DNA of 5,580 nucleotides from a virus. Positions 1-5,580 of the stretch are shown here, piece by piece (positions within the stretch are counted from its first letter, which is position 1; the number at the start of each line of letters is the position of its first letter). Where the stretch lies: IMG/VR virus record IMGVR_UViG_3300045988_003785; one strand, written 5' to 3'. The translations under genes were made by a program, and so were the position numbers. The notes under the pieces were generated by a model. It was not told the origin of the DNA, made no database searches, and saw only the letters and a program-made list of their open reading frames with translations.

Positions 1-55
1 AATGCAGATAGTAAAGGAGGTATAAAGATGAGAACTGTCAATCATCTGAGCATCA
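1..55. repeat. Terminal direct repeat, copy 1 (overlap from a circular genome)
   Basis: Bases 1-55 (aatgcagatagtaaaggaggtataaagatgagaactgtcaatcatctgagcatca) match 5526-5580 at every position by direct reading. This implies a 5,525-nt circle. Confidence 0.95.
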
Positions 56-207
56 AGGCCATGACGGAGCTAGTAGAAGTTGGCTCCTACGATACCAAAA
101 AATACAGATACATTATTGACCAAACCAATGGCGAATGTTACCGCATCAATAAAGAGTATCTAGGCACGACAGAAACACTCGACCCGGAAAATTGGGTAAA
201 GCAGTAA
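28..207 (+). CDS. Hypothetical small protein, 59 aa (MRTVNHLSIKAMTELVEVGSYDTKKYRYIIDQTNGECYRINKEYLGTTETLDPENWVKQ)
   Basis: ATG at 28 and TAA at 205-207; it falls below the ORF-track size cutoff. A consensus SD AAGGAGG sits at 14-20 with a 7-nt spacer. It is the first cistron after the promoter at 5500-5528, across the circular junction. There is no hydrophobic segment and I recognise no family. Confidence 0.6.
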   Translation: MRTVNHLSIKAMTELVEVGSYDTKKYRYIIDQTNGECYRINKEYLGTTETLDPENWVKQ

Positions 208-218
208 TAAGGTTAAAC

Positions 219-238
219 AGCACAAAAGTGCTTTTTTT
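219..238 (+). terminator. Weak rho-independent terminator or attenuator candidate
   Basis: AGCAC (219-223), loop AAAA, GTGCT (228-232), running into T7 (232-238). It starts 12 nt after the ORF59 stop. The stem is only 5 bp, so it is probably leaky. Confidence 0.4.
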
Positions 239-281
239 ACAAAACCATTTATACAAAATAATTTTTTAGGAGGTGTTTGCT

Positions 282-386
282 CTGACCATCAATGAAATTA
301 ACGCGCTGTTTAACAAAATCCGTAAAATCTTAGACATGCTGGATAAGATTTACCACAAAGTAGAGGGCAACAAGCCCAAGGAGTAA
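282..386 (+). CDS. Possible small protein of ~34 aa with a non-canonical start (LTINEINALFNKIRKILDMLDKIYHKVEGNKPKE)
   Basis: A perfect SD AGGAGG lies at 268-273. The frame is open from 270 to TAA 384-386. The only in-frame start-like codons near the SD are GTG 273, which overlaps the SD, and CTG 282, with an 8-nt spacer. The ORF ends 4 nt before the next gene's GTG and carries that gene's SD, an arrangement typical of translational coupling. Confidence 0.3.
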   Translation: MTINEINALFNKIRKILDMLDKIYHKVEGNKPKE

Positions 387-390
387 CAAG

Positions 391-612
391 GTGAAAACGT
401 GGAACGTACGAGACCAGACCGATACGATGCTAGCGACGACGCTCGCAAGAACTTACAAGGAGATCGAAGCGACATACAAACACGTAAGACAAGCCGCAAC
501 GATAGAAGACGCAAAATTTTACATCGAAATGGCATTCCGGAAAAAAGCTTTCGCAAATGACATCGAGATGGAACAAATCCGTAGGAGAATCAACGATGAC
601 GAAGAGGAGTAA
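391..612 (+). CDS. Hypothetical protein, 73 aa, acidic C-terminus (..INDDEEE)
   Basis: GTG start at 391, preceded by AAGGAG (378-383) with a 7-nt spacer. It is on the same strand as the conserved genes and overlaps the next gene by 17 nt. I recognise no family. Confidence 0.55.
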   Translation: MKTWNVRDQTDTMLATTLARTYKEIEATYKHVRQAATIEDAKFYIEMAFRKKAFANDIEMEQIRRRINDDEEE

Positions 613-715
613 AGTTCGCAAGTCCAAAGACGCAAAAATTTACAACAAGACCGCACGAAAGACCAAAGCTATCAATCTGGGAAGCGGCGCAATGCGAGGA
701 GGCATTAGATTATGA
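596..715 (+). CDS. Small, highly basic DNA-binding/packaging protein (phiX174 J-like, gokushovirus VP8/ORF8-like), 39 aa: MTKRSKVRKSKDAKIYNKTARKTKAINLGSGAMRGGIRL
   Basis: Absent from the ORF track because it is under 60 aa. ATG at 596 with AGGAGA (583-588) and a 7-nt spacer; TGA at 713-715 overlaps the next ATG as ATGA. It has 13 K/R against 1 acidic residue in 39 aa. From memory, the K-rich N-terminus, the ..KTA..T.. segment and the C-terminal MRGGIRL resemble the small basic proteins of gokushoviruses. Confidence 0.7.
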   Translation: MTKRSKVRKSKDAKIYNKTARKTKAINLGSGAMRGGIRL

Positions 716-951
716 TTAACGTGTATGGCATCTATGACCAGTGCGCTATGTGCTACATTACCACGTTCAACGAGAGGGACGACAAAGTAGCCGAACGCAA
801 CTTTAAAATCGCACTGATGGACGAAAACAACATCATGAGCAAAACGCCGAGCGACTACCGACTTGTAAGACTTGCAAAATTCAACGAGCGCAACGGCGAT
901 TTTGAGGAAACAAAGGAGAACATCTACGATGGCATTTCGCTCAGTAAGTAA
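712..951 (+). CDS. VP5: VP5-like non-structural protein of gokushoviruses, 79 aa
   Basis: ATG at 712 with GAGGAGG (696-702) upstream. The pattern vYgIYDq...A.RnF...d.nn.msk.PsDYrLv.la.Fne.nGdf matches my memory of the conserved VP5/ORF5 pattern (IYD ... A.R.F ... PeDY.L..iGefd..tG). I have run no alignment. Confidence 0.6.
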   Translation: MINVYGIYDQCAMCYITTFNERDDKVAERNFKIALMDENNIMSKTPSDYRLVRLAKFNERNGDFEETKENIYDGISLSK

Positions 952-1411
952 TTTCCGAAAAAACGTAACGGCAAAACCAACCGAAGCCGGGGAAAGAGTG
1001 AGACGCACATATCTCTGGGAACGCAACGAAAAAGGCGAAAAGGTACTGAAACTCGACCAAATCATCGACCAGCAAGCGGAAATCGACTCCTACTTGGATG
1101 AAACCAAAATAGAAAACATCATCCGACGGGCAAGCGTCGACCCGAACATCGCGGAACGAATCGCACCGGACTTAGGCGGCGGCATCCAAGACTTTACCGA
1201 GGTGCCGCATACGTTAGCCGAGATTCAAAACGTCATGATTCGCGCAGAACAAATCTGGGACGAAGTGCCGAAAGAAGCAAAGCTCAAATTTGATAACGAT
1301 GTCAATAAATTCATCGCATCGTTTGGCACAGTCGAATGGGCTAAAAATCTGGGTATCTACACCGACGTCAAAACACCCGAAGCGACAGAAGCAACGGAGG
1401 AAAAAGAATGA
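929..1411 (+). CDS. VP3: VP3-like internal scaffolding protein, 160 aa from ATG 929
   Basis: The ORF-track frame is open from 872, but ATG 929 has AGGAG (914-918) upstream, whereas ATG 872 lies deep inside VP5. The C-terminal half (..DFTEVPHTLAEIQNVMIRAEQIWDEVPKEAKLKFDNDVNKFIASF..) fits my memory of the VP3 pattern (D/Y.ea.n....A...F..LP...r..F.NdP..F..f). The stop overlaps the VP1 ATG as ATGA. Confidence 0.65.
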   Translation: MAFRSVSNFRKNVTAKPTEAGERVRRTYLWERNEKGEKVLKLDQIIDQQAEIDSYLDETKIENIIRRASVDPNIAERIAPDLGGGIQDFTEVPHTLAEIQNVMIRAEQIWDEVPKEAKLKFDNDVNKFIASFGTVEWAKNLGIYTDVKTPEATEATEEKE

Positions 1412-3111
1412 ACAGAAACAAAGACGCGGGATTTAACCAAGTACCGCGACTGGACATCACAAGAAGCCGTTTCAAAAGGCGGCAGGACGTCAAATTAACG
1501 CTTGACGCAGGAAAGCTCATCCCATTTTACGTGGATGAAGTATTGCCGGGTGATACTTTCAGCATCGACCAAGCGGCAATCATCCGCATGACAACGCCCA
1601 TCTTTCCAGTTATGGACAACTGCTACATGGACATCTATTATTTTTTCACTCCTAACCGAATCCTTTGGAAAAACTGGAAGCGATTTATGGGCGAGAACGA
1701 TACAGGGCCGTGGGCACAGAAGCGAGAATACACAATCCCACAAATCAGAATCTATGCAGACAGCCGCAATGACGTACCGCTGGAAGGAAGCCTCATGGAC
1801 TACATGGGGATACCGACAAAAGCATGCAAAAAAGGCAATAAAAATACAGAGTTCGAAGTAAACGCACTTCCATTCAGAGCATATGCCATGATATGGCAAG
1901 AGTGGTTCAGAGACCAAAATGTAGATAATCCTGCCATAAACAGCGACGGAGACGAAACAGTAAGCTACTCAGACGTCAACGACGATAACAAAATAGACGA
2001 AATGCTTCAAGAAGCATATCGAGGCGGCAGACCGTTACCAGTCAACAAGTTCCACGACTACTTCACATCGGCAACGCCGAGCCCACAGAAATCGCTAGAA
2101 CCAGTAACCATTCCGCTGACTGGAAGTGCACCGCTAGGAATGTACAGCCCGGCAACAGGAAAAGTAACAATCAACAGCGCCGAAATGAAAAAAATAGCAA
2201 AAGATGCAGGACTGTTGAGCACAGGCAGCACCTTTAACGCCACGGATTGGGACGTCGGAGACGGACCAATAGCAAACCAAGGACTAGCAGTAGGAAGAAA
2301 TACAGGGTCCATATACAGTGGAATAACCTTAGGAGCAGACCTCTCAAAGGTCAACGCAACGACTATAAACCAGCTGCGACAGGCGTTCCAGGTGCAAAAG
2401 TATTACGAAGAACTTGCACGAGGCGGCAGCCGATACCGTGAGATGATTTATTCGCTGTTCCATACCAAAATCAGCGATAAAACCGTGCAGATTCCGGAAT
2501 ACCTTGGTGGTACACGTATCACTATCAACATGAGTCAGGTCATCCAGACCAGCGGCACGACTACTGAGAGTCCGCAGGGTAACACGGCGGCAGTATCCGT
2601 GACGCCGTACAATGGAAGCATGTTTACGAAAAGCTTCGAGGAACACGGCTATGTTATCGGTGTATGTTGCATCCGGCATGACCATACCTACCAGCAGGGA
2701 CTCGAGCGGATGTGGAGCCGCAAAACAAACCTGGACTTTTATTACCCGGTGTTTGCAAATCTGGGCGAACAAGCAATTCTCAAGAAGGAAATCTATCTAA
2801 CCGGCACGGAAACCGACGAACAGGCGTTCGGATACCAAGAAGCGTGGGCAGAATACCGAATGAAACCAAACCGAATCTGTGGCAAATTCCGGAGCAACGC
2901 AACGGGAACGCTGGATAGTTGGCACTACGGCGACAACTACAAAGAAACGCCAAGCTTAAGCCAAGCATGGATGAAAGAAGGAAAAGAGGAAATCCAGAGG
3001 ACGCTAGCGGTAGAAAATGAACCGCAATTTATCATGGACACTATCATCGACAACACAAGCGTAAGACCCATGCCTATGTACAGCATTCCGGGACTCGTCG
3101 ACCATCACTAA
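1408..3111 (+). CDS. VP1: Major capsid protein VP1 (Microviridae F-protein family), 567 aa
   Basis: GGAGG at 1396-1400 with a 7-nt spacer. Hallmark blocks are present: RSRF.R....K.T.DAGKLIPFYVDEVLPGDTF, PIFPVMDN, FFTPNR.LW.NW..FMGE, HDYFTSATPSPQK, TIN.LRQAFQ.QK..E..ARGG.RY.E, IPEYLGG. The size is typical of gokushovirus VP1. Confidence 0.97.
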   Translation: MNRNKDAGFNQVPRLDITRSRFKRRQDVKLTLDAGKLIPFYVDEVLPGDTFSIDQAAIIRMTTPIFPVMDNCYMDIYYFFTPNRILWKNWKRFMGENDTGPWAQKREYTIPQIRIYADSRNDVPLEGSLMDYMGIPTKACKKGNKNTEFEVNALPFRAYAMIWQEWFRDQNVDNPAINSDGDETVSYSDVNDDNKIDEMLQEAYRGGRPLPVNKFHDYFTSATPSPQKSLEPVTIPLTGSAPLGMYSPATGKVTINSAEMKKIAKDAGLLSTGSTFNATDWDVGDGPIANQGLAVGRNTGSIYSGITLGADLSKVNATTINQLRQAFQVQKYYEELARGGSRYREMIYSLFHTKISDKTVQIPEYLGGTRITINMSQVIQTSGTTTESPQGNTAAVSVTPYNGSMFTKSFEEHGYVIGVCCIRHDHTYQQGLERMWSRKTNLDFYYPVFANLGEQAILKKEIYLTGTETDEQAFGYQEAWAEYRMKPNRICGKFRSNATGTLDSWHYGDNYKETPSLSQAWMKEGKEEIQRTLAVENEPQFIMDTIIDNTSVRPMPMYSIPGLVDHH

Positions 3112-3127
3112 AAACGAAAGGGGGAAA

Positions 3128-3156
3128 GCCCGGGGCAAAACCCCGGGCATATTTTT
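3128..3156 (+). terminator. GC-rich hairpin plus T-tract between VP1 and VP2 (partial terminator or attenuator)
   Basis: GCCCGGGG (3128-3135), loop CAAAA, CCCCGGGC (3141-3148): a perfect 8-bp stem, 7 of the 8 pairs G:C. It is followed by ATATTTTT and ends at the VP2 ATG (3157). Confidence 0.6.
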
Positions 3157-4035
3157 ATGGGAGTTTTAGCAACACTCGGAACGGGGCTCCTCAAAGCAGT
3201 AGCGCCAAGCCTAATAGGAGCAGCAGCAAATAAACTGTTTGGCACAAGCTCAAGCTACGGACAGCAAGGACAAGCAAACAGTCAAAGCAGTGGCTCAAGC
3301 TGGTCGCAAGGCTCAAGCGACAGCGCAAGTTTCAGCAACGGCGGCACAAACGACGAAATGAACAAAACCATTGCGGCACTAGCAAACCAGATAAGTCAAG
3401 GAAACATGGCCGGACAGCAAAAGTTCAATCGAAATTCGATGCTTATGCAAATGGGATACAACACCTTAGGAGCAATCCAGCAAGGCATATACAACCACAT
3501 CGAACAGCAAACAGCCATGAACTACAACTCAGCAGAAGCCGCAAGAAACAGAGCATGGCAAGAGCAGATGAGCAACACAGCTTACCAAAGAGCCGTCGAA
3601 GATATGCGAAAAGCAGGAATCAATCCAATCTTAGCATACACACAAGGCGGCGCAAGCACTCCAAGCGGAGCGCAAGGAACAATCGGGAGTGCAAGCATGG
3701 GCATGGCATCCAGTAGCGCACTAGGAGCAACAGCGTTACCAGGCATAAAACAAGACGGTAGTTGGAGTAGTCATAGCGAAGCATGGAGTCACGCAGAAAA
3801 CGCAGCAGAGAGCATCCAACAAGCCATCATGTCGAGCAGCTCAAGCCCGGTAAGACTCAAAGGAGACATGGAAGCCATAGCCGAGACGGCAGTAGAAAAC
3901 GCAGCCAAACTCAAAGAAAAATTCGCGGCCTTACCAGTGGCAGACAAAGCAAAAAATGAGCTTGCAGGACGATTAGAAAATACAAGAAGATACTTACCCA
4001 CAGGCTACATGAGCATAAATCCGAGAGGTAAATAA
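3157..4035 (+). CDS. VP2: Minor capsid / DNA pilot protein VP2 (H-like), 292 aa
   Basis: The N-terminus is hydrophobic and Gly/Ala-rich (MGVLATLGTGLLKAVAPSLIGAAANKLFG). The signature block NRAWQEQMSNTAYQRAVEDMRKAGINPILAY is typical of gokushovirus VP2. It sits immediately after VP1. Confidence 0.9.
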   Translation: MGVLATLGTGLLKAVAPSLIGAAANKLFGTSSSYGQQGQANSQSSGSSWSQGSSDSASFSNGGTNDEMNKTIAALANQISQGNMAGQQKFNRNSMLMQMGYNTLGAIQQGIYNHIEQQTAMNYNSAEAARNRAWQEQMSNTAYQRAVEDMRKAGINPILAYTQGGASTPSGAQGTIGSASMGMASSSALGATALPGIKQDGSWSSHSEAWSHAENAAESIQQAIMSSSSSPVRLKGDMEAIAETAVENAAKLKEKFAALPVADKAKNELAGRLENTRRYLPTGYMSINPRGK

Positions 4036-5055
4036 ATGGGATGCAATAAGCCGTTAATTCGGTTTTATGTACCTCATAACAGAGAGGCGAGCGGGCGAGT
4101 ATACACACTCGCCTCTTTTAATAAGATACATAAGACAAACCTTAGGTATGAAGACCTAATGTACAGGAAAGACGTAATGATGATACCATGCGGACAATGT
4201 ACCGGGTGCAGACTACGCAAACGCAAAGACTGGTCAACGCGAATGGAACTAGAAGCATACGGACACAACAAAGAAACCATCTGGTTTATTACACTGACTT
4301 ACGATGATGACCACGTACCAACACAGGACACAGAAACAGGTGAAATCTATAAAGGCGGCATAAACATCTGGAAAGGCACCTCAGAGCGTCCAAGAACGGC
4401 GCAAACGCTGAGCGTAGAGGATACCCAACTATTTATAAAAAGGCTCAGAAAAGCCTTCAAAGAGCCTCTGAGATACTTTTTAGCAGGAGAGTACGGAGAC
4501 AACACAGCAAGACCGCACTATCATATGATACTATATGGATGGCATCCAGACGATTTAAAACCAATCCACAAATTGTCAAGACACGGTCATTATACAAGTG
4601 ATAAACTGGTAAAAATCTGGGGACAAGGCACAGTGGACATAGCGCAAGCAACGCCAGAAACATATAATTATGTTGCAGGGTATGTAACTAAAAAGCTGTA
4701 CGGCAACGACAAAATGCGTTACCAAAAAATGGGTTTAATACCGCCATTTTGCACCATGAGCCGTAAGCCGGGACTCGGGGATAAGTGGTTTGAAGACAAC
4801 CAAGAACGACTCTGGCAACAGGGATACATACAGCTTACCAACGGCAAAAAAGCGGCAATCCCAGAATACTATTGGCGAAAGCTGGAGGCTGAAAACCCAG
4901 AAAAAGCATGGAGAATCAAGAAATATCGACAGCAAAAAGCTATAGCATCCCTAATCGAAAGAAACGCGGAAACCGATAAATCATATGCAGAGCAACTAAA
5001 GGACAAAGAAACATCTATGTCCAAAAAAATGAGAAAAGCCAAAGGCGTATTTTGA
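4036..5055 (+). CDS. VP4: Replication initiation protein VP4 (HUH rolling-circle endonuclease, phiX174 A-like), 339 aa
   Basis: The start abuts the VP2 stop (TAAATG), with GAGGT at 4025-4029. It has PCGQCTGCR (Cys cluster), motif 1 FITLTY (4285-4302), HUH motif PHYHMILY (H-Y-H at 4516-4524), and the two-tyrosine motif YNYVAGYVTKK (Y212 and Y216, nt 4669-4683), as in superfamily-I Reps with the Y-x-x-x-Y spacing. Confidence 0.95.
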   Translation: MGCNKPLIRFYVPHNREASGRVYTLASFNKIHKTNLRYEDLMYRKDVMMIPCGQCTGCRLRKRKDWSTRMELEAYGHNKETIWFITLTYDDDHVPTQDTETGEIYKGGINIWKGTSERPRTAQTLSVEDTQLFIKRLRKAFKEPLRYFLAGEYGDNTARPHYHMILYGWHPDDLKPIHKLSRHGHYTSDKLVKIWGQGTVDIAQATPETYNYVAGYVTKKLYGNDKMRYQKMGLIPPFCTMSRKPGLGDKWFEDNQERLWQQGYIQLTNGKKAAIPEYYWRKLEAENPEKAWRIKKYRQQKAIASLIERNAETDKSYAEQLKDKETSMSKKMRKAKGVF

Positions 5056-5066
5056 GACTTTGGTGT

Positions 5067-5115
5067 CACTCAGCCAAGTAACTATCAAGTAAGCTACTTG
5101 GCTGAGTGTTTTATT
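5067..5115 (+). terminator. Strong hairpin plus T-tract after VP4 (operon terminator; also a stable ssDNA hairpin)
   Basis: CACTCAGCCAAGTA (5067-5080) and TACTTGGCTGAGTG (5095-5108) form a perfect 14-bp stem with a 14-nt loop, followed by TTTTATT (5109-5115). It starts 12 nt after the VP4 stop. Confidence 0.7.
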
Positions 5116-5125
5116 GATTCGTTAA

Positions 5126-5167
5126 ATGCACACGCACGCGCACGTAATCGCGCACGCGCACGTGCAT
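5126..5167. repeat. GC-rich alternating purine/pyrimidine block with a 13-nt direct repeat (CGCACGCGCACGT x2)
   Basis: CGCACGCGCACGT occurs at 5133-5145 and again at 5151-5163, an 18-nt period. Strict R/Y alternation runs over 5126-5146 and 5149-5167. The block is flanked by inverted AATGCAC (5125-5131) and GTGCATT (5162-5168). Confidence 0.85.
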
Positions 5168-5190
5168 TATATTATTATTTTTATTATTAA
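5166..5190. other. 25-nt tract of pure A/T (candidate DNA-unwinding element)
   Basis: ATTATATTATTATTTTTATTATTAA has no G or C for 25 consecutive bases. It sits between the GC block and the TAG repeats. Confidence 0.5.
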
Positions 5191-5197
5191 CTTGTTG

Positions 5198-5212
5198 TAG
5201 TAGTAGTAGTAG
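5198..5212 (+). repeat. (TAG)5 trinucleotide repeat, preceded by (TTG)2; DnaA-trio-like
   Basis: TAG x5 at 5198-5212, read directly, with TTGTTG at 5192-5197. Read 3'->5' each unit is GAT, the DnaA-trio unit described for Bacillus subtilis oriC. The repeat is certain; the function is inferred. Confidence 0.5.
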
Positions 5213-5290
5213 GGAGTGTTGAAATGTTGAATACTATGAATTTTTATCCTTGGAACGATATTTTTTGGCTAATTTTAATGTTGATACTTT

Positions 5291-5299
5291 TGTGGATAA
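5291..5299 (-). promoter_or_regulatory. Perfect match to the DnaA-box consensus (TTATCCACA on the minus strand)
   Basis: The + strand reads TGTGGATAA, the exact reverse complement of the 9-mer TTATCCACA. A second box, TGTGGAAAA (5355-5363), fits the relaxed TTWTNCACA consensus. Binding is untested. Confidence 0.5.
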
Positions 5300-5328
5300 T
5301 TTGTTGAAATGTTGAGAATGTAGCAATA

Positions 5329-5348
5329 TGCACAAAAACCTTTGTGCA
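5329..5348. other. 8-bp hairpin inside the 9-mer array
   Basis: TGCACAAA (5329-5336), loop AACC, TTTGTGCA (5341-5348): a perfect stem. Confidence 0.5.
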
Positions 5349-5407
5349 ACATTTTGTGGAAAACCTGTTGAAAGTGTTGAAAGTGTTGAAAACGCAATTA
5401 GAGGCAG

Positions 5408-5471
5408 TTCGGCAGCTGGCCGAAAAGTCACGTCATGCTCTTCGTACGGCGCACCGCGCCTAGCGCATGAC
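5408..5471. other. GC-rich hairpin cluster upstream of the promoter
   Basis: Three stems: TTCGGC / loop AGCTG / GCCGAA (5408-5424); GTCATGC (5432-5438) paired with GCATGAC (5465-5471); and, enclosed by the second, GGCGC / loop ACC / GCGCC (5448-5460). Confidence 0.5.
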
Positions 5472-5499
5472 CTATCAGAAAAAGTTTCAAAAAAAACTA

Positions 5500-5528
5500 T
5501 TGGCAAATCGACAGTTATATGGTACAAT
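5500..5528 (+). promoter_or_regulatory. Sigma-70/SigA-type promoter with extended -10
   Basis: -35 TTGGCA (5500-5505), a 17-nt spacer, TG at 5520-5521, and -10 TACAAT (5523-5528). An A-rich, UP-like stretch lies at 5479-5496. The predicted start is near 5535 (equivalent to 10), just upstream of the SD and ATG of ORF59. Confidence 0.7.
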
Positions 5529-5580
5529 GCAGATAGTAAAGGAGGTATAAAGATGAGAACTGTCAATCATCTGAGCATCA
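5526..5580. repeat. Terminal direct repeat, copy 2 (duplicates the ORF59 SD and first 9 codons)
   Basis: Identical to 1-55. ATG 5553 corresponds to ATG 28. Confidence 0.95.

Follow-up and report, generated by a model that had tools for sequence, protein, structure and literature searches.

From its sequence, the region at positions 5166-5392 of the window (the whole 5,580-nt DNA analysed) appears to be a compact mimic or captured copy of a Clostridia-type basal unwinding system (BUS) that would act on the double-stranded replicative form (RF) via host DnaA, a reading in which we place moderate confidence. The phage, a small ssDNA gut gokushovirus with a circular genome of 5525 nt, would thereby probably recruit the initiator protein of its host. 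The module, located after VP4 and ahead of the gene that opens the row, comprises, in order, an A/T tract, (TAG)5, the spacer GGAG, two tandem boxes and then two clusters of four co-oriented boxes each (Table 1). The initial annotation had proposed that a non-coding region of this microvirus contains an origin module of DnaA type resembling oriC, and the proposal is supported by the BUS register, the specificity of the pattern for bacterial origins, the box dialect and conservation. The parts listed there (GC island, A/T tract, (TAG)5, GGAG, boxes, hairpins and promoter) were each found in place. The most diagnostic of them, (TAG)5 as a DnaA-trio array, had gone unrecognised.

Table 1. Sequence features in and around the putative unwinding module (window coordinates).
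Feature	Position	Strand	Remarks
Terminator-like hairpin with T-run	5067-5108	+	Directly 3' of the VP4/Rep stop codon (5055)
GC-rich alternating purine/pyrimidine imperfect palindrome	5125-5168	.	Flanks the A/T tract; accessory
A/T tract, candidate DNA-unwinding element	5166-5191	+	A/T at 25 of 26 bases (96%)
AACTTGTTG motif	5188-5197	+	Consensus ATATAACTTGTTG; phage-specific, >90% conserved (conservation profile)
(TAG)5, DnaA-trio-like array	5198-5212	+	5'-TAG-3' = 3'-GAT-5'
GGAG, short G-rich spacer	5213-5216	+	Trios to first box
Tandem box pair TGTTGAAA-TGTTGAATA	5217-5233	+	Starts 5217 and 5225, 8 nt start to start; candidate DnaA-box pair of the BUS
Second cluster, four co-oriented boxes	5279-5318	+	5279 TGTTGATAC, 5291 TGTGGATAA, 5302 TGTTGAAAT, 5310 TGTTGAGAA
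Small hairpin TGCACAAA/TTTGTGCA	5329-5348	+	Spacer separating box clusters
Third cluster, four co-oriented boxes	5355-5392	+	5355 TGTGGAAAA; 5366, 5375 and 5384, all TGTTGAAA; spacing 11, 9, 9
Two GC-rich hairpins	5400-5471	+	Fold z = -2.0 (+ strand), -2.8 (- strand)
Sigma-70-type promoter TTGGCA-17-TACAAT, extended -10 TG	5500-5528	+	Drives gene row from ATG 5553 (= position 28)
Trios to tandem boxes with flanks	5195-5235	+	Sequence TTGTAGTAGTAGTAGTAGGGAGTGTTGAAATGTTGAATACT

A BUS is defined by at least three consecutive DnaA-trios (NAN, consensus 3'-GAT-5') that are followed on their 3' side by a DnaA-box of the same strand at a distance of 0-16 bp, with a mode of ~13 for the better tandem box; a short G/C-rich spacer separates box and trios, and an AT-rich region lies past the trios (Pelliciari 2021, PMC8287927). 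The window carries five consecutive TAG trios, and its boxes begin 4 and 12 nt past the last of them, the same register as in the B. subtilis oligonucleotide oHM558. Side by side, the phage sequence at 5198-5235 reads TAGTAGTAGTAGTAG-GGAG-TGTTGAAA-TGTTGAATA, and the functional BUS scaffold strand of B. subtilis reads TAGTAGAAGTAATAGTAG-GGCC-TGTGGATT-TGTGGATAA. The B. subtilis incC BUS, attributed to Richardson 2016, is said to consist of DnaA-boxes #6/#7, DnaA-trios and an AT-rich 27-mer. The BUS of C. botulinum, (TAG)6-GGCT-TGTTGATA-TGTTAATAA, likewise has trios, a 4-nt spacer and tandem boxes; the spacer is 4 nt long in all three, and the 8-nt spacing of the phage tandem boxes equals that of B. 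subtilis boxes #7/#6 (TGTGGATT-TGTGGATAA). Bacterial BUS and phage module are thus alike in parts, order, strand and register, with tandem boxes 8-9 nt apart and more co-oriented boxes 55-90 nt off. They differ in setting and detail: the module sits on a 5.5-kb rolling-circle ssDNA phage, whereas chromosomal oriC lies between dnaA and dnaN; it spans only ~230 bp and occurs in either orientation relative to genes; its ten boxes all face the same way, in contrast to the mixed orientations of bacterial origins; and it carries the conserved, phage-specific AACTTGTTG between A/T tract and trios, which bacterial origins lack. Because it lies in a circular gokushovirus genome and not beside dnaA/dnaN, we describe it as BUS-like rather than as a chromosomal oriC.

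The repeat unit of the module is TGTTGAAA(A), compared with the canonical TGTGGATAA. With up to one mismatch, the window has 15 matches to TGTTGAAA, compared with 6.3 +/- 2.6 in shuffled sequences; none of 200 shuffles reached 15, and nine of the 15 matches lie on the + strand inside 5217-5391. The combined trio-spacer-box pattern was found once in the window and never in 200 shuffles, even with two mismatches allowed. Scoring by the strict consensus TGTGNATAA gave a different picture, with 11 matches window-wide against 4.6 expected, a marginal enrichment reached by 2 of 200 shuffles; strict DnaA-box counting alone does not support the origin claim, and the decisive signal is that of the trios together with the box dialect. 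Ten co-oriented DnaA-box-like 9-mers had been reported initially, one perfect and one relaxed. All ten are there, on the + strand, and under TGTGNATAA the box at 5291 is indeed perfect and that at 5355 has one mismatch; the other eight, with 2-3 mismatches, fall outside that consensus and belong to the TGTTGAAA(A) unit. Both boxes of the tandem pair are three mismatches from TGTGNATAA, beyond the two-mismatch limit for canonical boxes (TGTGGATAA/TGTGNATAA), so that in the window the origin claim rests on the dialect of a predicted host: each is one mismatch from TGTTGAAAA, the dialect motif. Many relatives do stay within two mismatches of the canonical box, the proximal box being TGTGGAAA(A) in 51% and TGTTGAAA in 49% of them. 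A reading of TGTTGAA as a Spo0A 0A-box (TGTCGAA) was rejected, as position 4 is only T or G, never C, in 135 relatives.

The 22-nt pattern GTAGTAGTAGGNNNTGTKGAWA, derived from the phage, was used as a query against bacterial sequences and matched at least 120 loci. Among the 120 matches listed, 112 lay within 2.5 kb of dnaA or dnaN, a specificity of ~93% for dnaA-dnaN origins, and 86 fell precisely in the dnaA-dnaN interval, their boxes pointing towards dnaA. Boxes of the form TGTTGAWA dominate the dnaA-dnaN origins of a Ruminococcus (L173, 13 against 2 canonical) and an Oscillospiraceae member (L159, 12 against 7), with the same bias at fewer boxes in four further origins (L186, 5:4; L213, 4:1; L200, 4:1; L138, 3:0); Lachnospiraceae and other Clostridia have TGTGGAWA boxes instead. 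The higher-order layout is shared as well: box offsets are 4, 12, 66, 78, 89, 97 and onwards in the phage, 4, 13, 67, 78, 88 and onwards in Ruminococcus L173, and 4, 12, 55, 66, 78, 89 in the Lachnospiraceae origin L137. The comparison with candidate-host origins suggested in the initial annotation thus yielded a match in both TGTTGAAA variant and layout. Since the TGTTGAAA variant dominates the dnaA-dnaN origins of gut Oscillospiraceae and Ruminococcus, these are the likely hosts of the phage, an assignment we infer from box dialect only. Domain IV of DnaA showed consistent substitutions between hosts of the two dialects, confounded by phylogeny.

Absence of the module from close relatives, which would have counted against an origin, was not observed: it is kept, as distinct modules, in at least 137 gokushovirus genomes whose VP1 capsid proteins are 37-90% identical. 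Among the matches listed, the three trios nearest the boxes show no variation across 135 aligned relatives, and the fourth is degenerate; the 'GG' of the spacer is conserved, and the position of the A/T tract is AT-rich in all relatives listed as well as in the retrieved bacterial origins. Box positions are fixed, with the second cluster at 66, 78, 89 and 97 nt past the trios and the third at conserved offsets of 142, 153, 162 and 171, whereas the spacers vary freely and carry 1-nt indels. The box logo is T-G-T-[T/G]-G-A-[A/T]-A, and its only two variable positions are those at which TGTTGAAAA and TGTGGATAA differ. Conservation does not extend to the 'perfect' box at 5291 itself: in that slot, 63% of relatives have T at position 4. 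The orientation of the module relative to the genes is reversed in 21 of 137 genomes (among the matches listed), KT264784, KX513876 and MG945447 being examples, and in one clade it lies between VP2 and VP4. These inversions favour action on double-stranded DNA and speak against a single-stranded hairpin origin or control of a single promoter.

A second version of the BUS, with canonical TGTGGAAA/TGTGGATAA boxes, was found in a distant microvirus lineage (L297, L299, L361 and L364), where it seems to have arisen independently of the first. Pfam searches of the phage proteins identified capsid, scaffold, ORF5 and HUH Rep only, with no DNA-binding initiator among them, and no accessory ORF was common to all 111 near-complete module-bearing genomes (among the matches listed), a comparison with limited sensitivity to small proteins; Pfam and ORF co-occurrence therefore gave no module-specific phage protein. 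A blastn search of PLSDB for plasmid relatives returned no match, and the sole Rfam match was at chance level, with E = 0.75 and 19.7 bits where the gathering score is 50. A minus-strand ORF lies at 5234-5566 (110 aa), and gene callers give the ORF at 28-207 a 134-aa upstream extension. A coding reading was rejected because neither ORF has a Pfam match, because 1-nt indels occur between box clusters (offsets 138 to 142), and because conservation is confined to boxes and trios.

We propose that host DnaA would bind the ten co-oriented boxes, written in the TGTTGAAAA dialect of Oscillospirales origins, on the RF, and would oligomerise from the tandem pair onto the (TAG)5 trios, the oligomer then melting the adjoining A/T tract. 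Melting could be followed by theta-type replication or by Rep nicking. The most likely outcome would be loading of the host helicase and replisome and replication of the RF in theta mode, by which the RF would be amplified or maintained independently of Rep and phage replication would be tied to the DnaA-ATP status of the host; Rep (VP4) would still produce single strands for packaging. The BUS model by itself does not account for the strongly conserved AACTTGTTG beside the trios, which hints at a link to Rep. Bacterial origins and the second microvirus module type both lack this motif; it may be recognised or nicked by Rep, or it may be a site for a helicase loader.

Such a link is central to a version of events that we consider possible but rather unlikely, in which the module is the plus-strand origin of a DnaA-assisted rolling circle and no theta replication takes place: DnaA would melt the duplex and expose AACTTGTTG to the HUH nuclease Rep (VP4). 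HUH nucleases require a single-stranded substrate, which counts for this version, as do the >90% conservation of a motif missing from bacterial origins, the small size of VP4 (339 aa, much smaller than phiX174 protein A) and the hexamer AACTTG, which AACTTGTTG has in common with the phiX174 origin (CAACTTG^ATATTAATAAC; nick site CAACTTG^A). A post hoc 6-mer match is weak evidence, and AACTTG is neither invariant (AATTTG, TATTTG and TTACTTG in L002, L003 and L014) nor present in the second module type. The plus-strand origin of phiX174 (CAACTTG^ATATTAATAACACTATAGACCAC), a member of the same virus family, also continues from AACTTG into an A/T-rich context, but it lies inside gene A, the Rep gene, and has neither DnaA boxes nor trios, whereas the phage module has both; only 6 nt are common to the two, and of a ~30-nt Rep origin with its CAACTTG^A nick site the phage matches AACTTG only. 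We know of no nick mapped in a gokushovirus. Were the nick inside the module, the packaged strand would be flipped in the 21 genomes that carry it inverted; forward and inverted genomes have equal third-codon skews, a weak test as classical gokushoviruses already differ in skew sign. We think it improbable that the module merely sequesters DnaA or regulates transcription, like datA or an autoregulated dnaA promoter, halting host initiation or tuning phage expression with no origin role. Ten boxes on each RF would, scaled by RF copy number, tie up much DnaA, and in the window the main promoter lies ~110 nt downstream of the module. Titration, however, requires neither trios nor an A/T tract nor a G-rich spacer of constant distance, and it is these parts that are conserved most strongly; that the trios are conserved points to unwinding more than to a pure DnaA sink. 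Position and orientation of the module vary relative to promoters and genes, and DnaA control of the adjacent promoter, one of the initial suggestions, is disfavoured by a module that moves and flips in this way.

Two further suggestions made at the outset fared poorly. That the repeats are iterons for a phage protein acting in replication, packaging or partition, and resemble DnaA boxes by chance, would fit direct repeats in the 8-12-nt register typical of iteron origins and centromeres, and most boxes are indeed off the strict DnaA consensus. It is very unlikely nonetheless, and the comparative data appear largely to refute it: the trio-spacer-box pattern has the specificity for bacterial origins given above, Oscillospirales origins have the same box variant and layout, a second microvirus lineage repeats the architecture with canonical DnaA boxes, and neither a Pfam DNA-binding initiator nor a co-occurring accessory ORF was found. 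In P1 oriR, pSC101, RK2 oriV and lambda ori, iterons bind a replicon-encoded initiator and DnaA boxes are accessory. The phage module resembles such theta origins in its direct repeats beside an AT-rich unwinding region, its mobile replicon and its predicted dependence on host DnaA; unlike them, its repeats are themselves DnaA-box variants accompanied by DnaA-trios, and no replicon-encoded theta initiator was detectable, with limited sensitivity to small proteins. Just as doubtful is a complementary-strand origin on the packaged ssDNA, where a DnaA-box hairpin would nucleate an ABC-type primosome. In the window, 5288-5298 is complementary to 5327-5337 at 10 of 11 positions, which would restore part of a duplex box, but this pairing is neither conserved nor part of the minimum-energy fold; because phage modules lack reverse-oriented boxes, a single strand cannot fold into a duplex box, and the module is on the opposite strand in the inverted genomes. 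DnaA boxes outside oriC are known from the R6K A-site/ABC primosome, where they serve ssDNA priming, and from datA, where they titrate DnaA. A duplex box within a hairpin is required at the A-site but is not rebuilt by the packaged strand of the phage, and datA has no trios or unwinding element.

For the BUS-like module acting on the RF, counterparts include oriC minichromosomes and M13-oriC chimeric phages, laboratory constructs for reconstituting oriC replication. Both are small circular replicons whose duplex form, in the chimeras the RF of an ssDNA phage, carries a DnaA-only origin, as is predicted for this phage; unlike these man-made constructs, the phage module occurs naturally, has been conserved by selection in at least 137 genomes and is far shorter than oriC of E. 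coli. Two considerations count against theta replication of the RF: microviruses already possess a complete rolling-circle system, so that a second replication mode is not obviously needed in them, and oriC-only plasmids are unstable or poorly tolerated in some bacteria. A bolder and more tentative extension, which we hold to be less likely than the module's action on the RF, is that these gut gokushoviruses are dual-mode replicons, with a DnaA-only origin that sustains an episomal carrier state in Oscillospirales cells without an integrase, the RF persisting as a minichromosome in step with the host, Rep rolling circle reserved for virions, and host range set by box dialect, and that the same holds for the second microvirus lineage and some dsDNA phages.

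No earlier description of a BUS-type module in this phage family came to light in the literature searched, where we found nothing combining gokushovirus or Microviridae with DnaA or DnaA box, nor anything combining phage, oriC-like and DnaA boxes. If the reading is correct, this would be the first natural ssDNA phage with an origin-unwinding module of bacterial chromosome type, and the microvirus cycle would gain either a second mode driven by the host initiator or host-assisted opening of the rolling-circle origin. It would also offer a candidate mechanism by which gokushoviruses could persist in individual guts over the long term although they lack lysogeny genes. The box dialect may serve as a sequence-based host predictor, with type 1 pointing to Oscillospirales and type 2 to hosts with canonical boxes, which would be of value in a phage group with almost no known hosts. 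As a natural, selection-tested and, as predicted, minimal DnaA origin of ~230 bp, the module might provide a vector origin for intractable gut Clostridia, and it is a potential compact substrate for studies of the BUS mechanism.

Several structures flank or punctuate the module. The terminator-like hairpin after VP4 (17-nt arms, 94% complementary; DNA fold -16.2 kcal/mol, z = -6.3) is outside it. The minus strand of the palindrome at 5125-5168 folds as a 20-bp hairpin via G:T pairs (-18.3 kcal/mol, against -11.1 for the plus strand); this palindrome was found in some relatives only, and in one (L011) it still follows VP4 although the core module is inverted. The small hairpin between box clusters is kept in close relatives only. 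On the downstream side, ATG 5553 is preceded by a strong Shine-Dalgarno sequence, AAAGGAGGT. The second GC-rich hairpin (5432-5471) is a nearly invariant accessory element where present: among the matches listed, 53 of 114 genomes with a forward module carry it, in each case oriented with the genes, and none of the 21 with an inverted module does.

The window comprised a gokushovirus genome, circular and 5525 nt long (the 55-nt terminal repeat is an assembly product), with all genes on the + strand and a sole long non-coding region (5056-5552), in which the module was located. In GenBank it came closest (~80% identity) to records from faeces named 'Gokushovirus WZ-2015a' and 'Microviridae sp.', and bulk gut metagenomes contained the same phage in at least 13 contigs. 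Each part that the initial annotation had listed for the non-coding region was recovered in place. Its ten DnaA-box-like 9-mers held up as co-oriented repeats, but only two fitted the strict DnaA consensus (5291 perfectly, 5355 with one mismatch); the remaining eight had 2-3 mismatches, and the unit actually repeated was TGTTGAAA(A). With at most one mismatch, TGTTGAAA occurred 15 times in the window against 6.3 ± 2.6 expected, a count reached in 0 of 200 shuffles, and nine of the 15 copies lay on one strand inside 175 nt.

Genes and non-coding elements of the gokushovirus genome, in window positions
Feature	Position	Strand	Remark
VP5	712-951	+	gokushovirus gene
Scaffold VP3	872-1411	+	gokushovirus gene
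Capsid VP1	1408-3111	+	gokushovirus gene
VP2	3157-4035	+	gokushovirus gene
HUH Rep VP4	4036-5055	+	gokushovirus gene
Putative VP4 terminator hairpin	5067-5108		fold z = -6.3
GC-rich alternating palindrome	5125-5168
A/T tract	5166-5191		A/T at 25/26 bases
(TAG)5	5198-5212
GGAG spacer	5213-5216
Ten co-oriented boxes	5217-5392
GC hairpins	5400-5471
Promoter	5500-5528		TTGGCA-17-TACAAT, extended -10

In the basal unwinding system (BUS) of bacterial oriC, DnaA bound to a box pair extends onto adjacent DnaA-trios (3'-GAT-5', equal to 5'-TAG-3') as a single-strand-binding filament that opens neighbouring AT-rich DNA, with a reported minimum of three trios (PMC8287927). The B. subtilis unwinding-assay strand reads TAGTAGAAGTAATAGTAG-GGCC-TGTGGATT-TGTGGATAAGT (PMC8287927); window 5198-5235 reads TAGTAGTAGTAGTAG-GGAG-TGTTGAAA-TGTTGAATACT, with identical strand, spacer length and 8-nt box-to-box spacing. 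The C. botulinum BUS entry, (TAG)6-GGCT-TGTTGATA-TGTTAATAA (PMC8287927), indicates that TGTTG-type boxes already occur in a predicted Clostridial BUS. The phage order of A/T tract, (TAG)n, 4-nt G-rich spacer and two tandem boxes is that of the bacterial BUS, and this match of parts, order and register bears out the original proposal of an oriC-like, DnaA-type module: by sequence criteria the element qualifies as a BUS-type origin module, with DnaA function predicted. It is neither a chromosomal oriC nor an iteron-plus-Rep plasmid origin, and comes closest to the oriC minichromosomes and M13-oriC chimeras built in the laboratory. From this anatomy, host DnaA would bind the box array on the double-stranded replicative form (RF), extend from the boxes onto the trios and melt 5166-5191, with host helicase loading and theta-type RF replication as the favoured next step. 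If so, phage DNA replication would be tied to DnaA-ATP status, and plasmid-like persistence could be possible.

The non-coding region matched 49 GenBank gokushovirus records and, with two IMG/VR pattern scans, comparison with related microviruses showed the module kept in at least 137 distinct sequences; VP1 of the module-bearing microvirus genomes listed was merely 37-90% identical to that of the window. The module was absent from the classical gokushoviruses SpV4, Chp2 and phiMH2K. Among the listed modules, box positions were constant within 1-2 nt and the box logo was T-G-T-[T/G]-G-A-[A/T]-A, its sole variable positions being the two that distinguish TGTTGAAAA from TGTGGATAA; slot 5291, the perfect box in the window, was TGTTGAAAA in most listed relatives. 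The three box-proximal trios were invariant and the fourth degenerate, in agreement with the reported minimum of three. Spacers varied freely, with 1-nt indels, and the module region had no Pfam family match, so a degraded gene was rejected. One relative (L125) carried an internal tandem duplication of the box pair plus first spacer and in another (L335) the third cluster had its beginning duplicated in tandem; slippage or recombination can expand the array. A full-text search found no literature linking gokushoviruses or Microviridae with DnaA, or describing DnaA-trios in a phage, though its coverage was incomplete and an earlier description is possible. Conserved and widespread in gut viromes, the module bears on mechanism, predicts hosts and is open to testing with published assays.

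A phage-derived 22-nt pattern, GTAGTAGTAGGNNNTGTKGAWA, searched against one genome per species (185,579 species of bacteria and archaea), matched at least 120 loci versus ~17 expected by chance (our own arithmetic). Neighbours were searched with DnaA and DnaN proteins, Pfam-confirmed in six of the matched loci. Among the matches listed, 112/120 lay no more than 2.5 kb from dnaA or dnaN, which makes the phage-borne motif nearly diagnostic of the origins at which chromosomes replicate; 86/120 lay exactly between the two genes, with boxes facing dnaA every time, as in B. subtilis incC. Most origins among these matches used TGTGGAWA boxes, and the canonical form was found in Lachnospiraceae and other Clostridia. 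TGTTGAWA clearly prevailed in the origins of two Oscillospirales from the gut, Ruminococcus sp. L173 (13 vs 2) and Oscillospiraceae L159 (12 vs 7), with the same bias on fewer boxes at L186 (5:4), L213 (4:1), L200 (4:1) and L138 (3:0), and parity at L195 (4:4). Box distances from the last trio (4, 12, 66, 78, 89, 97, 142, 153, 162 and 171 in the phage) agreed in larger layout with L173 (4, 13, 67, 78, 88, 118...) and the Lachnospiraceae origin L137 (4, 12, 55, 66, 78, 89). Shared dialect and layout thus identify a condensed Clostridia-type dnaA-dnaN origin in Oscillospirales dialect, a reading that fits the strong Shine-Dalgarno sequences and extended -10 promoter of the phage, and we infer Oscillospirales as its likely host. 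The most phage-like array among the listed genome matches was that of a Mesoaciditoga sp. MAG (L245, Thermotogota), with 14 TGTTGAWA and 0 canonical boxes plus trios and tandem pair; Clostridial queries detected no dnaA or dnaN in its 8-kb stretch. The TGTTGAAAA dialect is therefore not confined to Oscillospirales. In DnaA domain IV of the six bacteria with TGTTGAAA-type origins (L173, L159, L186, L138, L213, L200), Tyr replaced the His of the recognition helix (...DH(S/T)T(V/I)xH...), and the Pro of PRQ was Ala. These substitutions could underlie the dialect, confounded by phylogeny and by the same Tyr in L192, which has canonical boxes.

The module was inverted relative to the genes in 21 of 137 listed genomes, lay between VP2 and VP4 in one clade (e.g. 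KT264784), and in MG945447 was flipped after VP4 with the flanking GC palindrome unmoved. Either orientation and two locations imply a self-contained cassette whose substrate is double-stranded DNA, and speak against both control of one particular promoter and a single-strand hairpin origin, two roles considered initially. The hairpin origin is further opposed by the lack of reverse-oriented boxes in phage modules, unlike bacterial origins; no duplex box can consequently form within the packaged single strand, and strict co-orientation probably reflects hairpin avoidance in an ssDNA genome. Also suggested at first were iterons for a phage protein, but Pfam detected no phage-encoded iteron-binding protein in the window genome, no accessory ORF co-occurred with the module in the module-bearing genomes compared, and one architecture in two microvirus lineages with two DnaA-box dialects is hard to square with iterons. 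The second lineage comprised four IMG/VR contigs (L297:4229-4263, L299:3355-3389, L361:60-88, L364:2332-2360), with VP1 ~37% and VP4 ~29% identical to the window's. Their different BUS-type module, inverted relative to the genes directly after VP4, has an A/T tract, (TAG)5-6, GCAT, TGTGGAAA-TGTGGAAA, a ~35-nt spacer and 4-5 canonical TGTGGATAA boxes, and is an independent version in a distant microvirus lineage.

A pure DnaA sink is unlikely, as trios, spacer and A/T tract are the best-conserved parts. The main rival to theta-type replication is that melting serves Rep: AACTTGTTG, phage-specific and >90% conserved in the listed modules, sits exactly between A/T tract and trios and has AACTTG in common with CAACTTG^A, where phiX174 is nicked; it was absent from the second module type.

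Three flanking structures (5067-5108, 5125-5168, 5432-5471) are outside the BUS. The GC palindrome alternates purine and pyrimidine and is Z-DNA-prone; its + strand A:C mismatches become G:T pairs on the - strand (fold -18.3 versus -11.1 kcal/mol), and a relative (L002) showed similar asymmetry, pointing to a structure recognised on the minus strand or within an antisense RNA. The hairpin at 5432-5471, GTCATGCTCTTCGYACGGCGCACCGCGCCTANCGCATGAC, was near-invariant in 53 of 114 listed forward-module genomes, always in gene orientation, and absent from the other listed forward genomes and all 21 inverted ones; other relatives had a different hairpin that kept CGCACGGC and the GGCGC...GCGCC stem. 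The element at 5432-5471 may act as a signal on one strand, either as a complementary-strand origin or as a hairpin for Rep.

Modules complete in trios, spacer and tandem boxes, and accompanied by additional box clusters, were also observed in viral contigs of dsDNA-phage size (L281, L337, L255, L287, L362, L365, L320, L352, L345, L360). That at L281:1209-1230 (28-kb contig) adjoins a RecT gene and resembles the Lachnospiraceae origin L137, L337:2301 has RNA ligase and metallophosphatase nearby, and L255, L287 and L362 are contigs of 95-160 kb. The stretches examined contained no dnaA or dnaN; microviruses may not be alone in mimicking origins, or some of the contigs may be misclassified host DNA.

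Third codon positions on the coding strand (VP1 and whole genome) were strongly A-rich and T-poor (AT skew +0.38, GC skew -0.19), resembling phiMH2K and opposite to SpV4 and Chp2 (T-rich, like phiX174); host codon usage or strand-specific mutation could be the source. Codon-position skews, compared in order to tell theta-type replication from melting for Rep, did not track module orientation, but do not discriminate between the two because their sign already differs among classical gokushoviruses. A 59-aa ORF (ATG at 28) is served by a promoter and a Shine-Dalgarno sequence of its own; gene callers stretched it upstream over the third box cluster into a 134-aa ORF (5328-5580 continuing to 207; L368:264-668 and equivalents), and GenBank MG945138, MG945391 and MG945233 carry 'similar to hypothetical protein' across the module; both are probably annotation artefacts.

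Follow-up and report, generated by a model that had tools for sequence, protein, structure and literature searches.

The segment at 5166-5392 of the window, by which we mean the complete analyzed stretch of 5,580 nt, is probably a phage-borne copy of a Clostridial origin of the dnaA-dnaN type, which most likely acts on the double-stranded RF. This module of approximately 230 nt carries at least ten co-oriented boxes and was found in more than 160 gut gokushovirus genomes. The window represents a circular gokushovirus genome of 5525 nt with a terminal redundancy of 55 nt. All genes of this genome are on the + strand, it encodes a HUH Rep (VP4), and the module is placed in the single long non-coding region of the 5525-nt circle, past the VP4 terminator and ahead of the first promoter.

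Trio end and box array of the module

On the + strand, the trio end (5166-5233) begins with 25 nt composed of A and T only (ATTATATTATTATTTTTATTATTAA, 5166-5190), which is distal to the trios and may be the site of duplex unwinding. It is followed by CTTGTTG (5191-5197), which separates the tract from (TAG)5 at 5198-5212, interpreted as five DnaA-trios (3'-GAT-5'), by the purine/G-rich 4-nt gap GGAG (5213-5216), the counterpart of the 'GC-rich region' of a BUS, and by two tandem co-oriented candidate DnaA boxes (5217-5233), TGTTGAAA with 8 nt at 5217-5224 and TGTTGAATA with 9 nt at 5225-5233. An earlier note on this DNA had listed these elements, and direct reading confirmed them exactly. (TAG)5 was seen in none of 200 shuffles.

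The same note had likened this succession to a DnaA-trio basal unwinding element. Order, orientation and spacing do agree with the published BUS of B. subtilis oriC, which consists of DnaA-boxes 6/7, a GC gap, DnaA-trios and an AT-rich 27-mer (Richardson 2016/2019, Pelliciari 2021/2023). For the trio strand of B. subtilis, Tables S1/S2 of Pelliciari 2021 give, from 5' to 3', an AT-rich stretch, TAGTAGAAGTAATAGTAG, GGCC, TGTGGATT and TGTGGATAA; the box reads 5'-TGTGGATAA-3' on the trio strand and is situated 3' of the trios, the commonest box-trio spacer being 12-13. By these tables, the box orientation given in the note is correct, and alignment to known BUS entries revealed the same orientation, namely that of the B. 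subtilis, Listeria and Staphylococcus entries. Under the search rules of Pelliciari 2021, a box has to lie 0-16 bp from the first of at least three NAN trios. In the window, (TAG)5 provides consecutive trios of the preferred 3'-GAT-5' type on a single strand, the tandem pair follows after the 4-nt gap with a spacer of 12 nt, and the pure A/T tract occupies the place of the A/T-rich unwinding region. Window and B. subtilis BUS thus have in common the order, the orientation, at least three trios, the gap length, an 8-nt box succeeded by a 9-nt box, and the spacer. On the other hand, the window boxes are of the TGTTGAAA type while those of B. subtilis are TGTGGATAA, and the phage module resides on a 5.5-kb ssDNA-phage genome in which dnaA and dnaN are absent. 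It also possesses an invariant AACTTGTTG between trios and A/T tract, and the tract is short in most phage relatives.

As the earlier note had stated, both trio-proximal 9-mers, which share T5225, show three mismatches to TGTGGATAA. Since the box rule for a BUS demands the standard DnaA-box motif with at most two mismatches (default in Pelliciari's program), neither of them is called by it. TGTGGATAA is the E. coli consensus. Compared to the lineage motif TGTTGAAAA, which predominates among the boxes in the chromosomal origins of the likely hosts, each of the two boxes has one mismatch and would be called. This would settle the reservation made in the note. Many relatives carry TGTGGAAAA at the trio-proximal box site, which is one mismatch away from the E. 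coli motif.

While the trio end had been located correctly, the rest of the module had been overlooked, including a perfect DnaA-box consensus (TGTGGATAA) at 5291-5299 and TGTGGAAAA at 5355-5363, both of which we take to be classical DnaA boxes. The pattern TGTKGAWW has 12 matches in the window, nine of them on the + strand inside 5217-5391. Over the full window 1.96 matches were expected, and no shuffle exceeded six; a tenth box, TGTTGAGA, lies at 5310-5317. A second cluster on the + strand (5279-5317) comprises TGTTGATAC, TGTGGATAA, TGTTGAAAT and TGTTGAGA, a third one (5355-5392, + strand) TGTGGAAAA, two copies of TGTTGAAAG and TGTTGAAAA. The array is a multi-box cluster like that of an oriC, with ten co-oriented boxes whose starts are 8-12 bp apart within clusters. 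Between the box clusters there is a short hairpin (TGCACAAA/TTTGTGCA, 5329-5348), which is kept in a subset of relatives.

Occurrence in gokushoviruses and in Clostridial chromosomes

The module was detected in at least 120 IMG/VR genomes, whose VP4 proteins are 33-96 % identical to that of the window; 72 of the 80 nearest relatives by VP1 carry it too. In GenBank relatives the TAG run is intact in 19 of 21 genomes, the remaining two having substitutions that keep the triplet frame. By contrast, 83 other gokushovirus genomes (388 kb) gave no core match and contain at most three co-oriented boxes per 260 nt. A TAG number that drifts freely had been named in the earlier note as an argument against the layout. 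With a length-agnostic pattern, 128 of 129 modules had 19 nt of trio tract plus gap; due to the fixed length and the preserved frame, a drifting, neutral microsatellite was rejected. Of 128 modules, 96-98 % have TAG at the triplets 3-5, which are nearest to the boxes. At triplet 2, TAG, TCG, GAG, ACG and CCG occur, and the trio-defining central A is retained in only 66 of the 128. The gap may read GGAG, AGTA, GGGC, AGGT or otherwise, but its length is invariably 4 nt.

The boxes are held in place as well. Relative to the anchor, the trio-proximal pair is found at offset 25 in 137 and at offset 33 in 131 of 141 modules, the second cluster has fixed offsets of 87, 99, 110 and 118 in 117-122 of the 141, and the third has offsets of about 162, 173, 182 and 191. 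The mean number of boxes per module is 9.4 co-oriented versus 0.12 reversed. Among the phages, a single aligned box site may read TGTGG or TGTTG, and likewise GATAA or GAAAA, an alternation that would fit one tolerant binder. Spo0A boxes (TGTCGAA) were never matched and could be excluded because, rare A/C aside, the fourth box position is occupied by T or G in the six fixed sites tabulated. A box binder encoded by the phage itself was also considered and rejected. Annotation of the proteins of the window genes revealed no DnaA-like protein, and an obvious sequence-specific DNA-binding domain was not seen among the phage proteins, where only the generic VP5 and J-like proteins came into question.

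It is conceivable that the array merely titrates DnaA on the RF, thereby delaying host initiation as datA or DnaA-box clusters do, or regulates the promoter at 5500-5528, in either case without unwinding. Ten boxes on each RF copy would suit such a decoy or regulatory site, as would the position of the array, which precedes the sole strong promoter-like site by 110-280 bp. In B. subtilis, clusters of DnaA boxes elsewhere than at oriC are reported to modulate initiation (PMC3245932). Trios, 4-nt gap, 19-nt tract and A/T tract would be needless for this purpose, yet they are conserved as strictly as the boxes, which leaves this explanation with very little probability.

To find counterparts of the module in bacteria, the pattern TAGNANTAGNNNNNGTKGAAANGTTGAA, built from the phage core alone, was run against a one-genome-per-species set of bacteria. 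It matched 101 bacterial sites, none of which belonged to a microvirus. No fewer than 89 are located in or beside the dnaA-dnaN intergenic origin, 74 between the two genes and 15 beside one of them at the edge of a cut locus. These origins belong to Oscillospiraceae, Ruminococcus, Lachnospiraceae and Selenomonas; DnaA and DnaN were confirmed by Pfam at all four loci tested, and the strands are related as in B. subtilis incC. Like the phage module, the host origins have five TAG-type trios and the same tandem pair, TGT(T/G)GAAA plus NGTTGAA. Their gap is GGGC in 48 of 89 cases, the 20 nt corresponding to the A/T tract have an A/T content of 82-92 %, and their top 9-mer is TGTTGAAAA, with 110 copies versus 34 reversed. 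For R. albus 7, TGTTGAAAA boxes appear in a published table. Furthermore, the second and third box clusters of the host origins are colinear with those of the phages, and some phage-host pairs reach about 70 % identity across about 200 nt.

As host origins with the same TGTTGAAAA box, five trios and colinear clusters exist, the module can be regarded as an oriC mimic, which suggests that the host initiator DnaA would be recruited. The similarity of the origins points to Oscillospiraceae, Ruminococcus and related Clostridia as the likely hosts. The module thus offers a sequence-based host prediction for these abundant, uncultured gut gokushoviruses. There are also differences. Host origins lack AACTTGTTG, are flanked by dnaA and dnaN and have 1.6 reverse-oriented boxes per 260 nt, compared to 0.12 in the phages. 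The module lies neither on a chromosome nor next to dnaA or dnaN and would not be the sole origin; because it is located on a phage genome that encodes its own HUH Rep, it is oriC-like but not an oriC. Plasmid relatives of the module were not found.

The same data bear on the idea that the resemblance arose by chance, with iterons for VP4 or VP5 beside a neutral TAG microsatellite. In rolling-circle plasmids and CRESS viruses, Rep-binding iterons do occur near the nick site, and VP5 was assigned to a PHROG annotated as DNA-binding. But the repeat length is constant, the box sequence remains the same across the whole range of VP4 identities, 89 of the 101 sites matched by the core pattern belong to chromosomal origins, and the host origins contain the same boxes without any phage protein. 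This idea is close to refuted.

Some observations do not fit a plain copy of a host origin: AACTTGTTG is invariant without having a host counterpart, the A/T tract of most relatives is short, and triplet 2 is often devoid of the central A. In the 141 modules, pure A/T extends over 9-10 nt preceding TAAC, and the tract measures 9-13 nt in relatives, about 10-13 nt in most of them, while those of the host origins are longer.

Adjoining motif, probable nick-site hairpin and packaged strand

The phage-specific motif AACTTGTTG (5189-5197, + strand) adjoins the trios and can be read as a half DnaA box or as a Rep-type ACTTG motif. T, A, A and C preceding TTGTTG are present in 140, 121, 141 and 128 of 141 modules, respectively, and the motif was not found in host origins. 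Beside the trios, ACTTGTTGTA has exactly the sequence of the phiMH2K hairpin loop and matches that of SpV4 at nine of ten positions. A canonical gokushovirus hairpin occurs in the window on the - strand at 5063-5108 (stem 5067-5080/5095-5108, flank TGACAC at 5063-5068). Its loop reads GCTTACTTGATAGT on this strand, with TTACTTGAT corresponding to 5084-5092, and the hairpin (5067-5108) is probably the nick site of VP4. On the + strand, 5063-5108 also serves as the VP4 terminator. The consensus loop of environmental gokushoviruses, CTACTTGATG, agrees at eight of ten positions with the phiX174 origin decamer CAACTTG^ATA, and the hairpin loop of the window has the same core, ACTTGAT. The phiX174 viral-strand origin, CAACTTG^ATATTAATAAC, read directly from NC_001422, has its ACTTG core next to A/T-rich DNA, as is the case beside the trios. 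Unlike in phiX174 and gokushovirus origins, the trio-side motif lies outside a hairpin loop, and it may be on either strand with respect to the genes. A Microviridae nick site consists of ACTTG(A/T)T on the packaged strand, which in gokushoviruses is found within a hairpin loop followed by TGACAC. AACTTGTTG has the ACTTG core but neither hairpin nor TGACAC; the full element is the one at 5063-5108 on the - strand. AACTTG on the coding strand of inverted genomes was considered as an alternative nick site but did not yield a consistent site.

These findings raise the question of whether the module is part of a composite rolling-circle origin in which DnaA melting exposes ssDNA for VP4 without helicase loading and thereby replaces or assists the supercoil-driven extrusion of the hairpin. 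The target would be the hairpin at 5067-5108 or AACTTGTTG. HUH endonucleases cut single-stranded DNA, the common gokushovirus hairpin loop CTACTTGAT shares eight of ten positions with the phiX174 gpA decamer, and hairpin and module are close together, about 100 bp apart in the window and within a few hundred bp across the gut clade. The identity of ACTTGTTGTA with the phiMH2K loop, its invariance in the phages and its absence from host origins are in line with this assumption. However, module and hairpin are on opposite strands in 117 cases and on the same strand in nine, so that the orientation of the module varies with respect to the hairpin as it does to the genes, and one inverted type turns the box end rather than the A/T end to the hairpin. 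AACTTGTTG also recurs as a plain box junction (GAAAA-CT-TGTTGAA) both in a phage array (block C) and in a host array (locus L182), the hairpin alone suffices in other gokushoviruses, and a full array of ten boxes exceeds what local melting needs. On balance, a composite origin appears rather unlikely.

The earlier note had proposed that the TAG strand is the one delivered as ssDNA, a claim that did not find support. In such a reading, DnaA-ATP would bind to the incoming single-stranded trios and start complementary-strand synthesis with a DnaA-type primosome. The TAG strand is indeed the coding one in the window and in 112 of 120 IMG/VR genomes, and it is the coding strand that cultured microviruses package. 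In E. coli plasmids, moreover, a DnaA-box hairpin can nucleate the ABC primosome on ssDNA. Its 'A site' is a DnaA box in an ssDNA hairpin, the box being needed in the stem, and represents a DnaA-dependent route for a single-stranded replicon. By contrast, the phage boxes are all co-oriented and hence unable to pair, and the module strand, scored by single-strand folding over 5160-5400, has no significant fold (z = +0.51). Due to this value, a structured ssDNA element or complementary-strand origin in this region was rejected. Only one weak pairing (I5, 5288-5298 with 5327-5337) would bring the perfect box into a stem, and it was likewise dismissed since it is lost where relatives have TGTTGAAAA at this site. 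Furthermore, eight of 120 IMG/VR and five of 21 GenBank genomes have the module in reverse orientation to the genes. In the 166 gut-clade genomes scanned, the canonical hairpin with the nick motif is on the opposite strand in 132, absent in 33 and on both strands in one; should this hairpin indicate which strand is packaged, then it is not the TAG strand that is delivered. Packaging of the TAG strand with priming at the trios is therefore very improbable. DnaA boxes need duplex DNA, and an unstructured strand together with either orientation relative to the genes fits an element acting on the duplex. Base composition was uninformative on the packaged strand because the coding strand of phiMH2K is also A-rich and T-poor.

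Possible mode of action and related replicons

If the module acts on the RF as a copy of a Clostridial origin, host DnaA-ATP would bind to the about ten co-oriented TGT(T/G)GA(A/T)AA boxes, and a DnaA oligomer would grow from the tandem pair (5217-5233) onto the TAG strand (5198-5212) and melt the adjoining AACTTGTTG and A/T tract (5166-5197). The bubble could then load the host replicative helicase by the Firmicute DnaA-DnaD-DnaB-DnaI route, and the RF would become a DnaA-dependent mini-replicon copied by the host machinery. At its hairpin origin approximately 100 bp away, the HUH endonuclease VP4 may also profit from the local opening. We infer DnaA binding, unwinding and helicase loading at the module from its sequence. 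To our knowledge, known Microviridae replicate by a VP4/gpA rolling circle without any DnaA requirement. A more far-reaching scenario, which we consider possible but doubtful, is that an entire clade of gokushoviruses from human and animal guts captured an Oscillospirales-type host origin, that its RF is a DnaA-dependent mini-chromosome coupled to the cell cycle and that the antisense strand is possibly packaged. The latter may be the case since the Rep nick-site hairpin is on the non-coding strand.

Origins assisted by DnaA boxes are those of P1 (oriR), pSC101, F and R6K. DnaA boxes are also reported at the injection stop signal of phage T5 (bioRxiv 10.1101/866236). Like the phage module, all of these are mobile elements with DnaA boxes that recruit the host initiator. 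They differ from it in that they pair few boxes with iterons of their own initiator. We know of no DnaA-trio BUS or colinear copy of a chromosomal origin on these mobile elements, nor was one found. Within the literature searched, the gokushoviruses would be the first viruses with a DnaA-trio BUS and would give the first sign of a microvirus using the host initiator DnaA. RF replication under host control suggests a possible route of phage persistence; if the RF is indeed a mini-chromosome, this would be a plasmid-like carrier state in a family regarded as strictly rolling-circle. If antisense packaging holds true, these phages would be the first negative-sense microviruses. Irrespective of this, more than 160 natural variants of a compact (~230 bp) Clostridial origin, pre-sifted by selection, are at hand. 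They could be useful for working out the rules of a BUS, for instance the freedom of trio 4 and the constant gap of 4 nt, and could help to build replicons for genetically intractable gut anaerobes.

A search for known RNA families gave a single match, which was below threshold. In the conserved element at 5395-5480, covariation gave no support because a second hairpin is invariant there. Strong Shine-Dalgarno sites are present in the window, consistent with the predicted Clostridia hosts. The A/T tract is adjoined by a GC-rich imperfect palindrome of alternating purines and pyrimidines (5125-5168), which in relatives is either kept or swapped for another GC-rich hairpin.

An origin-like module in the phage non-coding region

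Direct reading of the + strand reproduced exactly the layout that an earlier note had described at 5166-5233: 25 nt of pure A/T (5166-5190), CTTGTTG, (TAG)5 (5198-5212), a GGAG gap and the tandem boxes TGTTGAAA (5217-5224) and TGTTGAATA (5225-5233). The (TAG)5 repeat was absent from every shuffled sequence. While these parts were described correctly, they form only one end of a larger box-bearing module. Nine TGTKGAWW 8-mers, all on the + strand, lie within 5217-5391, compared to an expectation of 1.96 for the whole window. A perfect DnaA box, TGTGGATAA, is located at 5291-5299 and a further box, TGTGGAAAA, at 5355-5363 (both +).

The window comprises a gokushovirus genome, circular and complete at 5525 nt, the first 55 nt recurring at the end. 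Its + strand carries all genes: VP5 (712-951), the scaffold protein VP3 (~929-1411), the capsid protein VP1 (1408-3111), the pilot protein VP2 (3157-4035) and the HUH replication protein VP4 (4036-5055). The sole long non-coding stretch (5056-5552) begins with a hairpin (5067-5108) and ends with a promoter-like site (5500-5528). The latter is the sole strong promoter candidate of the sigma-70 type (TTGGCA-17-TACAAT, extended -10 TG) and is positioned just upstream of the first gene. Together with the strong AGGAGG-type ribosome-binding sites detected at nearly every gene, it is compatible with a Firmicute-type host. An antisense ORF of 110 amino acids (5234-5566, - strand) running through the box array had no match among PHROG and Pfam families and is in all likelihood spurious.

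The basal unwinding system (BUS) of B. subtilis has been published, written 3'->5', as AATAGGTGT, TTAGGTGT, CCGG and GATGATAATGAAGATGAT (Pelliciari et al. 2021, PMC8287927, Tables S1/S2), which on the trio strand reads 5'->3' A/T-rich, TAGTAGAAGTAATAGTAG, GGCC, TGTGGATT, TGTGGATAA (PMC8287927). The window shares with it the order and orientation of the elements, the 4-nt gap, the 8-nt box followed by a 9-nt box and the 12-nt spacer, a length also found in Listeria and Staphylococcus (PMC8287927). Thus, the box orientation relative to the trios, of which the earlier note had been unsure, agrees with the published entry, as does the spacing. In the published searches, a minimum of three NAN trios was required, with a box at a distance of 0-16 bp (PMC8287927). 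The trios and the box distance of the window lie within these limits; both proximal boxes, deviating at three positions from the E. coli motif, lie outside the mismatch rule.

Equivalence to bacterial origins

A pattern derived from the phage core only, TAGNANTAGNNNNNGTKGAAANGTTGAA, was used to scan bacteria, one genome per species. It yielded 101 matches, none of them a microvirus. Most matches (74) were situated between dnaA and dnaN, 15 more adjoined one of these genes at the edge of the cut locus and 12 lay elsewhere; DnaA and DnaN were verified by Pfam in all four loci tested. In the host origins, the trio strand is always opposite to the dnaA coding strand with the trios on the side of dnaN, the same strand relation as in B. 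subtilis incC. The organisms were mostly Oscillospiraceae, Ruminococcus, other Eubacteriales and Clostridia, Lachnospiraceae and Selenomonas. Their origins contain five TAG-type trios, a GGGC gap, a tandem box pair and approximately 20 nt of A/T, and trio 4 is the most variable one, as it is in the phages.

Besides the two boxes forced by the pattern, TGTTGAAAA was the commonest 9-mer of the host origins (110 in trio-strand orientation, 34 reversed), and TGTTGAAAA boxes of Ruminococcus albus 7 appear in the published BUS table (PMC8287927). Since the host origins use the same boxes as the phage, the three mismatches, correctly counted before and raised as a caveat, may well reflect the likely host lineage: the proximal boxes are probably its DnaA boxes. 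Given this lineage's own motif, every BUS feature definable at the sequence level is present. Furthermore, the box clusters of phage and host are colinear, including the GAAAACTTGTTGAAA junction, and some phage modules are ~70 % identical to host origins over ~200 nt. The sequence grammar of the module is equivalent to that of real origins and, judged by this similarity, the module is a mimic or captured copy of the chromosomal origin of the likely host lineage. An interpretation of the boxes as iterons for a phage protein is contradicted by the host origins and is extremely improbable.

Two side observations concern the bacteria themselves. In the Oscillospiraceae, Ruminococcus, Lachnospiraceae and Selenomonas origins, TGTTGAAAA (TTTTCAACA) is the main DnaA box, and the BUS has a very regular (TAG)5-GGGC-tandem-box structure. 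For R. albus 7, the published prediction chose a low-scoring trio candidate, probably because the E. coli motif was used.

Conservation among gokushoviruses

BLAST of the non-coding region matched 45 gokushoviruses in GenBank, their sources being faeces of humans, monkeys, pigs, dogs and mink. Some of them have no other DNA-level similarity in the genome, and KT264799 matches 5181-5232 only. Alignments covered 20 of the 45, four close relatives and IMG/VR genomes retrieved by the core pattern. At least 120 IMG/VR genomes carry this pattern, their VP4 proteins being 33-96 % identical to that of the window. Of the 80 closest VP1 relatives, 72 carry the module. It is missing from 83 environmental and cultured gokushoviruses, where the core pattern had no match and co-oriented boxes numbered at most three per 260 nt. 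No plasmid relative of it was found.

The shared module spans ~230 nt. An A/T run is followed by TAAC-TTGTTG, the triplets TAG-NNG-TAG-TAG-TAG, a purine-rich 4-nt gap and a box pair at offsets 25 and 33. Behind a variable A/T spacer of ~45 nt, there is a second cluster of four boxes (offsets 87, 99, 110 and 118), then a short hairpin or spacer and a third cluster of four boxes (offsets ~162-191). On average, a module contains 9.4 co-oriented and 0.12 reversed boxes. The most frequent 9-mers are TGTTGAAAA (351), TGTTGAAAG (271) and TGTGGAAAA (135), and TGTGG and TGTTG replace each other at the same aligned site among phages. When only the flanks were fixed in the pattern and the tract could take any length, 128 of 129 modules had 19 nt between TTGTTG and the first box; the remaining one had 22 nt. 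Each of the three box-proximal triplet positions is occupied by TAG in 96-98 % of the modules, which agrees with the published functional minimum of three trios (PMC8287927), while triplet 2 is free. Hence, free variation of the TAG number, which the earlier note had named as refuting its proposal, is not seen; the grammar is under selection, and the tract is a constrained element rather than a neutral microsatellite.

The 9-mer AACTTGTTG (5189-5197, +) is invariant in phage modules and does not occur in the host origins. In most relatives, it is found again ~109 nt downstream at the junction of two boxes. Some box junctions in phage and host arrays are made up of this very 9-mer, so that it could represent half a DnaA box. 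The identity of ACTTGTTGTA with the phiMH2K loop would also allow a second Rep-type site. The lack of a fixed strand relation to the hairpin argues against a primary nick site.

A GC-rich alternating purine-pyrimidine tract (5125-5168) directly abuts the A/T tract. It forms an imperfect palindrome with two copies of a 13-nt direct repeat, CGCACGCGCACGT, and could adopt Z-DNA or a cruciform. Many relatives possess a similar (CG/CA)n palindrome, others a different GC-rich hairpin in the same position.

Predicted action, probable nick-site hairpin and strand polarity

BUS and oriC are well known, while no literature linking microviruses or gokushoviruses to DnaA boxes, trios or oriC was found. 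We regard the element as an oriC-type DnaA unwinding module of predicted function on an ssDNA phage. It is not oriC proper, since it resides on a phage genome without dnaA or dnaN and adjoins the Rep gene. Host DnaA-ATP would bind the boxes on the double-stranded replicative form (RF), oligomerise, spreading from the tandem boxes to the TAG strand, and open the adjacent A/T tract. Action on the duplex is favoured by three observations: single-strand folding of the module strand is not significant (z = +0.51), the phage-encoded proteins include neither a DnaA-like protein nor an evident sequence-specific DNA binder, and the module occurs in either orientation. Relative to VP1 and VP4, 8 of 120 IMG/VR genomes among the matches listed and 5 of 21 GenBank relatives have it inverted, with two or more distinct arrangements. 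The opened tract may then serve for helicase loading and host-driven RF replication. This use is the least certain step; it is favoured since the phage has retained an origin's entire box array rather than a melting site alone. The main alternative, compatible with helicase loading, is that opening helps VP4 to reach its nick site. DnaA titration or promoter control would leave the conserved trios, gap and A/T tract without explanation.

Gokushoviruses have in common a hairpin with the loop c(t/c)tACTTG(A/T)T, the stem being followed by TGACAC. As the consensus loop is identical at 8 of 10 positions to the phiX174 gpA recognition decamer CAACTTG^ATA (NC_001422, rep_origin annotated at 4306), the hairpin is probably the VP4 nick site. 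Of 80 environmental gokushoviruses, 41 have it on the coding strand and three on the opposite one. In the gut clade, 92 of 120 genomes among the matches listed and 39 of a further 46 carry it solely on the non-coding strand. Over the 166 scanned, this amounts to 131; one genome has it on both strands, and in none is it confined to the coding strand. In the window, this hairpin, the 'terminator' hairpin (5067-5108; 5063-5108 with flank), reads CACTCAGCCAAGTA-gcTTACTTGATagt-TACTTGGCTGAGTG-ACACC on the - strand. If the hairpin marks the nicked and packaged strand, the gut clade may package the antisense strand, and the TAG strand of the window is not the virion strand. The former assignment of the TAG strand to the virion is therefore unsupported, given the opposite strand of the hairpin and the inverted modules. 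Base composition was uninformative on the packaged strand.

One 'inverted' lineage (L017, L018, L056, L079, L120, L125 and L132) possesses an ancestral-type hairpin with the loop CTTACTTGTCTAT followed by TGACACCTC. It shares the strand of the trios, 30-100 nt upstream of the A/T tract; this arrangement looks like an intermediate between hairpin origin and DnaA module.

Another conserved element (5395-5480) is shared by 70 of 177 related genomes, invariably on the strand of the module and ~200-230 nt downstream of its anchor. Covariation was not detected in it, because there is hardly any variation. Of its two hairpins, the first varies and the second, 40 nt long, is almost invariant (ACGTCATGCTCTTCGYACGGCGCACCGCGCCTASCGCATGAC). 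Its ssDNA fold has z = -2.8, and the element is a candidate for a complementary-strand origin or a protein site.

Follow-up and report, generated by a model that had tools for sequence, protein, structure and literature searches.

What factor recognises the short direct repeats that crowd the non-coding region of a small phage genome, and what they are for, is the question raised by this locus. The window (the whole stretch of 5,580 nt that was analysed) represents a circular gokushovirus genome of 5,525 nt, in which the repeat array sits in a 497-nt intergenic region between VP4 and the first gene. Precomputed Pfam matches name VP1 and VP4 as Phage_F and REP_ORF2-G2P, respectively; an NCBIfam search of the two proteins matched no family, and an Rfam search gave no match near threshold. 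The exact VP4 protein, when searched for a prophage or host, was found only on contigs shorter than 10 kb, with no prophage copy. A motif scan located ten TGT(T/G)GA motifs on the + strand at 5217-5389 (TGTKGA starts: 5217, 5225, 5279, 5291, 5302, 5310, 5355, 5366, 5375 and 5384) and none on the - strand inside 5217-5392. Eight are spelled TGTTGA and two TGTGGA, as counted in an earlier, sequence-only reading of this DNA, and their start-to-start spacings are 8, 54, 12, 11, 8, 45, 11, 9 and 9 nt. The rest of the + strand holds one TGTGGA (2711) and, as that reading had found by eye, a single further TGTTGA (2213). The motifs fall into these groups:

5217 to 5233, + strand: boxes 1-2 (TGTTGAAAT, TGTTGAATA), a tandem pair with an 8-nt period, adjoining the trios described below
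5279 to 5318, + strand: boxes 3-6 (TGTTGATAC, TGTGGATAA, TGTTGAAAT, TGTTGAGAA), the middle cluster, containing the exact E. coli consensus box
5355 to 5392, + strand: boxes 7-10 (TGTGGAAAA, TGTTGAAAG, TGTTGAAAG, TGTTGAAAA), distal array (periods 11, 9 and 9 nt)

The sequence-only reading had proposed that k-mer enrichment be compared with shuffled sequence. In 5000 dinucleotide-preserving shuffles, about one match or fewer is expected where ten are observed, both in the 176-nt array (mean 0.93, maximum 5) and in the 497-nt intergenic region (mean 0.49, maximum 5). As a look-elsewhere control, the commonest hexamer of each shuffle averages 3.2-3.4 copies (maximum 9), and TGTTGA has eight. The sequence TGTGGATAA at 5291-5299 is the exact complement of the E. 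coli DnaA box TTATCCACA, and TGTGGAAAA at 5355-5363, equivalent to TTTTCCACA, is a one-mismatch box fitting TTWTNCACA; motif comparison thus agrees with the earlier identification of both sites, and the accompanying estimate of ~0.004 exact 9-mers expected per 500 nt is arithmetically correct. These are the two of the ten boxes that match the DnaA consensus (TTWTNCACA / TTATCCACA in E. coli), 5291 exactly and 5355 as TTTTCCACA. The other eight carry C6->A plus one to three more mismatches at weakly conserved positions. Motif positions 1-3 (T, G, T) and 5-6 (G, A) are near-invariant and the A-rich tail less so, and the per-position information content of the motif, C6->A aside, mirrors that of the DnaA box.

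The probable answer, in our judgement, is that the repeats are DnaA boxes written in the dialect of a host lineage (TTTTCAACA in place of TTATCCACA), and that they belong to a phage-borne copy of the Firmicute basal unwinding system (BUS) through which host DnaA would open the phage DNA. The BUS of Firmicute oriC consists of DnaA boxes, a GC spacer, DnaA-trios and an unwinding element (rules from PMC8287927). In the reading order of the - strand, the phage locus presents tandem boxes, a 4-nt G-rich spacer, (CTA)5 and a 25-nt run of A/T only. The elements beside the boxes are:

5166 to 5190, no strand assigned: A/T-only run of 25 nt, candidate DNA unwinding element; the only A/T run of at least 20 nt in the genome
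5189 to 5197, + strand: AACTTG/TTG, putative VP4 nick site, with cleavage probably after G5194
5198 to 5212, + strand (packaged strand): (TAG)5, five consensus DnaA-trios (3'-GAT-5'); the genome's sole run of (TAG)3 or longer
5213 to 5216, no strand assigned: GGAG, a 4-nt G-rich spacer corresponding to the 'GC cluster' of the BUS

The (TAG)5, the 4-nt spacer, the A/T-only run and AACTTG, at 5166-5216, had been passed over in the earlier reading. The BUS rules call for one or two correctly oriented DnaA boxes 0-16 bp from the trios, and the boxes at 5217 and 5225 are in the correct orientation, 4 nt from the last trio. The BUS prediction program allows at most two box mismatches; the proximal box has three against the strict E. 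coli motif and one against the host-type motif. The rules also require three or more trinucleotides with A at the centre, and (TAG)5 supplies five. The trio consensus is taken from PMC8287927 and PMC6669920; in C. difficile the trio string CACCTACTACTATTACTACTATGA lies upstream of the unwinding element of that oriC. The short G/C-rich region, which averages 4 bp (PMC8287927), is represented by GGAG, and the A/T-rich element distal to the trios by 5166-5190, separated from them by the 9-nt nick motif AACTTGTTG, the first two bases of which (5189-5190) lie within the A/T run. One BUS feature is absent, namely a location beside dnaA at a chromosome origin. The module lies between phage VP4 and the first small gene, and is therefore a mimic or derivative rather than a chromosomal oriC.

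The arrangement is conserved across 119 unique related phage origins. Their + strands carry 867 TGTTGA, 155 TGTGGA, no TGTCGA and one TGTAGA, and their - strands 24 TGTGGA, one TGTCGA and one TGTAGA; position 5 of the motif is G in 1022 cases and A in 45 (TGTTAA 44, TGTGAA 1). Four to six TAG trios are present in all 119, of which 107 have a box-to-trio spacer of exactly 4 nt (64% G+C), and A+T averages 79% over the 20 nt 5' of the nick motif. Column identity is 86% in boxes vs 59% between them (p = 2e-14). The conservation of motif count and orientation, which the sequence-only reading had left to be checked, is thus seen in these origins together with the 4-nt spacer, while the inter-box spacers drift. 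The first box in the family is TGTTGAAAT, TGTGGAAAA or AGTGGAAAA; 30 of the 119 relatives have TGTGGAAAA as the proximal box, with one mismatch to the E. coli box TTATCCACA. The middle cluster is kept as four boxes with periods of ~11, 11 and 8 nt, its exact E. coli consensus box being retained only in the subclade of the window and replaced by TGTTGAAAA in other clades. Boxes 7-10 form the best-conserved block: megablast gave 83-87% identity over 5277-5395 in gokushovirus records, in which this segment was the sole match to the query among the matches listed. A second microvirus clade (the L327 group) has a BUS with canonical boxes in the opposite orientation, ~1 kb from an ACTTGAT hairpin and with the trios on the non-packaged strand. 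Similar modules also occur in large dsDNA viral contigs.

Close counterparts of the module are found in bacteria. A scan of bacterial genomes with a three-box pattern derived from the phage returned at least 120 contigs, enriched for gut Clostridia, from which T-rich loci were then picked. Among the listed contigs, blastp clusters placed a DnaA-family ORF beside the boxes in at least 16 and a DnaN-family ORF in at least 13, and representative proteins were confirmed (TIGR00362, 465-498 bits; TIGR00663, ~250 bits). The same architecture with the TGTTGAAA variant lies between dnaA and dnaN in some Oscillospiraceae and Ruminococcus genomes. Boxes of the TGTTGAAA type dominate the dnaA-dnaN regions of L217, L227, L236, L257, L295 and L300, where the DnaA/DnaN flanks were confirmed, and an identical (TAG)5 adjoins the boxes in those of L217, L227, L236 and L223. 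The order in L217, L227, L236 and L257 is (TAG)4-5, GGGG/GGTA/GGGC, TGTTGAAAC, TGTTGAAAAC (L227 TGTGGAAAAG; L236 AGTGGAAAAC). Bacterial oriCs thus have TGTTGAAAC-TGTTGAAAAC where the window has boxes 1-2, a spacer of GGGG, GGTA, GGGC or GTGT at the place of its GGAG, and an A/T-rich stretch beside the trios in the same position as its 5166-5190. Boxes 7-10 resemble the bacterial triple box TGTKGAAAACTCTGTKGAAAGTGTKGAAAA. The L257 origin has ~20 TGTTGA vs one TGTGGA. Position weight matrices give T:G ratios at box position 4 of 0.84:0.16 in hosts and 0.85:0.15 in phages, an agreement that is partly circular because the bacterial loci were found with the phage-derived pattern and the T-rich ones then chosen. 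Long phage-host origin homology was sought by blastn, and only modules of 19-36 nt were common to both; recent capture of a host origin was rejected on this result.

The DnaA proteins encoded beside these origins differ at a base-contacting residue. His439 makes a base-specific contact in E. coli DnaA (PMC2533591, PMC5043019). In six TGTTGA-rich origins, DnaA has RDHST(I/V/M)(V/T)(Y/T), i.e., Tyr or Thr at the His439 position, whereas in five TGTGGA-rich origins it retains RDHSTVMH; this covariation is phylogenetically confounded, as the 11 genomes represent roughly two clades. Outside oriC, the bacterial triple box also recurs in Clostridia, 40-110 nt downstream of tsaD/gcp as well as in front of mraZ, and B. 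subtilis DnaA binds at the equivalent places. The identity of the repeats as binding sites for host DnaA is, on these comparisons, well supported. The sequence-only reading had offered three identities for the TGTTGA variants. Sites for a DnaA of altered specificity are favoured by the Oscillospiraceae and Ruminococcus origins, with their TGTTGAAA boxes, the same T:G ratio and altered DNA-contacting DnaA residues; the label of low-affinity DnaA sites fits only when the E. coli consensus is the yardstick; and iterons for VP4 or an ORFan are disfavoured for reasons given below.

The AACTTG directly 5' of the trios is the nick hexamer of phiX174 (CAACTTG|A, with rep_origin annotated at 4306), and at 5189-5194 it gives the one ACTTG[AT]T on the + strand of the genome. 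Conservation over the 9 nt of 5190-5198 is 99% among 41 representatives, and the hexamer among the 119 related origins is AACTTG in 92 and TACTTG in 17. In Chp2, phiMH2K (ACTTGTTGTAA) and SpV4, ACTTG(A/T)T lies in intergenic hairpin loops. Folding of the ACTTG hairpin in these three classical gokushoviruses has z = -6.0, -2.7 and -5.5, and the nick-motif hairpins of Chp2, phiMH2K, SpV4 and L327 range from -10.8 to -19.1 kcal/mol. The nick motif of the window, in contrast, has no hairpin around it: 5165-5235 folds at -0.5 kcal/mol (z = +1.0), and the mean for the nick region in the phage family is -2.8 kcal/mol.

Directly observed are the motifs and their conservation, the bacterial oriCs that match them, the changed DnaA residues and the unstructured nick motif; from these we infer that DnaA binds and unwinds the phage DNA, where the strand is cut, and that these events are coupled. 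Host DnaA-ATP would bind the same-orientation box array on the double-stranded replicative form, oligomerise towards the trio-proximal tandem boxes (5217-5233) and from there form a filament along the TAG trios on the + strand. The duplex would then melt across 5166-5197, and the bubble would hold AACTTG|TTG, the likely VP4 cleavage site, which is hairpin-free in this phage family. Since the bubble would contain that site, opening by DnaA would license phage DNA replication, by presenting a single-stranded nick site to VP4, by providing an entry for the host helicase-loading machinery, or both. Several points count against this reading. Eight of the ten boxes carry C6->A at a position that E. 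coli DnaA needs, so that the whole reading depends on the altered specificity proposed above. In the L327 group the BUS is ~1 kb from the nick hairpin, and exposure of the nick site cannot therefore be the general purpose of such modules. The gpA protein of phiX174 acts on an unstructured origin without DnaA, and we know of no cultivated gokushovirus that infects a monoderm Firmicute. C. difficile oriC2 alone is not unwound in vitro without oriC1 (PMC7561715).

A more elaborate version, which we put forward tentatively and think unlikely as it stands, gives the phage two start modes. A complete oriC module, matched to the host and opened by DnaA, would serve theta replication, minichromosome-like and coupled to the cell cycle, possibly with a carrier state, alongside the rolling-circle nick site of VP4. 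If true, the DnaA-opened replicative form could be replicated or maintained, and the VP4 nick site would yield progeny single strands. A corollary would be that the box dialect TTTTCAACA points to an Oscillospiraceae or Ruminococcus-type monoderm Firmicute as host, a group from which cultivated Microviridae are not known.

The intergenic region contains further elements:

5067 to 5108, + strand: terminator-like hairpin after the VP4 stop codon; context, outside the origin module
5125 to 5168, no strand assigned: imperfect palindrome of alternating CG/CA, bordering the A/T run (inverted repeat I2)
5329 to 5348, + strand: small hairpin TGCACAAA / TTTGTGCA between box clusters (inverted repeat I12)
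5500 to 5528, + strand: sigma-70/SigA-type promoter of the first gene (context), with TTGGCA, a 17-nt spacer and TACAAT with a preceding TG

The terminator-like hairpin has a 17-nt arm pair with 94% complementarity (-16.2 kcal/mol, z = -6.1) and is followed by TTTTATT. The palindrome at 5125-5168 folds no better than dinucleotide shuffles (z = +0.4), and in most relatives its place is taken by a GC-rich hairpin or palindrome whose sequence varies. Segment 5296-5362, which spans the small hairpin, folds with z = -2.2, and relatives carry a different hairpin there, CGTCA-AAA-TGACG. Downstream of the promoter lies AAAGGAGG, followed by an ATG at 5553 (position 28 in the numbering of the circle).

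The boxes might alternatively titrate host DnaA away from the chromosome, or control the early promoter, without opening phage DNA, and to this we assign a small but appreciable chance. With ten boxes on every copy of a multicopy replicative form, the sink would be large, and the SigA-type promoter lies ~110 nt downstream of the boxes. Isolated triple boxes also occupy regulatory positions in bacteria, those beyond tsaD and ahead of mraZ, and the DnaA clusters of B. subtilis serve regulation and titration. Titration or repression, however, requires boxes alone, and leaves unexplained the features that define an unwinding module, namely the invariant run of four to six TAG trios, a spacer fixed at 4 nt, the adjoining A/T-only run and the strict single orientation.

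It is rather improbable that the module is instead a complementary-strand origin, at which DnaA on the trios of the packaged + strand would assemble a primosome and convert ssDNA to the replicative form. Plasmid R6K provides a precedent in its DnaA-dependent 'ABC primosome' at the A-site hairpin, and in the phage family of the window the packaged strand carries every box as well as the trios. DnaA domain III does bind single-stranded trios (PMC6669920), but DnaA loads onto them from double-stranded boxes. The + strand at 5160-5400 has no significant structure (z = +0.5; 133 of 200 shuffles fold at least as well), so the boxes would be single-stranded on the incoming strand; the proposal that folding of the + strand makes them double-stranded is unsupported by the same value. 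The second microvirus clade, moreover, has its trios on the non-packaged strand.

That the repeats are iterons bound by VP4 or a small phage protein, as are the Rep iterons flanking rolling-circle nick sites, is a view we hold to be very unlikely, although the direct repeats adjoin the putative nick site and the small ORF products are without known function. Rep iterons are specific to their own initiator; here the motif, with its spacing and its trio context, is also present in bacterial chromosomes, between dnaA and dnaN and close to tsaD and mraZ, without phage genes. The motif and architecture are also unchanged between phages whose VP4 proteins are only 55% identical, and box position 4 tolerates no variant but G, the base that restores the DnaA consensus.

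Recognition by another host regulator with a similar half-site can be given little credence. The candidates are Spo0A (TGTCGAA), a WalR-type response regulator (TGTWAH-N5-TGTWAH) and MraZ (GTGG repeats). TGTTGAA is one base from a Spo0A box, some periods are 11 nt, and in four bacterial cases a triple box precedes mraZ, whose promoter B. subtilis DnaA itself regulates. None of the three explains the trios or the dnaA-dnaN location. Spo0A was rejected on the count of TGTCGA, which is zero among the 1023 TGTNGA motifs on the + strands of the family; WalR-type repeats on the G at position 5 (1022 vs 45) and the common 8-9-nt periods; and an MraZ operator on the spelling of the phage motif, GTTGA rather than GTGG.

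An array without function, arising from base composition or slippage or lying within a coding sequence, is effectively refuted: gene callers put a 134-aa ORF from 5328 onwards in the closest relatives and a 9-nt period could encode a tripeptide repeat, but shuffles yield ~1 motif against ten observed, the boxes are conserved islands among drifting spacers, the frame stays open for at least 100 codons through the last box in only 3-6.5% of 107 origins, and the 8- and 11-nt periods disrupt any reading frame. The 134-aa ORF and the minus-strand ORFs of 110 and 40 aa were rejected as read-through artefacts.

The preferred reading, a DnaA-opened copy of the Firmicute BUS, would have several consequences if true. 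A literature search for gokushoviruses or Microviridae with DnaA, or for DnaA-trios in phages, found no relevant paper, and the phage would be the first ssDNA phage with DnaA boxes and DnaA-trios within the literature searched. Its rolling-circle nick site would be wired into the unwinding module of the host initiator, which would link phage replication to the level of DnaA-ATP and hence to the growth state of the host. On the bacterial side, a lineage-specific C6->A box in abundant gut Clostridia, paired with DnaA His439->Tyr/Thr, matters for oriC prediction programs that assume TTATCCACA; the literature searched gave no description of such a pairing and no paper linking TTTCAACA to DnaA. Few gut Microviridae have a predicted host, 3 of 33 in one study (PMC12291355), and origin mimicry could offer a handle on the phage host from sequence alone. 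The comparable modules of the L327 group and of large dsDNA viral contigs suggest that copying of the host module may be widespread.

Among known systems, the dnaA-dnaN regions of Oscillospiraceae and Ruminococcus are near-identical to the phage module, and the Firmicute BUS at B. subtilis incC (DnaA-boxes 6/7) and C. difficile oriC2 has the same elements in the same order and orientation. The phage module differs from the latter in residing on a 5.5-kb ssDNA phage away from dnaA, in the Rep nick motif inserted between A/T run and trios, and in boxes that nearly all point one way, with no second (oriC1-like) cluster. Other species-specific DnaA boxes include TTTTCCACA in cyanobacteria and a 12-mer in Thermotoga. 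In Epsilonproteobacteria the box is TCATTCACN, with an obligatory T5 (PMC5043019). Both they and the present lineage show a lineage-wide change at one position together with changes in helix 5 of DnaA domain IV (435, 438, 439), but here it is C6->A (TTTTCAACA), Tyr or Thr takes the place of His439, and canonical TGTGGA still accounts for ~15%.

Dense boxes outside oriC, as in the phage, are also found in E. coli datA, a DnaA-titrating cluster without trios or an adjoining unwinding element. The B. subtilis DnaA-box clusters (PMC2533591) likewise have neither trios nor an unwinding element. With other Microviridae origins the phage nick site shares the ACTTG core, the intergenic position, the + strand and adjacent A/T-rich DNA: the 30-nt gpA origin of phiX174 reads CAACTTG|ATATTAATAAC..., and phiMH2K shares ACTTGTTGTA with the window. 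Unlike those of phiX174, Chp2, phiMH2K and SpV4, the nick site of the window is embedded at the junction of A/T run and trios in a DnaA module. The nearest parallels for the pairing of a host DnaA site with another initiator are P1 oriR, pSC101, F and RK2, theta replicons with Rep iterons and one to few DnaA boxes, in which the boxes flank the replicon's own initiator site and are thought to aid opening or helicase loading. We know of no DnaA-trios described for these replicons; the phage combines a whole BUS with an HUH rolling-circle nickase.

In the window, ten TGTKGA motifs lie at 5217-5389, all on the + strand, and a motif search finds none there on the - strand; successive spacings are 8, 54, 12, 11, 8, 45, 11, 9 and 9 nt. 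The sequence-only reading had described these repeats correctly in all particulars: position 5291 is the exact complement of TTATCCACA, 5355 carries TTTTCCACA, and the ten motifs compare with a mean of 0.93 (maximum 5) in dinucleotide shuffles of the 176 nt and 0.49 in shuffles of the whole intergenic region. They are, however, only part of the element, as that reading missed the sequence directly 5′ of the first box, which is fixed across the whole phage family. The repeats are very probably DnaA binding sites. The features concerned are as follows.

Features of the window
1-55 and 5526-5580: terminal direct overlap, 55 nt
1408-3111, + strand: VP1
3157-4035, + strand: VP2
4036-5055, + strand: VP4/Rep
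5056-5552: sole large intergenic region, which holds the repeats
5166-5190: A/T-only run, the sole one of at least 20 nt in the genome
5189-5194, + strand: AACTTG, putative VP4 nick motif
5198-5212, + strand: (TAG)5, candidate DnaA-trios
5213-5216: GGAG spacer
from 5217, + strand: boxes

The terminal overlap shows that the genome is circular and complete at 5,525 nt, the window's 5,580 bases including 55 repeated nt. All long ORFs are on the + strand, identical proteins have precomputed Pfam matches to Phage_F, REP_ORF2-G2P, Chlamy_scaf and Phage_ORF5, and megablast of the window matched gut gokushoviruses only (human, pig and monkey faeces). Public gene calls include a 134-150-aa ORF that begins inside the box region and extends into the first gene, of 59 aa (from window position 5328 over the circle junction to 207; 4293-4697 in the retrieved sequences L348-L353). 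Its frame is not kept open in the phage family, and it was rejected as a read-through artefact.

The fixed order in the family is an A/T-rich stretch, (T/A)AACTTGTTG, a TAG run (TAG-nnG-TAG-TAG-TAG, 4-6 TAG in total), a spacer (64% G+C; exactly 4 nt in 107 of 119 unique phage origins) and tandem boxes with a period of 8-9 nt. Read on the - strand, the window gives box-box, G/C spacer, five CTA and A/T-rich sequence. Composition, order and orientation are alike in the basal unwinding system (BUS) of Firmicutes, where a DnaA-box pair is followed by a GC-rich region of ~4 bp, at least three trios (consensus 3′-GAT-5′) and, beyond them, the unwinding element (PMC8287927, PMC6669920). In C. difficile, the trio string 5′-CACCTACTACTATTACTACTATGA-3′ follows three boxes and precedes the unwinding element (PMC7561715). 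As a negative control, only 0-2 boxes come after the ~35 TTGTTGTAGNNGTAGTAGTAG-pattern matches on larger viral contigs, whose repeat seems to be part of a coding sequence. Pure titration or promoter control is a possible function of such an array, but it could do without trios, without a fixed spacer and without an A/T run.

Among 80 loci obtained from IMG/VR by VP4-based retrieval, every locus reaching past VP4 keeps the motif count and orientation (7-10 clustered same-strand motifs, 0-1 on the other strand), even where VP4 is only 55% identical. The intergenic region also matched 52 GenBank gokushoviruses (blastn). For several of these, 5277-5395 (83-87% identity) is the sole stretch of the genome with a megablast hit among the matches listed. 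In 41 representatives less than 85% identical, the window's base is kept in 86% of sequences at box columns versus 59% between boxes (p = 2e-14). By this measure, the boxes appear as conserved islands amid drifting spacers, as expected for protein-binding sites. The + strands of the 119 origins contain 867 TGTTGA, 155 TGTGGA, no TGTCGA and one TGTAGA, and the - strands 24 TGTGGA and no TGTTGA. The family consensus is T-G-T-(T/G)-G-A-A-A-(A/G), which has the information profile of a DnaA box apart from a predominant A at position 6 of TTATCCACA.

A scan of 185,579 species genomes for three TTTCMACA units 0-4 nt apart matched at least 120 contigs, with strong enrichment of gut Clostridia (Oscillospiraceae, Ruminococcaceae, Ruminococcus and Acutalibacteraceae among the matches listed). 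In an all-against-all comparison of flanking ORFs, the largest neighbour families were DnaA (at least 16 loci), DnaN (at least 13), RecF (at least 9) and RnpA (at least 5; recognised by eye only). NCBIfam models confirmed DnaA (TIGR00362, 465-498 bits), DnaN (TIGR00663, ~250 bits) and RecF (TIGR00611, 326 bits). The bacterial boxes sit between dnaA and dnaN, in the order dnaA, boxes, spacer, CTA trios, A/T-rich sequence, dnaN. Other origins (e.g., L223) have TGTGGA throughout, and several carry the box variant of the phage.

Bacterial contigs with the phage box variant, and the same stretch of the window
L217: TAGTAGTAGTAGTAG GGGG TGTTGAaac TGTTGAaaac
L227: ...(TAG)5 GGTA TGTTGAaac TGTGGAaaag
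L257: TAGTAGTAATAG GGGG TGTTGAaacTGTTGAaaac; ~20 TGTTGA versus 1 TGTGGA
L236: (TAG)5 GGGC TGTTGAaac
window: (TAG)5 GGAG TGTTGAaaTGTTGAat

Position weight matrices from 64 boxes of six TGTTGA-rich origins and 1013 phage boxes agree in position 4 (T:G 0.84:0.16 versus 0.85:0.15), in A at positions 7-8 (at least 0.88 in both) and in their flanks (correlation 0.92), a comparison that is partly circular because T-rich hosts were chosen. Sequence similarity of phage and host origins is limited to modules of 19-36 nt, so the phage module would represent functional mimicry or old capture of a host origin, not recent transfer. The sequence-only reading had also offered iterons for a phage-encoded protein, an option that these bacterial occurrences disfavour.

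Two independent lines suggest that the box variant belongs to DnaA. Firstly, the DnaA proteins differ at DNA-contacting positions: helix 5 reads RDHST(I/V/M)(V/T)(Y/T), with basic loop A-R-(K/Q), in six TGTTGA-rich origins (L217, L227, L236, L257, L295, L300), versus RDHSTVMH and P-R-Q in five TGTGGA-rich ones (L203, L205, L223, L279, L288), a small sample that falls into about two clades. L231 is intermediate (RDHSTVMS; 2 TGTTGA and 6 TGTGGA). In the E. coli DnaA complex, base-specific contacts are made by R399, P423, D433, H434, T435 and H439, and the altered box recognition of Epsilonproteobacteria has been ascribed to positions 435/438/439 (PMC2533591, PMC5043019). Secondly, many Oscillospirales genomes repeat an isolated triple box, TGTKGAAAACTCTGTKGAAAGTGTKGAAAA (~30 nt, conserved spacers), at specific places outside the origin, and it has the appearance of a conserved DnaA-box cluster or a regulon marker.

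Non-origin sites of the triple box
upstream of mraZ: at least 4 loci (L204, L249, L277, L307)
at tsaD/gcp: L252, L317, L225; at least 2 loci 40-110 nt downstream, the third ~1 kb upstream of tsaD
near rlmB: L206, L216, L224, L241, L242
near dnaX: L258, L270, L271, L286
further sites: L313, L315 (the latter apparently inside a mutL-like coding region)

We take the mraZ operon to be equivalent to that of the yllB(ftsL) promoter. In B. subtilis, DnaA represses this promoter and binds stably at the gcp-ydiF region, a highly conserved cluster "downstream of gcp" (PMC2533591). The same motif at orthologous DnaA sites would be hard to explain by any other protein.

Most likely, the box array and trios would bring host DnaA-ATP onto the double-stranded replicative form, with opening of the duplex at 5166-5197. 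In this phage family, opening would expose the putative VP4 site, as HUH nickases need a single-stranded substrate, and/or admit the helicase-loading machinery. An origin-opening role is reasonably probable. Specific coupling of opening to VP4 nicking is a more doubtful proposal, tempered by the second microvirus clade described below and by phiX174, whose origin is likewise without structure and functions independently of DnaA. The module is unlikely to act on the incoming single strand, since 5160-5400 is unstructured (z = +0.5) and the boxes would not be double-stranded there. We tested Spo0A, WalR and MraZ sites, a coding repeat and known RNA families as alternatives and rejected all of them.

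Another, distant clade of microviruses (L327, L328, L341, L344), found with a canonical-box pattern, has circular genomes of ~4.7 kb whose VP1 and VP4 share 37% and 30% identity with those of the window. Just 3′ of VP4 (about L327:4200-4300) they carry a canonical-box BUS, with TGTGGA(T/A)A boxes, GCAT, (TAG)5-6 and an A/T-rich stretch, the trios being on the non-coding strand. Their ACTTGAT motif sits in the loop of a separate hairpin between VP2 and VP4, ~1 kb away (L327:3240-3275; z = -5.1). Unwinding module and nick site can therefore be separated, and whatever the module does for microviruses in general would have to be an action of DnaA on duplex DNA.

The trio-spacer-tandem-box signature, followed by more TGTGGA boxes, was also observed in larger IMG/VR viral contigs of 8.8-162 kb (L321-L326, L329-L340, L342-L343, L345-L347). 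These encode phage-like proteins, as judged by eye (endolysin-like in L339, clamp-/nuclease-like ORFs in L323), and no DnaA-like ORF was seen among those flanking seven elements examined. Possibly, the elements serve dsDNA phages or phage-plasmids as DnaA-dependent origins.

Further structures were observed in the intergenic region. An alternating purine-pyrimidine CG/CA imperfect palindrome (AATGCACACGCACGCGCACG / CGCGCACGCGCACGTGCATT; 5125-5168), directly 5′ of the A/T run, has as its counterpart in most relatives a palindrome or hairpin that is GC-rich but differs in sequence; it is a candidate unwinding barrier, Z-DNA-prone tract or complementary-strand origin. Two GC-rich hairpins (GTTCGGCAGCTGGCCGAAC-like; GTCATGC...GCATGAC; z = -1.4) between the last box and the promoter (5408-5471) are another candidate complementary-strand origin; one large subgroup conserves GTCATGCTCTTCG(T/C)ACGGCGCACCGCGCC, in place of which other subgroups have different GC-rich hairpins. 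Where the middle box cluster gives way to the distal one, a short hairpin (5329-5348) keeps its position in relatives but varies in sequence by clade (TGCACAAA-AACC-TTTGTGCA versus CGTCA-AAA-TGACG); a conserved inverted half-box, CAACATTT, comes after it.

SigA-type promoters with extended -10 and strong AGGAGG ribosome-binding sites in the window fit a Firmicute host, and the box dialect points to a putative Oscillospiraceae or Ruminococcus-like one. No integrated copy of the phage was found among matches to its exact VP4 protein.

Each of the three components (DnaA boxes, trios and Microviridae nick sites) is already known. The searchable literature, which leaves most subscription journals outside so that absence is not proof, contains no description of all three on a single-stranded DNA phage, or of the TTTTCAACA dialect with a DnaA His439 change. 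The phiX174 origin reads CAACTTG|ATATTAAT (rep_origin annotation at 4306). The core of its CAACTTG|A recurs in ACTTG(A/T)T motifs of three classical gokushoviruses, each within the loop of a strong hairpin between genes: Chp2 (L318:2904-2941, tctACTTGatc, z = -6.0), phiMH2K (L319:3296-3335, ccctACTTGttgtaa, z = -2.7) and SpV4 (L320:505-552, attACTTGttata, z = -5.5). This arrangement looks like a conserved VP4 origin. The window has AACTTGTTGTAG, its only + strand ACTTG[AT]T, with ACTTGTTGTA common to phiMH2K, and no hairpin at 5165-5235 (-0.5 kcal/mol, z = +1.0; family mean -2.8 kcal/mol for 70 nt around the motif). In the bacterial origins examined the A/T run abuts the trios directly, without the nick motif, which thus looks like the phage's own insertion into the unwinding module.
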